Source of the DNA: Clostridia bacterium | Lineage (GTDB): Bacteria > Bacillota > Clostridia > DSM-8532 | Length of the DNA stretch: 57,129 nt | Assembly (NCBI GenBank): GCA_020047785.1 | Contig: JAIFNI010000061.1 | Location: forward strand, 1-57,129 | Direction of reading: 5' to 3' | Shown: positions 1-57,129 of the stretch, piece by piece | Position numbering within the stretch: the first letter of the stretch is position 1 | How the letters are laid out: the number at the start of each line of letters is the position of its first letter | Translations under genes and position numbers: made by a program | Notes under the pieces: generated by a model | Database searches by the model: none | Seen by the model: the letters and a program-made list of their open reading frames with translations, nothing else | What the model was told of the DNA's origin: nothing

Positions 1-135
1 TTCGGCATGGAATGGACCCCTGCGCTCGAACTGCTTCAGATCCATAAATGACATGGCGCGAGAGAAGCGAAGTCCGTGCTTCTTCATCACTTGGTGTGGA
101 AGGGCGCAGAACGTGTTCCTTCTGTGCGGAACTGC

Positions 136-186
136 GATAAAATCCTGCATAAGAACCGGCAAATGCGCCGTTTTATGCAGGATTTC
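136..186 (-). terminator. Hairpin just downstream of the 201..710 CDS; possible (bidirectional) terminator
   Basis: Perfect 13-bp stem aaatcctgcataa (140-152) / ttatgcaggattt (173-185) with a 20-nt loop holding a 4-bp sub-stem. T/A-rich flanks. Lies 15 nt beyond the stop codon at 201-203. Confidence 0.35.
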
Positions 187-200
187 ATGCATGCGGAAGT

Positions 201-710
201 TCAAGCAAGAAAATAGCAATAATCCAGAATGACTTTTCCTTCCGAATCTCCGGTCAGGAAGCGGGCGTCGGCATAGCGTTCGAAGAACCAGCCGTCCGGC
301 GCAGTTTTCCACCCTTCCTTTTTGATGGCTTCCATACACATTGCACAGGGATCCATCCCGAAGATCTCCCCATTCTCCATGCTTCCACGAACCCAGAAGG
401 AGGCAATTTCTCCGGCATCCAAATCCACATACGTGTAGCCTTCCGGCACCGATGTACCCGAAGGACAGAAAAGGCCGATCCAATACTCGAAGACACCCTC
501 TGTGAAACGCATGCCGCCGAGTGTGGCGTCTCCATCCGCAATGGCAGCCGCTGAACCGAAGAGCGGAGCAAACCAGTCATTCGCGTTCCATTCGTCCCAT
601 TTCGGGCCGAAGCTGCCATTCGCGTCTCTATCCCCATCCCCGTACCGTTTTCCGATGAGCCTGAGTTCAGGCATCTGTTCCCTGTACATCTTCACGATTT
701 CTGCCGCCAT
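201..710 (-). CDS. GyrI-like / Cass2-type small-molecule (effector) binding domain protein
   Basis: From ORF 201..812. ATG at 710 preferred because GGAGG lies 7 nt upstream. Size and sequence pattern resemble stand-alone effector-binding domains by eye. Start uncertain. Confidence 0.55.
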   Translation of the reverse strand: MAAEIVKMYREQMPELRLIGKRYGDGDRDANGSFGPKWDEWNANDWFAPLFGSAAAIADGDATLGGMRFTEGVFEYWIGLFCPSGTSVPEGYTYVDLDAGEIASFWVRGSMENGEIFGMDPCAMCMEAIKKEGWKTAPDGWFFERYADARFLTGDSEGKVILDYCYFLA

Positions 711-869
711 GATGGCACCTCCGTACATCACCCGATGTTTGCCGCTCTTTGACTTACGCTGAAAAACGATTTCATATGCAATAGCTTTGCCGTCTCCCGT
801 TTGGAGACACATGGCCCGGCTGCAAGGATGTTCCGCGGCCTGCCTGACGATTTCAGCAGCAAAGTCGCT

Positions 870-2165
870 TCATCCCCGTGGCAACATGAATGCCTCCACG
901 ATTTCTTCCACCTGCTCATCATTGATGGCCACCATCTCTCCGATCATTCGGGAATCAATGATGCCCTTCGCGCTGTATTCCGCGACCTCCAGCCTATCGA
1001 AAGCATTCAGCAGGCTGCTCCCTGTGACGATGACCGCATCGTTCTCCACGATGGCGACCGGTACGGAGGGAATGAACAGGTCCGCCGTCAGCTCCGGCTG
1101 CAGGACGGATGCGGCAAATGGAATTTTCGGCACGTTTCGGAGCATGATGTAACTTTCCGGTATGGTCCTTGAATCGAAGGCAGCCTCTGTGACCGCAAAG
1201 GCCATGATGTTCGGCGCATGGGCAATAATGACGGCCTCCACATGCGGTTGCTTCCGATAGATTGCCTCATGAAGCGAGACAGACTGGCTGGGCACCTTCC
1301 CGGCTTCCCGCCTCCCATTTCGGATGAGGACAGGGTCGCCGAGTTCCAGGTATTTTCTGTCCGTATCATATGGCGTGATCAGGAATGTTTCCGCATCCAG
1401 CCGCACTGAGAACGTCCCCTGCGTGCTGGTGAACAATTGCTGATCATAGGCACGATGCACGAGCCCGCACATTTCCCGCCTTGCTTCGTTTTCACGGCTG
1501 GACCGCCCATGCGGGGTGAATTCCTGCATCTCCTCTCCCAGTGCATTTTCGAACTTCTCCAACGCTTCCTCGCGCAGTACGAACGGTGAACCGATGCGGC
1601 GCGCGTTTATCTCGATGCGTGCCGTGAAGTCCAGCGTCTCGAATGCCTTGAAAGCCTCGAACAGGTTCTTGTCGGCCACGACGACTCCATGGTTTTCCAG
1701 CATCACCAGATTGAATCCCCTCTCGAACTCGGAGGCGATCTTGTCCCCCAATCTCATGCTGCCCGGCAGATCGTAGGGAGCCATGCCCACATTTCCGCAG
1801 ACAAGGTGGGACTTCGGCAGGAGCCGGGTGTGCGGTATCACCCGCGCGATGCTGAACGCGACCAATGCCGGCGGGTGGGCATGCAGCACGGCACGAACGT
1901 CCTTCCGGATCTCATAGACCCGCTTGTGGAATGGAAATTCGATGGAGGGCTTGTGATGCCCGACCGCAGTGCCGTCGGGTTTCACACACATGATGTCCCT
2001 GCGGGTAAGGGTACCCTTGTCGATGCCGCCCGGCGAAATCCAGATATCCCCGTTGTCATCGAGAATCGACAGATTGCCGCCTGATGTCGTGGTCATGCCG
2101 TTGCGGTAAATGCGATCCATGATCATGACAATCTGGTCGGCGGGATGCAGCAATGTGAAGTCCAT
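870..2165 (-). CDS. Class II aldolase/adducin-fold protein, two tandem aldolase-like domains
   Basis: 431-aa ORF with AGGAGG upstream. N-terminal half shows the FucA-type pattern (GGNLS..., HAHPP). Follows the rhamnose genes on the same strand. Confidence 0.75.
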   Translation of the reverse strand: MDFTLLHPADQIVMIMDRIYRNGMTTTSGGNLSILDDNGDIWISPGGIDKGTLTRRDIMCVKPDGTAVGHHKPSIEFPFHKRVYEIRKDVRAVLHAHPPALVAFSIARVIPHTRLLPKSHLVCGNVGMAPYDLPGSMRLGDKIASEFERGFNLVMLENHGVVVADKNLFEAFKAFETLDFTARIEINARRIGSPFVLREEALEKFENALGEEMQEFTPHGRSSRENEARREMCGLVHRAYDQQLFTSTQGTFSVRLDAETFLITPYDTDRKYLELGDPVLIRNGRREAGKVPSQSVSLHEAIYRKQPHVEAVIIAHAPNIMAFAVTEAAFDSRTIPESYIMLRNVPKIPFAASVLQPELTADLFIPSVPVAIVENDAVIVTGSSLLNAFDRLEVAEYSAKGIIDSRMIGEMVAINDEQVEEIVEAFMLPRG

Positions 2166-2201
2166 GATGTCCTATCCTCCTGCCGGAACAGCTTAGGCGC
2201 C

Positions 2202-2303
2202 GGAAGAAAATTACCTGCTCTTTTTCCGAAAAGAATGACAGGTTTGGTCATTGTTTTCGGAAATTCATAGAGCAGGTTATTTTCTTCCAAGCCCTTAGGG
2301 CTT
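2202..2303. other. 87-nt long imperfect palindrome plus an abutting 15-nt hairpin between two co-directional CDS
   Basis: Outer stem 2202-2221 / 2269-2288 (20 bp, 1 mismatch). Inner stem 2223-2239 / 2247-2263 (17 bp, 1 mismatch), 7-nt loop. Then aagccc tta gggctt at 2289-2303. Confidence 0.75.
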
Positions 2304-2313
2304 CATTCCCGCA

Positions 2314-3375
2314 TCAACGGGCCATTTTCTGAACAAGGCTTTTGCGATAAGCCTCGCTCTCCCAGTTCCGGATGAAATCCACATCCGACGGCGTCATGGT
2401 TTTCAGGGTCAGGCCGATCTTTCTGATATTTTCCATCACCCATGCAAACCCGAGCAGTGTCTCCTCCATGGCCAGCGCTTCGCTTTCACCGGCTTTGTAG
2501 CGGATGCTCCCTGTAGCCGGATCAAGGTCGATTTTTCTGGTGGAAGGCTCTCCCAGCATGCTGCTGTTCAGATAGACCAGCTGGTCCGGATACAATGGGA
2601 ATTCTTCGAAATAGGCCGCATCCGCTCCTTTTTCCTTCAGGAACGCCAGCACGGCAGGCGTATCGGAGACGTACACGCCGTCGGATTCAGCTTTCACCGC
2701 CGGGACAGGGAATCTGTCCGTCAGATGGAAATACCGTGCAATCCGACCATTCACTTCATCATGAAGCTGGAGTGCCGAATCGGCATCGTCTCCCCAGGTG
2801 ATCACACCATGGTTCTCCATGAAGATGACATGCGGGTCCGCTCCGGTTTCCGCTTTCATTCTCTCGCGTTCCGCCTTGATTTTCAGCGTGAGGCAGAACC
2901 CCGGATTGATGTATGGAATCCAAAGGGAAGGAAATCCGGCGTCCGTGAACAGCTTCCGCACGAGGGTTTCGCCCTCCGTGCTGCAGCAGAGCAGATTTGA
3001 CTGGACGGCATGCGTATGGATGACGAAATTGCCGAGAACAGCATGAAATCCGGCCTCCACGGAGGGTCTCAGGCCTTGAGGACCGAAGCCCTTTACAGCC
3101 GAGTCTTTGGCCACTGCAACACTTTCCTTTTCGAAATCCCGATCTTCCTGCACGTCCACCGAAGCATACCACTCCCGGATGGCTTTTGCGTCAACCACGA
3201 CATAGGCCTGGTCCATCACGATCTGGTTGAGCCGGAATCCGGATGCCTTGACAGCCATGCACCCGGCAGAGAGTTTCACGGACGTGTTGCCCCCGCCGCC
3301 CTGTACATAATCGGCGCGGGCCCCGGCGGTCTGGGACATGCGGACATATTCCTGCAGCAATTGGTTGTCGGTCAT
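2314..3375 (-). CDS. Class II aldolase-domain protein resembling the N-terminal aldolase domain of RhaE/YuxG-type rhamnulose-1-phosphate aldolases
   Basis: 353-aa ORF, GGGGAGG RBS. Motif GGGGNTSVK...VKASG typical of that domain. Directly downstream of rhaA. Confidence 0.65.
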   Translation of the reverse strand: MTDNQLLQEYVRMSQTAGARADYVQGGGGNTSVKLSAGCMAVKASGFRLNQIVMDQAYVVVDAKAIREWYASVDVQEDRDFEKESVAVAKDSAVKGFGPQGLRPSVEAGFHAVLGNFVIHTHAVQSNLLCCSTEGETLVRKLFTDAGFPSLWIPYINPGFCLTLKIKAERERMKAETGADPHVIFMENHGVITWGDDADSALQLHDEVNGRIARYFHLTDRFPVPAVKAESDGVYVSDTPAVLAFLKEKGADAAYFEEFPLYPDQLVYLNSSMLGEPSTRKIDLDPATGSIRYKAGESEALAMEETLLGFAWVMENIRKIGLTLKTMTPSDVDFIRNWESEAYRKSLVQKMAR

Positions 3376-3500
3376 TTTATCAACCTCCCCGGGTTCTCAT
3401 ATGGAAATCGTTCCATGGCAACCGGAACCTGCCTGTTCGTCCTGTTGAAACAAGCGTGTTCCGAATGAACAGCACGTACTTGAAGACGAGACAGGACCGT

Positions 3501-4775
3501 TCAAGCACGCTTCAGCAGGACAGCCTGTTCATACTCGCCCGCTTCGTCCACCCAGTCGGTTCCGACGGGAACGCCTGCCTGCTGGCAGAACATATCCCAG
3601 ACGGCCGCAAACGGAAGGGATTTGTACTCTTCCACCAAAGCCAGACGGCGACCGTAATTTCCGGCAGCTTCCGCTTCAAGCAGCAGGAAGGTGGGTTCAA
3701 GCAAGGCAATCAGAATAGCCTTCTGCGCGGCACGGGTTCCGGTAACCCAGGCCATGATGCGGTTGATGCTGCCGTCAAAGAAATCCAGCGCGAAATAGAT
3801 CCGTTCGAACGCATCGCAGCGTTTCACTTCCTGGGCCAACGAAAGGAGATCGTCGTTCAGGGTGACCACGTGATCGCTGTCCCAGCGGACGGGACGGGAA
3901 ACGTGCAGCAGAAGGGTATCCGCATACAGCAAGGTGGCGGAGATCTTGTCCGCCACACTTTCTGTCAGGTGAAAGTGTCCCATGTCGTAGCAGACAGTCA
4001 CATCGTTTTTCAAGCCATAACCCAGGACAAATTCATGGGAAGCAACCGTGTATGATTCCACGCCGATGCCGAAAAGCTTGCTTTCAAAGGCATCGACAAG
4101 GTATTTCCGGTCGTACTTGGTCAGAAGGATGAGGTCCATCGCATGCTTCATGCGCTGGCGATAGCCGAGACGATCCGCCGGCTGATCCTTCATTCCGTCC
4201 GGGAACCAGATGTTCATGACACAGGGGGTTCCGGTCTCCTTGCCAATATCGGAGGCGATGGCCCGGCAGGCTTTGACATGGTTGATCCAGAACGTGCGTA
4301 CTTCTTCATCCGCACTGGAGACCGTGAATCCGGAAGCGGCCATCGGATGCCCGAAGCAGCTTGGATTGAAGTCCACGCCGACACCAAGCTTCTTCGCCCA
4401 ATCTATCCATTTCCGGAAATGCTCCGTCTTCAGCTGGTCACGCGGAACGGAAACACCATCCGTTTCCGCATAGATGGCGTGAAGGTTCACCCGGTGCTTG
4501 CCGGGAATGAGGGAAAGTGCCTTCTCATAGTCGGCACGAAGCTCATCGCCGTTCCGCGCCGCACCGGGATAGGAACCGGTGCTGAGGATGCCGCCCGAAG
4601 TTCCGCCCGCGTCCGTCTCGAAGCCCCGCACATCATCCCCCTGCCAGCAATGCAGGGAAATGGGCTGCTTCATGATTTTCGCCAGCACGGCATCCGTATC
4701 AACACCCAATAACGCATATCTGGCCTTCGCGCCTTCATAAGCCTGTTGAATCGTCAATTCACTTATTTTTCCCAT
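3501..4775 (-). CDS. rhaA: L-rhamnose isomerase
   Basis: ORF 3501..4841. ATG at 4775 chosen (GGGAGCGAGG upstream). Contains the HCWQGDDVRGFE signature and is of RhaA-like length. Confidence 0.9.
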   Translation of the reverse strand: MGKISELTIQQAYEGAKARYALLGVDTDAVLAKIMKQPISLHCWQGDDVRGFETDAGGTSGGILSTGSYPGAARNGDELRADYEKALSLIPGKHRVNLHAIYAETDGVSVPRDQLKTEHFRKWIDWAKKLGVGVDFNPSCFGHPMAASGFTVSSADEEVRTFWINHVKACRAIASDIGKETGTPCVMNIWFPDGMKDQPADRLGYRQRMKHAMDLILLTKYDRKYLVDAFESKLFGIGVESYTVASHEFVLGYGLKNDVTVCYDMGHFHLTESVADKISATLLYADTLLLHVSRPVRWDSDHVVTLNDDLLSLAQEVKRCDAFERIYFALDFFDGSINRIMAWVTGTRAAQKAILIALLEPTFLLLEAEAAGNYGRRLALVEEYKSLPFAAVWDMFCQQAGVPVGTDWVDEAGEYEQAVLLKRA

Positions 4776-4933
4776 GATATCCTCGCTCCCTGCGGACAAT
4801 GTCCGCCCATTCATCCGGACCGCAAAACAAGCGATCTCCATGAAACCATTCTACCGGGACCCGACCGGTGCCCGCGCGGGGGAATCTTACGAGGGATGCG
4901 GGGGATGACAGCGGGCTTTGCATCCCGAACCTC

Positions 4934-6415
4934 TCAACCTTTTGCCAGAACAGCTTCGAATCTGCCATACCCATCGTCCCAGGCCGACGGGTTCTGCGGT
5001 TCCACTGCCACGGTTTCGACAGAACGTTTGACCAGGGCACGGGCCTCTGCCAAACCTGACAATTCTCCCAGCGCCACCAATTGGCCTGCCAGATTGCCGA
5101 GGGCGGTCGCTTCCGAAGGGCCGGCCAGCACGGGACGATTCAGCGCATCGGCCGTGAACCGGTTCAGCAGCGTATCGCGGGAACCGCCGCCGACGACATG
5201 CAGGACATGCAGGACAGGGATTCGCTTCCCGGTAAGAGATTCCAGTTCTCCGAACGTCTTTCTGTACTTCATGGCCAGACTTTCCAGAATGCATCTGACG
5301 ATGGCACCCTTCGACTCCGGTGCCGGCTGACCCGTGCGCAGGCAGAAATCTCGGATTTTATCGGTCATGTGCCCGGGTTTGCCGAATTCAGGCGCATCCG
5401 GATCGATCAGGCAGCGGAAGGCCGCCTCCTTTTCCGCTGCGGCAGCCAACTCGTCGAACGAGACAACTTCGCCCTTGCGGTCCCAGTCCCGTTTGCATTC
5501 CTGCAGGATCCACAAGCCCATGATGTTCTTCAGCAGCCGTGTCGTGCGGTTCACGCCGCCCTCGTTCGTGACATTCATCCGGAATGCCGCTTCCGTGAGA
5601 ATTGGGGCGGGAAGTTCCACGCCCATCAGCGACCAGGTGCCGCTGGACAGGTAGGCGAAATCCTTGCCGTCGGCTGGAACCGCCACCACAGCGGATGCCG
5701 TGTCATGACCGCCGACGGAAAGAACAGGAATCGGACCAAGACCCAGTTCGGACTGATTCTGACGGGTCAGCACGCCGTTTCGGCAAAGCGGATCAGTCAC
5801 CGGGAGCAGCATATGAACAGGAATGCCCAAAGCGGTCAGCATCTCCGACGCCCATTCCCCGGTTACGGGATTCAACATCTGGGAGGTGGATGCGATGGTG
5901 CGCTCGCAGACCTTTTCACCCGTCAGGAAATATCCCATGAGATCCGGGGTGAAAAGAAGTGTTTCAGCCTGTTCCAGCAGTTCCGGCTGCGACTCCGCCA
6001 ACGCCATGAGGTGATAGAGCGTGTTGATTTCCATGAACTGAATGCCGGTCTGTGCATATATTTTTTCCATGGTGAGCAGGGCGGAAGCTTTTGCCATCTT
6101 CCCGAGGGTCCGCATGTCACGGTAATGGACGGGGTTTCCCAATAAGGCCCCCCGCTTGTCAAGCAGTCCGAAGTCCACCCCCCACGTGTCGATGCCGATG
6201 CCCGACAGGTCCGCATGGCCGGCGCGCTGCGCGGCATACAGTCCCTGCTTCGTTTCATGGAGCAGACGAAGGGTGTCCCAATGCAGCGTATCCCCGACTT
6301 GGACGGGATCGTTGGAAAAGCGCCAGAGCACTTCAGTTTCGAGACGGCTGCCATCGTAATGGCCAAGCACGGCACGGCCGCTGCTGGCTCCGAAATCATA
6401 GGCTAGCATTTTCAT
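4934..6415 (-). CDS. rhaB: Rhamnulokinase (FGGY family)
   Basis: ORF 4934..6442. ATG at 6415 preceded by AGGAGG. N-terminus DFGASSGR and overall FGGY pattern match RhaB. Adjacent to rhaA. Confidence 0.88.
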   Translation of the reverse strand: MKMLAYDFGASSGRAVLGHYDGSRLETEVLWRFSNDPVQVGDTLHWDTLRLLHETKQGLYAAQRAGHADLSGIGIDTWGVDFGLLDKRGALLGNPVHYRDMRTLGKMAKASALLTMEKIYAQTGIQFMEINTLYHLMALAESQPELLEQAETLLFTPDLMGYFLTGEKVCERTIASTSQMLNPVTGEWASEMLTALGIPVHMLLPVTDPLCRNGVLTRQNQSELGLGPIPVLSVGGHDTASAVVAVPADGKDFAYLSSGTWSLMGVELPAPILTEAAFRMNVTNEGGVNRTTRLLKNIMGLWILQECKRDWDRKGEVVSFDELAAAAEKEAAFRCLIDPDAPEFGKPGHMTDKIRDFCLRTGQPAPESKGAIVRCILESLAMKYRKTFGELESLTGKRIPVLHVLHVVGGGSRDTLLNRFTADALNRPVLAGPSEATALGNLAGQLVALGELSGLAEARALVKRSVETVAVEPQNPSAWDDGYGRFEAVLAKG

Positions 6416-6486
6416 GGATTGCCTCCTGTCGGGATGATTCACTTTTTGTCATTTTCCCTGTATTGCGTCGATTTTCCATCTCTCCG

Positions 6487-6550
6487 GGAATGGTTATCTC
6501 TTGGAATGGTTTTCTCCTGGAATGGTTTTCTCTTGGAGTGGTTGGGAAGG
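6487..6550. repeat. Four tandem 16-nt units (GGAATGGTTWTCTCYT, last unit degenerate) upstream of the rhaB operon
   Basis: Units at 6487-6502, 6503-6518, 6519-6534, 6535-6550, read directly. They lie 70-135 nt upstream of the rhaB start, in a divergent intergenic region. Confidence 0.8.
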
Positions 6551-6748
6551 AGACCGTTAGGATTGGGCCCATGACATTCAGCATCCGTTTACAATTTTAC
6601 ATCAGGTTCGGCTTTTCCGCATGGGTCTTTTCTACGATTCTCATCTGTTTTTCGAATGAGTTTCACATGTTCCCTTCGCCAACCACGTATGATATGCTCG
6701 CTTTGTTGATGTCCATGAACGACGCACCATTTCGAAAGGAGCATGCAG

Positions 6749-7279
6749 ATGGATTTCCGGGAGATTGCAAAAAAAAGGTGTTCCGTCAGGGCATATGAGG
6801 ACAGACCGGTGGAAATGGAAAAGCAGATCCAAATCCTCGAATCCGGCCGTTTTGCGCCGACAGGCGCGAATCGGCAGCCTCAGAGGCTCATCGTCGTGAA
6901 GGAAACAGATGATCTGGCCCGACTGGCGGCAGGTGCGAACACGTTCAAGGCACCGCTTGCCATCATAGTCTGCGCCGACCATGGCGCCTCATGGAAACGT
7001 TCCTATGACCGCAAGGATATTGCGGATATCGATGCAAGCATCGTTACGGATCACATGATGCTGCAGGCAACGGATCTGGGCCTCGGTTCCTGCTGGATCT
7101 GCCACTTCAATCCGGAGGTCATCCGGAAGGAATTCAATATTCCGGCCCAAGTCGAACCCATCAACATTCTGGCAATCGGATATTCAGCGGACGCGCCCAA
7201 GCCGGACGACCGGCATGACCAGGACCGCATGCCGCTGAAGAGCATTGTCCATTACGGCCGATACGGCACCAAGGAATGA
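6749..7279 (+). CDS. Nitroreductase family protein
   Basis: ORF 6743..7279. Second ATG (6749) has GGAG 7 nt upstream. Shows RCSVRAY and the typical nitroreductase N-terminal pattern. Confidence 0.85.
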   Translation: MDFREIAKKRCSVRAYEDRPVEMEKQIQILESGRFAPTGANRQPQRLIVVKETDDLARLAAGANTFKAPLAIIVCADHGASWKRSYDRKDIADIDASIVTDHMMLQATDLGLGSCWICHFNPEVIRKEFNIPAQVEPINILAIGYSADAPKPDDRHDQDRMPLKSIVHYGRYGTKE

Positions 7280-7396
7280 CAACGGGTCCATCAGGTCCGA
7301 TACGGCATCAGGGAATGATAACGTCCGATACATCATCCGGGAATGACAACGGGTCCATCAGGTCCTATACATCATCCGGGAATGATTTCGGACCCC
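7258..7396. repeat. Four tandem copies (28-39 nt) of the 3' end plus stop codon of the nitroreductase gene
   Basis: Units start at 7258, 7297, 7325 and 7364 (CCGATACGGCACCAAGGAATGACAACGGGTCCATCAGGT and variants). The first unit encodes the C-terminal RYGTKE-stop. Confidence 0.75.
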
Positions 7397-7434
7397 TTTT
7401 GAATCAACAGGCAGCAGGAAAGGCGAGCATCAGC

Positions 7435-8076
7435 ATGAAAGAAAAAATTCTTCTGAATGAAATCCTTCTGGAAACCACCATGAGTGCACTCAGAAAAAAG
7501 AACTTCGACGTAGTCTGCGCAGATACCCCCCAGGATGCGCTGCGCATCCTGACGGAAACCATCCCGCAGGATTCCAGCATCGGTGTCGGCGGTTCACGCA
7601 CACTCGATCAGATTTCATTTTTCGACACATTCAATGTACAGCATTACCCGAATTATATAGACCGTTACGAAGCGGGCATCAGCGCAGAAACAAAGCGCGA
7701 ACGGGAAATCAGCATGCTGTCCGCGGATGTTTTCGTCAGTTCCTGCAACGGCATCAGCCAGACAGGCGAACTGGTGCTGATAGACGGGAACGGGAACCGC
7801 TGCGGCGGGATGACCTTCGGCCCCAAAAAGCGGATTGTGGTGGCCGGAGTCAACAAAATAGCCGCGGATCTTTCCGCAGCCATGTCAATGGCACAAAACA
7901 GGGCATCCGTCATGAACAATCTGCGTTTTGACACAAAAAATCCATGCACCATCACGGGCCGCTGCATGAACTGCGCGTCCACAAACCGCATCTGCAACGT
8001 CACCACCATCCTGCACCGCGCGGCGCCGGCCGGTTCCATACTGGTTGTGCTGGTCAAGGAAGACCTTGGCTTCTGA
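7435..8076 (+). CDS. LUD-domain (LutC/YkgG-like, DUF162) protein
   Basis: ORF 7276..8076. ATG 7435 follows the repeat tract and an AGGAAAGG RBS. Sequence pattern resembles lactate-utilisation LUD-domain proteins by eye. Confidence 0.7.
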   Translation: MKEKILLNEILLETTMSALRKKNFDVVCADTPQDALRILTETIPQDSSIGVGGSRTLDQISFFDTFNVQHYPNYIDRYEAGISAETKREREISMLSADVFVSSCNGISQTGELVLIDGNGNRCGGMTFGPKKRIVVAGVNKIAADLSAAMSMAQNRASVMNNLRFDTKNPCTITGRCMNCASTNRICNVTTILHRAAPAGSILVVLVKEDLGF

Positions 8077-8092
8077 AGGCCCTGACTCAGGA

Positions 8093-8251
8093 AAAGACTA
8101 CACAGTGCATAGCGCGTTGAATCATTTTCTCGGGAATGAAGGCTATAACATCAAAAAAGGGTATGTCTTTTCGAACGAGAGAGAAGTTCGGCAGAAGGAT
8201 AAAATCACCTGTCTGCCGATATACTTCGTAATGTTTTATAACAGCCCTTAA
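8093..8251 (+). pseudogene. Probable 3' fragment of a DUF4143/AAA ATPase gene (C-terminal ~50 codons only)
   Basis: Translation ...ALNHFLGNEGYNIKKGYVFSNEREVRQKDKITCLPIYFVMFYN resembles the conserved C-terminal tail (..S.L..F...PLY..) seen in the 56298.. copy. AT-rich by eye. No N-terminal part present. Confidence 0.4.
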
Positions 8252-8265
8252 GCTATCCTGACCCG

Positions 8266-9516
8266 TCATTTCCCGCCCGATTCCCATTCCTTTCTGACTT
8301 TATCATACACGTCACCGGAAATGTCCGGTGATTCGAATGCAGTGAATGGTGCGAGATCCGCTCCGGCTACGGAGGGATTCGTGCACCAGTTGTCATGCCG
8401 GTACTTCTCCCTGGCCTCAAGGGTCCGGAAATCCGGAACCTCCATGGGCATGTTTCCCTGACAGATGGATCGGAAGGCCAGAATGCCTGGAACACCCATG
8501 TCCAGCGCCTGATAAACATCAATGCAGTTTTCGCCCGCCGGCCTTCCCAGGATTTTCTCCAGAAAATAGTGCATGGTGTAGAAATCACCACCGCCATGTG
8601 TGGAAGTCAGTTTGGCCAAGGTCGAATCCACGACCGGACGTGGCCGGTAGCTGACTTCCGTTGCCGTCAGGTCATTGCCTTCCGTAAAGAGATTGACCTT
8701 CGAAACGCCCTCATGCCAGCGGTCGGATTCCATCATGCCCTTTTCCCCATAAATGGCGTACCAGATCGAGCCCGGTTCACGCTTTAGGTTGCCGTGCAGG
8801 CTTTTCACCGTCGCGCCGTTGCTCATCTGGGCGACGATCATGCCGGAGGTACCGGCCCGGTACCCCTGTTCACGCATGTTCGCGACGGGCCGTGATTCGA
8901 AGCCCACCACACGGACCGGCCGCAGGCCGGTGATGGTGAGAATCGGACCCAGGCTGTGCGTGCAGTAATAGGTTGCGTACATGCGATTGCGCCAATGATC
9001 CTGCTCTCCATAGGTGATGGATGGCCAGATTGATTCGCAATCATGCACATATTCTCCTTCCCCGTGCATGAATTCACCGACCGCTCCGGACCGGTACAGC
9101 CGTTTCATTTCCTGCGTGGCGGAAAAATAGCAGTAGTTTTCCGCATAGGCATATATCTTTCCACTCTTCTCCACAGCTTCCACCAGAGCCACTGCCTGTG
9201 CCATGGTTTCCACCGGCAGCACCTCGCTGACCACATGCCGGCCCGACAGAAGCAGCCGGATGGCGAAGGGGGCGTGTTCATTGGCATAGTTGGCCAGCAC
9301 CACCGCATCCAGGTCGTGCTGGAAAAAATCATCGAAGTTCTCATAACAGGTGAGGTTGATGCCCGTCTCCCTGGCAAGCGCCCTGCATTTATCCAGCGCC
9401 GGCACATATTTGTCGCAGACGGCGACGAGTTCCGCATCCGGGTGCCTTGCCAGGACATTCATCATGGTCATTCCCCGATAAGCGCCGAACACCCCGACCT
9501 TGATTTTGTTTGTCAT
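8266..9516 (-). CDS. Gfo/Idh/MocA family oxidoreductase
   Basis: 416-aa ORF, AAGGAGG RBS. N-terminal Rossmann pattern KVGVFGAYRG...AVCD. Confidence 0.85.
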   Translation of the reverse strand: MTNKIKVGVFGAYRGMTMMNVLARHPDAELVAVCDKYVPALDKCRALARETGINLTCYENFDDFFQHDLDAVVLANYANEHAPFAIRLLLSGRHVVSEVLPVETMAQAVALVEAVEKSGKIYAYAENYCYFSATQEMKRLYRSGAVGEFMHGEGEYVHDCESIWPSITYGEQDHWRNRMYATYYCTHSLGPILTITGLRPVRVVGFESRPVANMREQGYRAGTSGMIVAQMSNGATVKSLHGNLKREPGSIWYAIYGEKGMMESDRWHEGVSKVNLFTEGNDLTATEVSYRPRPVVDSTLAKLTSTHGGGDFYTMHYFLEKILGRPAGENCIDVYQALDMGVPGILAFRSICQGNMPMEVPDFRTLEAREKYRHDNWCTNPSVAGADLAPFTAFESPDISGDVYDKVRKEWESGGK

Positions 9517-9632
9517 GATGTGACCTCCTTCTTGTCGAATCCGTGGAACTTGCCCGATGAATGATGGATGGAACCCTTCCTTCAGATAGAAATCCCTTTG
9601 GCGTTACCGGTTGAATCCATCCCGGCGGTGCG

Positions 9633-10685
9633 TCAAACCCTGCAGGGATTACCGGGTGTTTTCATTCCGGCGGTTTGATAAACCCTGCATGCGTTCTTGA
9701 AAAATACACCTGCGATCTCCTGCCGGGATGCACCGGATTGCTCCAGCGCGTCCAGCATGGCGCGAACCTGTTCGTACAGGAAAAAGGTATAATTTTTCTC
9801 ATCCTCCGGATACGGATGCCTGTTCCATGGAAAATCTTCACGGCAAAGGTTGAAGTACTCGGTTTCCGTCCACTTTCTTTTCCCATGCCACAGCAGAATG
9901 GGCATGTCCGTGCCAAAAAGAATCTGGTCGGTCCGCAGCTGCTGCAGGCCTTCCTGATGAACCGCGGGATTCATGACGGCGGCCGTGTCAAAGTAAAGCG
10001 CCGACTTGTCCGTTCCCAGTTTCCGCAGGCCCTCCCGCAGATACACGACATTGAAGCTCCGTCCGAAATGCGCAATCACCAGTCGAAGTCCGGGGTATTT
10101 CTGTATGATTTCCCGTATCTCACGGATGTTGTCGTCATCCGCCAGACGCCCCTTTCTGGGAAGATGCAGCAGAACCGTCTTGCCATATCGATCCGCCAGC
10201 TTCAGATGATGGTGCGGCAGAAAATCGAAGATGCTGACTTCGGCCCCTTTTTCGGAAGCCGCCATATAGGGATATGGCTTGAATCCTGCGAATTCACCTT
10301 CCAGGAGCTGTTTCTCGACCGATTCCGCATCCCATTCCGGTCTGATGCCCATGAGCGCTGTTACCTTGTTTTCTCCGACCAGGCCCGCGAGGTATGCATT
10401 GTTGGCGGGCATGTCCGCCTCAGCCAATGGCAGGGGCAACGCAAGCATCTTCATCGCGACATCCGGAAACAAAGCTTCATGATATGCCACAGCCTCTTCA
10501 TACGACATCGACATCCCGCATTGAAGCGCCCAATCTCCGGCAACCGTCTGCGCACTCACCTTCTCGACATGTTCCGGCAGATTGAGGTGAACATGGGCGT
10601 CGAAAACAGATTCCGGGAGACGGTTCTCAATATGTTCCGCATAATAGCGCGCATCGTTTTCATCTCTGACAAACCAGCTGTTCAT
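9633..10685 (-). CDS. Amidohydrolase-2 (metal-dependent TIM-barrel hydrolase) family protein
   Basis: 350-aa ORF. FDAHVHL, IAHFG and FGTDMP motifs typical of PF04909-type amidohydrolases. Confidence 0.75.
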   Translation of the reverse strand: MNSWFVRDENDARYYAEHIENRLPESVFDAHVHLNLPEHVEKVSAQTVAGDWALQCGMSMSYEEAVAYHEALFPDVAMKMLALPLPLAEADMPANNAYLAGLVGENKVTALMGIRPEWDAESVEKQLLEGEFAGFKPYPYMAASEKGAEVSIFDFLPHHHLKLADRYGKTVLLHLPRKGRLADDDNIREIREIIQKYPGLRLVIAHFGRSFNVVYLREGLRKLGTDKSALYFDTAAVMNPAVHQEGLQQLRTDQILFGTDMPILLWHGKRKWTETEYFNLCREDFPWNRHPYPEDEKNYTFFLYEQVRAMLDALEQSGASRQEIAGVFFKNACRVYQTAGMKTPGNPCRV

Positions 10686-10750
10686 GCATCTCCTCTTTTC
10701 CTGCAGGGCGTTTCATTCCAGAAACTGAGTCGGTTCGGTACGAACTTCTT

Positions 10751-12271
10751 TCAAACCCTCTGTTCATTATTCAGGTCGGGCGTTTCGTTGTTTTCCCTGT
10801 CACAGGCCTCTTCGGCCAGATTCATAGCAAGCCATTTGGCCAGATAACGCCGGTATTTCCGTTGATAGTGGCAGACCAGACCCGTGTCGGCATCCATCCT
10901 GCGGAATCCCTTGCCAAATGCCGATGCCGCCCGTCCGTAATCCGGATGCACCCCTGCCCCCACGGCTGCGATGCAGGCGGCTCCAAGACCGGGCGTATCT
11001 CTGGCATCCAGAATGCCGATGTTCTGTTTTTCACAGACAGCCGCCAGAATGGTTGTCCACGCCAGACTGTTGACGGCGCCGCCCGTTACCCGCAGATCCG
11101 TCACCATGAGGCCACTGGATTCATACTCGTCCAGCGCCATCCGAAGCTGAAAGGCCACGCCCTCCATGCAGGCCAGCGCCAGATCCATCCTGTCCGTATC
11201 GAGATCCATTCCCAGAAAAGCCGCCTTGGCGTTGGTATTCAACGACGGAAAGCAGGCGCCTGCCAAAAAGGGTAAGAAAAAAAGATCCGATGACTTTTCA
11301 ACCCGACACAAGACGCTTCCGTCGATTTCCGCATAACTCCCGCCCGTGATGTTGTTCTTCAACCAATCCAGCGAGGCTCCCGCAGCAGGCAGCGATGCCA
11401 GTGCCCCATACAATCCCGGAATGACATGTGGCCCGGGAGAGATATGGGAAGAGGAAAACACAGGTTGTTCCGACACAGCCATGACAACCCAGGCGGTTCC
11501 CGTGGAAAGCATTGCCTCGCCCGGCTTGAGGATGCCGGCTCCCAACGCGCCGCAATACTGGTCATGCGCGCCATTGTAAACTTTGACCCGTTCGTGCAGG
11601 CCCAGGGATTCCGCCGCCTCTTCTGTCAGGCATCCCAGAAAAGCACCGGTGGGAAGGATTGGCGGCAGCATGGCCGTTTCCATGCCCGCAGCCTTCAGGA
11701 TGGAAGGGTGCCATTGGTTCGTCCCGATATCCATCATCTGACGCATGGCGGCATTGGTGGGGTCAATGGCGATGGCGCCTGTCAGGAAGTGATTCATGAC
11801 CTCCAACGTGGTAACAAAATAGGCGGCTGCCTGAAAAAGGTCCGTTTCATGTTCCGACAACCAAAGTCCCTTTGCCATATCCAGCGAAGCATGCGAAATC
11901 CACCCGGTCGTCCGATAAAGAAATTCGCCTCCGAGCTCCTTTTCCAGTGCATCCCGCTGTTCGACGGCACGCCCATCCATCCAGGTGATGGCTGGCGTCA
12001 GCGGTCGGAACGCCTCGTCCACCAGCAGGGAGCTGGCTGCCTGGGTGGACAGGGACAATGCGCCTATTTCGGAGGGATCCAGTCCCTCGACAGCTTGGCG
12101 GACTGCTTCCGTCATCCCGCGAATCCAGTCCTGCGGGTCCTGTTCCACCCGTCCGCCGGTACCCGTGACGAGACCATATCCCCAATACCCGCTTCCGGCA
12201 GGCATGCCGGATTCGTCCATCACGATGGCTTTGCATCCGGTTGTTCCAACATCGATTCCGATTATCAGCAT
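10751..12271 (-). CDS. FGGY-family carbohydrate kinase (xylulokinase-like)
   Basis: ORF 10751..12289. ATG at 12271 has GGAGAA upstream. N-terminus IGIDVGTTGCKA. Confidence 0.85.
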   Translation of the reverse strand: MLIIGIDVGTTGCKAIVMDESGMPAGSGYWGYGLVTGTGGRVEQDPQDWIRGMTEAVRQAVEGLDPSEIGALSLSTQAASSLLVDEAFRPLTPAITWMDGRAVEQRDALEKELGGEFLYRTTGWISHASLDMAKGLWLSEHETDLFQAAAYFVTTLEVMNHFLTGAIAIDPTNAAMRQMMDIGTNQWHPSILKAAGMETAMLPPILPTGAFLGCLTEEAAESLGLHERVKVYNGAHDQYCGALGAGILKPGEAMLSTGTAWVVMAVSEQPVFSSSHISPGPHVIPGLYGALASLPAAGASLDWLKNNITGGSYAEIDGSVLCRVEKSSDLFFLPFLAGACFPSLNTNAKAAFLGMDLDTDRMDLALACMEGVAFQLRMALDEYESSGLMVTDLRVTGGAVNSLAWTTILAAVCEKQNIGILDARDTPGLGAACIAAVGAGVHPDYGRAASAFGKGFRRMDADTGLVCHYQRKYRRYLAKWLAMNLAEEACDRENNETPDLNNEQRV

Positions 12272-12320
12272 AGATATGATTCTCCGCATTCAAAGCGATT
12301 TCATGCCTGTTTCTTAGCGT

Positions 12321-13859
12321 TCAAAGCAATTTCATTGCCTCTTCCATTTTTTCAAGCAGATAATCCATTGCCTTCCGGGATGTGACCAAGGGAAGCTTGA
12401 GCAACGCCGCAGGCGGACAATTGGCCTTGTAGGTCTGTGCGCTGACATCGATGCAAAAACTGTTCATGGTTTTGGAAAACTTTACAGCCATGTCCACGGT
12501 CTTGAAATGAATGGCTGCCAGATGGCCCTGACCTCCGATACCGGCAACCGAGGACGGAAACATTCCGGCAAGCGCCCGCAGTCGTGTTTCGAAATCGATT
12601 CCCCGTCTTTCGATTTCCTCCGCATTCTCCTGGGCGAATTCCATGGTAATCAGATAGGCAAGGCTTGCAAGCTCCTCCTGACCGTTGGTGACAAGTGCGC
12701 CGAAAAGGTTCAGGTTATCCATTTCATGTGTCGTGATGATTTTGGACGCGGGATACTCGCCGCCGGGAAAGCCCTTGCCCAATATCACAAAGTCAGGTTC
12801 CAGATGGTACAGCTTATACAGGAACATCCCCCTGTACCACATGCAGGATTGGATTTCATCGACCAGCGTCGGTGTTTCATATTCCCGGCAAAGCTGGTAC
12901 GCCCCGCGGAGATACGCCTCCGAAAGCCGGATGCCGCCGTAATTCATCAGGATGATTTCATGCAGGAAACCCGCCGTCCTGAAGCCATCCCGATTGTACT
13001 GCCTGATTTTCCGTTCGAAGTCGGGAAGGTCGTTGATGCGGACACTGACAGTCTTGAAGATTCCGTTCCGTTCGAAGGATTCTCTCAGATCAGGCCACAT
13101 ACCCCGAAGGATTTGGGCGAAGAGGGTTGTGCCATGGTAGTTGGCTTCAGGACCGTCCTCATTGTCCGCCATCACCAGGAAAACCGGTGTCTTTCCGGCA
13201 TGAGTCGGTTCCCCGAATGTTTTGTCCAGTCTGCTGAACCGGTTCAGCATCATCTTGATGCCGGCTTCCACCGCCAGACTGCCGGTTTCCAGATTGATGA
13301 CCCGGTTCAGCACCCTTGGTTCAGTGGAATGCAGGCAGGCATCCAAGGCCGCCGGATCCTCCCGGGGAAGGGAATTGGCGGTCCGGATGAGTTCGCGCTC
13401 CATCAGGCGTGTGATATACCCGCGGGTATTGTTATGTGTCGCGTTGGGGATGCCGAGGAGCCGTGCCGTGTTCAAGAGCTTGTAACCGCCGAAGCCGTGC
13501 CCCAGAGAGGTGTGGTAATGTTCACTTTTGGCGGTCATGTACAGTTTTCCATCCTCCCCGACCCGGAAGATGCCGAAGCCGCCCACAGGCGCCGCATTCC
13601 GATTTGCTGCCCGTCCGAAGGCATCCGTGGGCGCGCCATGATTGGTATTGTCAAACGCAGGAATGAATTGCGTGCCTGTCCTTGCCAGCAAAGCATCCTG
13701 TCGTTCCTGATCCGCCTGGCTGAAAAAGCTGACGGGTTCCCCGGCCAGTTGTTCCGCCGTTTCAGCCGCCATGCCATTCAAAGATATCGCACAGTTCCTG
13801 ACGGCGCTCATATACGCCTCGCCCAGCAGCTCCGTCAGAGACCTTGTCACATTCATCAT
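12321..13859 (-). CDS. Class III aminotransferase-fold PLP-dependent enzyme
   Basis: 512-aa ORF. VDEIQSC...ILGKGF pattern (putative PLP lysine). Start overlaps the upstream stop (ATGATGA at 13853-13859), indicating translational coupling. Confidence 0.65.
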   Translation of the reverse strand: MMNVTRSLTELLGEAYMSAVRNCAISLNGMAAETAEQLAGEPVSFFSQADQERQDALLARTGTQFIPAFDNTNHGAPTDAFGRAANRNAAPVGGFGIFRVGEDGKLYMTAKSEHYHTSLGHGFGGYKLLNTARLLGIPNATHNNTRGYITRLMERELIRTANSLPREDPAALDACLHSTEPRVLNRVINLETGSLAVEAGIKMMLNRFSRLDKTFGEPTHAGKTPVFLVMADNEDGPEANYHGTTLFAQILRGMWPDLRESFERNGIFKTVSVRINDLPDFERKIRQYNRDGFRTAGFLHEIILMNYGGIRLSEAYLRGAYQLCREYETPTLVDEIQSCMWYRGMFLYKLYHLEPDFVILGKGFPGGEYPASKIITTHEMDNLNLFGALVTNGQEELASLAYLITMEFAQENAEEIERRGIDFETRLRALAGMFPSSVAGIGGQGHLAAIHFKTVDMAVKFSKTMNSFCIDVSAQTYKANCPPAALLKLPLVTSRKAMDYLLEKMEEAMKLL

Positions 13860-15280
13860 GGTCTTGTCCTCCCGATGACCTTCACGTCGAATCCCATCAT
13901 TTCTCCAAAGGGTATCAGGTCATCCAGAACATCCCCGTATACCATGGCCAGATGATGGGTTCCTCCTGCCAGGCTGTATTCCTTCAGGAACGCGGCAATC
14001 GGCAACGCAGGTCTGATCCATCCATGGATGCTGTCGGCCATTTTGTCTTCACTTTTGACATCAAGCACCTCAACACGGCTCAGAATGAGCGTGAACCTTC
14101 CGCCTGCCGACGGGGCCAGATTCACCAGCACCGCGATGCCCGGCATGTACCTGCCATACGCCACCATGGGATTCTTGGCGTCTGTATAGGGAAAATCCAT
14201 CTCCATCAGTCTTGGCCTGCCAGCCGCAATCCTGAGATTCATCTCCCCCATGTGGCTCAGAAACAAGGTGTTTCCCTGCCAGTCCGGGCAGAACATTTCC
14301 GTGAAGGTCGTCTGCGGGTGGATGGATGCCAACGCCCCGATCAAGGCGGCTGTCAGCACATCTCCCTCTCCGGCATACCCGATGCCCTCGGCCATCTGGC
14401 GGCCGGCTTCCAGAAAAGGAACGCATTCGAATCCAGAATTCCGGGTGATGGCAAGGAAATTCACGGTGAACGCGGTCAGCTTCTCCTCCGCTATCCAGTC
14501 CCGAAGCCGAAGCCCCGCCCGAACCGTTCGGTCATGGATGTTTCTATCATAGGAAATCGGCTCGAAATCCCGCAGGTCCCTTTCCATCTCGGCATTGATT
14601 CTTGATTGTGCGAGGATGGACTCCGGCTGGTCATTCCCGATGATGCCGCCCCTCTCCCCCGGAAAAGGAACAACCGTCATGCCGATGCAGTCCTTCAGCT
14701 CCTCGAAGGGAATCTGAAAATCACCCATCCCATCGAACGGCTGACCGACAATGCCGACACGGGCGCTTCGCATCCGTTGCGCGGCACTGGCCGCCATGCA
14801 CAATTTCCCGACCCGGGACAGGACATCGGATTGCTCGAAATGCCCCGCCTCAAGGAAAAACTTCTTCCCGCGGCGAAGGAGCAGGTTGCACATGTCCTGA
14901 ACCCCATGAATGCCATGGTTGTACATGATTTCATCCGGTTCCGTTCCGCTTCCGAAATCCGCTGTTACAGTGGTATCCAGTACGATGAGTGGGACCCTGA
15001 TGCGGCATAGGGCCTCGATGGACTGCAGGGAAGGGGAATAGGCCAGGTGAATCGTGACGACGGCGCAGACTTCTTCCCTTTCGAAGGTATCGACGGCAGT
15101 CCGAAACTCTTCCTCCACCCTGCAGATCGGCACGCAGACCGGGTCCATGCCATGATCGCGGAGGCTGTCCGCCATTTGTGCGTAGATGCCGTTGATGCGT
15201 GGCCGCACTTCCGGACTGGCCGTGTCGTATAGCGCCAGGTACAAAGGCAGCAACCCGATTCGAACTCCTGATCCTGTCAT
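13856..15280 (-). CDS. L-fucose/L-arabinose isomerase family protein
   Basis: 474-aa ORF, GAGGA RBS. N-terminal RIGLLPLYLALYD and overall pattern resemble AraA/FucI-family proteins by eye. Confidence 0.65.
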   Translation of the reverse strand: MTGSGVRIGLLPLYLALYDTASPEVRPRINGIYAQMADSLRDHGMDPVCVPICRVEEEFRTAVDTFEREEVCAVVTIHLAYSPSLQSIEALCRIRVPLIVLDTTVTADFGSGTEPDEIMYNHGIHGVQDMCNLLLRRGKKFFLEAGHFEQSDVLSRVGKLCMAASAAQRMRSARVGIVGQPFDGMGDFQIPFEELKDCIGMTVVPFPGERGGIIGNDQPESILAQSRINAEMERDLRDFEPISYDRNIHDRTVRAGLRLRDWIAEEKLTAFTVNFLAITRNSGFECVPFLEAGRQMAEGIGYAGEGDVLTAALIGALASIHPQTTFTEMFCPDWQGNTLFLSHMGEMNLRIAAGRPRLMEMDFPYTDAKNPMVAYGRYMPGIAVLVNLAPSAGGRFTLILSRVEVLDVKSEDKMADSIHGWIRPALPIAAFLKEYSLAGGTHHLAMVYGDVLDDLIPFGEMMGFDVKVIGRTRP

Positions 15281-15306
15281 CTCTTCATCCTCTCTTCATC
15301 CTCGCT

Positions 15307-16434
15307 TCATCCTCTTCCGACCTTCCGATAATGGTTGAATCCGTCCACAGCGGTCCTGATGTTTTCCCAGGGTGTTCCAGGCGCACATGAACTGGACATG
15401 GACAGGAACAAACCGGTTTCAGGGCCGTTCTCCACGAGAAAGCGCATTTGTCGGCGGACATCCTCCGGTTTTCCCAACGGCAGCTCCCGTGTCACGGACA
15501 CGCCGGCCTGAATCACCAGAGAATGGCCTTCCCGATCCTTCATCCGGCAGATTTTCACATAATCCATACCGTCTTCGTACTGGAATCCCTGAAAGCCATT
15601 CACTCCGGATTCCAATAGAAGCGGGAACAAATCCATCAGATTTCCATCGCAATGCCACAGGAGTGTGAACCCCGCATCCACCGCCGGTTTGATGGACCGG
15701 GCGAAGTGACCGGCCCATGACCGTTCCAGAGATGCCGGACTGACCAGCAGACCCCTCGAATCCGCCATGTCGTGATCCAACCGATGATACAGCGGAAGTC
15801 CGGCCCATTGGAACGCCTTGACCACCGCCCGGTTGTGCAGGACCGCATATTCCGCCTGCAATCCGAACAGGCGGTCCATCACTTCGGGATATAGAACATA
15901 AGCCATCAGAAAGCTTTCATAACCGTACCGGTAATAGGCAAGCTGGGGAAAAAGCAGATGATCGTATCCCGCCTTGAGGATGTCGGGTCCAAGAAGCCGC
16001 TGTGCCTGGGATTCCAATGTGACAACATCCTGAATGACCTGCCTTTCATCGAAGCACCGGATTTGTTTTTCCAGCAACGGAAACGCAAACCGTTCCAAAT
16101 GCGCCACACAAGCTTCCGGAGAGTCAATCACCATGCCATCCAGTTCAGGAATGCCGCCGGTGGTTGCGCCGCCGCCCCCGCCTTCATACCCCTTGTCTCC
16201 CATCGACAGGGGGTTTTCCGCCAGCATCTGATCCACCATGTTGACGCCGATCTGTTCCAGCATCCTCATGTATACGCCATACGGGTCTTTTGCGTATTCC
16301 CCGGGTTCCGCGCACGCCAGTCGTTCTATCATGCCGTGCTCCATCACATGGACCAGACCGGTGGGAATCCCTTTTGTCTTTTCCCTATGGAGCGTGTCCA
16401 ATGCCAGCTGCATGCTTTGTGAACAAGTCGGCAT
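15307..16434 (-). CDS. Uroporphyrinogen-decarboxylase (URO-D) fold family protein, function unknown
   Basis: 375-aa ORF, GGGAGG RBS. C-terminal half LLWHCDGNLMDLFPLLLESGVNGFQ typical of URO-D/MtaA-like TIM barrels. Confidence 0.6.
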   Translation of the reverse strand: MPTCSQSMQLALDTLHREKTKGIPTGLVHVMEHGMIERLACAEPGEYAKDPYGVYMRMLEQIGVNMVDQMLAENPLSMGDKGYEGGGGGATTGGIPELDGMVIDSPEACVAHLERFAFPLLEKQIRCFDERQVIQDVVTLESQAQRLLGPDILKAGYDHLLFPQLAYYRYGYESFLMAYVLYPEVMDRLFGLQAEYAVLHNRAVVKAFQWAGLPLYHRLDHDMADSRGLLVSPASLERSWAGHFARSIKPAVDAGFTLLWHCDGNLMDLFPLLLESGVNGFQGFQYEDGMDYVKICRMKDREGHSLVIQAGVSVTRELPLGKPEDVRRQMRFLVENGPETGLFLSMSSSCAPGTPWENIRTAVDGFNHYRKVGRG

Positions 16435-16704
16435 GTTCTTCCCTCCCGGTTCGCTGCCTTGCAGAGGTTTTTGTCGAAACCCAGCATATCCAGAAAAGAC
16501 AGATCGGCATCATGTCAATATGCGCCAATCCTATGACGTTTTCTTTCATATGTCAAGGTTTCTCAAGCAATTTCCTTTATTTTTTGAATTTTTCATTCAT
16601 TATTTCGAAACTTATTCATCGAATTTGACTTTTTCCGTCATTTCAAATAGAATACAGCAAGAAATACCCAACACATGGATCATGGAACACCACGGGTGAA
16701 ATGC

Positions 16705-17490
16705 ATGTCGAAAACAGAGGAAAGAGAATCCCGAATCCTGCAGACCTTGAATCAGGGAAACAAGCTGTCGATTGAAGAAGTGACGGCCATGCTCGGAATC
16801 TCCTTGTCCAGCGCCAGAAGGCTGTTCATCAAGCTGGAGGAAACCGGAAAGTACGTCCGCACGCATGGCGGCATCCACCTTGTCTCGCCAAAAGGACCCG
16901 AATACTCCTTTGATGCGCTGGAAAGCAGGAACCTTTCCGAAAAAAAGCAGATTGCCCGATGCGCGGCAGATATGATTCAGGATGACGATGTCGTTTATCT
17001 GGACAGTGGAACCACCCTGCTCCAAATGGCGCTTGCCATCAAACAGCGCGTGTCCGCGCACCAGCTCCGCGGCGCCAGGTTCATCACCAATTCCTTTGCG
17101 AATCTTCTCGTCCTGCAGGGCATCTGTCCGGTCATCCTGATCGGCGGCGAGTATCATGCAGGCCGGAAAGCATTCGCCGGTTATCCCGCGGAGCGGTTCG
17201 TGGGACAGTTTCTCTACAAGAAATCCTTTCTGGGCGCGGACGGGCTGGTTCTGGACGAGGGGTACATGACGACGGACACCGATACGGCGAAACTCAACGA
17301 GGTCGTGATGAGGCGGTCCGATGAAAGTCATGTGCTGCTGGATTCCAGCAAATTCGGACAGCGCTCCTTTGTCAGTTATGCGGCTGTTTCAGAGATCGGG
17401 ACCCTCATCACGGACGCAGGCCTCACGGATGTCTTTGCAGCGGCATGCATCCAGAAGAACATGACGCTGATCATCGCAAAAGCTGACTAG
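16705..17490 (+). CDS. DeoR/GlpR family transcriptional regulator
   Basis: ORF 16675..17490, ATG 16705. N-terminal HTH (RILQTLNQGNKLSIEEVTAMLGISLSSARR) plus a DeoR C-terminal sensor pattern. Divergent from the sugar block. Confidence 0.85.
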   Translation: MSKTEERESRILQTLNQGNKLSIEEVTAMLGISLSSARRLFIKLEETGKYVRTHGGIHLVSPKGPEYSFDALESRNLSEKKQIARCAADMIQDDDVVYLDSGTTLLQMALAIKQRVSAHQLRGARFITNSFANLLVLQGICPVILIGGEYHAGRKAFAGYPAERFVGQFLYKKSFLGADGLVLDEGYMTTDTDTAKLNEVVMRRSDESHVLLDSSKFGQRSFVSYAAVSEIGTLITDAGLTDVFAAACIQKNMTLIIAKAD

Positions 17491-17526
17491 CCCTTATCAT
17501 CAAACTCGACAGCAAGGAGAAAAATC

Positions 17527-18666
17527 ATGGGCAGGACAATCCGGTTCGGCATCATCGGCTGCGGTCTGATGGGACGGGAATTCGCAAGCGCCAGCGCCAG
17601 ATGGTGTCATCTGACCTCGGACATACCCCGGCCGGAAATCGTGGGCATCTGCGACACCAACGCAACTTCCCATTCCTGGTTCGTCAGCAATTTTTCAACC
17701 ATCGTGACGGTGACGGCAGACTATAAGGACTTGCTTGTCCGCGAGGACATTGACGCCATCTATTGTGCCTTGCCGCATGTGCTGCACGAACAGGTCTATA
17801 TCGATGTCATCCGGTCCGGGAAGCATCTGCTCGGTGAAAAGCCCTTTGGCATCGACCAGAAGGCCAATGCCAACATTCTGGATGCCATCCGGCAGCATCC
17901 GGAAGTCACCGTGCGCTGTGCCAGCGAGTTTCCCTACTATCCTGCCTGCCAGATGCTGATTCGCTGGATTCAGGAGGACCGCTTCGGACGCATGCTGGAA
18001 GTCAAAGCCGGATTCAACCACGCCAGTGATCTGGATGTGACGAAGCCCATCAACTGGAAGCGCAAGAAAGCCATCAACGGAGAGTATGGCTGCATGGGCG
18101 ATTTGGGAATCCACACGCAGCATGTCCCCTTCCGGGTGGGATGGGTCCCGAAAAGGGTGTATGCCTGCCTGTCGGATGTGGTGACGGAACGCCCGGACGG
18201 AAAGGGCGGAACAACCGCCTGCGACACCTATGACAACGCCACACTGGTCTGCACCTGCGAAGATCGCACCGGCCATGAATTTCCGATGTTTCTGGAAACC
18301 AAGAGGCTTTCACCCGGCTCGACGAATGACTGGTATCTGCGGGTGACCGGTATGGAGGCATCCGCCCATTTCACTTCGGAAGACCCCAACGCCTTCCACT
18401 ACCTGCATTCCGAAGGCAAGGACCAGGCCTGGTCCCGGGTTGTGATCGGCAGCAAGCCGCTTTTCCCGACCATCACCGGAGACATCTTCGAATTCGGTTT
18501 TTCAGATTCCATCCTCCAGATGTGGGCAGCCTTCCTGCAGGAAATCGAAGGAGTCCCCGTTGCCTTCGGATGCTTCACGCCGGAAGAAACCCGCCTCTCG
18601 CACGCGCTTCTCACGGCAGCCCTTCAATCCCACGAAACGAAAAATTCCGTGGCGCTGGACCTGTAA
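17527..18666 (+). CDS. Gfo/Idh/MocA family oxidoreductase
   Basis: 379-aa ORF, AAGGAGA RBS. RFGIIGCGLMGREF Rossmann motif. Confidence 0.85.
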   Translation: MGRTIRFGIIGCGLMGREFASASARWCHLTSDIPRPEIVGICDTNATSHSWFVSNFSTIVTVTADYKDLLVREDIDAIYCALPHVLHEQVYIDVIRSGKHLLGEKPFGIDQKANANILDAIRQHPEVTVRCASEFPYYPACQMLIRWIQEDRFGRMLEVKAGFNHASDLDVTKPINWKRKKAINGEYGCMGDLGIHTQHVPFRVGWVPKRVYACLSDVVTERPDGKGGTTACDTYDNATLVCTCEDRTGHEFPMFLETKRLSPGSTNDWYLRVTGMEASAHFTSEDPNAFHYLHSEGKDQAWSRVVIGSKPLFPTITGDIFEFGFSDSILQMWAAFLQEIEGVPVAFGCFTPEETRLSHALLTAALQSHETKNSVALDL

Positions 18667-18729
18667 AGCAGGACAATCCTGCCACAATCAGGGTTTTTTG
18701 TGGTACATATTCCCATAAAAAGCAACATC

Positions 18730-19632
18730 TTACAACAAATCCTGCTGCATGCAGGATAACCCCATCAAAACCGTGAATCCTTCACGCAGGTATAGACCGA
18801 GGGCCGGTGCATTCTCCGCGTTGACGGACAGAACCGCTCTGGGAAGCGCGGCCTGTTCCGTGCCAAATCGCAGGGCATGACGCAGGAGCAGCGTGCCGAA
18901 GCCTTTTCCCTGAAAACCGGGCAATATGGCCAAAGGACCTATCTCCAGCATCGGACCATCCTCGCCTTCCCCCGGGTCCCGAACGGTGCGGACCACGCCA
19001 ATCGGCCGACCGGCTTCTTCCAGAAAGAAAATTCCGCCAGGAATGGCATCGCCATCCTGCTCCATGGCCGCGACATCCTTGACTGTCAGCGGGGTGCTTG
19101 AACCCATCAGATTGGCGAATGCGGCATTGCGGATTTCCGCGTAAGCTTCTTCATCCTGTCCGAATGCGAAGGGCCGGATTCCGTAGCCGTCCGGACTGTC
19201 TGCTGCGGCAACAGGCAGAGCCTCCCTGACAAGAATATGGCTGGTGCGCTCAAGATGGAAGCCTGCCTCACGAACACATGCCATCAAATCGGCGGCACCA
19301 TCCCTCACAAACAGAAACCAGGAATCGACAGCACCCTTTTCCGGGCGTACCGCATCAAGCAGGGTCCGGTATATGCCGCTGTCCGGTATTTCACTGAACA
19401 AGATACGAAACCTGGCCCGCTTTCCCCTCAAATGGTATTCATCCATCAGCAGGGATGCGGCGGCAACCAGCTTGTCCCCCTCAAAGGCCAGACAAGTCGG
19501 TGATTCGGGAGAAGGAACGAACTCCGACAGGTCTTCTTCCGTCAGGAAGGAATCATCCAGATCGGGCTTGTGCTTCACGCAGAATTCCTTGAAGAGGGAC
19601 AGGTTTACATGGCTCAATGGTTCATATCTCAT
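18730..19632 (-). CDS. GNAT N-acetyltransferase, two acetyltransferase-like domains
   Basis: 300-aa ORF. QGKGFGTLLL acetyl-CoA motif in the C-terminal domain. Confidence 0.75.
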   Translation of the reverse strand: MRYEPLSHVNLSLFKEFCVKHKPDLDDSFLTEEDLSEFVPSPESPTCLAFEGDKLVAAASLLMDEYHLRGKRARFRILFSEIPDSGIYRTLLDAVRPEKGAVDSWFLFVRDGAADLMACVREAGFHLERTSHILVREALPVAAADSPDGYGIRPFAFGQDEEAYAEIRNAAFANLMGSSTPLTVKDVAAMEQDGDAIPGGIFFLEEAGRPIGVVRTVRDPGEGEDGPMLEIGPLAILPGFQGKGFGTLLLRHALRFGTEQAALPRAVLSVNAENAPALGLYLREGFTVLMGLSCMQQDLL

Positions 19633-19858
19633 CCGACAGATCCGCCTTTCCTGTTTTCACACAGGTTCGGACCGATGACCAGGCATGCGCCTTTTCGTGT
19701 CCTGCTCCTGCGTGCAAGGTAAGAATATCATGGAACGCGTGGGTATGATATGCTGAGAAAAAGTAAGAGGAATGCGTGCGCATCAACTTTCATCAAGCTG
19801 TTCGCCGGGAAACAGTTGCGTACTTCCCGGTAATCTGATGATACGGGGACTTTCGGAC

Positions 19859-20824
19859 ATGAACGACGCCACAACCCCCATCCTGTATGGAAAACGCCTC
19901 TTCCGCGAGGGCATCCAGGTGTATGTGAACCGCTCCGACGAGACTTTTCAGGACTACATGGGCGTGATGCACCGTCATGATTTCATCGAAATCGCCTGCG
20001 TGATTTCCGGAACCGGCCTGCATCAGGTCGGGGAGGCAAAATACAGAACACAGGCCGGTGATCTGTTTCTCATCAACCATGATGTTCCACATGGCTTCTT
20101 CACAGGATCAAACCCCGAACAATCCGCCGGACAAACTGCCGAACCATCCGCCGACAAGGACAACAGTCACAATGAAGCCCAGAGACTCGTCGTCTGCAAC
20201 TGTGTTTTCACACCCGCTTTTCTGGATGCGTCCCTGCTTGGCGTAGCGCATTTTTCGGATGTCACCTCTTCTTATCTGTTTCGATCGCTTTTTCAGGAAT
20301 CTGGTGTTCCGGAAGCGGACCTGCACCTGTCCGGGACGGATTTCAGGGAGTTCGGCACCCTGTTTTCCGCCATGCACAAGGAATATCAGGATGAAAAAAA
20401 AGGGTATCCGGATATCATCCGTGCCCTTTTAATCACCCTGCTCATCAAGATGTTCCGTCTGATGGAAGAAAACAGAGCGGCTGAATCCGATCCGCACCCT
20501 TCCTCCGATTTTCACAGGCAGCTGGTGAACCGTGCCATCGCCTACATGCAGGAACACGCCTCCTCCGCGCTCCGGCTTGAGGATGTCGCCATGCAGAGCT
20601 TCGTCAGCAAGAATCATTTTTCCCGTCTTTTTCGGGAAGTCACGGGAATGAAATTCAGCGACCATCTGCAGAAATTACGCATTGACGAAGTCATCCATCT
20701 GCTGTCCACCACACACGACAAAGTGACGGATATCGCCTTGTCCTGCGGATTTCACGACATCAAGCATTTCTACGCCATCTTCCGGAAACAGACGGGAAGA
20801 ACCCCGGGTCAATACCGGAAATAA
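19859..20824 (+). CDS. AraC family transcriptional regulator with N-terminal cupin-like domain
   Basis: ORF 19772..20824, ATG 19859 chosen. C-terminal HTH_18 pattern (CGFHDIKHFYAIFRKQTGRTPGQYR). Confidence 0.85.
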   Translation: MNDATTPILYGKRLFREGIQVYVNRSDETFQDYMGVMHRHDFIEIACVISGTGLHQVGEAKYRTQAGDLFLINHDVPHGFFTGSNPEQSAGQTAEPSADKDNSHNEAQRLVVCNCVFTPAFLDASLLGVAHFSDVTSSYLFRSLFQESGVPEADLHLSGTDFREFGTLFSAMHKEYQDEKKGYPDIIRALLITLLIKMFRLMEENRAAESDPHPSSDFHRQLVNRAIAYMQEHASSALRLEDVAMQSFVSKNHFSRLFREVTGMKFSDHLQKLRIDEVIHLLSTTHDKVTDIALSCGFHDIKHFYAIFRKQTGRTPGQYRK

Positions 20825-20830
20825 GCACGC

Positions 20831-21742
20831 CTACAGCATTGCCCAAGCCCGGTTCAGGGTCCGCTTTGCGTTGGCGATGACCAGTTCCGGATCCTCCTGA
20901 CCAAATGGTTTTACTTCAAAGCTCAGAATCGGAGGATTTTGGGTATTCAGGAAACCAATGTCCAGCAGCACGCGAAGAAATGCGGCAACCTCCCCGGCGT
21001 CGTTCTCGCCGCCCGGGAAACCAAAGCGCGGATGGACATCCCCGTAGGCCGGCCAGGACGGATTCCGGACCACGCAGTTTCCGATGTGCGCATGGACCAG
21101 ATGTTCACGGACCGGAAGGATGGCTTCCTCCGGCGATTCCCGGACAAGGGGGAGATGGCTGAGATCCACCAGCAGGCCGAAGTTGTCGCAGGATTTCGCC
21201 ATATCCTCCGCAAAGCGTTTGGCAAGAGGGGCAGGTCCGACCAGACTGGCCTTGTCCACATCATAATCAAACACTTCAAGCGTCACACGGGGGCATCCCT
21301 TTTCCCGGGCAAAGGCACACAGTTCCTGCGTGGAGGACAGGAGCGCCGCGTAAGCTTCCTCCTTGCGTGCCTCCTCATAATGGCCGCTGAGAAACGCAAA
21401 GCCCTCGGCTCCGAGATAAACGGCCTCCTCCATCCCCTCTTTCAATATCCTGACGGCTGCCTGACGGCCGTCAGGATTCAAATCGTTGATGTTCAGTCCG
21501 GTCGTGAGCAGACGCGGCTGCGCCCCGTATGCGACACTGATGTGCGAGGTTCGCAGAAGGTCACGCGCCTTCTCGCGCACAGCGGGGTCCTTCATCCAGG
21601 TGACCTCCACCGCATCGAAATAATCGTCCTTCAGGATGGCCTTCAGGGTTTCCAGAATCGGTCCCTCCCCCTTCATCACCTCCGGATAGGCCATGAAATG
21701 GATCAAACCCGCCCGCAGATAGTTTTTCATCGGATATATCAT
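20831..21742 (-). CDS. Sugar phosphate isomerase/epimerase (xylose-isomerase-like TIM barrel)
   Basis: 303-aa ORF, AAGGAGG RBS. DLSHLP / HAHIGN motifs. Confidence 0.75.
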   Translation of the reverse strand: MIYPMKNYLRAGLIHFMAYPEVMKGEGPILETLKAILKDDYFDAVEVTWMKDPAVREKARDLLRTSHISVAYGAQPRLLTTGLNINDLNPDGRQAAVRILKEGMEEAVYLGAEGFAFLSGHYEEARKEEAYAALLSSTQELCAFAREKGCPRVTLEVFDYDVDKASLVGPAPLAKRFAEDMAKSCDNFGLLVDLSHLPLVRESPEEAILPVREHLVHAHIGNCVVRNPSWPAYGDVHPRFGFPGGENDAGEVAAFLRVLLDIGFLNTQNPPILSFEVKPFGQEDPELVIANAKRTLNRAWAML

Positions 21743-21776
21743 CTTTTCCTCCTTCTTGAGCCGACAGCCGGCCTGT

Positions 21777-23798
21777 TCATCGTATCAGCAGGGCTTCAAA
21801 CCGGTCCAGTTTCTTGAAGCGGACTGTCAGCCAGCCGGCACGCCAGGTAAAGTCCTTCTCTTCTCCGCCCACAAGACTTCGAATCGAAACCGGATCCACC
21901 GGCATCGGGATTTCGCAGACAAGATCATGAATCGGCGTCGGCTCGAAAAAACTGTTGCCGAAGTGTCCATTGTTGTTGATCAGATGGAAGAGGCGGAATG
22001 AACCGTCCCCGCTTTTCAGCAAAGTTGCTTCCACCATGGGTGGAAGATTCCCGCCAACCGGTTGAAGGCCCATCAGATTTTCGAAGACATCCGTCAGGAA
22101 TCCGGACGTATTGGGATAACCCTGTCGATGAAAGAATCGACCCGGCAACCAGGGAATGTGGATGGCTTGACCTTTGCCGAAGGCATGAACCGCAACACCT
22201 GGATGTTCGGTGGGTCCGGTCAGCGGATAGCAGCGTTCCGGCGGACCAAATGCCTGAGGAGGCAACAGTCTCAGATACTTCCGCGTCCCCTCCGCATAGG
22301 TCGTCTGCTGGTAGTCTCCGTCCAGAACAATCAGGTCGCAGTCGTGAAAACGGGAAAATGTCTTTTTGTCCTGCACGGTGAAGTAAGCTCCCCTTGCCTT
22401 CAGCGTTGTCCCGCCTGAAAGAATGCCCAGGCTCTGCAAGGCAGGATTTTCGCGCAATTCACCCGCTTCGTCCGCACAGGAGGTCCTTCCGGTAGCCAGC
22501 AGAACATGTCCGTCCGCCACAAAAGCATCCAGAATACGGACTGTTTCCGTATCAAGGTTTTGAAGATTGGGCAGAATGACTTTTTTGTACTTGGACAGCC
22601 CTCCTTCCTTCACCTGCGGAAGCACCATGACATCGAAAAGCTGATGCATTTCCGTGAGCACCCTGTATAATCCGAAGAATTCCGCCATATCCCCATCGCC
22701 ATGCCCACCCCAGTGCTCCTCGGCGAGAAGCACCGTATCGCAGTCCGCATGGTTGTCCCGATAAAAGATTTCATTTTCCTTCTGGAACCGGAAGACACGC
22801 TGTACCCCTGCAAAGCCCGATCGGTCCGCATGGTTGTCCAGACGCCCGATCAGATAATAGTCCAGCGAGCCCGCATTCGCAAGGTTCTGATAGAGCCGAA
22901 GTTCCTGCTGATACGGCGAGACTGTGACATGGCGTGTCGGAAAATCGATGAAATCAACAGATGTATTGCTGGATATGAAAGACGGGTAGGAGCCACGGAC
23001 CCACTTGGTGTTCTCGGACCCGCTGTATTGCCAGGAAGGCAGCGCGCGATCGAGGGCGGTGTTTGATTCCTGCCGGATGAATCCGCTTTGCTCGGTATGG
23101 AGATCATGATTGATGAGGATTTCCGGGCGTATCGATTTGATGAACCGGCAGACTTTTTCCGCATACATCCGGGATGTCTTCTTCTTGAAACTCATGTATT
23201 TGCGATAAACCGGATCCTGCAGATCCGCCATTTGAGGCAGCGGCAGATTGTACATTTCCGAAAAACGGTTCCGGCAACCCGCGCATTGGCAGATCCCGTG
23301 CTGGACACCGCTGTAATCACTCGTCACATAACCGCCCATGTTGAAGAAGATGCCGTCGACATCCAGTTCCTCCAGCGTCTCCCGGATGATGTCCAATGCA
23401 TGGATCTGCTGGTACTCGCTGTTGAGGCATACATGAACATCGCCCTGATAGTCCACGATGTTGCCATCAATCCCCACATAAGCCCATTCGGGATGTGCTT
23501 CATACAGCGGGCGGCGTACTTTGGAGAAATCCGTCCGTGCCATGACCCGGATGTCTTCGCGATGACAGGCCGCGATGATGTCCTGCAGGCTGTCTCCGGT
23601 CAGATACGCGCTTTGGGTATGAAAGGGCAGTTTGGTCCCGTAGCTGGCGATGATTCCGGATGTATTGATCATGGCGATGGTGGCATCAAAAGCCTTCAAT
23701 TCCGAAACATACCGCTCCGCATCGATGTCCGCCATGTCGATTTCCCGCAGATTGGTTTGTACAAAGCGCCAATCGTACCCATCCCACCACTTGCCCAT
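21777..23798 (-). CDS. Putative glycoside hydrolase (GHL6-like N-terminal TIM barrel + beta-galactosidase-trimerisation-like domain)
   Basis: 673-aa ORF, GGAGG RBS. N-terminal pattern WW..YDWRFVQTNLREIDM...HPEWAY resembles the GHL6 family by eye. No signal peptide. Confidence 0.6.
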   Translation of the reverse strand: MGKWWDGYDWRFVQTNLREIDMADIDAERYVSELKAFDATIAMINTSGIIASYGTKLPFHTQSAYLTGDSLQDIIAACHREDIRVMARTDFSKVRRPLYEAHPEWAYVGIDGNIVDYQGDVHVCLNSEYQQIHALDIIRETLEELDVDGIFFNMGGYVTSDYSGVQHGICQCAGCRNRFSEMYNLPLPQMADLQDPVYRKYMSFKKKTSRMYAEKVCRFIKSIRPEILINHDLHTEQSGFIRQESNTALDRALPSWQYSGSENTKWVRGSYPSFISSNTSVDFIDFPTRHVTVSPYQQELRLYQNLANAGSLDYYLIGRLDNHADRSGFAGVQRVFRFQKENEIFYRDNHADCDTVLLAEEHWGGHGDGDMAEFFGLYRVLTEMHQLFDVMVLPQVKEGGLSKYKKVILPNLQNLDTETVRILDAFVADGHVLLATGRTSCADEAGELRENPALQSLGILSGGTTLKARGAYFTVQDKKTFSRFHDCDLIVLDGDYQQTTYAEGTRKYLRLLPPQAFGPPERCYPLTGPTEHPGVAVHAFGKGQAIHIPWLPGRFFHRQGYPNTSGFLTDVFENLMGLQPVGGNLPPMVEATLLKSGDGSFRLFHLINNNGHFGNSFFEPTPIHDLVCEIPMPVDPVSIRSLVGGEEKDFTWRAGWLTVRFKKLDRFEALLIR

Positions 23799-23951
23799 GC
23801 CAATATCCTCCGGTGTTCTCTGTCTGAGGTGCCTTCTCCTGGGTCTTTCCAGGACCTTACATCATTTCCGCCAATGCGGCATCCAATTCGTCCAGTTCCT
23901 CCGGTTTCAGCTGGAAGCCGAATCCGGACGGTTCGGACCGCCCTTCTCATT

Positions 23952-24026
23952 CTATACCTATCCTCTAATTGCGCAGCAATTAGAGGTCTTCCTGGTGATT
24001 CAAGGCGAAGCATCAAGGGTCTATCC
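23952..24026 (-). repeat. Single unit of the GGRTAGACC / ATGCTTCGCYTTGAATCACCAG / variable-hairpin repeat family
   Basis: Reverse complement reads GGATAGACC CTTG ATGCTTCGCCTTGAATCACCAG GAAGA CCTCTAATTGC tgc GCAATTAGAGG ATAGGTATAG. Hairpin at 23962-23986 (11 bp perfect, 3-nt loop). Confidence 0.8.
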
Positions 24027-24029
24027 TGC

Positions 24030-25517
24030 TCATCGCGCATACGAGGAAAACGGCCAGACCGGCTGCCATTCAGCACGCACGGCGTCTTCCAGCGCTGCGC
24101 CTATGCCGAACAGCTTTGCTTCGGAAAAAGGCAGCCCGTTCAGAACCAGCGGAACCGGTATTCCGGCCGATTCGTCGAATCCGACCGGGAAGGTCAGGGC
24201 TGGTGCACCTGTCACGGGGAAAACAAAAAGACCGTTCGGAGAAACCACGGCATCCAATCCGCCTTTCGCACCGGAGAGTTCGGCGTTCCCTTCCGTGAAG
24301 CGACGTTCCAGTTCGACAAGCGCGGTGCGGATTCTTCCCCGGGCGTCCGAATATGCTTCGGTCAACATGGGACGATGCAATGCCAGTGCCTTGTCGATCC
24401 AGATTTGACCGTACTGCAGGCACGATGCCGGATGCTGCAGATTGAAGGCAGCCAAGTCAGCCATCGTTCTCACGGACTGTGCATCCTCCCGCAGTGTTGC
24501 GTCGAATGCGGGTCGGAATTCATGGAGAAGGACCTCCAGCATGTCCTTCTCATCCACTGGCGGCGGGGCAAACGGGACGAGTTCCGCGCCAAGTTTTTCC
24601 AGGATTCCAAGGGCAGCATGAAAAGCCGGAAATTTCGTCTCGGTCCCGTTTTCGTCCTGGAGGAAAATGCCGAGACGGATACCGGCAAGTCCCCCCTCAT
24701 GGGCGGAGCAGTCAAGCAAGCCCGGAACAGACCTTCCGATACAGGTTTCCGTGACCGGATCCGCCGGATCGTATCCGGCCATGATCGAAAAAGCCAATGC
24801 GCAATCCCGGACGGTTCGCGCCATCGGTCCCGCGGTATCCTGAGACGGGGAAATCGGAATGATGCCGTTTCGGCTGACCCAGCCGATCGTGGGCTTCAAG
24901 GCGGCTATCCCCGCCTGAATCGCCGGACTGATGATGGAACCGCATGTTTCAGTCCCGACAGCCAACGGAACATATCCGGCAGCCACCGCGACGGCAGAGC
25001 CTGTGGAGGACCCCGACGGATCCCCATTCTCCTTCCAGGCATGCCGGACTGTTCCACCCCGTGACGAATATCCGTTCGGCATGTTTTCCGTCATGAAATT
25101 CGCAAGCTCGGTCATGTTCGTCTTCCCACACAGAACTGCGCCCGCGGAGCGCAGACGGGAAGCAACCATGGCGTCGGCGGGGGCATATCTGTCCGCCAGA
25201 GCCAGGGAACCGGCGGTCGTGTGCATCGCGTCCCCGGTTCCGATGTTGTCCTTCAAGAGGACAGGAATGCCGTGCAGCGGGCCCGACACGCCGATTTCCG
25301 CGCGTTCCCGGTCCAGTCCCGCCGCTATCCCGTCCGCATCCGGATTCCATTCCAGCACTGCGTTCAAATGCGGCCCGGCCTGATCCAGCACGGCAATCCG
25401 ACATTGGGTTTCCACGATGCGTCGAACTGCGGCGTCTTTCAGATCCCGATCCCTGTTTTGCATGCTGATGATTTCGCTGCAAGCCTTTTTTCCGATTGCC
25501 ATCATTTCGCCTTTCAT
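24030..25517 (-). CDS. Amidase (amidase-signature family)
   Basis: ORF 24030..25637. GIPVLLKDNI and GSSTGSAVAVAAG signature motifs. Start set at ATG 25517 to avoid overlap with the upstream CDS; ATG 25505 is an alternative. Confidence 0.85.
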   Translation of the reverse strand: MKGEMMAIGKKACSEIISMQNRDRDLKDAAVRRIVETQCRIAVLDQAGPHLNAVLEWNPDADGIAAGLDRERAEIGVSGPLHGIPVLLKDNIGTGDAMHTTAGSLALADRYAPADAMVASRLRSAGAVLCGKTNMTELANFMTENMPNGYSSRGGTVRHAWKENGDPSGSSTGSAVAVAAGYVPLAVGTETCGSIISPAIQAGIAALKPTIGWVSRNGIIPISPSQDTAGPMARTVRDCALAFSIMAGYDPADPVTETCIGRSVPGLLDCSAHEGGLAGIRLGIFLQDENGTETKFPAFHAALGILEKLGAELVPFAPPPVDEKDMLEVLLHEFRPAFDATLREDAQSVRTMADLAAFNLQHPASCLQYGQIWIDKALALHRPMLTEAYSDARGRIRTALVELERRFTEGNAELSGAKGGLDAVVSPNGLFVFPVTGAPALTFPVGFDESAGIPVPLVLNGLPFSEAKLFGIGAALEDAVRAEWQPVWPFSSYAR

Positions 25518-25551
25518 GGTCGCAGACGGACCTGTGGGACAGTCATACCGG

Positions 25552-26472
25552 TTATCCTGCCGTGAAAATTGTTTCCCCGCTTCCAAATGCCGATGTTCTG
25601 ATCCATAGCTCCTTTTTGTCTTTTTGCAGATGAACATATTCAGGATAGAATTCCATTGTCATGGATTTCCCATATAAGTAGAATTGAATCGTTCTCCCCT
25701 TGTTCCCGAGGCTGTCTGCTGCCGGTGCCGGAACGACATCATGCCTGCCGAGTGAAAGAGCCAGCCCCTGTATGCGCCAACTCGGCAGAAATAGCGGAGT
25801 TTCCATGACAACCAATGGACTTTCATACAAACAGGCAAGCAAATCATCCGATTCCAGCCATGCTGCCTTCGGGGGCAGAAAGGCCAGGCTCGGGGCTGTC
25901 ACATCCGCACTGCACGCGTAAAAGTCATCCCCGTATTTGAAAAGATTCCGGCCAAACACTTCGATTTCATAGGTGGCGCCATTCTTGACAAATCGGTATC
26001 TCCCAATCGCAGACATCGCCTCCGGCGCAAATCCATTGTTGACCGTACCGATAAAATCGTGCGGTCGAATATGGGTCCTCATCTGCGGTTCCAGGCTGAG
26101 GACCTGACCATCCGACTCGATTTCGAACATGTCCCATTCCGCTTCCCAGGCCCAGGCAAACAGGGGATCATTCATCAGATTCACAGTGAAAGCATCGTTT
26201 TGAAGCGCCTCATTCTCCTGAATGAGCACATCGTTCTCTTCAAGGGATTTCTGAAATTTCTCCCCCAATTCATGGTTACGGGTCAGCAGATCCTGTTTCT
26301 CCCTGACCAGTTCCTCTTTTTCCTTCTGGAGGTTCTTATGCCTGATTTGCAGTTCCGCAAAATCTCGCCGCAGCAGCATCTGTCCGGCATCCTGCGAGCA
26401 GGCTGTCAGCTGCAGGACCAGGCATGTCATGGCACACGTCATGATTCTCCATGTTTTTGGCCCAACCCTCAT
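25552..26472 (-). CDS. Hypothetical lipoprotein with coiled-coil segment
   Basis: ORF 25552..26517. ATG 26472 has AAGGA upstream. Signal peptide with lipobox (LQLTAC), followed by a heptad-like charged stretch. Confidence 0.6.
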   Translation of the reverse strand: MRVGPKTWRIMTCAMTCLVLQLTACSQDAGQMLLRRDFAELQIRHKNLQKEKEELVREKQDLLTRNHELGEKFQKSLEENDVLIQENEALQNDAFTVNLMNDPLFAWAWEAEWDMFEIESDGQVLSLEPQMRTHIRPHDFIGTVNNGFAPEAMSAIGRYRFVKNGATYEIEVFGRNLFKYGDDFYACSADVTAPSLAFLPPKAAWLESDDLLACLYESPLVVMETPLFLPSWRIQGLALSLGRHDVVPAPAADSLGNKGRTIQFYLYGKSMTMEFYPEYVHLQKDKKELWIRTSAFGSGETIFTAG

Positions 26473-26488
26473 GAAACGTTCCTTCTCA

Positions 26489-27409
26489 TTAGGCTCCGCG
26501 CAGCACAAGCCGGTCAATGATGCTCACCAGCCGGCCGATCTCCGGTTTTGAAATCTGTTCGTCAGCACCGACCTCTTTTCCCTTGAGCCGCATCTGCTCA
26601 TCGATGATGGAGGAGAAGATAATGACCGGCAACCCGCAGAGCCGTCGATCTTCCTTGATGGTTTTCGTCAGACTGTGGCCATCCATCTGAGGCATTTCAA
26701 GGTCCGTGATGACGCAGGATACATGTTCTTCCAGCGGAACATCCGGGTCATCCCGCCAACGAATCAGCTGTTCCAGGGCGGCCTGCCCGTTCTGTACAGC
26801 CGTGACCTGTACATAGCCTGACTTTTCGAGAGCGGTCAGGATCATCTTCGAAAGCAGGGCGGAATCCTCTGCCAGCAGGATATGCCGGTCACTTCGCGCG
26901 CGTGAGGTCATGGCTTCGATCTCCGATGCCTGAATACCCGTTTCCGGGCTGATGTCCATCATGATCCGCTCAAAATCGAGGATCAGAATCATCCGATCCG
27001 GCATCTTCACGATGCCGGTGACGGAACTGTCCTTGCGCTGGCTGAGGCCTTTGGCCGGCGGTTCGATATCCTTCCATGAAAAACGGTGGATGCGGTCGAC
27101 GCCATGCACCAGAAAGGCAACGGTGAGTTGATTGAACTGCGCAATGAGATAAAGGCTGATTGTATTGCTGTCCGGCTCCTCCATATGCAGGTATTTCGGC
27201 AAATCGATCACATTCATCACCTGATCCCGCAGCATGATGACACCCCGGATGCAGGGATGAGAAAGCGGAGTATGTGTGGCAGGCGTGAACCGGACAATTT
27301 CCTTGACTTTCGCCGCGTTGATGCCGAACGAGTTCTCACCGATGCGGAACTCCACAATTTCAAGTTCATTGGTGCCGCTCTCCAAAAGGATCCCCTTGCG
27401 TTCATCCAT
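26489..27409 (-). CDS. cheV: Chemotaxis coupling protein CheV (CheW domain + receiver domain)
   Basis: ORF 26489..27451. ATG 27409 preceded by GGGAGG. N-terminal CheW-like pattern (GTNELEIVEFRIG...FGINAAKV), C-terminal receiver (ITDLEMPQMDG). Confidence 0.85.
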   Translation of the reverse strand: MDERKGILLESGTNELEIVEFRIGENSFGINAAKVKEIVRFTPATHTPLSHPCIRGVIMLRDQVMNVIDLPKYLHMEEPDSNTISLYLIAQFNQLTVAFLVHGVDRIHRFSWKDIEPPAKGLSQRKDSSVTGIVKMPDRMILILDFERIMMDISPETGIQASEIEAMTSRARSDRHILLAEDSALLSKMILTALEKSGYVQVTAVQNGQAALEQLIRWRDDPDVPLEEHVSCVITDLEMPQMDGHSLTKTIKEDRRLCGLPVIIFSSIIDEQMRLKGKEVGADEQISKPEIGRLVSIIDRLVLRGA

Positions 27410-27587
27410 CCGCCAACCTCCCGCCGGTATTCCACATAAGCTGATATCCAATGATTCTTTCCCTTTGTCGCGCTTGTCAAAACCAAGGAATCACATGGAA
27501 ACTATGCTGATGCGCAACCATTTGATATACTCTGGACATTGGTGCCGCATAAAGGGCACACACCGGATGACCGGAGGTGCTTCTTCA

Positions 27588-28364
27588 ATGATGAGTTTAT
27601 TGATTGTGGACGATGAGCCGCTCATCCGCAAGGGGATTCTGGAACGAATCGATATGGCAGCCATGGGCATTGAAGCGATATGGGAGGCGGCAGATGGTCT
27701 GAATGCCTTGAAGCTGGCAAAAGACCATCAACCTGATATGATGCTGGCAGATATCAACATGCCCGGCATGGACGGGCTGCAGCTTGCCAAAGCCGTCAAG
27801 GAGGAAAGTCCCGGAACGCATATTGCCATCATCACCGGATATGACTATTTCGAATATGCCGTGACCGCCCTGAAGACCGGTGTGGATGATTTTGTTCTGA
27901 AGCCTGTTTCCAGAAAGGACATCCATGAAATCCTCACCAAACTGATTGCGTCGGTGAAGGCGGATCGTCAGCGCAAAGAAGCGTTCAGCACAGCTTTCCA
28001 ACTCACCCGGGACGAAAGCGCGCAGAACCGGAACAACGAATATGCTGTTGCCATTTCGCGTGTACTCGACAGGGAGCTGTCAAATCCGGCATTTTCCCTG
28101 GTGCAGCTGGCCCAGGAAGTCGCGCTGAGTCAAACGTATCTGTCCACCCTCTTTCGACAGATTTTCGGGATTCCTTTTCAAGATTGGATGATCCGCGCCC
28201 GCATCGACAGAGCGAAAATATTGCTGCTCTCCACCAATCTGAAGGTGTATGAAGTGGCTGCCAAGGTTGGATTCGACGATCCGAACTACTTCAGCACGGC
28301 CTTCAAGAAACAAGTGAAGCAAACACCCAACCAATACCGGGATGCGCAGGGAGCGAACGCATGA
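27588..28364 (+). CDS. Response regulator with AraC-type HTH output (YesN-like)
   Basis: ORF 27276..28364. ATG 27588 has GGAGG 11 nt upstream. LLIVDDEPLIR receiver and C-terminal HTH_18. Confidence 0.85.
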   Translation: MMSLLIVDDEPLIRKGILERIDMAAMGIEAIWEAADGLNALKLAKDHQPDMMLADINMPGMDGLQLAKAVKEESPGTHIAIITGYDYFEYAVTALKTGVDDFVLKPVSRKDIHEILTKLIASVKADRQRKEAFSTAFQLTRDESAQNRNNEYAVAISRVLDRELSNPAFSLVQLAQEVALSQTYLSTLFRQIFGIPFQDWMIRARIDRAKILLLSTNLKVYEVAAKVGFDDPNYFSTAFKKQVKQTPNQYRDAQGANA

Positions 28365-30010
28365 AAAGGAAGTTGTCCGGGTTTTCTCTTCGTTCCAAAC
28401 TGCTGGCGGTTTTGCTCATTGCAACCATGACGATCCTGTTCGTGATGGGGGCTGCGATGTATTACAGCGCATCACAGGTCATCCGTTCGGAGCTGGCAGA
28501 CAGTACTGCCATGGCCATCGACAAGAGCGCCACGGAATTGGATTTTTATCTGGAGAAGTTATCCGCCACTGCCAGCATCCTGGCCGAGAACCCGCAGGTA
28601 TGCAGGTCTTTCGGGCAGCCGCACGATGCCGGAGCGGATACGGTCAGGGACATGCAGGACGTGAAGGCGATCATTTCGGCTGTCGTTGCTGCCAATTCCG
28701 ATATCCGTTCCATCATCCTCATCGGCGCGGACGGCAGTGTGATCAGCAACGAAACCGGGTTGGACATGCATTTCACGGACAAGGTCATCGAAGAGCCCTG
28801 GTATCAGGAGGTACGGAAAGGAATGATGCCGGTGCTGTCCTCCGCCCGGATGCAGGAATTCTCGATGGACCGCGGCAATTGGGTCATCTCCTACGGGCGT
28901 GAAATCACGAATTTGAGCGGAGATCCCATCGGGGTTCTACGAATTGATCTGAAATACCAGGCCATTGAAACCATTCTGTCCGGTCTGGGTCTGGGAAAAG
29001 ACGGATATGCCTATATTCTGAATGCAAATGGGGATGTGGTGTATCACAGGGACACCTCCTATTTCGAAAACACCGCAAAGAAACAGGAGCTTCGGCAGAT
29101 GCTGGATATGTCCAGCGAGCAGCTGAATCGCGAAGGGATGCTGACCCATCAGGCACGCCTCCAGAAGGCGGACTGGCTTCTGGTCGGCGTCGCCTCTCTG
29201 GATGCCCTTTCCCGCATGCAGCGGGATATCGTCCTCGCCATCTGGCTGCTCGGACTCGCCCTGCTGGTGCTTTCGCTAGCAGCAAGCAGCTGGCTTTCCA
29301 CCCGCATCGCAAAGCCGGTCGAGGCCTTGGTCCGAAAGCAGGAGCAGGATATTCGGGCGCAGGAACTGCGGGTCCTGAACGGGCAAATCAATCCGCATTT
29401 TCTGTACAATACGCTGGACACCATCGTCTGGCTGTCGGAAACCGGAAAAAACGACCGGGTCGTGGACGTGAGCAAGGCGATGGCCCGCTTTTACCGGCTG
29501 TCGCTGCGGGGCGGGAGCGAACAGACGACGGTTCGAGAGGAGCTTGATCATGTCCGGCAGTACCTGCTCATTCAAAAGGAGCGCTACGGAGACATGCTGG
29601 AATTTATGATACAAGGCGATGAGACCGTCCTGGAGGCGACGATTCCGAAGATCCTGCTGCAACCGCTGGTCGAAAATGCGATCTATCATGGAATCCGAAA
29701 AAACGAAAACGGCGGCAGAATCATCGTCGAAGCAAGAATGACACGCACAGATGCCGGAGCAGGAATGGCGGACTCCGCGACCGAGGCGGTCCTGCTTTCT
29801 GTCACAGACAATGGACCGGGTTTTGATGCCTCCGTGCCGGTGGTTCGGGATGACCTGTCCCCCCGCCTGTCCGGCATAGGACTTCACAACATCGACGAAA
29901 GATTGCGTTTGGTATATGGCGCGCCGACATCCCTGCACATTGAAACAGCAGAGGGAAAAGGAACCTGTGTGTCGGTTCGTCTGCCTTTTCGGATACCGAA
30001 GCGGGAATAG
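28361..30010 (+). CDS. Sensor histidine kinase (YesM-like; His_kinase + HATPase_c, extracytoplasmic sensor domain)
   Basis: 549-aa ORF overlapping the regulator stop by 4 nt. QINPHFLYNTLDTI H-box, two TM segments. Confidence 0.85.
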   Translation: MKRKLSGFSLRSKLLAVLLIATMTILFVMGAAMYYSASQVIRSELADSTAMAIDKSATELDFYLEKLSATASILAENPQVCRSFGQPHDAGADTVRDMQDVKAIISAVVAANSDIRSIILIGADGSVISNETGLDMHFTDKVIEEPWYQEVRKGMMPVLSSARMQEFSMDRGNWVISYGREITNLSGDPIGVLRIDLKYQAIETILSGLGLGKDGYAYILNANGDVVYHRDTSYFENTAKKQELRQMLDMSSEQLNREGMLTHQARLQKADWLLVGVASLDALSRMQRDIVLAIWLLGLALLVLSLAASSWLSTRIAKPVEALVRKQEQDIRAQELRVLNGQINPHFLYNTLDTIVWLSETGKNDRVVDVSKAMARFYRLSLRGGSEQTTVREELDHVRQYLLIQKERYGDMLEFMIQGDETVLEATIPKILLQPLVENAIYHGIRKNENGGRIIVEARMTRTDAGAGMADSATEAVLLSVTDNGPGFDASVPVVRDDLSPRLSGIGLHNIDERLRLVYGAPTSLHIETAEGKGTCVSVRLPFRIPKRE

Positions 30011-30053
30011 GATTCCCCCCATCCCGGCCTGGTGATGATTTCGTCCCGCACCA

Positions 30054-32870
30054 CTATTTGGCCTGTATGACGATGATGCCCCGCACTTCTCCAGCATAGA
30101 CCCCATCTTTTGTCCACAAACCACCCATCGTGTTCTCTTTTGTCAAAACAGTCGTATGAGTCCACAGGAAATGAGTCGGCGGCGTATTGACCGCATTGGT
30201 TCCGGTTGTGACCAGGATGGATTTCCCTGCAGCCAACCTGACATTGGCCGGAAAAACAAACTGATGGCCGCTCTGCGTGAGTTTCAGCACCCAACCTGAC
30301 AGATCCAAATCTGCCTGACCGAAATTGTTGATTTCAATACTTCCTTTGGAAACATCGCACCACCCCATGATGTCATGTGCCGGTTTCACCGGTTCCTGCA
30401 AAACGGGCGGTGCAGGCACATGGTTCCTGAACTGCAGATACAAACGATACGCCAATGCCACCGCCTGCTGCTTCGGCGCTGTCCCGCGGGGATTCACCTT
30501 GCCGGCCGATGTTGCCATCACGCCACGATCGATCAGAAAGGAAACAGCCTGGGTTGCCCAGGCGGAAACACTCGCCCGATCGGCAACGGTCAATGGCTTA
30601 CCCGCTATTTGAATATCCGGCCATGCGATTTTCAAGGTATTGGAAAGCATGACAGCCATCTGTTCCCTGGTCAACGTATCCTCCGGAGAAAAACGAACGG
30701 CCGGTGCGACAATGCCAAGCTGATACGCTTTTAAAACATGCGGATCCGACGTATCTCCATAAGGATTTGTCTTGGGAGGAACAGCAGAGACCCTTGACAA
30801 TTTCTCATACAGCCTGACGCAAAGTGCCGCGAAATCCTTTCGTTTGATGGCGTCGCGAAAACCAAACAGCAGCGGATCCGGTACCAGTTCCTCATTCAAA
30901 GCCAGGGCGATTTCCTTCACCGCCCAATTGTCTGGATTTCCTGGAACGGCATACGCATCCACCCATCCATTCGCGTTCCTGATCAGCCAGTGACGTGTTC
31001 CCTGTTTATCCAGAAGTTCCAACCCGGATACAGCATCGGCAATTTGCACCAGCTGGAAGGAAGGGGTTCCGGACAACTTGACGGATGCACCCTCGGATGA
31101 AACCCATTTCCCGGAAACGAGAGATTGATAAATCGGCGTCACCAAGTCCCCATCCTTCAAATGGACACTGTCCATGCTTGTATTCAGACTGTCTTTTTCC
31201 GGGTCCGGCTCAATACCCATCAGCTTGACAGAGCCTCCTGGTTCATCCACCGCAAGCTGCATTTGACAGGACACGCCATTCACCTTCAGCAAACTCACAA
31301 AAGTCTCGCCTTTGCTGGCTGATCCAGTATGAACAAGACCAAGCAGGGACCCTTGCAGCTTCACGGCCATTTGAAGTTTTTGAACTTCCACCAGCCCGGT
31401 TGTTTCGTTGAACACGATGGGATGTGAATACAGCGGCAGCAACGCGCCGTTGACCATTTTCCCAGAAAAAGCACGCGTCGACACCACCTGCCGGCTACTT
31501 CCTGTTGTGAACTTCAAGTTTTCCTGCACATCCGCGAAAGCCAATGATGCCTTCGGCATGGGAAAAGAACCGGATTGGCTGGCTAAAACCGGATATGGGC
31601 TCAACAGGCCACCTGCAGCCGGTACAGGCTGTACCTGGAGAGGTGCAGTCTTTGAAAGCTCATCTGCCAGAATGCTGACAAAATCCTCGTAGTTTTCCGC
31701 AAAATCCAGTTCGCTGTATTTCAGCGAAGAGACCCAGGAACGTTCCTTGTCAAAGAAGGGGAAATACAAGGACAGCCCGGAGGCATTTGGATACGACTCA
31801 CTGTTCAGGTTGTACGCCACCGCCTTTTTCAGGTTGTCATATACAACAGACACTTCTTCAGGGTGAACCCCTTCATCCGTAAGATTTTCCATGAAATGCC
31901 CGATATCAACCAGGTCATAATGCATGCGGGACTGAGGTCTGTACACGTAGGACTCCGATTTTGCACGGGCTCGCAGAACCGGACCCAGCGCACCATCCCG
32001 CCAATCATCGATGAGCAGGTTGCCTAATCGATCGACCGATTCAACCAGCGCAGGGATGTGCTTCAAGTCAATCACGGAAAACGTGATTCTTCCCTCATTT
32101 CCATTCAGAGTAGACTCTTCCCAATAAGCATCCAAGAAAAAATCACCGATTGTCGCCCCGTCGGCTGCCGGATTGTTGAACAATTGACGTATGGCCAATT
32201 CAAAATCCAACCCCTTGCTGGTCATCACCGATTCCGAAGAAACCAGATAATCCGCATAGGGCGCCACCACATCCGCCACCTCCAAAGAACCCATCAGGCA
32301 GGAATTCAGAACAACCGCCTTGATTTTCCTGCCATATTTCAGCCAGTGCGCTTTCAGAGCGGCCTCCAGTTCCTGCAGACTGATTCGGTCATTGTACACA
32401 GGGTCACTGGCAAGTCCGTATACAGGACCACTGCCATGACCCCATATGATAAAGGTTTCCGCATCGGCAGCCATCGTGTCCCGGGTCAGAAACTGAGTCA
32501 GATTTGCACCGCTGCCCATGTTCAGATACTCATTGTTTTCAGGCCCGGTACCATCCAACTCACCATTTGACATGATAAGATCGAAATCCTGCATGAAATG
32601 GTGATTCACTTGTGGATGAAAATATTGAGCCGTTTGCCATTGGTACGTTCCTCTTCCACGAACGTAGACATAGGCATCTTCCCCGCTGATGCCTTTTGTG
32701 CCCAGCATCATCTCCTTCAAATCCCTTGACGGCATCCCGAATTTCTGTTCCAGGTCCGCTCCGGACACATAGACATTTACGACATGCTTTTGAAGTTTTG
32801 CCTGTACGGACTGTATGCTTGTCAATAGAAAAAAGATCATCCCGATGCAAAGAATTCTCTTGTTTTTCAT
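30054..32870 (-). CDS. Secreted clostripain-family (C11) peptidase with three SLH-like repeats and C-terminal lamin-tail-like (LTD) domain
   Basis: 938-aa ORF. Signal peptide (…SIQSVQA). IIWGHGSG and VLNSCLMG candidate His/Cys dyad. SLH-like segments around aa 640-810. C-terminal GSIEINNF...LSGWVL...FVFP pattern. Confidence 0.7.
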   Translation of the reverse strand: MKNKRILCIGMIFFLLTSIQSVQAKLQKHVVNVYVSGADLEQKFGMPSRDLKEMMLGTKGISGEDAYVYVRGRGTYQWQTAQYFHPQVNHHFMQDFDLIMSNGELDGTGPENNEYLNMGSGANLTQFLTRDTMAADAETFIIWGHGSGPVYGLASDPVYNDRISLQELEAALKAHWLKYGRKIKAVVLNSCLMGSLEVADVVAPYADYLVSSESVMTSKGLDFELAIRQLFNNPAADGATIGDFFLDAYWEESTLNGNEGRITFSVIDLKHIPALVESVDRLGNLLIDDWRDGALGPVLRARAKSESYVYRPQSRMHYDLVDIGHFMENLTDEGVHPEEVSVVYDNLKKAVAYNLNSESYPNASGLSLYFPFFDKERSWVSSLKYSELDFAENYEDFVSILADELSKTAPLQVQPVPAAGGLLSPYPVLASQSGSFPMPKASLAFADVQENLKFTTGSSRQVVSTRAFSGKMVNGALLPLYSHPIVFNETTGLVEVQKLQMAVKLQGSLLGLVHTGSASKGETFVSLLKVNGVSCQMQLAVDEPGGSVKLMGIEPDPEKDSLNTSMDSVHLKDGDLVTPIYQSLVSGKWVSSEGASVKLSGTPSFQLVQIADAVSGLELLDKQGTRHWLIRNANGWVDAYAVPGNPDNWAVKEIALALNEELVPDPLLFGFRDAIKRKDFAALCVRLYEKLSRVSAVPPKTNPYGDTSDPHVLKAYQLGIVAPAVRFSPEDTLTREQMAVMLSNTLKIAWPDIQIAGKPLTVADRASVSAWATQAVSFLIDRGVMATSAGKVNPRGTAPKQQAVALAYRLYLQFRNHVPAPPVLQEPVKPAHDIMGWCDVSKGSIEINNFGQADLDLSGWVLKLTQSGHQFVFPANVRLAAGKSILVTTGTNAVNTPPTHFLWTHTTVLTKENTMGGLWTKDGVYAGEVRGIIVIQAK

Positions 32871-32903
32871 GGCATTCCATACTCCCTTTCCACGCTTTCG
32901 GTT

Positions 32904-32944
32904 GATTCATTCTGTGCAGATTCATTCTGTGCAAATTCATTTCG
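32904..32944. repeat. 2.7 tandem copies of a 15-nt unit GATTCATTCTGTGCA
   Basis: Units at 32904-32918, 32919-32933, and partial 32934-32944. In the divergent intergenic region between the C11 peptidase gene and ccdA. Confidence 0.7.
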
Positions 32945-33158
32945 ATTGGTCAATCTCTGGGGATTCCTGAGATTTTTCTTTCCACAGTCTGTACGGATGG
33001 ATTTGCATGGCGTTTCGGATGTGGAATCGAATCATATTGAAGTTTTCCCATGTGCCAATCCACTGAATCATCCGTCTTTCAAGTGCATAATCATGCTATG
33101 GACAGTGTTCAGTTGCGATTCTGCAACAAGCAACCTGGCCTCTCAAGGGGGCATTTGT

Positions 33159-33941
33159 ATGGCAGACATCAGTATTGTATTCGCAGTGAGCGTCTTTGTC
33201 GCAGGGGTTCTTTCTTTTTTCGCTCCCTGCATCATCCCCTTGCTTCCCGTCTATGTGGCCCACTTGTCGGCCAGTGCGGGAGAAGAGGGTACCATCAGAA
33301 AAACATCGAAGCCGGAAAGCGGCAATCCGGCATGCACCGAGGGATCATGTTCCATTGACGCCAAGCCAAAATACACGGTGAATTGGCGTTTGGTCCTGCA
33401 AACACTCGTTTTTGTCAGTGGACTCGGCACTGTATTTGTCATCATGGGTTTTGGTGCAGGTGCACTTGGCGGACTGCTCTCCGGTCGCATTTTTGTGATT
33501 GTTGGCGGCATTCTCGTCATCTTGCTGGGACTTCACCAAACAGGCTTGTTTCATCTGATGTTCCTTGAACGGGAAAGAAGAGTCATGTTGAAAGACAGCG
33601 CACCGAAAGGGGGAATCCTGGGGTCCTATCTGTTGGGATTGACCTTCAGCTTTGGCTGGACGCCCTGTGTGGGACCGGTGCTCGCAACAGTTCTGGTGTT
33701 GGCCTCAAACGGGAATCAGATGCTATATGGTGCAGGACTCATGCTTATCTATACAATCGGCCTCGCCATTCCGTTCCTGCTCATTTCCTTCTTCACGGAC
33801 TATCTGGTGAAATCATTCCGTAAACTCAGTCGGCATTTACCAAAGATCCGCATCGTCGGAGGCATTCTGATCATGATCATGGGTGTATTGCTGATGACCA
33901 GCAACCTGCATCTGTTGAGCAACTGGCTCATCCAAAGATGA
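33159..33941 (+). CDS. ccdA: Cytochrome c biogenesis / thiol-disulfide electron transfer membrane protein CcdA (DsbD core)
   Basis: ORF 32946..33941. ATG 33159 has AGGGGG upstream. FFAPCIIPLLPVY and WTPCVGP motifs, multiple TM segments. Confidence 0.85.
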   Translation: MADISIVFAVSVFVAGVLSFFAPCIIPLLPVYVAHLSASAGEEGTIRKTSKPESGNPACTEGSCSIDAKPKYTVNWRLVLQTLVFVSGLGTVFVIMGFGAGALGGLLSGRIFVIVGGILVILLGLHQTGLFHLMFLERERRVMLKDSAPKGGILGSYLLGLTFSFGWTPCVGPVLATVLVLASNGNQMLYGAGLMLIYTIGLAIPFLLISFFTDYLVKSFRKLSRHLPKIRIVGGILIMIMGVLLMTSNLHLLSNWLIQR

Positions 33942-34053
33942 TTCGGTGCCTGTGCGGCACAGCGCGTGACGGAAAAAGAAGGATTCAAAAGAGAAGGGAT
34001 CTCGATGAAGGGGCGTTTCAAAGCAAACAATCAGTCGAAAGGATGTGGATGCA

Positions 34054-34780
34054 ATGAAGATTCGTAAAAAAGGAATGATGGCATTTTCAGCCGCAGCGAT
34101 GGCCTTATTGCTGGGCTTGACGGGTTGTGGTTCTTCGGTGACGGACCCAACCACCAGAACGACGGATGAACCGGCTGTATCAGCCAGTCCCGAGTTGATG
34201 GACAAAGTGGAGGCGGCGGAATCGGCCAGTCCTGAAATAATGGCCAAAGAGGAGCAGGCGGAATCGGCCAGTCCTGAAATGATGGCCAAAGAGGAGTCCT
34301 GAAATGATGGCCAAAGAGGAAGGTGCTGCGGCGGATGACGCCGGGCTGATGTCTGTCACCTATGAAAAGAACTTCGCCTTGATGGATTTGAGCGGGAAAA
34401 CAGTCAGCCTGAATGATTATGACGGAAAAAAAATATATGTGAAGTTTTGGGGAACCTGGTGTTCCATTTGTCTCGCAGGAATCGACGAACTTGAATCCTT
34501 TGCGGCAGAGCAAAATGGCGGTACCGATGCAGCCGTGATTACCATTGTCGCTCCGGGTGTCAATGGCGAATTCAATCCGGACGACTTCAAGGACTGGTAC
34601 GAAAAGAAGGGGTACACCTTCCCGGTGTTGTTCGATGACGGCGGCAAGGTCCTTCAGGAATTTGGTGTTCGTGCTTTCCCGACATCTGTGATCTTTGAAA
34701 AAAATGGCAGGATCTCCACCATTCGCCCCGGTCATATTGAGAACGAAGACCTCAGGAACCTATTGAACAAGGAACAGTAA
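34054..34780 (+). pseudogene. TlpA/ResA-like thiol-disulfide oxidoreductase lipoprotein, split into two ORFs (34054..34302 and 34304..34780) by a 25-bp tandem duplication
   Basis: ORF1 carries the lipoprotein signal (LLLGLTGC) and AESASPE(I/M)MAKEE repeats, then TGA at 34300. ORF2 carries the thioredoxin fold with WCSIC. Removing one 25-nt copy restores a single frame. Confidence 0.75.
34216..34321 (+). repeat. 42-nt coding tandem repeat (2 full units + truncated third), equivalently a 25-nt direct duplication at 34272-34296 / 34297-34321
   Basis: Read directly: gcggaatcggccagtcctgaaatRatggccaaagaggagcag x2, followed by tcctgaaatgatggccaaagaggaa. Confidence 0.85.
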
Positions 34781-34793
34781 GGAAGTGAAAGAA

Positions 34794-35978
34794 ATGAATG
34801 CAAAAATCGGCATCATAACCGCTGTAGTCGTTGCAATCGTTGTGGCTTTGGGATTCAGCAGAGGGCTGTTTTCCGGAAAGACGGCAACAGGTCAGGCAAA
34901 TGCATCAATGGGAACGGGAGAAACGGCCGGAGGGAACAACCAGATTATTCTGGCGGAACAGGTCTCCGCCTCCGGGTCAAGGTTTCCGAAAAACCCCAAT
35001 ACCAACATCGACTACACGGGCAAAGAATTGAGCGAGATCTATCTGGCAGGCGGCTGCTTCTGGGGTGTGGAAACATTCATGTCCCGCATCTATGGCGTGG
35101 CGGATGTGACCAGCGGATATGCCAACGGCCGGACCGACAACCCTTCCTATGAAGATGTCTCCTACAAGAATACCGGCCATGCCGAGACGGTCCATGTACG
35201 GTATGATCCGGAACGGGTCGACCTGAAAACACTCCTCAATCATTATTTCACCATCATCGAGCCGACCGTTCTCAATCGACAGGGGAATGACCGCGGCACC
35301 CAGTACAGAACCGGCATTTATTATACGGACAAGGCCGATCTGGCGGTGATCAGCGAAGTCGTCAAGGAAGAACAGACCAGGCATGACGAGCCGATTGTCA
35401 CAGAAGTCACACCGCTTCTGCGCTACGATCCGGCAGAAGAATATCATCAGGATTATCTTGAAAAAAACCCGGACGGATACTGCCACATCGACTTCTCCTC
35501 CCTGGAAGAACCCCAGGTGAAAGTAGACCCGAATGATTATGTCAAACCCGATGAATCCATCCTGAAGAAAAACCTGACCGATCTGCAATACAGGGTGACA
35601 CAGAAAAACGCGACAGAGCGCGCCTTCACCAGTGAGCTGTATGACATCAAGGAAGCAGGCATTTATGTGGACATTGTGACGGGCGAACCGTTGTTCAGTT
35701 CAAGGGACAAGTTTGATTCCGGCACAGGCTGGCCGAGTTTCACTTCCCCGATTACCCCGGAGGTGGTTCAGGATTTGTCGGACAACTCAGCCGGCATGGA
35801 GCGCATGGAAGTCAGAAGTCGCGTTGGAGACAGCCATTTGGGACACGTATTTGAGGATGGCCCAGCCGACAAAGGCGGATTGAGATACTGCATCAACGGT
35901 GCCTCGCTCCGCTTCATTCCAAAAGCGGAAATGGCCAACGAAGGATATGGCAAGTTTCTGCCGCTTGTTGAAGAATAA
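34794..35978 (+). CDS. msrAB: Membrane-anchored bifunctional methionine sulfoxide reductase MsrA-MsrB
   Basis: ORF 34785..35978, ATG 34794 (AAGGAAG upstream). N-terminal TM helix, GGCFWGVE (MsrA) and RYCING (MsrB) motifs. Confidence 0.9.
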
Positions 35979-35984
35979 AGGAAA

Positions 35985-36022
35985 AGCCTCCTGCCTGTAC
36001 ACCAGGCAGGAGGCTTTTTTTG
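35985..36022 (+). terminator. Rho-independent terminator after msrAB
   Basis: Stem agcctcctgcctg (35985-35997) / caggcaggaggct (36003-36015), 13 bp perfect, 5-nt loop, followed by a T7 run. Confidence 0.88.
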
Positions 36023-36104
36023 GGTGCAGGATCACACACAGGCACTTTTCATCTTTTGACACAATTTGACACAAATGATGTCAGCTGCTTGCATTCCGGT
36101 TGCC

Positions 36105-36932
36105 CTATCCATCTTTCCGGCAGTGGAAACTCATATAGACGGAGTTGCCGTTCCGCAGATTGTTCAGCACATTGGACCCTTCGCTTCCTGCGAATTCCAT
36201 GAATGATCCGACAAACACTTTCGGGACGTGATTCCGGATGGACTTCAAGCGGCTCTCGTGGCCCATTTCCAACGCATGGACCACTTGAGACGTGATTTCC
36301 GTCTCCTCGAGGATCGTCAGGCTGCTCGCGGAGAGATAGCCTCTCAGCTCCGACAGCGCTTTTCTTTGACGGATGTCCGCAAGAAGAAAGTGGCCCCCTG
36401 GCTTGAGCACACGTACGGCTTCATTCAGAAAAGCGGGAACAGAACCATAACAATGAGAAGATTCGATATTGATGACGACATCATAGCTCTCATCAGGCAA
36501 TGGCAGACATTCGGCATCCCCTTGGATGAACTCCAGCCCGTCGGCATGATAAAGCTTCTGGCACAACTTGACTGCTTCTTGTGAAAAATCGACACCGGTC
36601 ATACGCATTGGACGCAGGTATTTGTGCAGGAACGAGGCTCCGCCTCCACGTCCGCTGCCTACTTCCAATACAGTTCCATTCTCAATCGGCACTTTGACGG
36701 CCAGGTGATGATACAGCTGATAGGACAGACGATTCGGTTCATCATCCGGTTCGAGCGTGGGAATGGGGTCCGCTTCTCCACATGCATACCCGTAGTTCAT
36801 GAAAGCCCAGGTTTCCTGCCGCAAGTTGCGGGCCATCGCATCATACATCCAATGGCGTGTCATTTTCCTGAAAGCCGGAAACCGATGGCAAAGGGAAATA
36901 TAGAGAGCTACAGTCCATTTCTCCGATTTCAT
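36105..36932 (-). CDS. Class I SAM-dependent methyltransferase
   Basis: 275-aa ORF, AGAGGAG RBS. VLEVGSGRGGGA SAM-binding motif. Confidence 0.8.
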   Translation of the reverse strand: MKSEKWTVALYISLCHRFPAFRKMTRHWMYDAMARNLRQETWAFMNYGYACGEADPIPTLEPDDEPNRLSYQLYHHLAVKVPIENGTVLEVGSGRGGGASFLHKYLRPMRMTGVDFSQEAVKLCQKLYHADGLEFIQGDAECLPLPDESYDVVINIESSHCYGSVPAFLNEAVRVLKPGGHFLLADIRQRKALSELRGYLSASSLTILEETEITSQVVHALEMGHESRLKSIRNHVPKVFVGSFMEFAGSEGSNVLNNLRNGNSVYMSFHCRKDG

Positions 36933-37148
36933 TGATTCTCCTCTTTCAGAATTCTAGTTTATGCCATCATCTCATTGATGCATCAACACGTCAATTCTAC
37001 TAGAATCCATAAGAATCCTGCATCATATCCCGATAAAACGAGTTTTGGCAAGAACAGCATTCACGGTTTCTCTGCTGCTTTGGAAAATCCAAACAAAAAG
37101 GAGCAGCTCAATCATCTGAAGCGCTCCCTTTTGGATGAGACTCTGTCG

Positions 37149-37604
37149 CTATTCTTTTATTTCCATTGCGTTCAAACGGGTGCGAACGTTCTGAAGTTGC
37201 GTTTCTAGTCGTGTCGCTTCCAGATTCAGCAAGGCTTTTTCCTCGGCTTCAGCCAAAGGACTGGAATCGGTCACATCCTGCGCCAACCTGGCACCAAGTC
37301 GCCGACCGCAACCCTGGCGGGCACCACGTCCGAGTCCAAGCCCCAAACCGGCATTCGCTCCGCGTCCAAGTCCCAAACCGGCATTCGCTCCACGTCCAAG
37401 TCCCAAACCGGCATTTGCTCCGCGTCCAAGCCCCAAACCGGCATTCGCTCCGCGTCCAAGCCCCAAACCGGCATTCGCTCCGCGTCCAGGTGCAAAGCCG
37501 CTTGTGCCGGCTCCTGTGTCGGTTCCTCCTCCAGCACAATCTCCCATCCCACGTCCTGTGGCTGGTCCCATCCCATTCGGTCCTGTTCCATTCAATCTAG
37601 GCAT
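37149..37604 (-). CDS. DUF5320-like small protein with expanded Gly-rich decapeptide repeat and C-terminal coiled coil
   Basis: ORF 37149..37829. ATG 37604 has AGGAGAG upstream. N-terminus MPRLNGTGPNGMGPATGRGMGDCAGG matches the DUF5320 pattern as I recall it. Five identical GRGANAGLGL units. Confidence 0.7.
   Translation of the reverse strand: MPRLNGTGPNGMGPATGRGMGDCAGGGTDTGAGTSGFAPGRGANAGLGLGRGANAGLGLGRGANAGLGLGRGANAGLGLGRGANAGLGLGLGRGARQGCGRRLGARLAQDVTDSSPLAEAEEKALLNLEATRLETQLQNVRTRLNAMEIKE
37336..37485. repeat. Five tandem 30-nt units inside the DUF5320-like CDS
   Basis: Units at 37336, 37366, 37396, 37426 and 37456. Only three polymorphic positions (37371, 37392, 37416), all at third codon positions. 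Confidence 0.9.
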
Positions 37605-37754
37605 AATACTCTCCTTTCCCTGTTCGCAAGGCCATTCCGGCCTGCACGGCGACTTCCCGGCAACACGCATCCTGTCCGCCAACACAGAAGCATGGTCATG
37701 TTCGTTGTCTTCATTCAGCAATCTGTGAATTGTTTTGGGCATATGCTCATTTAC

Positions 37755-37783
37755 AGTGTAGATCAGTTTTGGGCATATGTCAA
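37755..37783 (-). promoter_or_regulatory. Sigma-70-like promoter for the DUF5320-like gene: TTGACA - 17 nt - TACACT
   Basis: Minus-strand -35 at 37778-37783 and -10 at 37755-37760. A 14-nt direct repeat (plus-strand gttttgggcatatg) at 37766-37779 overlaps the spacer, and a second copy at 37732-37745 lies just downstream of the predicted start site. Confidence 0.5.
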
Positions 37784-37802
37784 TATCGCACTGGTGAATT
37801 CC

Positions 37803-37829
37803 AAAAAAATGCTTCCTTGGTGGAAGCAT
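37803..37829 (-). terminator. Rho-independent terminator after the 37857..38711 ORF
   Basis: On the minus strand: atgcttcc / ggaagcat 8-bp stem (37809-37816 / 37822-37829), 5-nt loop, followed by a U7 tract (A-run 37803-37809 on the plus strand). Confidence 0.7.
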
Positions 37830-37856
37830 CCTTCATTCCTGATTTATCCCATTCCA

Positions 37857-38711
37857 TCATTCCTGCGGGACAGCATCTCGGCCATCCAGTATGAAGTCGC
37901 AAGCGTCCTTGATATGGAAAGACGCAAAATAGTGTTCTTCCTTGGGAATCCATTCTTCAAGAAAACGCTTGTGACGTTCCGGTCCATTTCGCATCAGGAT
38001 TCGGGCACTCTGCGTTTCCGCATCCAATGAGAGAAACACGGTGAGATCCCAGGCTGCCGCCAGGGCTGGATGCAGGCAATAAGCTCCTTCCACAATGGAC
38101 AGACGGGTAGGTTTGACCTGTACGGGTACACTGAGAGACATGCTGGAACAATCATATGCTTTTGCATAAAACGGTTTCCCTGACTGCAACCCCATGATGA
38201 CCTCTTCCCGGAACCGTTCCCGGTCCACATTCCCGCCTGGCTCCGCCAGCCGTTCGGAGGTCCGCTGACATGCTTGAAGAAAATAATCATCCATGTGAAA
38301 AACCGTACCGCCATATTTCCCTGCAAGCCATCGCGCAAGCGTCGTTTTGCCTGCGGCAAAGATCTGCCACGTGAACGGAGTCCCTCCGAGACCATACAAG
38401 GCAAGCGCCGCGATGCCCCAGATTGCCCGTCCGCCAATCATGGCAAGGACAAGAGAAACGCATGCATACAATATTTTCCTGGGAAAGAGCCGGTGGAAAA
38501 AACCTGCAAGCAAGCCATAGGAAGCCAGTTCGAACGCCATGGCGAGAGCGGTTGGAAACAGGGGGGGCATGCCAAACAGCAGACTTCGGAGCAATGGGGT
38601 CATCAATCCGACGATTAGGCCATATGGTCCTCCGCAGACAAATCCGCACAGAAGGACGGGTAAATGAAATGCATGGGTAGACCACACATGCTTCGCCTCA
38701 AACACCAGCAA
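37857..38711 (-). pseudogene. Chimeric remnant: 5'-truncated ECF-transporter S-component fused in frame to a P-loop (uridine-kinase-like) kinase lacking the first half of its Walker A motif
   Basis: No ATG start (frame opens with TTG inside the repeat element). TM-rich HLPVLLCGFVCGGPYGL... runs directly into ...IFAAGKTTLARW...FHMDDYF. The first ~12 codons are encoded by the repeat unit at 38675-38711. Confidence 0.55.
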
Positions 38712-38886
38712 ATCCCTATAAATACACCCTAGTCTTTGCGTTTATGTTGCTCGTTCGGTGTATTTATAGGGTAGACCCCTGATGCTTCGCTTTGAATCAC
38801 CAGCAATTCCCTGTAAATGCGTCAATAATCATTCGTGTTCCGTTATCTGTTCGACGCATGTTCGACGCATTTACAGGATAGAAGCC
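38675..38886 (+). repeat. Two tandem units of the GGRTAGACC / ATGCTTCGCYTTGAATCACCAG / variable-hairpin repeat family
   Basis: Unit 1 is 38675-38777 (stem 38714-38728 / 38757-38771). Unit 2 is 38769-38886 (stem 38809-38823 / 38864-38877). The units share the GGGTAGACC junction. Confidence 0.8.
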
Positions 38887-38894
38887 GTTTCTCT

Positions 38895-40646
38895 TCATTC
38901 GTGCCGTATGCTCCGAATGCTCCGCATCTGCAGCTGTATCGTACGAATTGCCTTGAGCCCTGATGGCGCAACACTGACCCTCGTGCCGCGCCCATCCTCC
39001 TCAGAACTGCCATGCAACGGAATTGTATTCGAACCGTCAGCCTCCTCCAGCATCGAGACAAGCTGTCCAGGTATCCAGAGAACCGTATCCTGCGTGGAAT
39101 CATCCTCTTTCCAACTGCAGGAAAACACTCCGGTCTCCGGTTCCCATCGGTAGGACAGGAGCATTCCCGCCACAGATTCCGGCACACCGCGTACAATGGC
39201 ATCGCTGTATCGGAACCCGTCGATGTTCTGCGCGTTCAGACCTGCATCCGGGTAAGCCCAGAAAGTGTCTCCACACCGGCATGTCTCAAAGATCCGCCGA
39301 AGCTGATCTCCCTGTTCTTTTGTTCCACAACCACGTCCTTCTTCTCCCTGCCAGAATGCCCCCCACTCCCCCACCAGCATCGGCCAGCCGGTTGTTGCCC
39401 GTACTTCCTCATGCCGGTCGAAGATGACCGCCACGCGCGCAGGACTCCAAAGGTCATTCTGCTCGGTGTCCACAATGAGGTCATACCCATGAGGCGAATA
39501 GATCTGCTGAGGGTCGCGCCGACCGTTGCGCAGGACAGGCACGATTCCGCTCCGCACACCCATGTTGCTGAAATAGCTGGCTTCCAGAAGCAGGATGGAT
39601 TCGGTATCAACCTCCCGGATGGCGTCGGCCACCCGCTGATAGAAGGGAGACAATGAATCCCGATCGAATGGCTGCAGTTGCGGCTCCATTGAAGCTGCGA
39701 TCCTTTCGTAAACCGGACGTTCGGAGAGCAGCCCCAGCACATGCGCCCGGCCCGCGGGGTCCGCCCAGGCAGCGGCCAGGCCGGCCAATTGCGCATCGTC
39801 GGTTCCGCCTGAAGATCCAAGAGGCATATCCCCGGAAACATCCGTCCACGCTTCCGTTCCTGCAACCACAGCAGGATCCGCTCCTTCCGATGCCTGCCAG
39901 TCGGCAAACGCACCGAGCATGCAGGCCTGTACTTCCATGGCCAGTGTTCCAGGAAAAGGCTCATTAATCAGATCGTACCCAATGACATGTTCATACGCGC
40001 CGAATCGTTCGGCCACACGTCTCCAGGCTTGCGCATAATGGTCCTGAAGGCCGATGCCGTCCGGACCGGGCGCATTCTCCCAGAACCGATCGAAAGCCTG
40101 TTGAACGGCCTCACTGTTGAGATACGCATCGCTCCAGACACTGCCGGATGCATCATGCCGGCTCATGTCGCTCAGGGTCGCCCACCGGGGAGCGCCATCG
40201 CCGAAAGCGATACCATACAAATCCTGATGCATGTCGAGGAATACACGGATGCCGGCTTCTTCGGCAAGCCGAATCATGCCTTCCATCCTGTCGAGGTACG
40301 TTTCATCGATGCGTCCCGGTTCCGGCTCCAATCCATCCCAAATCAGACCAAGCCGCACCACATTCATCCCACGGGACCGCAGGAAACGGAAGTCTTCCGG
40401 TTTCCAATCGCCGACATACCCGCGCGACTTGTCCTTGCAGACCATGTTTACGCCGTGCAGCACCACTTGCCGGCCTTGCCTGTCCAGAAGCCGGTCTCCT
40501 GCCACCTGCAGTTTGCCGGCACCTTCATGCCCGCATCCCTCGCTGCTTCCACTTCTGTCGCTCTTTTCATTTCCCGCATTCTTTGCACTGCTGTCATTCG
40601 TGCAGCTTCTGTCGCTCTTTCCATTTCCGTCATTCATTCTGTCCAT
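38895..40646 (-). CDS. Glycoside hydrolase family 5 (endoglycoceramidase/glucanase-like), cytoplasmic
   Basis: 583-aa ORF, AAGGGGG RBS. LINEPF (acid/base) and GEWGAF (nucleophile) motifs. Low-complexity N-terminus, no signal peptide. Confidence 0.85.
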   Translation of the reverse strand: MDRMNDGNGKSDRSCTNDSSAKNAGNEKSDRSGSSEGCGHEGAGKLQVAGDRLLDRQGRQVVLHGVNMVCKDKSRGYVGDWKPEDFRFLRSRGMNVVRLGLIWDGLEPEPGRIDETYLDRMEGMIRLAEEAGIRVFLDMHQDLYGIAFGDGAPRWATLSDMSRHDASGSVWSDAYLNSEAVQQAFDRFWENAPGPDGIGLQDHYAQAWRRVAERFGAYEHVIGYDLINEPFPGTLAMEVQACMLGAFADWQASEGADPAVVAGTEAWTDVSGDMPLGSSGGTDDAQLAGLAAAWADPAGRAHVLGLLSERPVYERIAASMEPQLQPFDRDSLSPFYQRVADAIREVDTESILLLEASYFSNMGVRSGIVPVLRNGRRDPQQIYSPHGYDLIVDTEQNDLWSPARVAVIFDRHEEVRATTGWPMLVGEWGAFWQGEEGRGCGTKEQGDQLRRIFETCRCGDTFWAYPDAGLNAQNIDGFRYSDAIVRGVPESVAGMLLSYRWEPETGVFSCSWKEDDSTQDTVLWIPGQLVSMLEEADGSNTIPLHGSSEEDGRGTRVSVAPSGLKAIRTIQLQMRSIRSIRHE

Positions 40647-40682
40647 GATTCCCCCTTATTGATGACATCTGTGATATTCCGC

Positions 40683-42146
40683 TCATTCAGCCGCATCCAC
40701 CGGGACAACCGGTTGCAGAGGACCCGGCAGGATTGTCGCGCCAAGTCGCTGCTCCGCGCTGAACTGTGACAGTTCCTCTTCCTTGGCCCTCGTATAGGGA
40801 AAGAGCGCCAGTGGAAGCAGTCCGGCCAGACAAAATGCGACAGGCACAAGCGCGGTGGCCACACGGATGCCCATGACCGCTTCAGCAGACTGTACCGCTG
40901 CCTGTTCCTGATACCCGGTCGCCTTGAGAATCCCCATGAAGAGGATCATCTGCAGCCCGCCGACCGGAGCGGCAAGGATGGCTGAAACGGCAGCAAACAG
41001 GCCTGTCTTGCGCGTTCCGGTCAGACGCTCGTTTTCGTCGATGATGGCCGCGCCAAGCGGTCCGCCCGCCGTCGAAGCAACATAGCGTCCAAACTGCACA
41101 AGAATGTATGCAAGCGTGACCTGCCACCAGTTCACTGCGAGAAACAGGATGCCGAGACCGGTCAGATACGGAATCATGCCCAGAAAGATGGACCGTTTGC
41201 CGCCGATTCGCTTGACCTGGGTCCCGATGACCGGCAGAATGGCCAGCACGACAATCATCGAACCCGTGTCCGCCACGGTGGCCTGAACACCGGAGGCCTT
41301 GATGACGTGATCCATGTAGTAGAGGTATGCCGTGAAATAGATGCCCATCGGTCCGAAGGTCAGCATCCCGTGGAAGAACCAGGTCCAGAACGCTTTCATT
41401 TTGAAAATGCTTGTCACATCCCGCCAGATGGTTTCCAGACGAATCCCGTCCGCGTCCGCACTGCCGCGGCTGTACATTTCAGGGGTTTCCTTCAGCCTGG
41501 TCACGGAAAGCAGATACAGCACCATATTCAGCAGAATGACCCCCATCAGGATGGAAATGATCTGCATCCGGTTCTTTTGTGCGCTTCCGACCAGCAGCAG
41601 GGTAGGAACAATGGTCGCAAAGAAACTCGTGATGTTGGAAATGTAGCCGCGAAGCACATCGACATCGATGCGTTCTTCCTTGGTCGGCGCCGCAATGAGC
41701 TGGTAGCAGTTGTTGGAGATGCCGAAGAGGGTGAAGGCCGTGTCGAAAAGAAACAACTCGCCCAGCAGCACCAGAAACAGGGTTTTCTGCGGCCAGTCCG
41801 GACTCGAAAAAAGCATCGCGGCCAGGCACACAAGAATGAAGGGCACTGTGATGCGCATCAGATAAAGGAACTTCCCTTTCCCCGGGCGGTACTTCATCTT
41901 GTCGATCAGGACGCCGAAGACCGGGTCATTGAGCATGTTCCAGAGGTTGAACCAGAAATAGATGAGCCCGACATACACCGGATCCAGTCCGATGACATCC
42001 GTATACATCTTGATATACACATTGTGGATGAGCACGGAACTCAGCGACATGGCGGGACCGGGCAGTGCAAGAAGCCATTTCTGTCCGAGGGTGATGCCGG
42101 TTCTCGTGAAGCGGTATTGGCCGGCGATACTTTTCAACCACTGCAT
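40683..42146 (-). CDS. GPH-family (MelB-like) glycoside:cation symporter, MFS superfamily
   Basis: 487-aa multi-TM ORF, AAGGAGG RBS. N-terminal pattern YTDVIGL...NDPVFGVLIDK typical of GPH transporters. Confidence 0.85.
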   Translation of the reverse strand: MQWLKSIAGQYRFTRTGITLGQKWLLALPGPAMSLSSVLIHNVYIKMYTDVIGLDPVYVGLIYFWFNLWNMLNDPVFGVLIDKMKYRPGKGKFLYLMRITVPFILVCLAAMLFSSPDWPQKTLFLVLLGELFLFDTAFTLFGISNNCYQLIAAPTKEERIDVDVLRGYISNITSFFATIVPTLLLVGSAQKNRMQIISILMGVILLNMVLYLLSVTRLKETPEMYSRGSADADGIRLETIWRDVTSIFKMKAFWTWFFHGMLTFGPMGIYFTAYLYYMDHVIKASGVQATVADTGSMIVVLAILPVIGTQVKRIGGKRSIFLGMIPYLTGLGILFLAVNWWQVTLAYILVQFGRYVASTAGGPLGAAIIDENERLTGTRKTGLFAAVSAILAAPVGGLQMILFMGILKATGYQEQAAVQSAEAVMGIRVATALVPVAFCLAGLLPLALFPYTRAKEEELSQFSAEQRLGATILPGPLQPVVPVDAAE

Positions 42147-42158
42147 GGGTGAACCTCC

Positions 42159-43049
42159 TTATACCGGTCGAACCGGAATCATCAGGGTGAAGACATGAAT
42201 GTGTTCCGGTCCGCCGCCTGGTTCCAGATCAAAAATCGTTTTTTCGATGGCCGGACCGCTCAAAAGAAGTCCATTTCCCCGTGCATATGCCTGCATGCGG
42301 TCATACACGGCATCCACCTCATCGTGGTTGTGGGAACGGACCAGGACCGAAGCCACAAGATGTTTTCCGGAAGGAACAGTCCGCATCAACGGATGAGGCA
42401 TGGGGACCGGTGTTTCCGAAAGCAACCCGTAATGTGTGTATTTGTGGTAACGCCGAAGCTCGAGATCCTGAACGGAGATGCTTGAAAAGATGGAAGCGCC
42501 CGGGAGCCAGGCGGGATCGAGCGCCTGCTGCACGCCACGGGTCCCTTCGATATCCAGCTCTCCTTCTTCTTCCCGGCTCCAGGCTGCATGCATGTTCTGA
42601 CCGGAATCCCGGTCTTTGCAGCCGTCTCCCTCCGGTATCTGTCGATAGGGAATGGCAATCAGATGCAGTTCCGGCAGATTCATCTCCGCAGGCAATCCTG
42701 CATGATCCATCGCACCCAGCTGGTCCCGGATGGTGCCCAGTTTCGCGCGTGCCCGCTCCAGCTCCGAAATTCGGGCATGCAAGGCATCCAGTTGCCGGTC
42801 GAGTCGTTTTACCGCCTCATCAGTCGTTTTCGATTCCAGAAGACCACGAATCTCCTGCGCAGGCACATCGGCACTGCGCAGGGCCAGTACCGTGCCGATG
42901 CGTTCGAACTGCCTCGAGCTGTATAGCCGATACCCGTTGTCAGCAATCTTTTCCGGCTGCAGAAGGCCTTCATGATCATAGTAGCGAAGGGTCTCGACCG
43001 TGATGCGGAAAAGCGCCGAGATCTCACCGATGTGGTAATACTCCCTCAT
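42159..43049 (-). CDS. MerR family transcriptional regulator with GyrI-like effector-binding domain (BmrR-type)
   Basis: ORF 42159..43073. ATG 43049 has GAGGAA upstream. HIGEISALFRITVETLRYYDHEGLL HTH, coiled-coil linker, C-terminal GyrI-like region. Confidence 0.85.
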   Translation of the reverse strand: MREYYHIGEISALFRITVETLRYYDHEGLLQPEKIADNGYRLYSSRQFERIGTVLALRSADVPAQEIRGLLESKTTDEAVKRLDRQLDALHARISELERARAKLGTIRDQLGAMDHAGLPAEMNLPELHLIAIPYRQIPEGDGCKDRDSGQNMHAAWSREEEGELDIEGTRGVQQALDPAWLPGASIFSSISVQDLELRRYHKYTHYGLLSETPVPMPHPLMRTVPSGKHLVASVLVRSHNHDEVDAVYDRMQAYARGNGLLLSGPAIEKTIFDLEPGGGPEHIHVFTLMIPVRPV

Positions 43050-43100
43050 GGTTTCCTCATTTCGGAAATGCACTTCAATGGCTGACTCGAAGGCTCTCGC

Positions 43101-43208
43101 GATGATTTCCTCGTTGTCTCACGTGATGATTTACTCGATGATTTACGTGATGATTTATTCGTTGATTCACTCGTTGATTCACTCGTTGATTCATTCGTTG
43201 TTTCCATG
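43101..43208. repeat. Nine tandem 12-nt units (GATGATTTACTC / GTTGATTCACTC variants)
   Basis: Strict 12-nt periodicity read from 43101 to about 43208. Lies between the MerR-type promoter and the merR-like start codon. Confidence 0.8.
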
Positions 43209-43236
43209 ATAAACCCTGAAGTCACTATAGGGTCAA
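43206..43236 (-). promoter_or_regulatory. MerR-type promoter: TTGACC - 19-nt spacer containing the dyad ACCCT-N11-AGGGT - TATCAT
   Basis: Minus strand: -35 at 43231-43236, spacer 43212-43230 (19 nt), -10 at 43206-43211. Dyad arms lie within and across the -35/spacer. Points toward the merR-like gene, symporter and GH5. Confidence 0.6.
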
Positions 43237-43461
43237 TACCACTGGAAAAAGAATTTTAAAAGTCAATCCATGATTGGTATGCAAATACGCAAAGCCGTTT
43301 TACATACCAATCATCCATCTGTCCTATGCAGCTCACAGTTCCGGATTTCATTTTGATTTTTCTTCCACGCTGAATCCAACAAAATATTTCATTCTGTTCA
43401 TCTTGCATTTATCCTGAGGATTTATAGTAAAAACACAATAAGTATCACGGAGGTTTTCAAG

Positions 43462-44346
43462 ATGGCCATGACAAGAAAAAAGACTTCAAACAATGGATGG
43501 ATCATCGGGGTCGGGTTGGGCTTCCTGGCCATCGCAATCGTTGCAGTTCCGATGCTCACGCCCAAGGACGAGACCAGAAACTACCAGAGCGCAACGGTCA
43601 GCAAAGAAACAATTGAAACTTTCTACACATTCACAGGCAGTGTGAAAAGCCGCGATACACAAAGCGTCATGGCGGAAAAAATCCTGCAAATCAAGGAGAT
43701 CAAGTGCGTGGAAGGCGTGAAGGTTCTGAAGGGGGATGTGCTCTTTGTCGCATCCGACAAGACGGAAGTGAAGGCGAAAATCGACGGCACCATTTCCACC
43801 ATCCACGTCGAAGCGGACGAACAGGTCATGTCCGGCGCCCTGCTCTGTGACATCATCGATTTCGAGCACCTGCAGGTCAGTGTCCGGGTTGACGAATACG
43901 ACTTGGATGCCATCGCGGAAGGTGACACGATTGATGTCACCATCAATGCGCTGGACAAGGAAGTATCCGGAACGGTTGCCTCCCTTTCCGATACGGCTGT
44001 CAATCAGAACGGGGTTTCGTTCTTCACCGCAACCGTCGACCTGGAACAGGATGAGGAAATCAGGATCGGGATGACCGCCGAGGCCAAAATCCAGAACGAA
44101 GAGTCCGTCGACGCCTTGACCCTTCCCATGAAGGCCCTGATGTTCGATGAGGAAAACAATCCGTATGTCTTTACAGGAAATCAGGACGGGTCCATGACCA
44201 AGACGGCAGTCGTCGTCGGCCTCCAGAATGGAAAAACAGTGGAAGTGACCAATGGCGTCCGCGATGGTGAAACCATCTACTACAGCAGGACGAGTGATGC
44301 CGGGCAGGCGGATGCGGGCTTCATGCCTCCGATGCCGGGTCGATAG
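43462..44346 (+). CDS. Efflux periplasmic adaptor (HlyD/MacA-like membrane fusion protein)
   Basis: 294-aa ORF, GGAGG RBS. N-terminal TM anchor, barrel-sandwich/coiled pattern. Confidence 0.85.
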   Translation: MAMTRKKTSNNGWIIGVGLGFLAIAIVAVPMLTPKDETRNYQSATVSKETIETFYTFTGSVKSRDTQSVMAEKILQIKEIKCVEGVKVLKGDVLFVASDKTEVKAKIDGTISTIHVEADEQVMSGALLCDIIDFEHLQVSVRVDEYDLDAIAEGDTIDVTINALDKEVSGTVASLSDTAVNQNGVSFFTATVDLEQDEEIRIGMTAEAKIQNEESVDALTLPMKALMFDEENNPYVFTGNQDGSMTKTAVVVGLQNGKTVEVTNGVRDGETIYYSRTSDAGQADAGFMPPMPGR

Positions 44347-44357
44347 GAGGAGCCGAG

Positions 44358-45134
44358 ATGTCGAACCAAATCCTTTCCATGCAGAATATCGTCAAAACCT
44401 ACCAAATGGGGTTGGAAGAGCAAACTGTCCTGAAAGGCGTCAACTTCTCCCTGAACGAAGGGGAGTTCGTGTCCATCCTTGGACCTTCCGGTTCCGGAAA
44501 ATCCACCCTGATGAACATCATCGGCTGTCTGGATGTCCCCACCAGCGGTGCGTATACGCTCAACGGGCATTCAGTGGAGGAACTCGACGAGTGCGACCTT
44601 GCGCAGGCGAGAAACAGTGAAATCGGGTTTGTGTTTCAACAATTCCAGCTCCTGCCCCGGCTGTCCGCTTTGCAGAATGTCGAGCTTCCCCTGATTTATT
44701 CCGGAATTCCAGGCAAGGAACGCAGAAAAATGGCAGCCGACATGCTGGTGAAGGTGGGGTTGGGTGACAAACTGAAAAACCGTCCCAATCAATTGTCCGG
44801 CGGGCAGCAGCAGCGGGTGGCGATCGCAAGGGCACTGGTCACCCACCCCACCATCCTGTTGGCTGACGAACCAACCGGCGCGTTGGATCAAAAGACGGGA
44901 AACCAAATCATGGACCTGTTTCAAGCGCTGAACAAAGAGGGCAGGACCATCGTCATGATCACCCATGATGAAAAAATCGCCGCACATGGCAGCCGCGTCG
45001 TGAAAATTTTGGATGGCGAATTGTTCGAAGAACGCAATCGAATGAAACTCCTCCCAATCATGTCGGAAAGTGCCGAAGACTTACTGAACATCCCGAACAA
45101 TCCACCTACGACAGACCAGATGCAGGAGGACTGA
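44358..45134 (+). CDS. ABC transporter ATP-binding protein (MacB/LolD-type)
   Basis: GPSGSGKST Walker A, LSGGQQQR signature, LLADEPT Walker B. Confidence 0.9.
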   Translation: MSNQILSMQNIVKTYQMGLEEQTVLKGVNFSLNEGEFVSILGPSGSGKSTLMNIIGCLDVPTSGAYTLNGHSVEELDECDLAQARNSEIGFVFQQFQLLPRLSALQNVELPLIYSGIPGKERRKMAADMLVKVGLGDKLKNRPNQLSGGQQQRVAIARALVTHPTILLADEPTGALDQKTGNQIMDLFQALNKEGRTIVMITHDEKIAAHGSRVVKILDGELFEERNRMKLLPIMSESAEDLLNIPNNPPTTDQMQED

Positions 45135-45137
45135 AAC

Positions 45138-46310
45138 GTGCTGAAAGAAAGCATTCTCATGTCATGGCAAAACATCATCCACAACAAGATGCGTTCCTTT
45201 CTGACGGTGTTGGGCGTACTTATCGGCGTTGCCTCCATCATTGCCCTGATTTCCATTGTGCAGGGCGTTACGGACAACATCACCTCCCAGGTCATGGACA
45301 TGGGCGCGAACAAAGTCACCGTTCAGGCAATGGGGACCCCCTTGAAAAGAGGGCTCTCAGTCAATGACATGGATACCATCTCTTCCATCGACAACATCAA
45401 GGGCGTGTCTCCAGGCGTCAGCGGCCGAACAAGTCTCTCTCATGAAGGTCATGTCATGGAAGAGGTGGATGTGCAGGGCAGAAATGAAGTGCACTTTGCA
45501 AACACGGAGGACTTGCTCCAAAGCGGCAGAGCCATCAACCGGCTGGATGTGGACAACAGGAACCAGGTCTGTCTGATTGGCCACGATGTCGTATCCGAAC
45601 TCTTTCCGACAGAGAACCCGATTGACAGGGAAATCATCGTGAACGGCAGCACGTTTCTTGTCATCGGCACCTTGCAGGAATCAAGCGGATTTTCGGCAGG
45701 CGGGAATGATCAGGCGGTGATCATCCCCTATACGACGGCAAAAAGCCTGCTCGGGATCGGATATGTCACATCCCTCGACGTTTACCTGATGGATGAGACA
45801 TTGTCCGACACCACGACCGCTGAAATCGAATCGGCCCTGCAAGTCGCCTTCAACGACAATGAGGATGGTTACAAGGTTTCCAACATGCAGGGCATTCTCG
45901 ATACGGTCGCCGACATGACCGGAACGCTGACACTGATGCTGGCGGGCATCGCCTGCATCTCCCTGATTGTCGGCGGCATAGGGATCATGAACATGATGCT
46001 GGTGACCGTGACAGAACGCACAGCCGAAATCGGTCTCCGGAAAGCGCTTGGCGCGGAACCCAAAACCATCCAATGGCAATTTGTCCTTGAAGCCCTGTTC
46101 CTTTCCTTGTTCGGCGGCGTACTCGGACTAGTCGCCGGGGTTGCGGTTGCTTATGTCGGCAGCATGCTCATGGGCGTGAGTTTCATCGTTCCTGCCTATT
46201 CCATCGGGCTGGCAGTCGGTTTTTCCGCCATCATCGGGATTGTCTTCGGATACTCTCCCGCCCGAAAAGCAAGCAGGCTGAATCCCATTGATGCCTTGCG
46301 GAGTGCCTGA
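45138..46310 (+). CDS. ABC transporter permease (MacB_PCD + FtsX domain)
   Basis: 390-aa ORF, GTG start 8 nt after AGGAGG. N-terminal TM, periplasmic domain, C-terminal FtsX-like three-TM bundle. Confidence 0.9.
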   Translation: MLKESILMSWQNIIHNKMRSFLTVLGVLIGVASIIALISIVQGVTDNITSQVMDMGANKVTVQAMGTPLKRGLSVNDMDTISSIDNIKGVSPGVSGRTSLSHEGHVMEEVDVQGRNEVHFANTEDLLQSGRAINRLDVDNRNQVCLIGHDVVSELFPTENPIDREIIVNGSTFLVIGTLQESSGFSAGGNDQAVIIPYTTAKSLLGIGYVTSLDVYLMDETLSDTTTAEIESALQVAFNDNEDGYKVSNMQGILDTVADMTGTLTLMLAGIACISLIVGGIGIMNMMLVTVTERTAEIGLRKALGAEPKTIQWQFVLEALFLSLFGGVLGLVAGVAVAYVGSMLMGVSFIVPAYSIGLAVGFSAIIGIVFGYSPARKASRLNPIDALRSA

Positions 46311-46525
46311 ATTTTTCGTGATATGATTGTACAAACGGTATTCCGAGGTTGCGCGCCTGGATTGCGATAGCCCCTTTGCCTGAGAGCCTGACCTAATTGA
46401 CTGCTTGCAGAAATATGTATGTTTCCAGGCTCCAAATGACTTCGACTAAAAACATCAAAAGACTTCGATTAAAAGCTCCAGAACACTCCGATTACTCTTG
46501 ATGTCAATCAGGATAATATGATAAC

Positions 46526-46730
46526 ATGATTCTCGTACACAAAGTCGATTTTCGACTTTTTCATGCAAGTTGCAGAATGCAACTTGCATGCTTGTGGCGA
46601 CATTGTCGCCACAAGGCACGGAATCACATGATTCGGTGTGTGAATGACACATATTGTGCCATTCACATGCAGGATTCCAGAGGAATCCTGCATAACAACT
46701 CGCAAAAGCGAGTTGTTACACCAGAATCAT
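46526..46730. other. Multi-hairpin structured element, copy A (seven abutting stem-loops inside an 8-bp closing helix)
   Basis: Closing helix 46526-46533 / 46723-46730. H1 46541-46559, H2 46562-46590, H3 46591-46615, H4 46617-46638, H5 46640-46666, H6 46667-46693, H7 46694-46717. All read directly. Confidence 0.85.
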
Positions 46731-46741
46731 AACATGGTTAC

Positions 46742-46774
46742 ACCTCGAAAAGTCGCATTGCGACTCTTCGAGGT
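46742..46774. other. Additional 15-bp stem-loop (one A/C mismatch) between element A and the ATPase start
   Basis: acctcgaaaagtcgc (46742-46756) / gcgactcttcgaggt (46760-46774), loop att. Confidence 0.7.
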
Positions 46775-46809
46775 CCAATCATAGCATCAAGTCCTCGAGG
46801 TGCATGCTT

Positions 46810-48105
46810 ATGAAAACAAGTTACATGCAACGGATCGTTGATAGTGAATTGTCTGACCGCCTGGACGCAATGGGTGCGGTGTTGATTACTGGTCCCAAGT
46901 GGTGCGGGAAAACGACAACAGCAATCCAAAAAGCAAAAAGTGTTTTAAAAATGCAGGATCCCGACAAAACAGCAGCCTATTTGGCCACCGCTCAAACAAA
47001 ACCGTCATTGCTGTTAATCGGAGATAATCCAAGGCTGATTGACGAATGGCAAATGGCACCGGTTTTGTGGGATGCGGTCAGAACAGCAGTCGACGAACGC
47101 AATGAAGAAGGCCTTTTCATTTTGACAGGCTCAACAACGATTGATTACTCGCAAATCATGCATTCCGGTACAGGCAGGATATCCAGACTCGTCATGCGCC
47201 CGATGAGCTTATATGAATCAAAAGAATCAAGTGGAAGCATATCATTAAAGAGTTTGTTTGATGACAGAGACCTGGAAATAGATGGGATTCAATCTCCGTT
47301 GTCCATTGAAAAACTAATCTTTGCTGCATGCAGAGGTGGATGGCCATCCAGTTTATCAAAGAAAAATGATAAGGCGAGTTTGTTTGTTGCAAGTTCCTAT
47401 ATCGATGACATATGTGAAAATGACGTTTCAACAGTTGATGGGACAAAAAAAGAGCCACAAAGAGTGCGCGCATTGCTTCGGTCCTATGCCAGAAATATTG
47501 CGACTTCGGCAGCAAACACAACGGTTCTCAAGGATATGAACGCGAATTTTGATAATATGGTTGAATCAACAATGTACGCCTATTTGGATGCATTGAACAG
47601 AATATTCGTCATTGATGATATTCCTGCCTGGAGTCCTTCCATCCGGTCTAAAACATCCATAAGAGGAAAAAACAAAAAACTGTTTATTGATCCGTCCATC
47701 GCGGTTGCTGCATTAAGGTTGTCTCCGGAATTATTGATGCAAGACATGAACACTTTTGGATTCCTGTTTGAAAATTTATGTGTCAGAGACTTAAAAGTGT
47801 ATTCAAGCAAACTTGGAGGGCAAATCTCCTATTATCATGATCGTTTTGGACTGGAAGCGGATGCTGTATTGCATCTTGATGACGGCAGATATGCGCTGAT
47901 AGAATTCAAGCTTGGAAGTAGAGATATTGAAGACGCGTCAAAACACCTCCTGCAGCTAAAAGAACTGGTAATAAAATATAACCAGAACACGCAAACATCA
48001 AAAATAAGAGAACCTGATTTACTGGTAGTCATCACTGGTGGGGAACTTGCTTATTCAAGAAAAGATGGTGTGAAAATCATCCCTGTCGGCTGTTTGAAAG
48101 ACTAA
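46810..48105 (+). CDS. AAA ATPase with DUF4143 / PD-(D/E)xK-like C-terminal domain (COG1373-type)
   Basis: ORF 46804..48105. ATG 46810 lies 7 nt after GAGGTG. Walker A GPKWCGKTT, Walker B-like FILTGS, C-terminal EADAVL...ALIEFKLG nuclease-like motif. Visibly AT-richer than its neighbours (not computed). Confidence 0.8.
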   Translation: MKTSYMQRIVDSELSDRLDAMGAVLITGPKWCGKTTTAIQKAKSVLKMQDPDKTAAYLATAQTKPSLLLIGDNPRLIDEWQMAPVLWDAVRTAVDERNEEGLFILTGSTTIDYSQIMHSGTGRISRLVMRPMSLYESKESSGSISLKSLFDDRDLEIDGIQSPLSIEKLIFAACRGGWPSSLSKKNDKASLFVASSYIDDICENDVSTVDGTKKEPQRVRALLRSYARNIATSAANTTVLKDMNANFDNMVESTMYAYLDALNRIFVIDDIPAWSPSIRSKTSIRGKNKKLFIDPSIAVAALRLSPELLMQDMNTFGFLFENLCVRDLKVYSSKLGGQISYYHDRFGLEADAVLHLDDGRYALIEFKLGSRDIEDASKHLLQLKELVIKYNQNTQTSKIREPDLLVVITGGELAYSRKDGVKIIPVGCLKD

Positions 48106-48167
48106 CACAGCAAACTGGCCGGCAAAAAGCATGCTGTATTTCTTGACATGTTATTTTTCCCTCATGA

Positions 48168-48380
48168 AAGCTTGATTCTCGTGCAAAAAGTCGTTTTTCG
48201 ACTTTTTCATGCAAGTTGCGATTCGCAACTTGCATGCCTACAGCGGCGATGCCGCTGTAGGGCACGGAATCACGTGATTCGGTGTGTAAATGACACCATC
48301 GGTGTCATTTACATGCAGGATTCCTTTGGAATCCTGCATAACAACTCGCAAATGCGAGTTGTTACACCAGAATCAAGCTT
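48168..48380. other. Multi-hairpin structured element, copy B (same seven stem-loops inside a 12-bp closing helix)
   Basis: Closing helix 48168-48179 / 48369-48380. H1 48185-48207, H2 48208-48236, H3 48237-48261, H4 48263-48284, H5 48286-48312, H6 48313-48339, H7 48340-48363. Confidence 0.85.
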
Positions 48381-48415
48381 GTTTTACTTACAGAATAGCG
48401 CAGGGAGGTGGAAGT

Positions 48416-49087
48416 GTGTTCCATATTCTAGTCTGCGAAGATGAGCGTAACATCCGGAATCTGATGAGCGAGTACCTGAGGGCCGACCATTACAAGGTGT
48501 ATGAAAGCGATAACGGAGAGGCGGCTCTCTCCATTCTGGAAAGCACGCACATCGACTTGCTGATTACAGACATCATGATGCCCGTCATGGACGGGTACGC
48601 GTTGTCGAAGGAATTGCGCGAATCCGGACAGACCCTGCCCATCCTCATGATTACGGCGAAGGAAACGCTGGATGACAAGAAAAAAGGTTTTCATAACGGC
48701 ACCGATGATTACATGGTCAAGCCCATCGACATGGAGGAAATGCTGCTTCGCGTCTCCGCGCTGCTTCGCCGGTCGAAAATCGCCAGCGAGAAGAAGCTGA
48801 TCCTCGGAGACACGGTGTTCGATTATGAAAAATTCTCAGTTACGGTTCAACAAAAGGAAATCGACCTCCCCAAGAAAGAGTTTCAATTAATCTTCATGCT
48901 CCTGTCGGGTGCAGGCAGAATCTTCACCCGACAGCAGATCATGGACGAACTCTGGGGTTATGATTCGGAAAGCGACGGGCAGACGGTGAATGTGCATATC
49001 AGCAGACTGCGGGAACGATTCGGCGGCAACAGGGACTTTGAAATCGTCACGGTCAAAGGACTGGGATACAAGGCGGTCAAACTATGA
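48416..49087 (+). CDS. OmpR-family response regulator
   Basis: GTG start at 48416, 7 nt after GGAGG. ILVCEDE...ITDIMMPVMDG receiver and winged-helix VHISRLRERFG. Confidence 0.85.
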   Translation: MFHILVCEDERNIRNLMSEYLRADHYKVYESDNGEAALSILESTHIDLLITDIMMPVMDGYALSKELRESGQTLPILMITAKETLDDKKKGFHNGTDDYMVKPIDMEEMLLRVSALLRRSKIASEKKLILGDTVFDYEKFSVTVQQKEIDLPKKEFQLIFMLLSGAGRIFTRQQIMDELWGYDSESDGQTVNVHISRLRERFGGNRDFEIVTVKGLGYKAVKL

Positions 49088-50124
49088 AAAAACTGTTCTC
49101 TTCGCTGTTCATGAAGTACATGGTTACCTTCATCGGCATCATGGCCGTATCGAATGTCATCTCGACCCTCATCATGTTTTGGCTGTATGGCGTGGATATC
49201 CGTTTCGCACGGTTCATGATCAGAGAGGAAGGCATGCCTCCCATCACGAACTTTGTATCCGGTTTGGGTCTCGTTACGTTCACGATCAGCGGAATCTGCA
49301 TCTTCATCGCCGTCCGGCTGCTCGTGCGTCCCATCAGGCAGATAACCGCCGCCTCGAAGCGAGTGGCGGAAGGCAATTTCGACATCCATGTCGACGTGTC
49401 GGGTCATGACGAAATTGCCGAACTGGCCGGTAATTTCAATATCATGACCCTTGCCTTGTCGAAAAACGAATACCTTCACAAGGATTTTGTCTCCAATGTC
49501 TCGCATGAATTCAAGACTCCGCTCACATCCTTGCGCGGTTATGCCAAACTGCTGAAAAGACAGGACCTGTCGGAAGAGAAAAGACAGGAATGCCTGGATG
49601 TGCTGATCACGGAAACCGAGCGGCTTTCCCGGATGACATCAGGCCTGCTTCGCCTCTCGGAGCTCGAGCATGAGGTGATCCTGAAACACAAGGAACGTTT
49701 CTGCCTGGATGAGCAGATCCGGGACTCTCTGGTTCTGCTTCAAACCGAGTGGGAGAAGAAGCAACTGGACATCGATCTGGATCTGGAGACTGTGTTTTTC
49801 ACCGGAGACAAGGAACTGATGCACCAGGTGTGGGTGAATCTGATCGGGAATGCAGTACGGTATTCGAATCATAACGGGCTTCTTCGCATCAGGATCCAGG
49901 AGAATGATGGCATCCGGATAGAGGTCACCGACAACGGAATCGGCATGAGGAAAGAAGAGCAGGAGCGGGTGTTTGAGAGATTCTACAAGGCGGACGCGTC
50001 CCGAAGCAGCGCGGGAACGGGCCTGGGCCTGACATTGTGCAAAAAAATCATCGAGCTGCATGGCGGGACCATTTCCGTTCACAGCGAATGGGGAAAGGGC
50101 AGCACCTTCCTTGTGACGTTGTAG
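49084..50124 (+). CDS. Sensor histidine kinase (2 TM, HAMP, HisKA, HATPase_c)
   Basis: Overlaps the regulator stop by 4 nt. SHEFKTPLTSL H-box, GTGLGLTLCKKI G2 box. Confidence 0.88.
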   Translation: MKKLFSSLFMKYMVTFIGIMAVSNVISTLIMFWLYGVDIRFARFMIREEGMPPITNFVSGLGLVTFTISGICIFIAVRLLVRPIRQITAASKRVAEGNFDIHVDVSGHDEIAELAGNFNIMTLALSKNEYLHKDFVSNVSHEFKTPLTSLRGYAKLLKRQDLSEEKRQECLDVLITETERLSRMTSGLLRLSELEHEVILKHKERFCLDEQIRDSLVLLQTEWEKKQLDIDLDLETVFFTGDKELMHQVWVNLIGNAVRYSNHNGLLRIRIQENDGIRIEVTDNGIGMRKEEQERVFERFYKADASRSSAGTGLGLTLCKKIIELHGGTISVHSEWGKGSTFLVTL

Positions 50125-50170
50125 GGCTTCTCCCGCAAACACCCCCATTTTCCCACGACACCTGGCAGTG

Positions 50171-50199
50171 TTGACGTGTTTGTGCCCTCATGATACTGT
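50171..50199 (+). promoter_or_regulatory. Candidate promoter TTGACG - 17 nt - (TG-n-)TACTGT upstream of the nucleotidyltransferase-like gene
   Basis: -35 at 50171-50176, -10 at 50194-50199 with TG at 50191-50192 (extended -10 pattern). Overlaps the small hairpin ccctca/tgaggg. Confidence 0.4.
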
Positions 50200-50233
50200 G
50201 AGGGTGGTTTGATGCGTCAGATGGAGAGTGGAT

Positions 50234-50755
50234 ATGTCAAGAACTTCAGAAGACTTGCTTTTCGACCTGAAGCTGGTTGATAATCTGGTGGGCAGCAGCT
50301 TTGCCGATGCGGATATGACGTTTTATTTTGCAGGAGGCTCCGCATGCATCCTGGCCGGATGGATTGACCGGACAACCAGGGACTTCGATTTTGTCGACCT
50401 TGGCTATTCATCCAAGCTCTCCAAGGTTTTGAAACTTTTGGAGCCATACGATCTTTTGACGAATTATTTCGCTGCGATTCCCAAAAACTACATGGGGCGT
50501 GCGATAAAAATTGAGGGATTCCGCTACATCTCCGTATATGTTTTCTCCAGAGAAGACATTATCGCATCAAAAATTGACCGTATGTCCGACAAAGACATTG
50601 AGGATATCAGGCTGCTGATGGTTGACATCAACATTGAAACCTTGGAAAAATGCATTCAGGAGACGCTGGACAATATCGTCTACGCAGATCGCCGGGGTCG
50701 GTACGAGCTGAATCTTGTAAACTTCCGTCACATGTTCATCAGGGAGACTGTGTGA
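50234..50755 (+). CDS. Minimal nucleotidyltransferase-fold protein (DUF6036/MNT-like)
   Basis: ORF 50228..50755, ATG 50234 after GGAGAG. FAGGSACIL...TRDFDFV fits the G[GS]-x(9-13)-DxD nucleotidyltransferase signature. Confidence 0.6.
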   Translation: MSRTSEDLLFDLKLVDNLVGSSFADADMTFYFAGGSACILAGWIDRTTRDFDFVDLGYSSKLSKVLKLLEPYDLLTNYFAAIPKNYMGRAIKIEGFRYISVYVFSREDIIASKIDRMSDKDIEDIRLLMVDINIETLEKCIQETLDNIVYADRRGRYELNLVNFRHMFIRETV

Positions 50756-50758
50756 ATC

Positions 50759-51181
50759 ATGTATAGAATTGTTCGCGCCAGCATTCAATACTATGATGAC
50801 TTCATGAAGGGGGCCGGTGCAAGGCATAAGCTTGTTGCACCCTTGTTGCTGTTGGTGAGCCTCAATCGGTTTGAAGAGGAAAGAGTCAGGGGAACTGCGG
50901 CGTATATAAATTTATGTGATCTCGTCGACCGCATGAAAGAACTCTTTATGAGCGGCCAAACCAGATATCATCATTTCGGCATGCTGCTTGGAGAACTGCA
51001 GGCTTTGGGGTTTGCCATCCCGGACATGCTTCCTTCCCACATCACGGATCCGGAGACATTGCGGGAGCAGATTGACCTCCTCCTTCAATTTCTTGCAAGC
51101 AGATACCCATATGATGCATATGACAACAAGACAGGCGTACATAATCCCAAATCCAATGAATTCATTTTTATACAGCCGTGA
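50759..51181 (+). CDS. Hypothetical helical protein, tightly coupled to the nucleotidyltransferase-like gene
   Basis: 140-aa ORF starting 3 nt after the upstream stop. No motif recognised. Confidence 0.5.
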   Translation: MYRIVRASIQYYDDFMKGAGARHKLVAPLLLLVSLNRFEEERVRGTAAYINLCDLVDRMKELFMSGQTRYHHFGMLLGELQALGFAIPDMLPSHITDPETLREQIDLLLQFLASRYPYDAYDNKTGVHNPKSNEFIFIQP

Positions 51182-51213
51182 AATGACAAGCAAAAAGCAG
51201 CAGGATGAAGAAT

Positions 51214-51287
51214 CGGCAAGAAGAAACATCATCATGACAAAGACGCGGCAAGAAGAAACATCATCATGACAAAGGCGCGGCAAGAAG
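51214..51287. repeat. 2.3 tandem copies of a 32-nt unit cggcaagaagaaacatcatcatgacaaagRcg
   Basis: Units at 51214-51245, 51246-51277, and partial 51278-51287. Immediately upstream of the DUF1801 gene. Confidence 0.8.
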
Positions 51288-51331
51288 CTGACACGACGAG
51301 AGGAAGACGCTACATGAAGGGGGAACAGCCC

Positions 51332-51706
51332 ATGGAGATCAACGGAGTCACCATCGAAACCATCGATGCCTACATCGCCACTTTCCCGCCGGATGTGCAG
51401 GACAAGATGCATGCGCTCCGCGACTTGATTCGAAGACTGGTGCCGGAAGCATCGGAAAAAATCAGCTGGCAGATGCCGACCTTTTATCTGAAAGGCAACT
51501 TGATCCACTTTGCCGGATTCAACCGTCACATCGGTCTGTATCCGGGTCCCGAAGCCATAGAAGTATTCGAAGATGAGCTGAAGGAACGGAAACTGAAGTA
51601 CTCGAAAGGCGCTGTGCAGTTCCCGCTGGTGGCGCCCGTGCCGTTCGACCTGGTGGAAAAGATTGTTCTTTTCAATGTGGACAGGAATCGGGCACAAAAG
51701 TCGTGA
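51332..51706 (+). CDS. DUF1801 (YdhG-like) domain protein
   Basis: ORF 51266..51706. ATG 51332 lies 6 nt after AAGGGGGAA. IDAYIATFPPDVQ...WQMPTFYLKGNLIHFAGF pattern. Confidence 0.75.
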   Translation: MEINGVTIETIDAYIATFPPDVQDKMHALRDLIRRLVPEASEKISWQMPTFYLKGNLIHFAGFNRHIGLYPGPEAIEVFEDELKERKLKYSKGAVQFPLVAPVPFDLVEKIVLFNVDRNRAQKS

Positions 51707-51802
51707 CGGCTTTAACTGAAAAATGTGCTGGCAGTTCAGGCTGAAAATGCCGTTCGCGGCATCACAGGGATGACTGTTTGCCTGTTGCAGGGAGCAACGC
51801 GG

Positions 51803-52608
51803 ATGGGGATATTCCTGAAAATTGTCAATGCTGGGTGTGATGCGGCACTGCCTCGCCCGTTGAATCGCGCTACGCGGTTGAGCAATATTGCGGCTACGGC
51901 GGGAGCCGGCAGCTATCTGTTTTATGCCTTTTATTACGCGATAAGCGACCTCGCCTTTTTCCTGCCGGCCCTGATCGTGATATGCCTGGCCATTCCTGAC
52001 ATCCTGTCATCCCTGTATCTGAATGCCCGTGGCAAGACATTGGCAGCAGCCATCGTGATGAACGGGTTCATTTCGGTTCCCGTGTTCATCAACATGTGGT
52101 TCTTTTTCGGTGACAGCATCGGCAACCATTACTTTTTCATTTTGTTTTCGTTCCTGCCCGTCATCACAATCGGAAACAAGGGAAAATGGCTGAAAATCCT
52201 GCTTTCCTCCATGAATCTGATTTTTTTCATCATCATCTACAGACATGTCCCCATGACGGACCTGACTGTGAAAATGACTTCGGAAGCCATGAACGCTTCA
52301 CACCGTGCTTCCATCCTGCTCAGTCTTGCAACGGCTGTCACCGTGTTTTTCATCTATCAACAAGCCTTGTATCAAAATGAGACAGTACTCGAGGATAAAC
52401 AGAGACTCTGGAAAGGACATTCCGTGCAGTGAACCGGCTGTCCACCCTGGACGGCTTGACGGCCATATCCAACAGAGTGCATGTGGACCGGCTTATCCAG
52501 CGGGTGGAGGGCGAGCCCGTTGATGCGCTTTACAAAAGAGTGGACGATGCAATGTACAAGTCGAAGGAAATGGGTCGCAACCGGGTTTATCCCGGCCCGG
52601 GAGAATAA
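51803..52608 (+). pseudogene. Decayed membrane-bound GGDEF diguanylate cyclase (frameshift near 52396-52432 and internal deletion of the catalytic core)
   Basis: Multi-TM ORF ends at 52432. An overlapping frame continues ...TETLERTFRAVNRLSTLDGLTAISNR then jumps to ...DALYKRVDDAMYKSKEMGRNRVY-stop (52606-52608). No GG(D/E)EF motif remains. Confidence 0.6.
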
Positions 52609-52610
52609 TG

Positions 52611-53849
52611 TTATCCGCACACCACCCGCATCGCCGTCTCCGCCCACTGCGTCAGCCTTTGCGGCTGATAGTGCACGGTGGAGACATCCTTCAGGATATA
52701 CTCCAGATTAACCTGGTTCCGACGGGCGGCCTTCAAGGTCAACAGCAGGTCTTTTTCGATTTCGACGCAATCCAGTGAGGATTCCGCCAGCAGGGCCGGT
52801 GTCGGTTTATCCGACATGACCAGGGAGGGGCCAATCTTCTCGGCAAAAGCATCCCGCAGACTCCACGGGCTGCACGATACCTTTCGTACATTGGGAATCC
52901 GCTTCACAATATCCAGCCGGTCATCCAGCCTGTCGCAGCATCCATAATAAATCATCCCGAAACACGCCGCCATGCGGGTGATGTAAGGCAGTTCGAATTC
53001 TTCGGTGACAGCCGGAGAAACCGATGAAAAGAGCTGTGCCAGACCGAATGCCCAGGAATTCTTCGCGGATGGTCCTTTCCCTTCACCGAAGTCGGGCAGC
53101 AGTTCATCGGTATAGGTATGCGAACAATGGCAGAGGCTGATGGTGTCGTTGTGGATACCAAGCGCCTCGGCCTGCCTGATGCCGGCCATCACGGATGACG
53201 TGATCCGCTCCATGCAGGCATGCAGGAATTCCGGTCGGTCCATCAGATCGAAATATATGTCCTGCACCCCCATCAGCATGGACAGGTAATCCCAGACACC
53301 CAGATGGAATTGCAAACCTGAACTCTGCCGGACCGGCGCAATCCCGTCGAAGAGATCCCGCGCCTGTTCCATCCATCGCGCGCTCTCCCCGACATCATGC
53401 GTGATGACCATGTCCTTAATCTTTTCGATATCTTCCTCATTCTTCAGCTGGTTGTGGAAACGGTGGGAGACGACATCGCTGACGGCATCCGTCATCTGCG
53501 TGTCCTCATCGATGCGGATGCCGTACCCGCTGTTCCGGATGGACTTCGGAATCGTGAGGAAGGGTTCCAGCACCATATCCACAGGGAAGTGGTTCCATTT
53601 GTAGAGTGTCTGCCGCAATTCCCGTTCAAGCTGCTGACAGAGAGGGTCCCGGGTCTGTAAAGTCAGTTCCCCCTCCCCATTCAGCTCATGCCACGGAAGT
53701 TGGTCGATAAGAACCATCGGGCGCTGCATCTTTCCCCGGTTCAGGGCCTTCCAGAGTTCCATCTTTTCACGCTGGACTGGCAGCATGGCCGCATCCATGT
53801 ACGTGGATGCCAGGGTACGGAGAATTTCCTTATCCTGTTGCGTATGCAT
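52611..53849 (-). CDS. Hypothetical protein, tentatively URO-D-like TIM-barrel superfamily
   Basis: 412-aa ORF, AAGGAG RBS. C-terminal ...YYGCCDRLDDRLDIV... pattern resembles distant URO-D-like proteins. The assignment is weak. Confidence 0.45.
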   Translation of the reverse strand: MHTQQDKEILRTLASTYMDAAMLPVQREKMELWKALNRGKMQRPMVLIDQLPWHELNGEGELTLQTRDPLCQQLERELRQTLYKWNHFPVDMVLEPFLTIPKSIRNSGYGIRIDEDTQMTDAVSDVVSHRFHNQLKNEEDIEKIKDMVITHDVGESARWMEQARDLFDGIAPVRQSSGLQFHLGVWDYLSMLMGVQDIYFDLMDRPEFLHACMERITSSVMAGIRQAEALGIHNDTISLCHCSHTYTDELLPDFGEGKGPSAKNSWAFGLAQLFSSVSPAVTEEFELPYITRMAACFGMIYYGCCDRLDDRLDIVKRIPNVRKVSCSPWSLRDAFAEKIGPSLVMSDKPTPALLAESSLDCVEIEKDLLLTLKAARRNQVNLEYILKDVSTVHYQPQRLTQWAETAMRVVCG

Positions 53850-53944
53850 GGTTCACACTCCTTTTTCGACCTGAGGGGGTTGAGAGGAAAAATCAATCCA
53901 AGAGATTGAGCGAAAGAAACAATCCGAGGCTTTTGAGGAAAAAA

Positions 53945-54958
53945 TCAATCTCTGGCCGCTTCCGCCATGGCCAATACATTTTCAGGCGGAACATTCGGCA
54001 GGATTTCCTCATGACTCGGAGAAATGACAATATTGGGTCCGAGGATATCCCGCACGCGATGCACCTCATCCCTTATCTGCTGCGGGGTGGACTGGACAAA
54101 AAAGGACTGCGCATCAATTCCGCCGACAAACGCCAGATCATGCTTGTATTGGGCCAAACTTGCCGCGTCCATGCCCGTGGCTCCGGCCTGAATGGGGTGC
54201 AGGGCATCTACGCCTGCTTCAATGAGGTCCGGAATGATCCGGTAAATGGAGCCACAGGAATGAAGCAGAATCTTTTTCCCGTGCTTCTTCCCCAGCGCGA
54301 TGAGGCGTTTGAAGGAAGGAAGCACAAACTTTCGGAACGCATCCGGCGAAATGATCAGGTCCCGCTGGGTACCGAAGTCGTTGCCGAAAAACATCACGTC
54401 CGCTTGTGCGCCGAGGCCTGCAAAGAACAGTTCCCCCGCTGCCACATACCAATCCGTGATGCGTTCCGTTGCGGCTTCGACCACTGCCGGATTCTCGTAC
54501 ATCTGGACGAAATAGTTCTCCATGCCGAAAAAGTCCGCGATGTTGTGGAAGAATGGACTCCACATGCCGGTAAAGACCGCCTTGTCAGGAAAAGCTCCGA
54601 TTTGCGCATAGATTTCCGTGAAGTCGCAGAACGCCGGATCCGGCCAGGGATACTTTTCGATTTCGGCGACTGTCTCCGCTTGTGCAAAACATCCACCGGC
54701 ACTCAGGGTGTGCCGCCCTTCCGTTCCCCAGGCCGGATCCAGGGCAGGCAGCCCGGCAGGATGCCGATACCCCGAGTCTGCAATGAACCAGCGGCAGTCA
54801 TCCTGCAAGTGGGTATAGATGGCCTCCCGCGTCTCGGGAATCCCCCACGCGGCTGCATAGATCGGGATGGTTTTGTCATTCGGGTGGCCTGTCCACATGG
54901 CACCGGTTCCGTCGCTCTTTCTGTTGAAGACGGAAAGGACTTTATCCCTGGAATTCAT
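53945..54958 (-). CDS. URO-D (uroporphyrinogen decarboxylase / MtaA-like) family protein
   Basis: ORF 53945..54976. ATG 54958 lies 9 nt after AAGGAG. LLHSCGSIYRIIPDLIEAGVDALHPIQ pattern. Confidence 0.7.
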   Translation of the reverse strand: MNSRDKVLSVFNRKSDGTGAMWTGHPNDKTIPIYAAAWGIPETREAIYTHLQDDCRWFIADSGYRHPAGLPALDPAWGTEGRHTLSAGGCFAQAETVAEIEKYPWPDPAFCDFTEIYAQIGAFPDKAVFTGMWSPFFHNIADFFGMENYFVQMYENPAVVEAATERITDWYVAAGELFFAGLGAQADVMFFGNDFGTQRDLIISPDAFRKFVLPSFKRLIALGKKHGKKILLHSCGSIYRIIPDLIEAGVDALHPIQAGATGMDAASLAQYKHDLAFVGGIDAQSFFVQSTPQQIRDEVHRVRDILGPNIVISPSHEEILPNVPPENVLAMAEAARD

Positions 54959-55064
54959 GCGTTGTTTCTCCTTCACGGTTTCTGATTTTCACGGCCTTCA
55001 TTGCGACCTTTCCTTATCTGTTTGATTCTGCTTCAGGCCCGTTCGTTTCAACTGAATCAACCCA

Positions 55065-56114
55065 CTATTCTCCACGATGTGCCCGACAGGCCTCCACCAT
55101 CGCCAGATACCCGGAAACCGGCACATAGTCCGGTATCGAATTCCCCGAACCCAGTGCAAAACCGCCATGCCCGATGGAAGCGTCCATGACATCACGAACC
55201 ATCTGGCCGATTTCTGTTTCGGATTTCTGACAAAGGTGATCCGTGTCAATCCCGCCGAAATTCCCGATCCGGCTGCCATACCGTTCGAACCAGGTCGTGA
55301 AGGGGGCAATCTGATCTTCGTTCGAGTGTTTCGCATCAATGCCGACCTCTTCGATCAGCTCTTCCATCACATCGAAAATAGAGCCGCAGGAATGCAGCAG
55401 GAAAGGTTTTTCATAGGAATGAACCAGATTCACGATGCGTTTGTACTGAGGCAGAATATGCGTGCGGATATCTGCCGCAGAAAGAAGCGTGGTTGACTTG
55501 AAGCCAAGATCATCCCCGAAGCGAAGGACGCAGAAGTCATCCGCATACAGGCGCATGAAACGGTCCCAGATGGCGAGACTTACATCGCCGACGCGTACGA
55601 ACAGCTCCGCATACAATTCCGGATCATCCATCCCCAGATAGCACAGGTCCGTGAAGCCGACCAGATCCTGTACGCATTCGAAAACACCATTCCCGACCCC
55701 GCCGATTGCTTTCATGCCTGGCGGAAGGGTTTCATGCAGGGCGTCGAACAATCCCGCATGCGCCTTGAAATACAGTTCGGGAACCTCCGACCACGGATAA
55801 CGCTCATAATCGGCCCGGTTCCGGATGACGCCCGGTTTGTGTCCGCCAAGCGCACCGCTGCCCGGCATGGCGGGACCGATGCATTGTTCGAACGTGACCG
55901 TGTCATACCCCATGGTTCGATAGAATTCGCAGTACTGGCGCATGCACTCCTGCCGATCCGCAGCATCTCCGTCTGCAAGATGCCCGAACTGCCGGCCGGT
56001 GATGCGTTCCATTGTACCGAAGCTGATGAGGTGTTCATAAAGCGGTATACGGGGAACGGCCTGGTTTCTGGCCACTTTTTCGATATTCCGGTAGTCCGGC
56101 GTGAACAAGCGCAT
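55065..56114 (-). CDS. URO-D (uroporphyrinogen decarboxylase / MtaA-like) family protein
   Basis: 349-aa ORF, GGGAGG RBS. LLHSCGSIFDVMEELIEEVGIDAKH pattern. Confidence 0.7.
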   Translation of the reverse strand: MRLFTPDYRNIEKVARNQAVPRIPLYEHLISFGTMERITGRQFGHLADGDAADRQECMRQYCEFYRTMGYDTVTFEQCIGPAMPGSGALGGHKPGVIRNRADYERYPWSEVPELYFKAHAGLFDALHETLPPGMKAIGGVGNGVFECVQDLVGFTDLCYLGMDDPELYAELFVRVGDVSLAIWDRFMRLYADDFCVLRFGDDLGFKSTTLLSAADIRTHILPQYKRIVNLVHSYEKPFLLHSCGSIFDVMEELIEEVGIDAKHSNEDQIAPFTTWFERYGSRIGNFGGIDTDHLCQKSETEIGQMVRDVMDASIGHGGFALGSGNSIPDYVPVSGYLAMVEACRAHRGE

Positions 56115-56297
56115 GATGATCCTCCCGAAGGCCCGTCGGTCTTATTTTGCTCGCGGTCCATCGCAACAAGCATATCCGACGAAAAACCTTCAGTCTCAGG
56201 TTGACTTGTTATCAACTTTGCACTATTTGCTTCTTATGGCAATTCAGGCATTCCTTTTGTCATCAGGTACGCAGCCGCGACAGAAACAGATGGAGGT

Positions 56298-57129
56298 TTA
56301 CAGAAGGAACGCTGCATAGAGCGGAATGCTCAGGATTGATTCCGACCAGCCGAAATTCCGGCCGGACAACCGTACGGAATAAGGTGGACGATACTTTCCG
56401 ACATAGACCCCCAGGGATTTTGATTTCGTGTTTTCAGCTGCCTTGACTTCAATAGGAATGGCTGCCCCTTCCTTCGCAACAACAAAATCGATTTCCGCCT
56501 TGCCATCGGATTCCCAGTAGAACAGCTCATAACCCTTTCGCTGCAATGCGCAGGCCACATAATTCTCGATCAGACTGCCGCGGAATCCGCTCGCGTGATG
56601 AGGCGATGGATTCAGGGACTCCGGCGTTGCCTTGGTCCGGGCGGCCAGAAGACCCACATCCGACAGATAAACCTTGAACGAGGAAATATCCATCTGAGAT
56701 GCCGGGGGAAAGAAACCATGCTCAATTTTCCTGCACATCAGGATGGTTCCGCTCGCTTTCAGACAGTCCATCGATGCACCGAAATAGCTGGAGGACGCAC
56801 CTTTTTTGTTTTGCCTTGACGACTGCAGGCATTCCGCCCAAAAGCAAATAATTCCTCAATTCGCCCATCAACGAGTCGTGAAGAAAGGATGGCAACTCGA
56901 CATGGGTCTTCCAGGCTTCCCGGATCCGCCCAACCTCTGTCTCTTTTCCACTTGCCATCAGGCATTCCTCAAAATCCATCGGGTATAATTGAAGAACCTC
57001 AACTTTTCCGACCGGAAAAGAAAACTTCTGTCGATTGACAGCGAAACCCAGCAGACTGCCTGCAGCCATCACATCCAGTTCCGGACAATCTTCGGCAAAG
57101 TATTTCAATGCCGTCAGCGCACGTTCACA
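56298..57129 (-). pseudogene. DUF4143/AAA ATPase gene, 5' end outside the window, frameshifted in a homopolymer run
   Basis: ORFs 56722..57108 (frame stays open to the window edge) and 56298..56771 join into one frame if one base is removed from the T6 run at 56802-56807. C-terminal tail ...SKSLGVYVGKYRPP...SIPLYAAFLL. Confidence 0.7.

Follow-up and report, generated by a model that had tools for sequence, protein, structure and literature searches.

A tandem hairpin array in a microbial-mat Clostridia genome probably represents a lineage-specific family of interspersed repeats

The window, which is the whole stretch of 57,129 nucleotides analysed here, is one contig of the Clostridia MAG G000 (3.92 Mb in 332 contigs, 75% complete), and its DNA comes from microbial-mat metagenomes. 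At positions 38675-38886 it carries an array of two head-to-tail units, each consisting of a conserved head followed by a perfect hairpin, with a GRTAGA junction that is common to both (Table 1). The head of unit 1 has the sequence GGGTAGACC-ACAC-ATGCTTCGCCTCAAACACCAG-CAAAT, and a repeat search of the window identified the hairpin behind it as a 15-bp perfect inverted repeat with a 28-nt loop. For unit 2, the same search found a 14-bp perfect inverted repeat (38810-38823 with 38864-38877) enclosing 40 nt, and it also returned two direct-repeat families with a spacing of 94-95 nt, namely GGGTAGACC...ATGCTTCGC and AAWCACCAGCAAWTCCCTRTAAAT. The head of unit 2 contains an imperfect dyad, to which positions 38689-38704 of unit 1 correspond. 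A degenerate pattern for the core matched the window twice (at 38782 on the plus strand and at 23992 on the minus strand), against no match in 100 shuffles. An earlier reading made from the letters alone (the sequence-only reading) had described a tandem pair with a conserved core and with stems that differ and still pair, and the region reads as claimed: the A/G and ACACC/GCGTC differences between the stems are each matched on the opposite arm, and the motif said to be shared by neighbouring units is indeed shared, GGGTAGA being both the end of unit 1 and the start of unit 2. The loops of 28 and 40 nt were also read correctly, but the longer one holds an 11-nt tandem duplication. Contigs assembled from three further sequencing runs of this population lack the duplication (11 letters are left out at 38848), so the ancestral loop of unit 2 had 29 nt, like those of other units; it varies within the natural population, and was the sole variation seen there. 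The two units are not a local pair that has drifted apart. Each is a member of its own hairpin-module subfamily, with copies at further loci, and their compensated differences are therefore differences between subfamilies: the subtype D module of unit 1 recurs on five other contigs of G000, and unit 2 has a near-identical twin in the same genome (C296:12181).

Table 1. Coordinates of the array, of related features and of the adjoining genes in the window
Feature	Position	Strand	Description
Unit 1	38675..38773	+	Head 38675-38713, then subtype D hairpin module, stem 38714-38728 / 38757-38771
Unit 2	38769..38882	+	Head 38769-38809, then hairpin module; ATAGA at 38878-38882 is the end
Imperfect dyad in the unit 2 head	38783..38799	+	TGCTTCG-N3-CGAATCA type, here TGCTTC-GCTTT-GAATCA
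11-nt tandem duplication in the unit 2 loop (TGTTCGACGCA x2)	38848-38858 and 38859-38869	+	Repeat search
Solo unit of the same family	23957..24025	-	Short hairpin module (subtype A: CCTCTAATTGC-TGC-GCAATTAGAGG); starts 4 nt past the stop of the upstream gene
Pseudogene remnant, ECF S-component fused in frame to a uridine-kinase-like kinase	37857..38711	-	Pfam and comparison with G004
GH5 glycoside hydrolase gene	38895..40646	-	Context only, outside the element

On one side of the array, the stop codon of the GH5 gene lies 12 nt from the hairpin end. On the other side, the ORF 37857-38711(-) opens with a TTG at 38711, inside unit 1; its Pfam match to ECF_trnsprt is limited to profile positions 29-141 of 169 and is followed by a kinase match. 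The homologous place in the sister species G004 holds two intact, separate genes, encoding a 178-residue S-component and a 214-residue uridine-kinase-like kinase. Relative to these, the S-component of G000 lacks its first ~37 codons, the homology beginning at CCCATGCAT, directly at the margin of unit 1, where an apparent 5-nt duplication is found. A deletion of ~355 nt runs from the last part of the first gene into the beginning of the second, and the Walker A motif of the kinase is incomplete (FAAGKTT in place of GRSASGKST). Judged by this comparison, the ORF is a pseudogene remnant, and the TTG in unit 1 is not a real start. The proposal that the array sits at the missing 5' end of an S-component gene and supplies its first codons was thus right about the truncation, the adjacency and the start of the frame within unit 1, but the sister sequence shows that the frame is a remnant with no functional start. 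The array marks one break point of the S-component/kinase decay.

When the 212-nt array was used as a BLAST query, it matched dozens of places in G000, and an iterated nhmmer search with a 52-nt head profile recovered 63 head copies on ~45 contigs, 51 of them scoring at least 40 bits. Near-identical copies occur at unlinked loci. Eighteen copies lie 300 nt or less from a contig end. Repeats on which short-read assemblies break typically show this, and the true copy number must therefore be higher; further copies turned up in one other mat metagenome and among the contigs that the source assembly left unbinned. It is this family whose copies break up the assemblies of the microbial-mat lineage. 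Its range is narrow. The head is present in three of the seven genomes of the genus, that is in G000 and in two of the six sister species (G001 and G003; the non-carriers are G002, G004, G005 and G006); all 34 genomes taken from elsewhere in the class, in other genera, families and orders, lack it. Searching one genome per species across 185,579 species, the exact head pattern was found only in two sister MAGs, plus three single chance matches in other phyla; the two MAGs are labelled 'uncultured Oscillospiraceae bacterium' and 'Clostridiaceae bacterium'. Plasmid and phage collections gave no match to the family, and Rfam gave none in the whole window at gathering thresholds and only two noise matches in 38000-39500 at E values up to 10. 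The sequence-only reading had suspected a second dispersed repeat family with a conserved core, and the search of the whole genome and its relatives bears this out, with the 63 head copies and the copies in two sister species; nor did any described REP or MITE family with a transposase or RAYT partner turn up to account for it. We conclude that the family is previously undescribed and of an already familiar kind of junk-like, mobile bacterial repeat, and that the array likely consists of two members of this lineage-specific, non-coding and non-autonomous interspersed DNA repeat, rather than being a gene switch.

Aligning the units on their heads revealed a common plan. The head is ~40 nt long and nearly invariant, and consists of G[GA]TAGAC, five variable bases, ATGCTTCGC, 3 or 4 variable bases and (G)AATCACCAG. 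It is followed by CAATT, CAAAT or GAAG, by the hairpin and then by G[GA]TAGA, which in arrays doubles as the first motif of the next unit. Both ends of a unit fit the consensus G[GA][TC]AGA; at the three positions before AGAC, counted in 68 units, G occurs in 54 of 68, then G in 38 or A in 26, then T in 51 or C in 12. Within the head lies an imperfect dyad, ATGCTTCG-N3-CGAATCACCAG, of the type TGCTTCG-N3-CGAATCA, which is almost invariant, has a conserved C.T (C.U) mismatch and shows no covariation. RNAalifold pairs its columns 14-20 with 24-30, and this segment is the most conserved part of the family, columns 13-34 being invariant or nearly so. Across the three carrier species 14 head columns are invariant and 20 more nearly invariant, whereas orthologous coding DNA of the same species is less conserved, at ~75-80% identity. 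The units measure 63-105 nt, with stems of 11-15 bp and loops of 3 or 22-32 nt, and have 45% G+C in a genome of 55%. In G000 at least five hairpin modules are joined to the same head: the short module CCTCTAATTGC-TGC-GCAATTAGAGG, which gives a 63-nt unit, and four long modules with loops of 22-32 nt that are conserved within each module. The sister species carry further modules, for example CCTGTATTTGTGC/GCACAAATACAGG. The units contain no ORF. A short peptide read from an invariant ATG was considered and rejected: G, L, F and H replace one another freely at its fourth codon, the variable positions of the head are non-synonymous when read in the frame of the ATG, and most units have lengths that three does not divide.

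The covariation of the hairpin, suggested for the two units of the array, holds for the family as a whole. In an alignment of 57 distinct long-hairpin units from the three species, both partners have changed in 10 of the 13 stem pairs, and 91.5% of the stem cells are paired. None of 500 shuffles reached the observed covariation score, sliding the partner by 1-3 columns lowered the pairing to 28-40%, and RNAalifold independently predicted the same helix. Compensated variants exist for the short module as well, on two contigs. One or two mismatches are seen in about 40% of the units, which means that no automatic process keeps the arms perfect; the pairing of the stem is maintained by compensated change. 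An assignment of the strand from wobble pairs was also tried and rejected, as the mismatches give no consistent strand: the transition-type mismatches are A.C only in G000 and both A.C and G.T in the relatives (23 versus 12, but about equal once one stem-end pair is left out).

Since ECF S-component genes are often under riboswitch control, a covarying helix in both units of an array lying directly 5' of an S-component reading frame on the minus strand could mean that the array is the leader of that gene, for instance a tandem riboswitch. However, the same units stand at more than 45 loci beside unrelated genes, and this copy distribution has already effectively refuted the idea. We found neither of the marks by which a riboswitch is recognised, a match to a curated covariance model (no Rfam family matched at E values up to 10) and a link to a single functional class of genes. 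Moreover, the intact S-component orthologue in G004 has a different upstream region that lacks a unit, and the gene in G000, with its first ~37 codons missing, is a pseudogene. The chance that the array serves as such a leader is accordingly minimal.

Evidence of insertion came from a 543-residue, two-domain PPK2 gene of G000, in which two 63-nt short units lie in frame and antisense and encode ~42 extra residues of the inter-domain linker. These linker units are absent from all five other genus genomes in which the region is assembled (G001, G003, G004, G005 and G006; G002 has the C-terminal part only). The five possess the same gene with its two domains, the linker being short in four of them and an unrelated low-complexity sequence in the fifth. 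The site is empty also in G001 and G003, which carry the family elsewhere. The PPK2 dimer is a presence/absence difference at an orthologous site, resolved within a few bases, and shows that the units insert. For annotation, the consequence is that the PPK2 linker is repeat-derived, just as the ORF 37857-38711 is a pseudogene whose apparent start lies inside a repeat. The flanking sequences of sister-species copies were also placed on G000. They yielded no empty site exact to the nucleotide, as the intergenic DNA of the sister species is too diverged; in one candidate (L046 versus C305) the spacer has been replaced and is unalignable. Another orthologous spacer (C261 versus L072) has a unit in both species, with an identical head and a different hairpin module, which points to either replacement of the module or repeated insertion at the same place. 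Logan contigs, which break inside the repeat, gave no presence/absence joints at occupied loci.

The arrays are mosaics. Of 15 adjacent unit pairs, 13 differ in loop type, so the arrays are not simple local duplications; only two homotypic arrays were seen, both in sister species. One dimer of two module types (D-B) recurs at three loci, each time between different flanks. Within a unit, the variants of its left and right ends are not correlated. The left flanks of 68 first or solo units have a weak consensus, TTnCAG/GRTAGAC (the slash marks the unit start), which resembles the end of a hairpin arm plus the junction. This suggests that new units land preferentially at a sequence borne by the 3' end of each unit itself, recombination between units being the alternative.

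The positions of the copies relative to genes, determined with a simple codon-usage gene caller, were then compared. About 60 spacers holding copies were classified, of which ~32 lie between co-directional genes, 21 between divergent and ~6 between convergent ones, at distances to the flanking genes from 4 to more than 400 nt. The genes beside the copies are unrelated in function. Between co-directional genes, the head is on the gene strand in 24-26 cases and on the other in 7 (binomial p ~0.003); the array at 38675-38886 has the minority orientation. The bias is real but ambiguous, as it could reflect either selection at the RNA level or a bias of insertion relative to the replication fork. 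Compared with shuffled sequence, the array folds more favourably on either strand (z = -3.5 and -5.0). A search for transcript evidence returned no RNA run that contains the region. A promoter or terminator role was rejected: the array region has no promoter-like site and a single, weak terminator-like site, at the pseudogene junction.

These data could be read as the signature of functional structured RNA elements (a portable 5' leader, a signal that stabilises mRNA or directs its processing, or a small RNA) recruited upstream of many genes, the head being a binding site in the transcript, for a protein or an RNA, and the hairpin a structural module. Most heads between co-directional genes share the strand of those genes, and ~47 of ~62 classified copies face the start of a co-oriented gene, several of them at 11-40 nt; the strong covariation of the hairpin, a head more conserved than neighbouring coding DNA, and the folding of the array on both strands fit as well. 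Yet the neighbouring genes have no function in common, copies also occur between convergent genes and inside PPK2, units are stacked in mosaic arrays, and near-identical copies sit at unlinked loci. The family is missing from four of the seven species of the genus, and neither Rfam nor the search for promoter- and terminator-like sites lends the RNA reading support. With genes mostly facing one way, a replication-fork bias could equally produce the orientation bias. On balance, we consider it unlikely that the units are RNA elements of this kind, and favour a mobile DNA repeat.

We looked for a partner that could mobilise such a repeat. No Y1 transposase (RAYT/IS200, PF01797) was found in the carriers G000 and G001, while PF01797 matches were obtained in the non-carriers G002 and G004 as well as in G003, and no head copy lies near any Y1 gene; the MAGs are 75-91% complete. 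A RAYT/IS200 partner was rejected on these grounds, the presence of Y1 not tracking the repeat across the genus. Self-comparison of the 2-kb flanks, in a fragmented MAG that is 75% complete, revealed no larger element around the copies; what it did reveal was a third, unrelated repeat family of ~100 nt. A whole-genome self-megablast of G000 likewise gave no multi-copy repeat of IS size, a class of element that assembles poorly.

REPs are G+C-rich palindromes of 20-40 bp, usually in inverted pairs and located mainly downstream of genes, in convergent or co-directional spacers (PMC3733652, PMC2817692, PMC8266576). Like REPs and BIMEs, the units are extragenic hairpins in high copy number that stay paired as their sequence drifts. 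They share with them a GTAG-like tag at the hairpin foot, an arrangement in mosaic clusters that include linker motifs, the occasional in-frame copy within a gene and the division into lineage-specific families. They might be strict REPs, that is GTAG-tagged palindromes moved by a RAYT (TnpA_REP) that is missing from incomplete assemblies: slightly more than half of the units have GGTAGA at the hairpin foot and at the head start, REPs too can have copies within genes (PMC3733652), and G000 is only 75% complete. But a REP is as a whole a short palindrome (PMC3733652), whereas here a non-palindromic head of 38-40 nt precedes an 11-15-bp stem in units of 63-105 nt that are A+T-richer than the genome. 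The tag varies, with GTAG common without being fixed and GATAG, GGCAG and AGCAG common too. All arrays run head to tail except for a single inverted pair (C225), and copies are rare between convergent genes. No RAYT gene flanked by repeats was seen in G000 or G001, and across the genus the presence of a Y1 transposase gene does not follow that of the repeat. It is very improbable, given these differences, that the units are REPs in the strict sense.

The mechanism that we favour for this interspersed repeat starts from what was directly observed for the family: its dispersal and narrow range, its modularity and compensated pairing, its mosaic arrays and one species-specific insertion. Units would be copied to new sites by a trans-acting enzyme encoded outside the element, and the invariant head is probably the recognition site of that enzyme. 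The hairpin may be needed for copying, as single-stranded or cruciform DNA or as RNA, which would explain why pairing, and not sequence, is conserved. New units would preferentially land beside a sequence like TTnCAG/GR, carried at the 3' end of every unit, and this would explain how arrays grow head to tail from unlike units. At 38675-38886 the array marks where an ECF S-component/kinase locus broke as it decayed, and probably has no dedicated role there; effects on neighbouring genes, such as that of a stable hairpin in the 3' UTR of the GH5 gene, would be a by-product. A more speculative form of this scheme, and quite an unlikely one in our estimate, makes the head the recognition site of an undescribed enzyme other than Y1 (a single-strand DNA enzyme or a site-specific recombinase common to the three carriers), which would add cassettes of head plus hairpin one at a time at the self-regenerating junction ...CAG/GRTAGA, building mosaic head-to-tail arrays preferentially on one strand. 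If true, this would account for the bias in orientation, for arrays built of unlike units and for ends that are not inverted.

Other families of small bacterial repeats share some of these properties. Classical prokaryotic MITEs (Correia, RUP, Nezha and others) are non-coding, shorter than 300 bp, strongly folded and dispersed. The units agree with them in all of this, as well as in being A+T-richer than the host and in showing evidence of insertion, including a presence/absence difference between relatives. They differ in lacking terminal inverted repeats, since the GRTAGAC at the start and the GRTAGA at the end form a direct repeat, and in lacking a related IS with matching ends; no parent IS of this kind was found in G000, although fragmented assemblies may hide one. 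No target-site duplication could be made out from the end variants of the units or from the PPK2 site, which is resolved to a few bases. Mycobacterial interspersed repetitive units (MIRUs), described by Supply and co-workers in 1997, are reportedly head-to-tail, intergenic units of ~50-100 bp, varying in number and mostly co-oriented with the flanking genes. MIRUs occupy operon spacers and contain short ORFs overlapping the stop and start codons of the genes on either side. The head-to-tail intergenic arrays, the unit size and the prevailing co-orientation are similar here, but the present family also occupies the divergent (21) and convergent (~6) spacers, has a covarying hairpin core and follows no overlap rule, with neither restriction to operon spacers nor overlapping unit ORFs.

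In architecture, the closest known counterparts are the BOX elements of Streptococcus pneumoniae, which have the structure boxA-boxB(n)-boxC, with terminal inverted repeats and a fixed A...C frame around a repeated B (PMC3049150). Both are small, non-coding, modular repeats with predicted stable stem-loops and with tandem modules whose number and type vary by locus; in both, some copies lie in frames that stay open, there is no transposase of their own, and the range is a narrow group of related species. The hosts, however, belong to different phylum-level lineages, streptococci in one case and uncultured Oscillospiraceae-like Clostridia from microbial mats in the other, and here each unit is a whole head plus one hairpin, with direct (GRTAGA ... 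GRTAGA) and not inverted ends. The likeness appears to be one of architecture only. Small interspersed hairpin repeats are known chiefly from Proteobacteria, streptococci and mycobacteria, and the present repeat contributes a family from the Clostridia. Its build is uncommon, with a fixed head, swappable hairpins, direct ends, mosaic tandem arrays and no recognisable transposase partner. The family could reasonably serve to test how elements of this sort are copied, but it is not a new kind of system.

A last parallel concerns the PPK2 gene. Rickettsia palindromic elements (RPEs) are palindromic repeats located in frame inside protein genes and translated as an extra peptide (PMC3733652). The two units that provide 42 extra residues of the PPK2 linker resemble them in this respect, but they have no sequence relation to RPEs, and theirs is the single such case in a family that is otherwise intergenic.

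Two 63-nt copies of the head-plus-hairpin family lie within the gene for a two-domain polyphosphate kinase 2, and both keep its reading frame. Together they encode ~42 residues (LLSSNCAAIRGLPDDSRRSNKG...) by which the inter-domain linker of the protein is longer, and this insert was absent from all five of the other genomes of the genus in which that part of the gene is assembled. Family units also occupy one orthologous spacer in two species, where the heads are identical and the hairpin modules differ. The number of units differs as well, with two in the source MAG and at least one in the sister MAG, where the contig breaks off 18 nt upstream of the unit. Such a pattern suggests that modules were replaced, or that insertion occurred repeatedly at one site. 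Among the family arrays, a single inverted arrangement was seen, in which two units stand head to head with CCAT between them.

Beside the array, the open frame spanning an S-component and a uridine-kinase-like gene is a decay product of the two genes, judging from locus L083 of another genome of the genus, in which both are intact and separate. Compared with that locus, the frame has lost ~37 N-terminal codons, carries an apparent CATTT duplication and joins the S-component to the kinase-like gene through an in-frame deletion of ~355 nt; the Walker A motif of the kinase-like part is incomplete. Small strain-level indels were also observed close to the array: the loop of unit 2 contains an 11-nt tandem duplication that contigs of three other runs from the same mat population lack, and one run shows a 9-nt deletion.

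Comparison of the flanks of family copies revealed a third interspersed repeat of ~100 nt, unrelated to the family, with copies 77-89% identical. Counting the separate hairpin element present twice in the window, the source MAG thus holds at least three small repeat families. A copy of the hairpin element (78-81% identity) adjoins a family unit in a sister species, and therefore both families co-occur across species.

Coordinates of the features (G000, source MAG; G004, genome of the same genus; C, contigs; L, loci)
Feature	Location	Positions	Remarks
Family units in polyphosphate kinase 2 gene	G000 C34	15238-15369	gene 14523-16154, minus strand; locus L088
Orthologous spacer, source MAG	G000 C261	12367-12562	
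Orthologous spacer, sister MAG	CAZFWQ010000129 (L072)	7878-7982	
Head-to-head pair	G000 C225	15115-15293	
S-component/kinase frame	window	37857-38711	minus strand
Intact S-component and kinase genes	G004 C212 (L083)	553-1924	
CATTT duplication	window	~38660-38670	
11-nt duplication	window	38848-38869	
9-nt deletion	window	38917	
Third repeat	G000 C249	~6526-6621, ~8132-8224	
Third repeat	G000 C331	~6388-6489	
Third repeat	G000 C261	~10388-10488	
Third repeat	G000 C53	~1206-1309	
Third repeat	G000 C296	~10755-10853	
Hairpin element	window	46567-46729, 48213-48376	
Hairpin element, sister MAG	JANYKF010000513 (L061)		~150-500 nt left of family unit 644-748

Follow-up and report, generated by a model that had tools for sequence, protein, structure and literature searches.

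A foreign ATPase-nuclease gene with its own 23-nt repeat array, and two probably independent MITE insertions, between a MacB-type exporter operon and a two-component system

In the window analysed here, a stretch of 57,129 nucleotides from a Clostridia bacterium, an ATPase gene stands between a MacAB-like exporter operon and a two-component system, with a hairpin-rich element on either side of it. This arrangement raises the question of whether the gene and its flanking elements moved as one unit or came together by separate events. The first-pass annotation likened the layout to a single unit, a cassette that recombination had placed in a resident structured site, and described the gene as wedged into a group whose exporter and regulator/kinase parts commonly adjoin. 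The wedging holds true, as does the adjacency in distant relatives, and the cassette does not, as outlined below.

The gene order HlyD-ABC-MacB, ATPase, OmpR-type response regulator and histidine kinase was verified with Pfam, and all of these genes lie on the forward strand. The exporter operon comprises an HlyD-type adaptor (HlyD_3, 43462-44346), an ABC ATPase (ABC_tran, 44358-45134) and a MacB/FtsX permease (MacB_PCD and FtsX, 45138-46310). Beyond the ATPase gene follow the response regulator (RR; Response_reg and Trans_reg_C, GTG 48416 to 49087) and the histidine kinase (HK; HAMP, HisKA and HATPase_c, 49084-50124). The GTG at 48416 is the most likely RR start, and the start at 48290 given in the list of open reading frames was set aside in its favour. 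Relatives also hold orthologous exporter operons, and in distant relatives the RR-HK pair comes directly after MacB, with orthologues that begin 38-160 nt downstream of it (L186, L254, L193/194/197/198/201/207, L218, L227 and L234). These comparisons support the view that the ATPase gene interrupts a MacB-RR-HK unit which is contiguous elsewhere.

The gene in the gap is compositionally foreign and was horizontally acquired. Its GC content of 0.417 and GC3 of 0.403 compare with 0.560±0.030 and 0.644±0.060 for the 2358 long ORFs of the genome, corresponding to z values of -4.8 (GC) and -4.0 (GC3) and to the fourth-lowest GC of all. The lower G+C content, which had previously been judged by eye, is thus borne out by computation, and the flanking genes have a GC3 of 0.67-0.70 (0.67-0.70 and genome-typical in the exporter operon, 0.68-0.70 in the RR-HK pair). 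An allele lacking the ATPase gene was not found at the syntenic locus in same-genus genomes, where only a 40% MacB paralogue is present, in family-level relatives, which possess the exporter and have no RR or HK gene within 6-8 kb, or in a metagenome scan. Because no such allele was found and the nearest exporter orthologues in the scan are just 57% identical, the term insertion, as applied to the ATPase gene, rests on composition and distant synteny. Repeats bordering the inserted module were sought, and only chance 7-mers were seen. Exact-protein look-ups of MacB, the ATPase and the RR returned four contigs only.

The ATPase gene (46804-48105, forward strand) encodes an AAA_14 and DUF4143 ATPase-nuclease of the PDC-S01 type, as assigned by Pfam and PADLOC. 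Its product has 433 amino acids, or 431 from the ATG at 46810, which is the start called in L056. Residues 25-138 match PF13173 (AAA_14, E 2e-14) and residues 205-370 match PF13635 (DUF4143, E 6e-28), both above the curated cut-off, and the PADLOC profile PDLC04790 (PDC-S01) is matched with E 8.1e-61 by residues 2-389 over profile positions 7-386 of 422. The Walker A motif (GPKWCGKTT, G30 to T38), the Walker B motif LIDE (D80-E81) and the PD-(D/E)xK nuclease motif (D353...E367-x-K369) are all invariant in 28 homologues. A fold search returned weak matches to archaeal AAA+ proteins and ORC/Cdc6 with a model whose N-terminal half is poor, and NCBIfam and PDB sequence searches with the protein gave no match. 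Relatives that are 57-82% identical occur in Clostridia, Izemoplasmatales, spirochaetes, Bacteroidales and methanogens, and nucleotide similarity between the gene and its homologues stops at the ORF. PDC-S01 is a very widespread single-gene family that has moved between Bacteria and Archaea, with multiple inter-domain transfers reported, and it is so far a phage-defence candidate only, for which validation is pending (PMC12988326). The present gene is accordingly a defence candidate of this type, with a putative anti-phage role.

The two flanking elements are 203-nt copies of a MITE on the same strand (forward), as the earlier description of two direct-oriented hairpin elements had it. Copy A (46527-46729) overlaps the putative -10 of the ATPase gene and lies in its leader, and copy B (48173-48375) is placed 40 nt before the GTG of the RR gene. 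Both run from TGATTCT to AGAATCA and are 84% identical to each other. The MITE thereby has TG...CA ends with imperfect terminal inverted repeats (TIRs) of about 13-21 nt; the left end TGATTCTCGTGCA can be compared with the reverse complement of the right end, TGATTCTGGTGTA, and similarity reaches about 21 nt. The sequence TGATTCTSGTGYA defines the ends that a matching insertion sequence should carry. The MITE is non-coding and consists almost wholly of seven abutting hairpins, arranged as a head-to-tail dimer of two units of about 100 nt, each made up of a TIR, three hairpins and a TIR. The right unit also occurs alone, at C280:12659-12761, with its own TGCT duplication. The predicted folding energies are -115 kcal/mol for A and -135 kcal/mol for B (z -13 and -18 against shuffled sequences), and 25 of the 88 predicted hairpin pairs are kept by compensatory changes. 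A search of Rfam with positions 45500-49500 at E<=1 gave one chance match, to HIV-1_SD, and nothing else.

The way in which these elements arrived can be read from their borders and from other strains. At site A the insertion measures 208 nt and ATAACATG is found at both 46521-46528 and 46729-46736; at site B it measures 207 nt, with AAGCTTG at both 48168-48174 and 48375-48381. Matched target duplications of 4-5 bp within A...T are present at 10 of 11 full copies in the genome and, in three sister species, at the majority of the 20 copies; the duplication of this family can be described as 4 bp between an A and a T, or equally as a 6-bp A-N4-T. In addition, three haplotypes of the locus were recovered. 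In L059, a nearly identical contig from a metagenome, the ATPase gene is present with one copy of each target, and both elements are precisely absent; its empty site A reads ...AATATGATAACATGGTTACACC. With the elements removed, L059 and the window are identical from about 45950 to 48453, and L059 is a mosaic upstream of 45950; a strain with the ATPase gene and neither element is 100% identical over 2.1 kb. A contig of sequencing run X2 joins 48167 to 48375, so that A is present and B absent, and a filled site B occurs in the same run. The empty sites may represent either the state before insertion or the precise loss of an element, two states which look alike without an outgroup.

These observations bear directly on the cassette, in which a site-specific recombination event at a resident, attC-like hairpin site would have brought in or swapped the ATPase gene and left it with one copy of the site at either end. 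Structured repeats in the same orientation on both sides of one foreign gene, with hairpins kept by compensatory changes, are what such a process could produce. However, relatives that carry the gene with one or no element do exist, in the form of the X2 and L059 haplotypes, and the short duplication owned by each element is a mark of transposition, which site-specific recombination does not typically leave. Furthermore, A and B belong to different subfamilies, and neither is the other's nearest kin: C56:5006-5208 shares 93% identity with A, and C112:5222-5424 and C200:3178-3380 share 96% with B, against 84% between A and B. The expected link between the element and DUF4143 genes is also missing, as only 1 of the 11 DUF4143 loci of the genome is near an element, none of the other 10 has one within 2.5 kb, and the roughly 58 copies of the element lie mostly beside unrelated genes. 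Finally, no read or contig joint that removes the gene was detected in eight runs, and gene-by-gene Pfam scans covering 38.9-53.8 kb of the window revealed no recombinase domain. We therefore regard the cassette as extremely improbable.

A second possibility is a composite transposon, with two MITE copies serving as the ends of a larger unit that brought the gene in. Two transposable-element copies around a passenger gene of foreign composition would fit this idea. In that case the outer flanks of the A-ATPase-B trio should correspond, but they are mismatched (TAACA-type left of A, AGCT-type right of B) and share no duplication, each copy instead having its own matched pair. In addition, the haplotypes with no, one and two elements all retain the gene at the same place, and its close homologues in other taxa do without such elements, which are confined to the genus. 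There is next to no likelihood that the gene came in by this route.

What the haplotypes and duplications point to is a MITE family with many dispersed copies. It occupies about 58 places in the genome (3.9 Mb, in a 75%-complete assembly), many of them at contig ends, and in the reads its words reach 20-50 times the depth seen for unique sequence. It is present in five of six other species of the genus and in none of 34 genomes outside the genus. Two read joints, 46591->48251 and 46561->48267, had been considered as gene deletions and were rejected as other element copies, since they carry 14 nt of hairpin 3 from another subfamily or have short sides. The bracketing of a gene by two elements could itself arise by chance: 58 places scattered over 3.9 Mb should give 2.3 neighbouring pairs at distances of 0.3-3 kb, and the genome shows 2. 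That the one bracketed gene of 1.3 kb should be a DUF4143 gene is a mild coincidence. The flanks at A and B have a GC of 0.40-0.42 versus an average of 0.48 for MITE flanks and 0.55 for the genome, and if the MITE favours AT-rich intergenic DNA, this may account for the DUF4143 gene being the bracketed one. End-motif scans of the genome and inspection of orphan ends uncovered no autonomous, transposase-bearing parent in these assemblies, which are fragmented and break at repeats, and no matching MITE ends were found beside the rve genes of this genome and of six sisters in the genus.

Apart from the MITE copies, the region upstream of the ATPase gene contains a feature which belongs to the gene itself. 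Three 23-nt direct repeats, CTCCAAATGACTTCGACTAAAAA, CATCAAAAGACTTCGATTAAAAG and CTCCAGAACACTCCGATTACTCT, lie at 46430-46498 on the forward strand. An exact 23-nt period, in arrays of 3-8 units, was found upstream of 65 of 73 homologue loci in bacteria and archaea, with period scores of 28-40 versus at most 27 of 40 in the shuffled null. A CAAA core is 82-100% conserved in these arrays, and the repeat sequence varies with the protein lineage. The 41%-identical ATPase paralogue on contig C259 likewise has a 23-nt array, and we found nothing on such arrays in the literature. Directly at the end of the array, a putative promoter of the ATPase gene was recognised by eye at 46498-46527 (forward strand), with a -35 hexamer TTGATG (46498-46503), an 18-nt spacer and a -10 hexamer TAACAT (46522-46527). 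A TTGACA-like hexamer also stands straight after the array in homologues. The site is absent from the output of a consensus promoter/terminator scan, which was uninformative in this respect. Further downstream, upstream of the RBS, the leader forms a hairpin (CCTCGAAAAGTCGC-ATT-GCGACTCTTCGAGG, 46743-46773, forward strand), which is also part of the MITE-free allele and may be an old MITE fragment, judged by mere resemblance to hairpin 1 of the MITE. The ATPase protein is a putative binder of its own 23-nt repeats.

Taken together, the locus very probably reflects three unrelated events superimposed on one another, namely the insertion of a foreign ATPase module and two independent MITE insertions. 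According to this history, the AT-rich ATPase-nuclease gene would have entered the short gap between MacB and RR-HK as a self-contained module, along with its own 23-nt array and promoter. MITE A would later have landed at the -10 and leader of the ATPase gene, between array and start codon, and MITE B, later and independently, in front of the RR gene, in its leader or promoter. Both insertions would have made target-site duplications of their own, presumably by means of a transposase acting in trans. The order of events, with the ATPase module first and the MITEs later, is likewise what we infer. An influence of the MITEs on gene expression is putative.

Compatible with independent insertion is a further reading, in which the MITEs were co-opted as structured RNA or DNA signals, whether as a terminator or insulator, as an mRNA stabiliser, as a barrier that silences or isolates the foreign gene, or as a means of uncoupling RR-HK. 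The folds are extremely stable and their hairpins are conserved by compensation across species; A is situated between the array and putative promoter of the ATPase gene and its start codon, and B 40 nt before the RR start. On contig C89, a further response-regulator gene is immediately preceded by another fragment of the MITE. Against such a role, strains that are otherwise identical differ in whether they carry each insertion, and hence neither is needed; the consensus scan detected no terminator in the elements, and transposition itself can also maintain compensated palindromes. Co-option is unlikely, although it deserves more credit than the two transposition- or recombination-based readings of the trio discussed above. 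Independent insertion into a site already occupied by the ATPase module remains the preferred explanation.

A different suggestion concerns the module and not the MITEs. The PDC-S01 gene and its 23-nt array could conceivably form an autonomous single-gene mobile module, placed in the 40-160-nt gap between MacB and RR by its own ATPase-nuclease, which we consider a very improbable scenario. Similarity to homologues ends at array and ORF, no border repeats were found, nor a recombinase domain in the scanned 38.9-53.8 kb, and the family moves between domains of life. If this scenario were true, the MITE haplotypes would constitute a natural experiment in which the gene is cut off from its array and promoter.

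The window had also been described as holding two decayed DUF4143 genes, as signs of a proliferating and decaying family. One of them stands: at 56298-57129 on the reverse strand, running off the end of the window and separate from the locus, is a frameshifted DUF4143 ATPase paralogue, in which DUF4143 is recognised at 56298-56771 (E 2e-21) and, in a different frame, the end of AAA_14 at 56722-57129. The other, at 8093-8251, is without support, as the ORF at 8045-8251 lacks a Pfam match, and BLAST showed no similarity between it and any of the DUF4143 genes tested. Decay is thus seen in one frameshifted copy, but a recent burst is not: since the closest paralogue of the ATPase is only 41% identical, these copies are old or were separately acquired.

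Had the cassette been real, its structured recombination sites would have represented a novel mode of gene movement, and ruling it out spares follow-up effort. Apart from the 23-nt array, the locus is ordinary. What remains is a currently active, genus-specific MITE family of dimeric, multi-hairpin build, which breaks up assemblies of these organisms from microbial mats and lakes and is usable as a strain marker. In addition, the locus is another clear example of the horizontal arrival of a PDC-S01 defence candidate, here together with its 23-nt array. The three haplotypes (no element, A, and A with B) offer a ready comparison for the question whether array and promoter drive the gene, with MITE A adding 208 nt of hairpins between these and the start codon.

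Several known systems can be compared with this locus. With integron attC cassettes it has in common one promoter-poor foreign gene beside an imperfect-hairpin site; here, however, the gene occurs without the elements, the elements duplicate their targets and mostly lie away from such genes, and no integrase was found. Closer in kind are the MITEs and mosaic intergenic repeats of other bacteria, such as Correia elements in Neisseria, RUP and BOX in Streptococcus pneumoniae, ERIC/IRU and BIME in enterobacteria and bcr1 in the Bacillus cereus group. Shared with these are the small, non-coding, intergenic nature, the many dispersed copies, terminal inverted repeats and target duplications, folds predicted to be strong, a modular construction in which some copies are incomplete, and presence in some strains but not in others; a sequence relation to them is lacking, as is an Rfam match. 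Unlike these, the present family has a row of seven different short hairpins in place of one long hairpin, is a dimer in which each unit has its own inverted ends, and targets A-N4-T with a 4-bp (or 6-bp) duplication and not TA. Its target duplications and inverted termini also set it apart from RAYT-moved REP/BIME elements, which leave the target unduplicated and are built of short REP palindromes that have a conserved 5' tetranucleotide. Insertion sequences of the DDE type in the IS3 and IS481 families (ISfinder family traits) are characterized by TG...CA termini and a short target duplication of 3-6 bp. Both traits are common to the MITE, which gives a lead only on the source of the transposase; no such insertion sequence with matching ends was found in the genome or beside the rve genes of six sister genomes.

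For the 23-nt array, an analogy exists in replication initiators, which include Rep proteins with their iteron arrays, as well as Orc1/Cdc6 or DnaA, whose genes lie next to arrayed boxes. The likeness consists in a putatively DNA-binding, initiator-like AAA+ protein beside 3-8 direct repeats about two helical turns apart; the ATPase here differs by its nuclease domain. The nearest counterpart is the PDC-S01 family (COG1373) itself, with which this ATPase shares the two-domain architecture, intact Walker A, Walker B and D...ExK motifs, and the status of a single gene with relatives in Bacteria and Archaea. Nothing specific to the family differs here, and the local peculiarity is the MITE that lies between the upstream repeat array and the start codon.

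Downstream of an exporter gene set, and ahead of the regulatory genes that would be expected to follow it, the window carries a horizontally acquired PDC-S01 module (a PADLOC phage-defence candidate family with AAA_14 and DUF4143 domains) with two independent, recent MITE insertions. Pfam matches on the plus strand identify an HlyD-type adaptor (43462-44346), an ABC ATPase (44358-45134) and a MacB/FtsX permease (45138-46310), followed by the 433-aa AAA_14 + DUF4143 ATPase (46804-48105), which is the sole gene in the 2.1-kb stretch after MacB, and then by an OmpR-type response regulator and a HAMP/HisKA kinase (49084-50124). The most likely start of the regulator is the GTG at 48416, preceded by GGGAGGTGG, and not position 48290 of the ORF listing; in that longer ORF the Pfam receiver domain begins only at residue 46. 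The first-pass annotation held that the ATPase gene interrupts an exporter-regulator unit, and this is supported by more distant exporter loci (L186, L254, L193/194/197/198/201/207, L218, L227 and L234), in which orthologues of the regulator and kinase directly follow MacB at 38-160 nt. An ATPase-less allele of the locus itself was not found, nor were repeats at the borders of the inserted ATPase segment.

The ATPase forms a self-contained module of foreign origin. Its gene has a GC content of 0.417 and a GC3 of 0.403, compared with 0.560±0.030 and 0.644±0.060 for the long ORFs of the genome (n=2358), among which its GC is the fourth-lowest; the lower G+C relative to both flanks, previously judged by eye, is thus correct and strong (GC3 of 0.67-0.70 in the flanking genes). 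The protein matches the PDC-S01 profile (E 8e-61) and has intact Walker A and Walker B motifs and D...ExK nuclease residues; PMC3424549 lists DUF4143 among the PD-(D/E)xK families of unknown function. The AlphaFold model, confident from residue 130 and poor before, weakly resembles archaeal AAA+ ATPases (2fna, 2qen) and ORC/Cdc6. Proteins of 57-82% identity occur in Clostridia, Izemoplasmatales, Treponema, Bacteroidales, Fibrobacter, Coriobacteriia and many Methanobrevibacter, a spread that agrees with the multiple inter-domain transfers described for PDC-S01 (PMC12988326). BLASTN similarity to the nearest homologues ends at the ORF, and the best paralogue in the genome is only 41% identical. 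The window had also been thought to hold two decayed DUF4143 genes: the minus-strand copy at 56298-57129 is indeed a frameshifted DUF4143 ATPase, extending past the window end, and for the 8045-8251 ORF Pfam and BLAST revealed no tie to the family. A second AT-richer islet (50228-51181) lies directly past the kinase gene and comprises a DUF6036 minimal nucleotidyltransferase (E 1e-17; weak AbiEii match) and, 3 nt after it, a 140-aa ORF that Pfam does not match; the two could form a toxin-antitoxin or defence pair.

Two copies of a structured repeat on the same strand flank the ATPase gene, copy A at 46527-46729 and copy B at 48173-48375 (both plus strand, ends TGATTCT...AGAATCA), so that the reported bracketing by direct-oriented hairpin elements is borne out. 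The copies are 84% identical, and each is predicted to form seven abutting hairpins enclosed by a closing helix (-115 and -135 kcal/mol; z -13 and -18); across 14 copies from three species, RNAalifold retains 25 of 88 pairs via changes on both sides. In this consensus the middle hairpin, 'hairpin 4', proves to be an inner right end followed immediately by an inner left end (GCACGGAATCA-cg-TGATTCGGTGTG). The 203-nt element is therefore dimeric, with two ~100-nt units arranged head to tail and each made up of three hairpins between two TIRs. The dimeric build explains the many half copies; a lone right unit with its own TGCT duplication is found at C280:12659-12761, on another contig of this genome. 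Further variants include an 89-nt mini MITE that keeps the inverted ends but has just two hairpins (L172:4258-4346, in the congeneric genome G006), mostly ~45-nt right ends in that genome and in G004, and a copy (C10:3851-4062 of this assembly, G000) whose left arm of hairpin 3 (CCTACAGCGGCGT) is repeated five times in tandem, which suggests slippage or template switching within the palindrome.

The element or its parts occur at 58 places in the assembly (3.9 Mb, 332 contigs, 75% complete), about twenty of them at contig ends, and the summed word depth over elements is 20-50x that of unique flanks. Perfect short end duplications accompany 10 of 11 full-length copies and most of twenty copies from three sister species. 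If TGATTCT...AGAATCA is taken as the element, 4 bp (sometimes 5) are duplicated, always with A before and T after; equivalently, it is a 6-bp A-N4-T duplication around GATTCT...AGAATC. The family is present in five of six other species of the genus and in 0 of 34 genomes outside it. Neither end-motif scans of the 75%-complete genome nor inspection beside rve genes of the genus yielded a transposase-bearing parent. The element is a new genus-specific dimeric MITE.

The element-gene-element arrangement had been likened to a cassette integrated by recombination, a mechanism that the haplotypes of the locus refute. L059, a 3.5-kb contig of another metagenome retrieved via an exact-protein match to the ATPase, carries MacB, the ATPase and the regulator start, with both elements precisely absent. 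At site A it reads ...AATATGATAACATGGTTACACC, where the window has a 208-nt insertion with ATAACATG on either side; at site B it reads ...GAAAGCTTGTTTTAC, where the window has a 207-nt insertion with AAGCTTG on either side. After in silico removal of both, the two sequences agree with zero mismatches over ~45950-48453, so that the insertions (or losses) must be very recent. L059 is otherwise mosaic relative to the window, being identical from ~45950 on and ~10% divergent at 45723-45950; where its positions 1-550 are set against 44823-45122, it is only 86% identical at the ABC gene end and has ~230 extra nt ahead of a shorter MacB (383 aa). The pattern suggests strain recombination or a chimeric contig.

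The region was compared with contigs from eight public microbial-mat and lake runs. In one run (X2), a 1496-nt contig starts inside the right end of A (46702), spans the ATPase gene to 48167 and resumes at 48375, 7 nt at the joint matching either side, so that A is present and B absent; the same run also contains the filled site B. Three haplotypes thus keep the ATPase gene: A-B- (L059), A+B- (X2) and A+B+ (the window and a further locus, L056). The proposed search for excision junctions detected no joint removing the ATPase gene in the contigs or reads of the eight runs. Joints of 46591 to 48251, considered as a gene deletion, contain 14 nt of hairpin 3 from another subfamily and were therefore rejected as reads from other element copies. 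A shares 93% identity with a copy on C56, and B shares 96% with copies on C112 and C200; the two thus belong to different subfamilies. A and B are independent MITE insertions, not cassette borders.

The suggested tie of element copies elsewhere to COG1373/DUF4143 genes does not hold either. Among 11 PF13635 loci in the genome, elements adjoin the window's gene only; of the 10 others, one has a fragment 2.5 kb off, one has its nearest element 8 kb off, and the contigs of the remainder carry no element. By chance, 2.3 neighbouring pairs at a distance of 0.3-3 kb would be expected (58 places, 3.9 Mb); two are seen, and the second, on C89, encloses unrelated genes. Insertion flanks are slightly AT-richer than the genome (GC 0.48 vs 0.55), with sites A and B the AT-richest (0.40-0.42), and we infer that the AT-rich, dispensable flanks of a foreign gene may be good MITE targets. 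On C89, a 47-nt left-end fragment (4391-4437) also immediately precedes another OmpR-type response-regulator gene (3698-4366, minus strand), echoing copy B before the window's regulator; this may be coincidence.

Insertion A lies between the ATPase start codon and three direct repeats of exactly 23 nt (46430-46498), and overlies a hand-picked candidate promoter (plus strand; -35 TTGATG 46498-46503, 18-nt spacer, -10 TAACAT 46522-46527), transcripts from which would have to pass through 203 nt of hairpins; copy B is 40 nt upstream of the regulator start. Beside site A, a leader hairpin (CCTCGAAAAGTCGC-ATT-GCGACTCTTCGAGG, 46743-46773) resembles MITE hairpin 1 plus the left end and may be left over from an earlier insertion, since it is also present in the MITE-free allele.

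When the 250-400 nt upstream of homologue loci were scanned for arrays, 59 best scores reached at least 28/40, all at period 23, compared with a shuffled maximum of 27. Arrays of at least 2.8 units (range 3-8) precede 65 of 73 homologue loci in bacteria and archaea, ending at the putative promoter, ~40-50 nt before the protein match, and often continuing straight into a TTGACA-like hexamer. Between lineages the unit varies in sequence, with a CAAA core kept in 82-100% of loci. The 41% paralogue (on C259) has an upstream 23-nt array, and the 25% paralogues have none at this period; the searchable literature yielded nothing on such arrays. The likeliest role of the array would be that of a docking or operator site for the ATPase's own winged-helix domain, a pairing that can be likened to iterons and Rep, and to ORC or DnaA boxes.

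Follow-up and report, generated by a model that had tools for sequence, protein, structure and literature searches.

What are seven near-perfect, abutting stem-loops doing in a non-coding gap of a Clostridia bacterium genome: do they form a structured RNA, or something else? The question arises at positions 46526-46730 of a 57,129-nt stretch of DNA (the window), where the original prediction described seven hairpins enclosed by a long-range helix and could place the element in no class it knew. Two copies, A and B, are present, and each arose by its own insertion of a 203-bp non-autonomous DNA transposon (MITE), a reading to which we give a probability of about 85%. The MITE class was absent from the list considered earlier, as was any cut-and-duplicate transposon; REP/BIME had been rejected there.

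Two filled sites and their empty counterparts

Sequence reading and a repeat finder run over 46200-47100 locate all seven predicted stem-loops in copy A: H1 with 8 bp, H2 with 13 perfect bp, H3 with 11-12 perfect bp, H4 with a G/G mismatch, H5 with one A/C mismatch, H6 with 12 perfect bp and H7 with 10-11 perfect bp, separated by linkers of 0-2 nt. Self-BLAST of the window bears out the second copy as well, which lies 1.4 kb downstream (48173-48375), shares the orientation of copy A and is 85% identical to it. The 225-nt stretch spanning copy A folds as RNA at -114.7 kcal/mol versus -53.3 +/- 4.0 kcal/mol in 200 dinucleotide shuffles (z = -15.4, 0/200), the corresponding z being -16.3 with DNA parameters and -16.4 for copy B. 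The element has a GC content of 44-46%, compared with 53.6% for the window and 41-42% for host spacers.

46527-46729, + strand: copy A, intact 203-bp MITE (TGATTCT...AGAATCA) of the A-type subfamily (sequence, fold, absence in L001)
48173-48375, + strand: copy B, intact 203-bp MITE of the B-type subfamily (self-BLAST, fold, absence in L001)
46541-46559: H1 of copy A, in unit L
46562-46590: H2 of copy A, in unit L
46591-46615: H3 of copy A, in unit L
46640-46666: H5 of copy A, in unit R
46667-46693: H6 of copy A, in unit R
46694-46717: H7 of copy A, in unit R
46522-46526, no strand: left target-site duplication of copy A, TAACA (one TAACA in L001, two in the filled site)
46730-46734, no strand: right target-site duplication of copy A, TAACA (comparison with L001)
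48169-48172, no strand: left target-site duplication of copy B, AGCT (comparison with L001)
48376-48379, no strand: right target-site duplication of copy B, AGCT (comparison with L001)

Between the copies lies an ATPase open reading frame (46804-48105, 433 aa, AAA_14 + DUF4143) that matches the PADLOC defence candidate PDC-S01 (E = 8e-61). An exact lookup of this protein in public assemblies returned a single contig, L001 (JGI metagenome 3300020048), which is 97.4% identical to the window over 45099-46528, 99.9% over 46726-48174 and 98.5% over 48375-48568. L001 is without exactly 46527-46734 and 48173-48379, keeping a single TAACA and a single AGCT. Site A reads ..ATATGA[TAACA]TGGTTAC.. when empty and ..TAACA/TGATTCT...AGAATCA/TAACA.. 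when filled; site B reads ..ATGAA[AGCT]TGTTTTAC.. in L001 and ..AGCT/TGATTCT...AGAATCA/AGCT.. in the window.

Perfect direct repeats border all seven fully flanked copies of the family (TAACA, AGCT, AGCA, TGGT, AGGG, TACA and TGAT), differing in sequence from locus to locus and measuring 4 bp except for the 5 bp of copy A. Because the duplications of copies A and B differ (TAACA versus AGCT), the two are independent insertions. A model with a 6-7 bp duplication around a shorter element (GATTCT...AGAATC) was discarded, the copies in L032 and L005 fitting the 4-bp model alone. The presence of two copies around one gene within 1.6 kb is unexpected under random insertion.

Empty sites, terminal inverted repeats and 4-5 bp duplications in the fully flanked copies together make the element a MITE. 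It displays the sequence features by which such elements are defined (PMC10969869, PMC3184786): it is small (203 bp) and has no transposase gene, its copies are dispersed over ~10 loci plus remnants and alternate between filled and empty states, both window sites being empty in L001, and it possesses terminal inverted repeats as well as flanking duplications. The earlier view that the element fits no known class thus stands for Rfam, REP/BIME and attC, but not as a general verdict. Scanned against Rfam at gathering thresholds, the whole window gives no match, and a permissive scan (E <= 1) of 46300-48450 gives two at E 0.5-0.7, far under the gathering scores. An integron attC array is excluded by inspection, which shows perfect stems that lack both conserved extrahelical bases and a GTTRRRY core; no integrase occurs in the scanned neighbourhood of copies A and B. 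A 68-codon open frame within the element is rejected as coding, being broken in the L023 copy and carrying non-synonymous changes throughout. The protein search with this frame returned one match, P0001, which derives from the same insertion as L023; this 59-aa public 'protein' (L032 4254-4433) is a gene-caller artefact, the open frame of a MITE copy.

Inverted repeats and a two-unit architecture

The terminal inverted repeats extend over ~20 nt, the 5' end TGATTCTCGTGCAAAAAGTCG matching the reverse complement of the 3' end TGATTCTGGTGTAACAACTCG at 17 of 21 positions. They are conserved in all copies, with a 5'-TG start, a CA-3' finish and the core TGATTC(T)SGTGY. As the similarity reaches ~20 nt, the outer arms of H1 and H7 belong to these repeats. 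The closing helix predicted at 46526-46533/46723-46730 is indeed complementary, but its outermost A 46526 and T 46730 belong to the TAACA target and lie outside the element. The pairing itself holds; the enclosing role does not, since the two strands are the terminal inverted repeats and their union is the less stable of two alternative pairings. Similarly, H4 is a genuine palindrome but not a single hairpin: it is formed where two inner inverted repeats, which differ in type, abut.

In the minimum free energy structure with DNA parameters, the two arms of H4 pair outwards, the left one with the 5' end and the right one with the 3' end. This arrangement suggests that closing helix and H4 are better read as four inverted-repeat copies delimiting two ~100-nt units with a 2-nt spacer, a closure whose support from covariation comes from a single covarying pair, or one event.

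46527-46626, + strand: unit L of copy A, C-type repeats TGATTCTCGTrC / GCACGGAATCA around H1, H2 and H3
46629-46729, + strand: unit R of copy A, G-type repeats TGATTCGGTGT / ACACCAGAATCA around H5, H6 and H7
46616-46639, + strand: H4 region, two abutted inner repeats (..GGAATCA ca TGATTCGG..) with a 2-nt spacer at 46627-46628 (sequence reading)
46735-46781, + strand: imperfect palindrome of 47 nt, IR-like at its ends (TGGTT...AATCA) and H1-like in its core (repeat finder, 83% complementary)

Across the family alignment, unit L occupies columns 1-100, bounded by TGATTC(T)CGTGC / GCACGGAATCA, and unit R columns 103-203, bounded by TGATTCGGTGT / ACACC(A)GAATCA, giving H4 the general form ..GCACGGAATCA cg TGATTCGGTGT.. 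The G/G mismatch of H4 exists because a C-type and a G-type inner repeat abut there, and the two-unit pairing removes both this mismatch and the C/C mismatch of the outer helix. The two-unit fold is more stable than the fold with outer helix and H4 by ~5 kcal/mol (RNA) and ~11 kcal/mol (DNA) in the five full copies whose energies can be evaluated reliably; the energies of copy A are distorted by forced mismatch pairs and unreliable, though they point in the same direction. The right closing helix, 11 bp long and 100% paired, carries a G-C to C-G double change in the diverged copy L028b, where the H4 mismatch becomes C/C and the alternative, two-unit pairing stays perfect. This change had the appearance of an 'H4 flip', a reading abandoned in favour of covariation within the right-unit closing helix.

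The left half of the element resembles the reverse complement of the right half, scoring 22 compared with -13.5 +/- 4.8 for shuffles, with likeness between H1 and H7, H2 and H6, and H3 and H5. From this mirrored order, the two units appear to share ancestry. A fuzzy search for solo ~100-nt units or extra inverted repeats found none. Copy A is inserted exactly at the left edge of the 46735-46781 palindrome (TGGTTACACCTCGAAAAGTCGCA t TGCGACTCTTCGAGGTCCAATCA, flanked by TAACA and TAGCA), which is present in L001 too. The palindrome is possibly an older one-hairpin mini-element, its likeness to the family suggesting kinship, and copy A possibly a case of insertion beside an inverted repeat.

Family members elsewhere and the evolution of the hairpins

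The conserved 3' end served as the query for scans of a genome collection and of metagenomes, followed by local BLAST, nhmmer and one protein-database search. The genome-collection scan gave two matches, one partial copy and one remnant, and the metagenome scan 28, among which real copies occupy seven loci; the remaining metagenome matches are chance, coding sequence reading D-S-G-V-T-T. Altogether ~10 distinct insertions come from JFJP01, JGI metagenome contigs and one Oscillospiraceae MAG, several contigs breaking inside copies. All elements begin with TGATTCT and finish with AGAATCA. The resulting family sample comprises six full and four partial copies in two subfamilies.

L004, L017, L028a and L023: intact 203-bp copies (L032 holds the same insertion as L023)
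L007, L019 (both contig ends) and L002 (uncultured Oscillospiraceae MAG): copies cut by contig ends
L028b: 5'-truncated, diverged copy
L003: remnant
L005 1508-1555: 48-nt mini-element with two right-end inverted repeats, one perfect hairpin and a 4-bp duplication, TGAT
140-167 of the window, + strand: decayed H6-H7 remnant of the family (nhmmer match 87-168, E = 5e-5)
37002-37044 of the window, + strand: decayed H6-H7 remnant of the family (nhmmer E = 6e-4 to 2e-3)

Copy A is 93-94% identical to L004, L023 and L007, and copy B is 96% identical to L017 and L028a, whose flanks differ. As A and B are each closer to these outside copies than to one another, two subfamilies have each hit the window locus once. 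The L005 mini-MITE shows that the family occurs in a one-hairpin form too. Local alignment of the two window remnants, both intergenic, scores 34 for each, versus 15.9 +/- 2.2 (maximum 24) in shuffles for the first and 14.9 +/- 2.1 for the second; with two decayed H6-H7 fragments in the window, the MITE family has evidently long been resident in this lineage. Viral contigs yield no match to the H6 motif, the H4 motif or a degenerate inverted repeat. Plasmid and phage collections yield no blastn match to the whole element, and their matches to the terminal 43 nt at E <= 10 are noise alone, none falling under an annotated mobile element.

Every copy lies between genes or at the last codons of one, both orientations with respect to the neighbouring genes occur, and the element is not specific to the ATPase gene that copies A and B flank. 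At L004 5006-5008 and L007 172-174, the terminal TGA of the element is the stop codon of the adjoining gene. In L004 the native stop stands directly 3' of the duplicated target, leaving the protein unchanged; the same would apply in L007 if L019a is the other flank of that insertion. Recognising the MITE therefore improves annotation, since the element can supply its terminal TGA in place of a host gene's own stop codon, and its open frame is translated by gene callers.

Pair statistics were drawn from a gap-free alignment of 10 copies. Standard (Watson-Crick/GU) pairs fill 98.4-98.6% of pair cells, compared with 28-38% when partners are slid by 1-3 columns, and 15-17 pairs are changed on both sides versus 0-2 in the slid controls, many of the 'compensatory' cells descending from few events in this small sample of two subfamilies. 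Among eight closely related copies, 16% of stem columns and 57% of unpaired columns are variable. In the same eight copies, all nine stem changes common to at least two copies are Watson-Crick double changes, eight of ten one-sided mismatches are private to one copy, and G.T and A.C mismatches are equally common. The palindromes are thus maintained over time, lineage-level changes always being paired, and from the equal mismatch frequencies neither strand looks like a favoured RNA. Double-changed pairs concentrate in H3 and H5 (9/23 versus 1/65 elsewhere, p = 1.2e-5), and from this clustering H3 and H5 appear constrained only to stay hairpins and the rest to keep their sequence.

Two loops differ between sister copies by inversion. 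The H1 loop reads ATTTT in copy A and AAAAT in its relatives, and the H6 loop reads TTT in copy B versus AAA in the 96%-identical L017 and L028a; compared with its sisters, each loop shows zero mismatches to the reverse complement and three in direct alignment. The H5 hairpin of L002 has, by inspection, apparently lost one base from both arms in a matched deletion. Template switching in replication generates loop inversions, multi-base compensatory changes in single events and perfect stems (PMC8794818). Judged from these sequence comparisons, the H1 and H6 flips are the footprint of template switching on DNA hairpins. As loop flips and paired changes both match that footprint, the hairpins form on DNA in vivo, and part of the covariation need not mean selection on RNA, since template switching also makes it. 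The sister copies offer a clean natural record of template-switch mutation on DNA hairpins, one that bears on the reading of covariation as proof of RNA structure.

Rival readings, mobilisation and genomic setting

A structured non-coding RNA (an sRNA, or else a leader or trailer that regulates the ATPase or the two-component operon in cis) would account for the very stable fold of both copies, the strong covariation and the intergenic position co-oriented with the flanking genes in the window, and there is a parallel in bcr1 and other MITE-like repeats of Firmicutes, which are transcribed and have compensatory changes (PMC3184786). We nevertheless consider it very unlikely: near-identical L001 has the same genes and neither copy, copies adjoin unrelated genes in either orientation, the stems display neither G-U tolerance nor strand asymmetry, and the element matches no Rfam family and contains no promoter-like or terminator-like consensus sites. 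A candidate new structured RNA is thereby removed and a documented MITE explanation takes its place. L001, with the same gene between the same neighbours, also largely refutes by its empty sites the idea that the direct copies are att-like ends or composite-transposon arms of an ATPase mobile or defence cassette, the least probable reading of all; it would explain why A and B, as direct copies, enclose a single gene and why that gene matches a phage-defence candidate family (PDC-S01), yet each copy has its own duplication, the two belong to different subfamilies (85% identical mutually versus 93-96% to copies elsewhere), and other copies are not beside DUF4143 genes. Slightly less remote is a relic of a hairpin-dependent single-strand transposon mobilised by an HUH/Y1 enzyme, of REP/BIME/REPIN type with a RAYT or of IS200/IS605-type PATE kind. 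Such elements lack the target duplications and terminal inverted repeats present here, no GTAG-type head is seen, and none of ~18 ORFs scanned at 36-57 kb of the window encodes a Y1 transposase or a RAYT-like protein, although an element built of palindromes, with loop flips that show hairpins on single strands, is what this origin would produce. REP/BIME/REPIN was additionally discarded on its hairpins, which all differ in sequence in this element, and on the target duplications; the IS200/IS605-derived PATE was discarded on the inverted repeats and duplications.

Within the MITE reading, the upkeep of the hairpins can be explained in two ways. Template switching would convert one hairpin arm to the other and leave the arms matched, while only source copies with intact hairpins would keep transposing, folding or cruciform extrusion plausibly gathering the inverted repeats. 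This combination of conversion and transposition need is our preferred explanation, held tentatively with one chance in three. Its close rival, possible but in itself unlikely, regards the palindromes as a functionless, neutral by-product of template switching, without which transposition would proceed equally. Template switching alone could keep palindromes perfect: the loop flips in H1 of copy A and H6 of copy B place the process in these very hairpins, perfect stems and multi-base compensatory changes are its documented products (PMC8794818), the equality of G.T and A.C mismatches favours no RNA strand, and the L005 mini-element is a perfect palindrome of two right ends. However, variation is 3.5 times rarer in stems than in loops (16% versus 57%), and pure conversion predicts that a pair changes about as fast as a neutral site; five hairpins are almost invariant while H3 and H5 drift, which implies some selection, and private mismatches remain uncorrected in several copies.

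In a bolder reading, the palindrome comb would be a working part of transposition, with hairpins that are extruded or folded on single strands gathering the four inverted repeats and the central IR-IR junction acting as a portable, pre-formed reactive junction. A 203-bp duplex would be too stiff to loop, and six unit-internal hairpins would draw the inverted repeats together. We regard this reading as doubtful. We know of no description of structure-dependent mobilisation of very short DNA for DDE transposons.

An autonomous IS with matching inverted repeats was found neither in the window nor in 263 kb of loci, viral contigs, plasmids and phages. IS3/IS21-type DDE elements typically have TG...CA ends and duplications of 3-5 bp. 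Insertion of the MITE is of the cut-and-duplicate kind, the target being cleaved with a stagger of 4-5 bp. Its TG...CA termini, 4-5 bp duplication and internal IR-IR junction would fit an IS3/IS21/IS30-type origin, and the transposase family can be guessed from the end sequence and the length of the duplication: the MITE would be moved in trans by a DDE transposase of retroviral-integrase type through a copy-out-paste-in route (IS3/IS21/IS30-like).

Copy-out-paste-in IS, namely IS30 and IS911, are documented to form IR-IR junctions and to insert beside inverted repeats (PMC9333248). The two abutted inverted repeats with their 2-nt spacer resemble the minicircle or IS-dimer junction of IS30, IS911/IS3 and IS21, and the position of copy A directly beside the IR-like end at 46735 resembles IR-targeted insertion of IS (PMC9333248). 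In contrast to IS IR-IR junctions, which are unstable and occur in full-length intermediates, the junction here is built permanently into the element and is retained by every copy, and the duplications are 4 bp versus 2 bp for IS30. Because the central junction and the abutment at 46735 resemble IR-joining and IR-targeting, the dimer may have arisen by insertion of one unit beside the inverted repeat of another; mirror duplication would be a second route to the two-unit form.

Chunjie of Geobacter uraniireducens, QMITE2 of Coxiella burnetii and Nezha of cyanobacteria are like this element in being non-coding, 130-235 bp long, AT-richer than the genome and intergenic, with terminal inverted repeats, direct repeats, filled and empty sites between close relatives, and predicted folds of about -100 to -130 kcal/mol, a range that also contains the fold of this element (PMC3184786, PMC10969869). 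Their inverted-repeat sequences are unrelated to those found here, and duplications of 9 bp (Chunjie) and 7-9 bp (QMITE2) compare with 4-5 bp. One long foldback would account for the stability of MITEs of the Chunjie/QMITE2/Nezha type, whereas this element owes its own to six or seven palindromes that are short, separate and perfect and lie in two IR-closed units. The bcr1 repeat of the Bacillus cereus group is likewise an interspersed Firmicute repeat (~155 bp); it has direct repeats of 5 bp, its genomic distribution is not conserved, and compensatory changes maintain its cruciform-like structure of independent stem-loops (PMC3184786). Compared by description, bcr1 has two stem-loops and is transcribed, and the present element has six or seven plus four inverted repeats. 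REP/BIME and pneumococcal BOX are also modular intergenic palindrome arrays of serial stem-loops; REP/BIME repeats the same ~35-nt palindrome, has no terminal inverted repeats or target duplications and is tied to RAYT, whereas here each hairpin differs in sequence and the element has both inverted repeats and duplications. In rRNA and microRNA genes, Monttinen and Loytynoja described in 2022 perfect stems, inverted loops and compensatory changes of several bases, and transposon sister copies now supply unusually clean before-and-after pairs (PMC8794818). Size, inverted repeats, direct repeats and fold energy are accordingly ordinary for MITEs, with bcr1 as a precedent for compensatory upkeep; what is unusual is how many separate perfect palindromes it contains, its design of two units with an IR-IR junction between them, and how clean the loop flips are. 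The element is an undescribed MITE from uncultured Oscillospiraceae-like anaerobes. To our knowledge, the small mobile elements of these organisms are hardly catalogued.

The locus is bordered by an MFP/ABC/FtsX-MacB exporter upstream and by a response regulator and a histidine kinase downstream. The response regulator starts at a GTG (48416) 41 nt downstream of copy B, and the copy probably occupies the leader or promoter region of that operon. A weak terminator-like hairpin with a T-run (48120-48145) directly follows the ATPase stop, just upstream of copy B. In the spacer upstream of copy A, three direct repeats with a 23-nt period and the core GACTTCGAyTAAAA (46429-46494), also present in L001, may be a protein-binding array. 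A comparable setting is found at L032 4037-5254, where the copy adjoins fragments of a response regulator (43 aa) and of a group II intron maturase (GIIM), next to another MFP/ABC/FtsX exporter, a gene-debris neighbourhood that resembles the locus type of the window. A second DUF4143 fragment occurs at the right window edge (56298-56771, - strand). Unrelated to the MITE, a tandem duplication of ATTCATTCTGTGCA (two copies, 32900-32940) separates the divergent genes 30054-32870 (- strand) and 32946-33941 (+ strand).

Follow-up and report, generated by a model that had tools for sequence, protein, structure and literature searches.

A non-coding mobile element of ~200 bp in uncultured Clostridia-type bacteria, with palindromes probably maintained at the DNA level

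Two copies of a small element composed of consecutive hairpins flank a single gene in the window, i.e., the whole stretch of 57,129 nucleotides that was analysed. A sequence-only reading of this DNA had noticed that the stem differences between the copies are compensated and had argued for selection on pairing itself. The locus raises the question of what kind of element this is and what keeps its stems perfect.

Two insertions on either side of one gene

The two copies, A and B, are direct repeats that align without gaps at 83-84% identity, copy A (alignment at 46518-46729) lying upstream of copy B with an offset of 1646 bp. Both contain the same seven hairpins (H1-H7) in identical order, as was confirmed from the sequence and by folding each copy: the predicted fold of copy B has a free energy of -135.2 kcal/mol (z = -17.4) and that of copy A of -114.7 kcal/mol (z = -13.9), and none of 200 dinucleotide shuffles was as good in either case. 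The differences described earlier were also recovered. In the alignment, the apical pair of H2 changes from A-T to G-C, and 5 of the 11 stem positions of H3 differ with all five partners changed too; the changes in the H5 stem are present as described, and the loops differ between the copies.

A 3.5-kb metagenome contig, L001, which was reached by an exact-sequence look-up of the ATPase protein encoded between the copies, carries the same region without them. It aligns to positions 45099-46528, 46726-48174 and 48375-48568 of the window at 97-99.9% identity and skips both copies exactly. At site A, L001 reads tgATAACATgg, with a single ATAACAT, whereas the window has ATAACAT on either side of the insert. 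At site B, L001 reads gaAAGCTTgttt, with AAGCTT present once, whereas AAGCTT stands on either side of the insert in the window. Empty sites with a single flanking repeat imply that copies A and B are independent insertions of a mobile element with target-site duplications (TSDs), one on each side of the same gene, a mobility that the sequence-only reading had overlooked. These empty sites rule out that the ATPase gene lies in a cassette or in a recently duplicated segment. The features are as follows.

46521..46527, no strand: left TSD of copy A, ATAACAT, 7 bp, single in the empty site of L001
46528..46728, forward strand: copy A, 201 bp, recognised by its alignment to copy B, its absence from L001, its terminal inverted repeat (TIR) matches and its fold
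46528-46547, forward strand, and 46709-46728, reverse strand: TIRs of copy A, matching the TIR pattern
46729..46735, no strand: right TSD of copy A, ATAACAT, single in the empty site of L001
46804..48105, forward strand: DUF4143/AAA_14 ATPase gene (Pfam matches), between the insertions and present in L001 without them
48168..48173, no strand: left TSD of copy B, AAGCTT, 6 bp, single in the empty site of L001
48174..48374, forward strand: copy B, 201 bp, GATTCT...AGAATC, comprising the left TIR, H1-H7 and the right TIR
48174..48193, forward strand: left TIR of copy B, GATTCTCGTGCAAAAAGTCG, an exact match to the consensus that overlaps the 5' arm of H1
48355..48374, reverse strand: right TIR of copy B, reverse complement GATTCTGGTGTAACAACTCG, a pattern match that overlaps the 3' arm of H7
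48375..48380, no strand: right TSD of copy B, AAGCTT, single in the empty site of L001

Since L001 carries AAGCTT once, the outer six pairs of the 12-bp helix that had been proposed to close the structure (48168-48179 / 48369-48380) are duplicated target rather than element: this helix consists of 6 bp of palindromic TSD and 6 bp of TIR. The change from an A-T to a T-A pair that had been read as a compensation in the closing helix thus sits in flanking target DNA, outside the element.

An imperfect TIR of 20 bp with the consensus GATTCTSGTGYAAMAASTCG is found at both ends of both copies and is conserved in 35 copies; the pattern derived from it matches four times in the window, where 0.04 matches are expected. 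A TSD of 6 bp was found in 29 of the 42 copies collected across all sources (20 of the 29 are perfect) and one of 7 bp in three. The TSD consensus is A-W-N-N-W-T, with A as the first base in 28 of 29 cases and T as the last in all 29. Termini of the type TG...CA with a 4-bp duplication are an equivalent description, which is indistinguishable here from the version with a 6-bp TSD.

The surrounding DNA is ordinary chromosomal DNA for sugar metabolism, and the DUF4143/AAA_14 ATPase gene is a bystander outside the element. Copy A lies 75 bp upstream of this gene, and copy B lies 69 bp downstream of it; the GTG start codon of an OmpR-type response regulator follows 41 bp after copy B. Here, copy B is located between a TTGACA hexamer (48145-48150) and the GGAGG ribosome-binding site with the GTG start (48404-48418) of the response-regulator/histidine-kinase operon. 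With copy B in this place, the operon could be cut off from its promoter or have an altered 5' UTR. ORFs of 68 and 98 codons run through copies A and B, respectively (46526-46732 and 48148-48444); as other copies do not preserve them, they are chance ORFs, by which gene-calling programs could be misled.

A few other repeats were observed in the window. A native imperfect hairpin with arms of 24 nt (ACCTCGAAAAGTCGCATTGCGACTCTTCGAGGT) is found at 46734-46782, a few bp downstream of the site of copy A, and is also present in L001. H1 and H7 of the element are similar to its core, AAAAGTCG...CGACT, a similarity that may be coincidental or may mark the hairpin as what is left of an older mini-derivative. 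A tandem array with a period of 30 nt and at least six copies, with 66-93% identity to the reference copy TCCGCGTCCAAGYCCCAAACCGGCATTCGC, is located at 37299-37530 and may encode a repetitive protein segment. Further tandem repeats lie at 34172-34297 (42 nt x 3, 76% identity) and 7251-7384 (67 nt x 2, 84% identity).

A new family of modular elements

The element is a non-coding MITE of ~200 bp that represents a new, undescribed family in uncultured Clostridia-type bacteria. It has the size of a MITE, lacks coding capacity, is bounded by TIRs and a TSD, shows presence/absence polymorphism and occurs in many dispersed copies. No conserved ORF runs through it, with no frame open in more than 6 of 35 copies, and neither a promoter-like nor a terminator-like site was found inside it. 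A literature search on its sequence returned no description. Rfam gave no match at E <= 1 around the element and none relevant at the gathering score across the whole window. Copy B had no blastn match in plasmid and phage collections, and a scan of viral contigs with the TIR pattern and with a pattern for the H1-H2 junction gave 0 matches.

A scan of a genome collection with the TIR pattern yielded 86 loci, mostly at contig ends of one MAG. Indeed, ~70 of the 86 belong to the MAG of Clostridiaceae bacterium GL140_5 (JANYKF01), many of them at contig ends, a position typical of dispersed repeats. Copies are also carried by ~17 contigs of JFJP01, one full copy is present in an Oscillospiraceae MAG, and decayed relics occur in other Bacillota assemblies. 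A scan of metagenomes with the invariant H1-H2 junction pattern revealed 21 loci, with some copies 96% identical to copy B. Outside the window, the copies are solitary and lie in unrelated intergenic regions. In the MAG with most copies, the rhamnose-isomerase region (213-1366 of locus L028) is 79.5% identical at the nucleotide level to positions 3546-4699 of the window, so the family spans clearly different species.

An autonomous parent or a transposase with matching ends was not found in ~0.6 Mb of fetched loci. The ORFs beside matches that consist of a TIR only are ordinary genes and revealed no parent IS, TIR pairs spaced 0.3-3 kb apart occur in none of the fetched loci, and no transposase is present among the scanned ORFs of the window.

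The hairpins behave as modules. Versions with six hairpins, lacking H5, measure 171-182 bp (L062, 898-1069; L071, 3823-3993; L094, 1212-1393). Two of these, L062 and L071, carry the H6 stem of the window type (GATTCC/GGAATC) though they are located in the MAG, where the main family has GATGTC/GACATC, and L101 mixes hairpin types of different subfamilies. Partial internal duplications are found in L039 and L017. At the other extreme, mini-derivatives of 44-45 bp consist only of the left and right TIRs, fused into a single hairpin (L026, 1078-1121; L073, 2237-2281). Solitary TIRs and half-copies represent truncated elements. In some copies, the truncation lies near H3/H4, and half-copies that extend from near the H3/H4 boundary to the right end occur in L107 (9483-9596), L035 (3075-3188) and L085 (2501-2608), with no obvious target duplication around these three. 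That the breakpoint recurs at the central palindrome is suggestive of deletion stimulated by this palindrome or of use of an inner TIR-like motif.

Covariation and the maintenance of perfect stems

What we consider probable is that the element is a mobile MITE with palindromes kept by arm-to-arm copying at the DNA level and not by selection on an RNA fold. The pairing itself was assessed in an alignment (A3) of 35 full-length copies from Clostridia-type assemblies, the copies having been recovered by BLAST and by matching of the TIR. The seven-hairpin structure pairs 97.0% of the cells in this alignment. Two-sided changes are seen in 28 of 86 pairs, as compared with 13.9 +/- 1.8 in shuffles (0 of 500 reached the observed value) and 5-7 in slid controls, and the covariation score is 0.166 vs. 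0.072 in shuffles. RNAalifold independently recovers the same hairpins. Most double changes are located in H3, H5, H6 and H7, whilst hardly any variation is seen in H1, H2 and the ends; as the search pattern imposed columns 1-20, the conservation of the TIR and the 5' arm of H1 is partly a matter of ascertainment. That pairing is kept through two-sided changes, as had been claimed from the two window copies, is borne out by a covariation far above the controls.

How this pairing is kept can be read from the variants. Hairpins that are exact reverse complements of each other between copies were found for H2, H3, H4 and H6. In H2, GCGATTCGC is exchanged for GCGAATCGC; the loop of H3 flips between AAAT and ATTT inside the MAG family; and in H4, G.G alternates with C.C. 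The loop of H6 is TTT in copy B and AAA in L096 and L107, which are 96% identical to copy B overall, and it changes from AGA to TCT in L067. Three adjacent transversions in near-identical copies are unlike point mutation and are a signature of template switching or arm-mediated inversion. Mutations by template switching that fix stems and invert loops have been described (Monttinen and Loytynoja, 2022; PMC8794818).

The near-absence of G-T pairs that had been noted in the window copies is not a property of the wider family: mismatched stem cells comprise 32 G.T and 40 A.C, i.e., about equal numbers, with no strand-specific tolerance. Among 40 double-change states, 21 are of the transition type and 19 of the transversion type, and the latter cannot have passed through a wobble intermediate. 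As DNA, the opposite strand folds equally well (z = -18.4). Together with the loop inversions, these observations favour the DNA-level, strand-symmetric and templated self-correction that the sequence-only reading had offered as one option.

Its argument for selection on pairing survives in part. The uncompensated stem changes that it had named in advance as evidence to the contrary are partly there: private variant states are mismatched in 59 cases and compensated in 17. Given so many uncompensated private changes, each genomic copy by itself is not under selection for pairing; what stands is that pairing is kept along propagating lineages. States shared by at least two copies are compensated in 23 cases and mismatched in 22. 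Even among the private states, compensation amounts to 22%, far above the ~1% that we estimate for independent changes at ~3% divergence. Within the MAG family, the stems have diverged by 3.3% and the loops by 6.0%, a difference that purifying selection on copies could also explain.

According to the proposed mechanism, a transposase that binds the terminal repeats would move the element in trans. Template switching in replication, or inversion between the arms of a palindrome, would copy one arm from the other, whereby a change in one arm would be erased or mirrored in a single step. Such mirroring would produce apparently compensated substitutions, with no G.T intermediates and with flipped loops. 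Immobile copies would decay through ordinary uncompensated mutation, and lineages that still propagate would show perfect stems only. Template switching and selection on structure both predict compensated differences at the level of lineages, and the loop flips show a mutational process at work, not its sufficiency. In active copies, intact palindromes are likely to be under some selection, which is not separable here from elapsed time.

A further feature of the element is its centre, where two inner TIR-like motifs meet.

48266..48287, forward strand: H4, CACGGAATCAC abutted to GTGATTCGGTG, a pair of inner TIR-like motifs that adjoin each other exactly midway along the element

The consensus of H4 is CACSGAATCAC directly followed by GTGATTYSGTG. 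The halves of the element on both sides of this centre are inverted homologues of ~100 bp each, with 63-67% identity (~8 sd above shuffles): H1 matches H7, H2 matches H6, and H3 matches H5, giving three short perfect palindromes per half. The variable S position agrees within halves: the window copies have C/C in the left half and G/G in the right half, and the arrangement is reversed in the group of L092 and L102 (left G/G, right C/C). In L022, the left outer repeat GATTCCACTG faces the inner partner CAGTGAATC. When pairing of the outer with the inner motif within its own half was tested (positions 1-10 with 94-102 and 107-115 with 197-206), this two-domain fold gained four two-sided pairs (7/97, 8/96, 112/200 and 115/197), which brought the total to 32, whilst the closing helix and H4 of the seven-hairpin fold contain zero two-sided pairs. 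The G/G mismatch in H4, earlier described as conserved in both copies, is indeed present in A and B but is better explained by these other pairing partners; in the two-domain fold, it becomes Watson-Crick paired, as does the G.T of the MAG copies. In most copies, the seven-hairpin fold has a thermodynamic advantage of 3-9 kcal/mol; in L022, the advantage is with the two-domain fold. Both folds are possible, and covariation favours the two domains of ~100 nt with three hairpins each. In form, H4 corresponds to a right end abutted to a left end (..GAATCACGTGATTC..), comparable to the IR-IR junctions in IS intermediates that are circular or tandem. Inverted dimerisation of a ~100-bp unit may have given rise to the 200-bp element.

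One may suppose that the hairpins are recognition structures required for transposition, the ends folding, as single-stranded or extruded DNA, into two cloverleaf-like three-hairpin domains to be read by the transposase or a host factor, and that selection on this fold in active copies would account for the compensation. The covariation of the closing helices within the halves, which is clearest in L022, agrees with this idea, as do the more frequent compensation of lineage-level than of private differences, the near invariance of H1 and the strand-symmetric behaviour that is expected of DNA. Nevertheless, we hold it unlikely. The conservation of the TIR and the 5' arm of H1 is partly an effect of the search pattern; the existence of six-hairpin versions and of 44-45-bp insertions with TIRs only means that the full hairpin set is not obligatory; no transposase with matching ends was found in the fetched loci; and TIRs with TSDs are typical of double-strand DDE transposition, for which folded DNA is not required. 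Somewhat less likely again is a reading in which each ~100-nt half, with a closing helix and three hairpins, would be a cloverleaf-like four-way junction read by its shape by a transposase or a host junction-binding protein, with template switching repairing the structures. If true, this would be a transposon with TIRs and TSDs with a mobility that depends on structure and not on sequence.

A structured non-coding RNA, i.e., a cis-regulatory or stabilising module with a fold selected at the RNA level and with mobility as a secondary property, would account for the very strong covariation and the extreme stability of the predicted structure. Transcripts of MITEs are known to form stable stem-loops (PMC10969869). 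The orientation of the copies gives this idea a slight further hint: in tandem gene contexts, 13 copies are oriented like the genes and 6 oppositely, an excess that is not significant but leaves room for an effect at the RNA level. Another nine copies are flanked by divergent genes and two by convergent genes, contexts that are uninformative on orientation; the gene neighbours were inferred from long ORFs, and the gene calls are approximate. However, G.T has no advantage over A.C; transversions, which cannot go through G.U, make up half of the double changes; loops flip to their reverse complements with the opposite strand folding as well; single copies decay uncompensated; and neither a promoter or terminator inside the element nor an Rfam match was found. 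Selection on an RNA fold is therefore improbable as the force that maintains the stems. The last alternative, in which the window copies delimit a gene cassette, as attC-like folded recombination sites or as parts of a composite transposon, with the ATPase gene as cargo, would fit two direct repeats that bracket one gene and the fact that integron attC sites also are DNA hairpins with conserved structure and variable sequence, but it has next to no chance of being right, as the gene occupies the same place in L001, where both copies are missing, a separate TSD accompanies each insertion, and copies elsewhere are solitary in unrelated intergenic regions.

What appeared to be a self-correcting multi-hairpin RNA becomes a concrete object that can be tested, namely a new MITE family in which filled and empty sites are clearly distinguished. 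This one small family offers a compact natural record of palindrome dynamics, including loop inversions, one-step compensation at several bases, and gain and loss of hairpins, and it is a good system for measuring how far template switching alone mimics a covariation signal. It is also a warning for covariation-based discovery of RNAs, since mobile palindromic repeats can pass tests of the R-scape type and not be RNAs.

Comparison with known systems

The element does not belong to a structured RNA family of Rfam, as no covariance model matches it. RNA-level selection would be expected to favour G.U over A.C and to give a bias toward transitions, and the counts of 32 vs. 40 and 21 vs. 19, respectively, do not agree with this. 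Integron attC sites share the feature of DNA hairpins, but the element differs from them in its ends, its TSDs, the lack of cassette behaviour and its solitary intergenic copies; the occurrence of the gene in L001 with no such sites, and the separate TSD at each site, exclude it from the attC sites and gene cassettes.

REP/BIME/REPIN elements and the pneumococcal BOX elements share with the element that they are intergenic clusters of short palindromes with modular gain and loss of hairpins and a high copy number. REP/REPIN elements are mobilised by HUH (RAYT) enzymes, carry a conserved head of the GTAG type and have neither TIRs nor target duplications. As it possesses both TIRs and target duplications, the element is not a member of this group.

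Elements of the IS6 family make 8-bp target duplications, in contrast to the 6 (7) bp of the element, and no IS6-type transposase was seen near it. The terminal repeat of the IS6 family (IS1216/IS257), GGTTCTGTTGCAAAGT as quoted in PMC2920175, nevertheless resembles the first ~14 nt of the TIR of the element, GATTCTSGTGYAAA, with ~11-12 of the first 14 positions matching when compared by eye. This resemblance is a lead only.

The element shares most with the prokaryotic MITEs, such as Correia/NEMIS, ERIC, RUP, bcr1, Nezha and QMITE: a small size, no coding capacity, TIRs, a TSD, insertion into AT-rich intergenic DNA, a high copy number and predicted folds of great stability (PMC10969869). It differs from these in that its interior is a row of six or seven short perfect palindromes and not one long foldback, and in its organisation as two inverted halves of ~100 bp with documented loop inversions. 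With the described cases of template switching, it has in common the one-step 'compensation' at several bases, the perfect stems and the inverted loops (PMC8794818). Whereas those cases are located in rRNA and microRNA genes, the present one concerns a mobile DNA element in multiple copies, with several flips in one small family.
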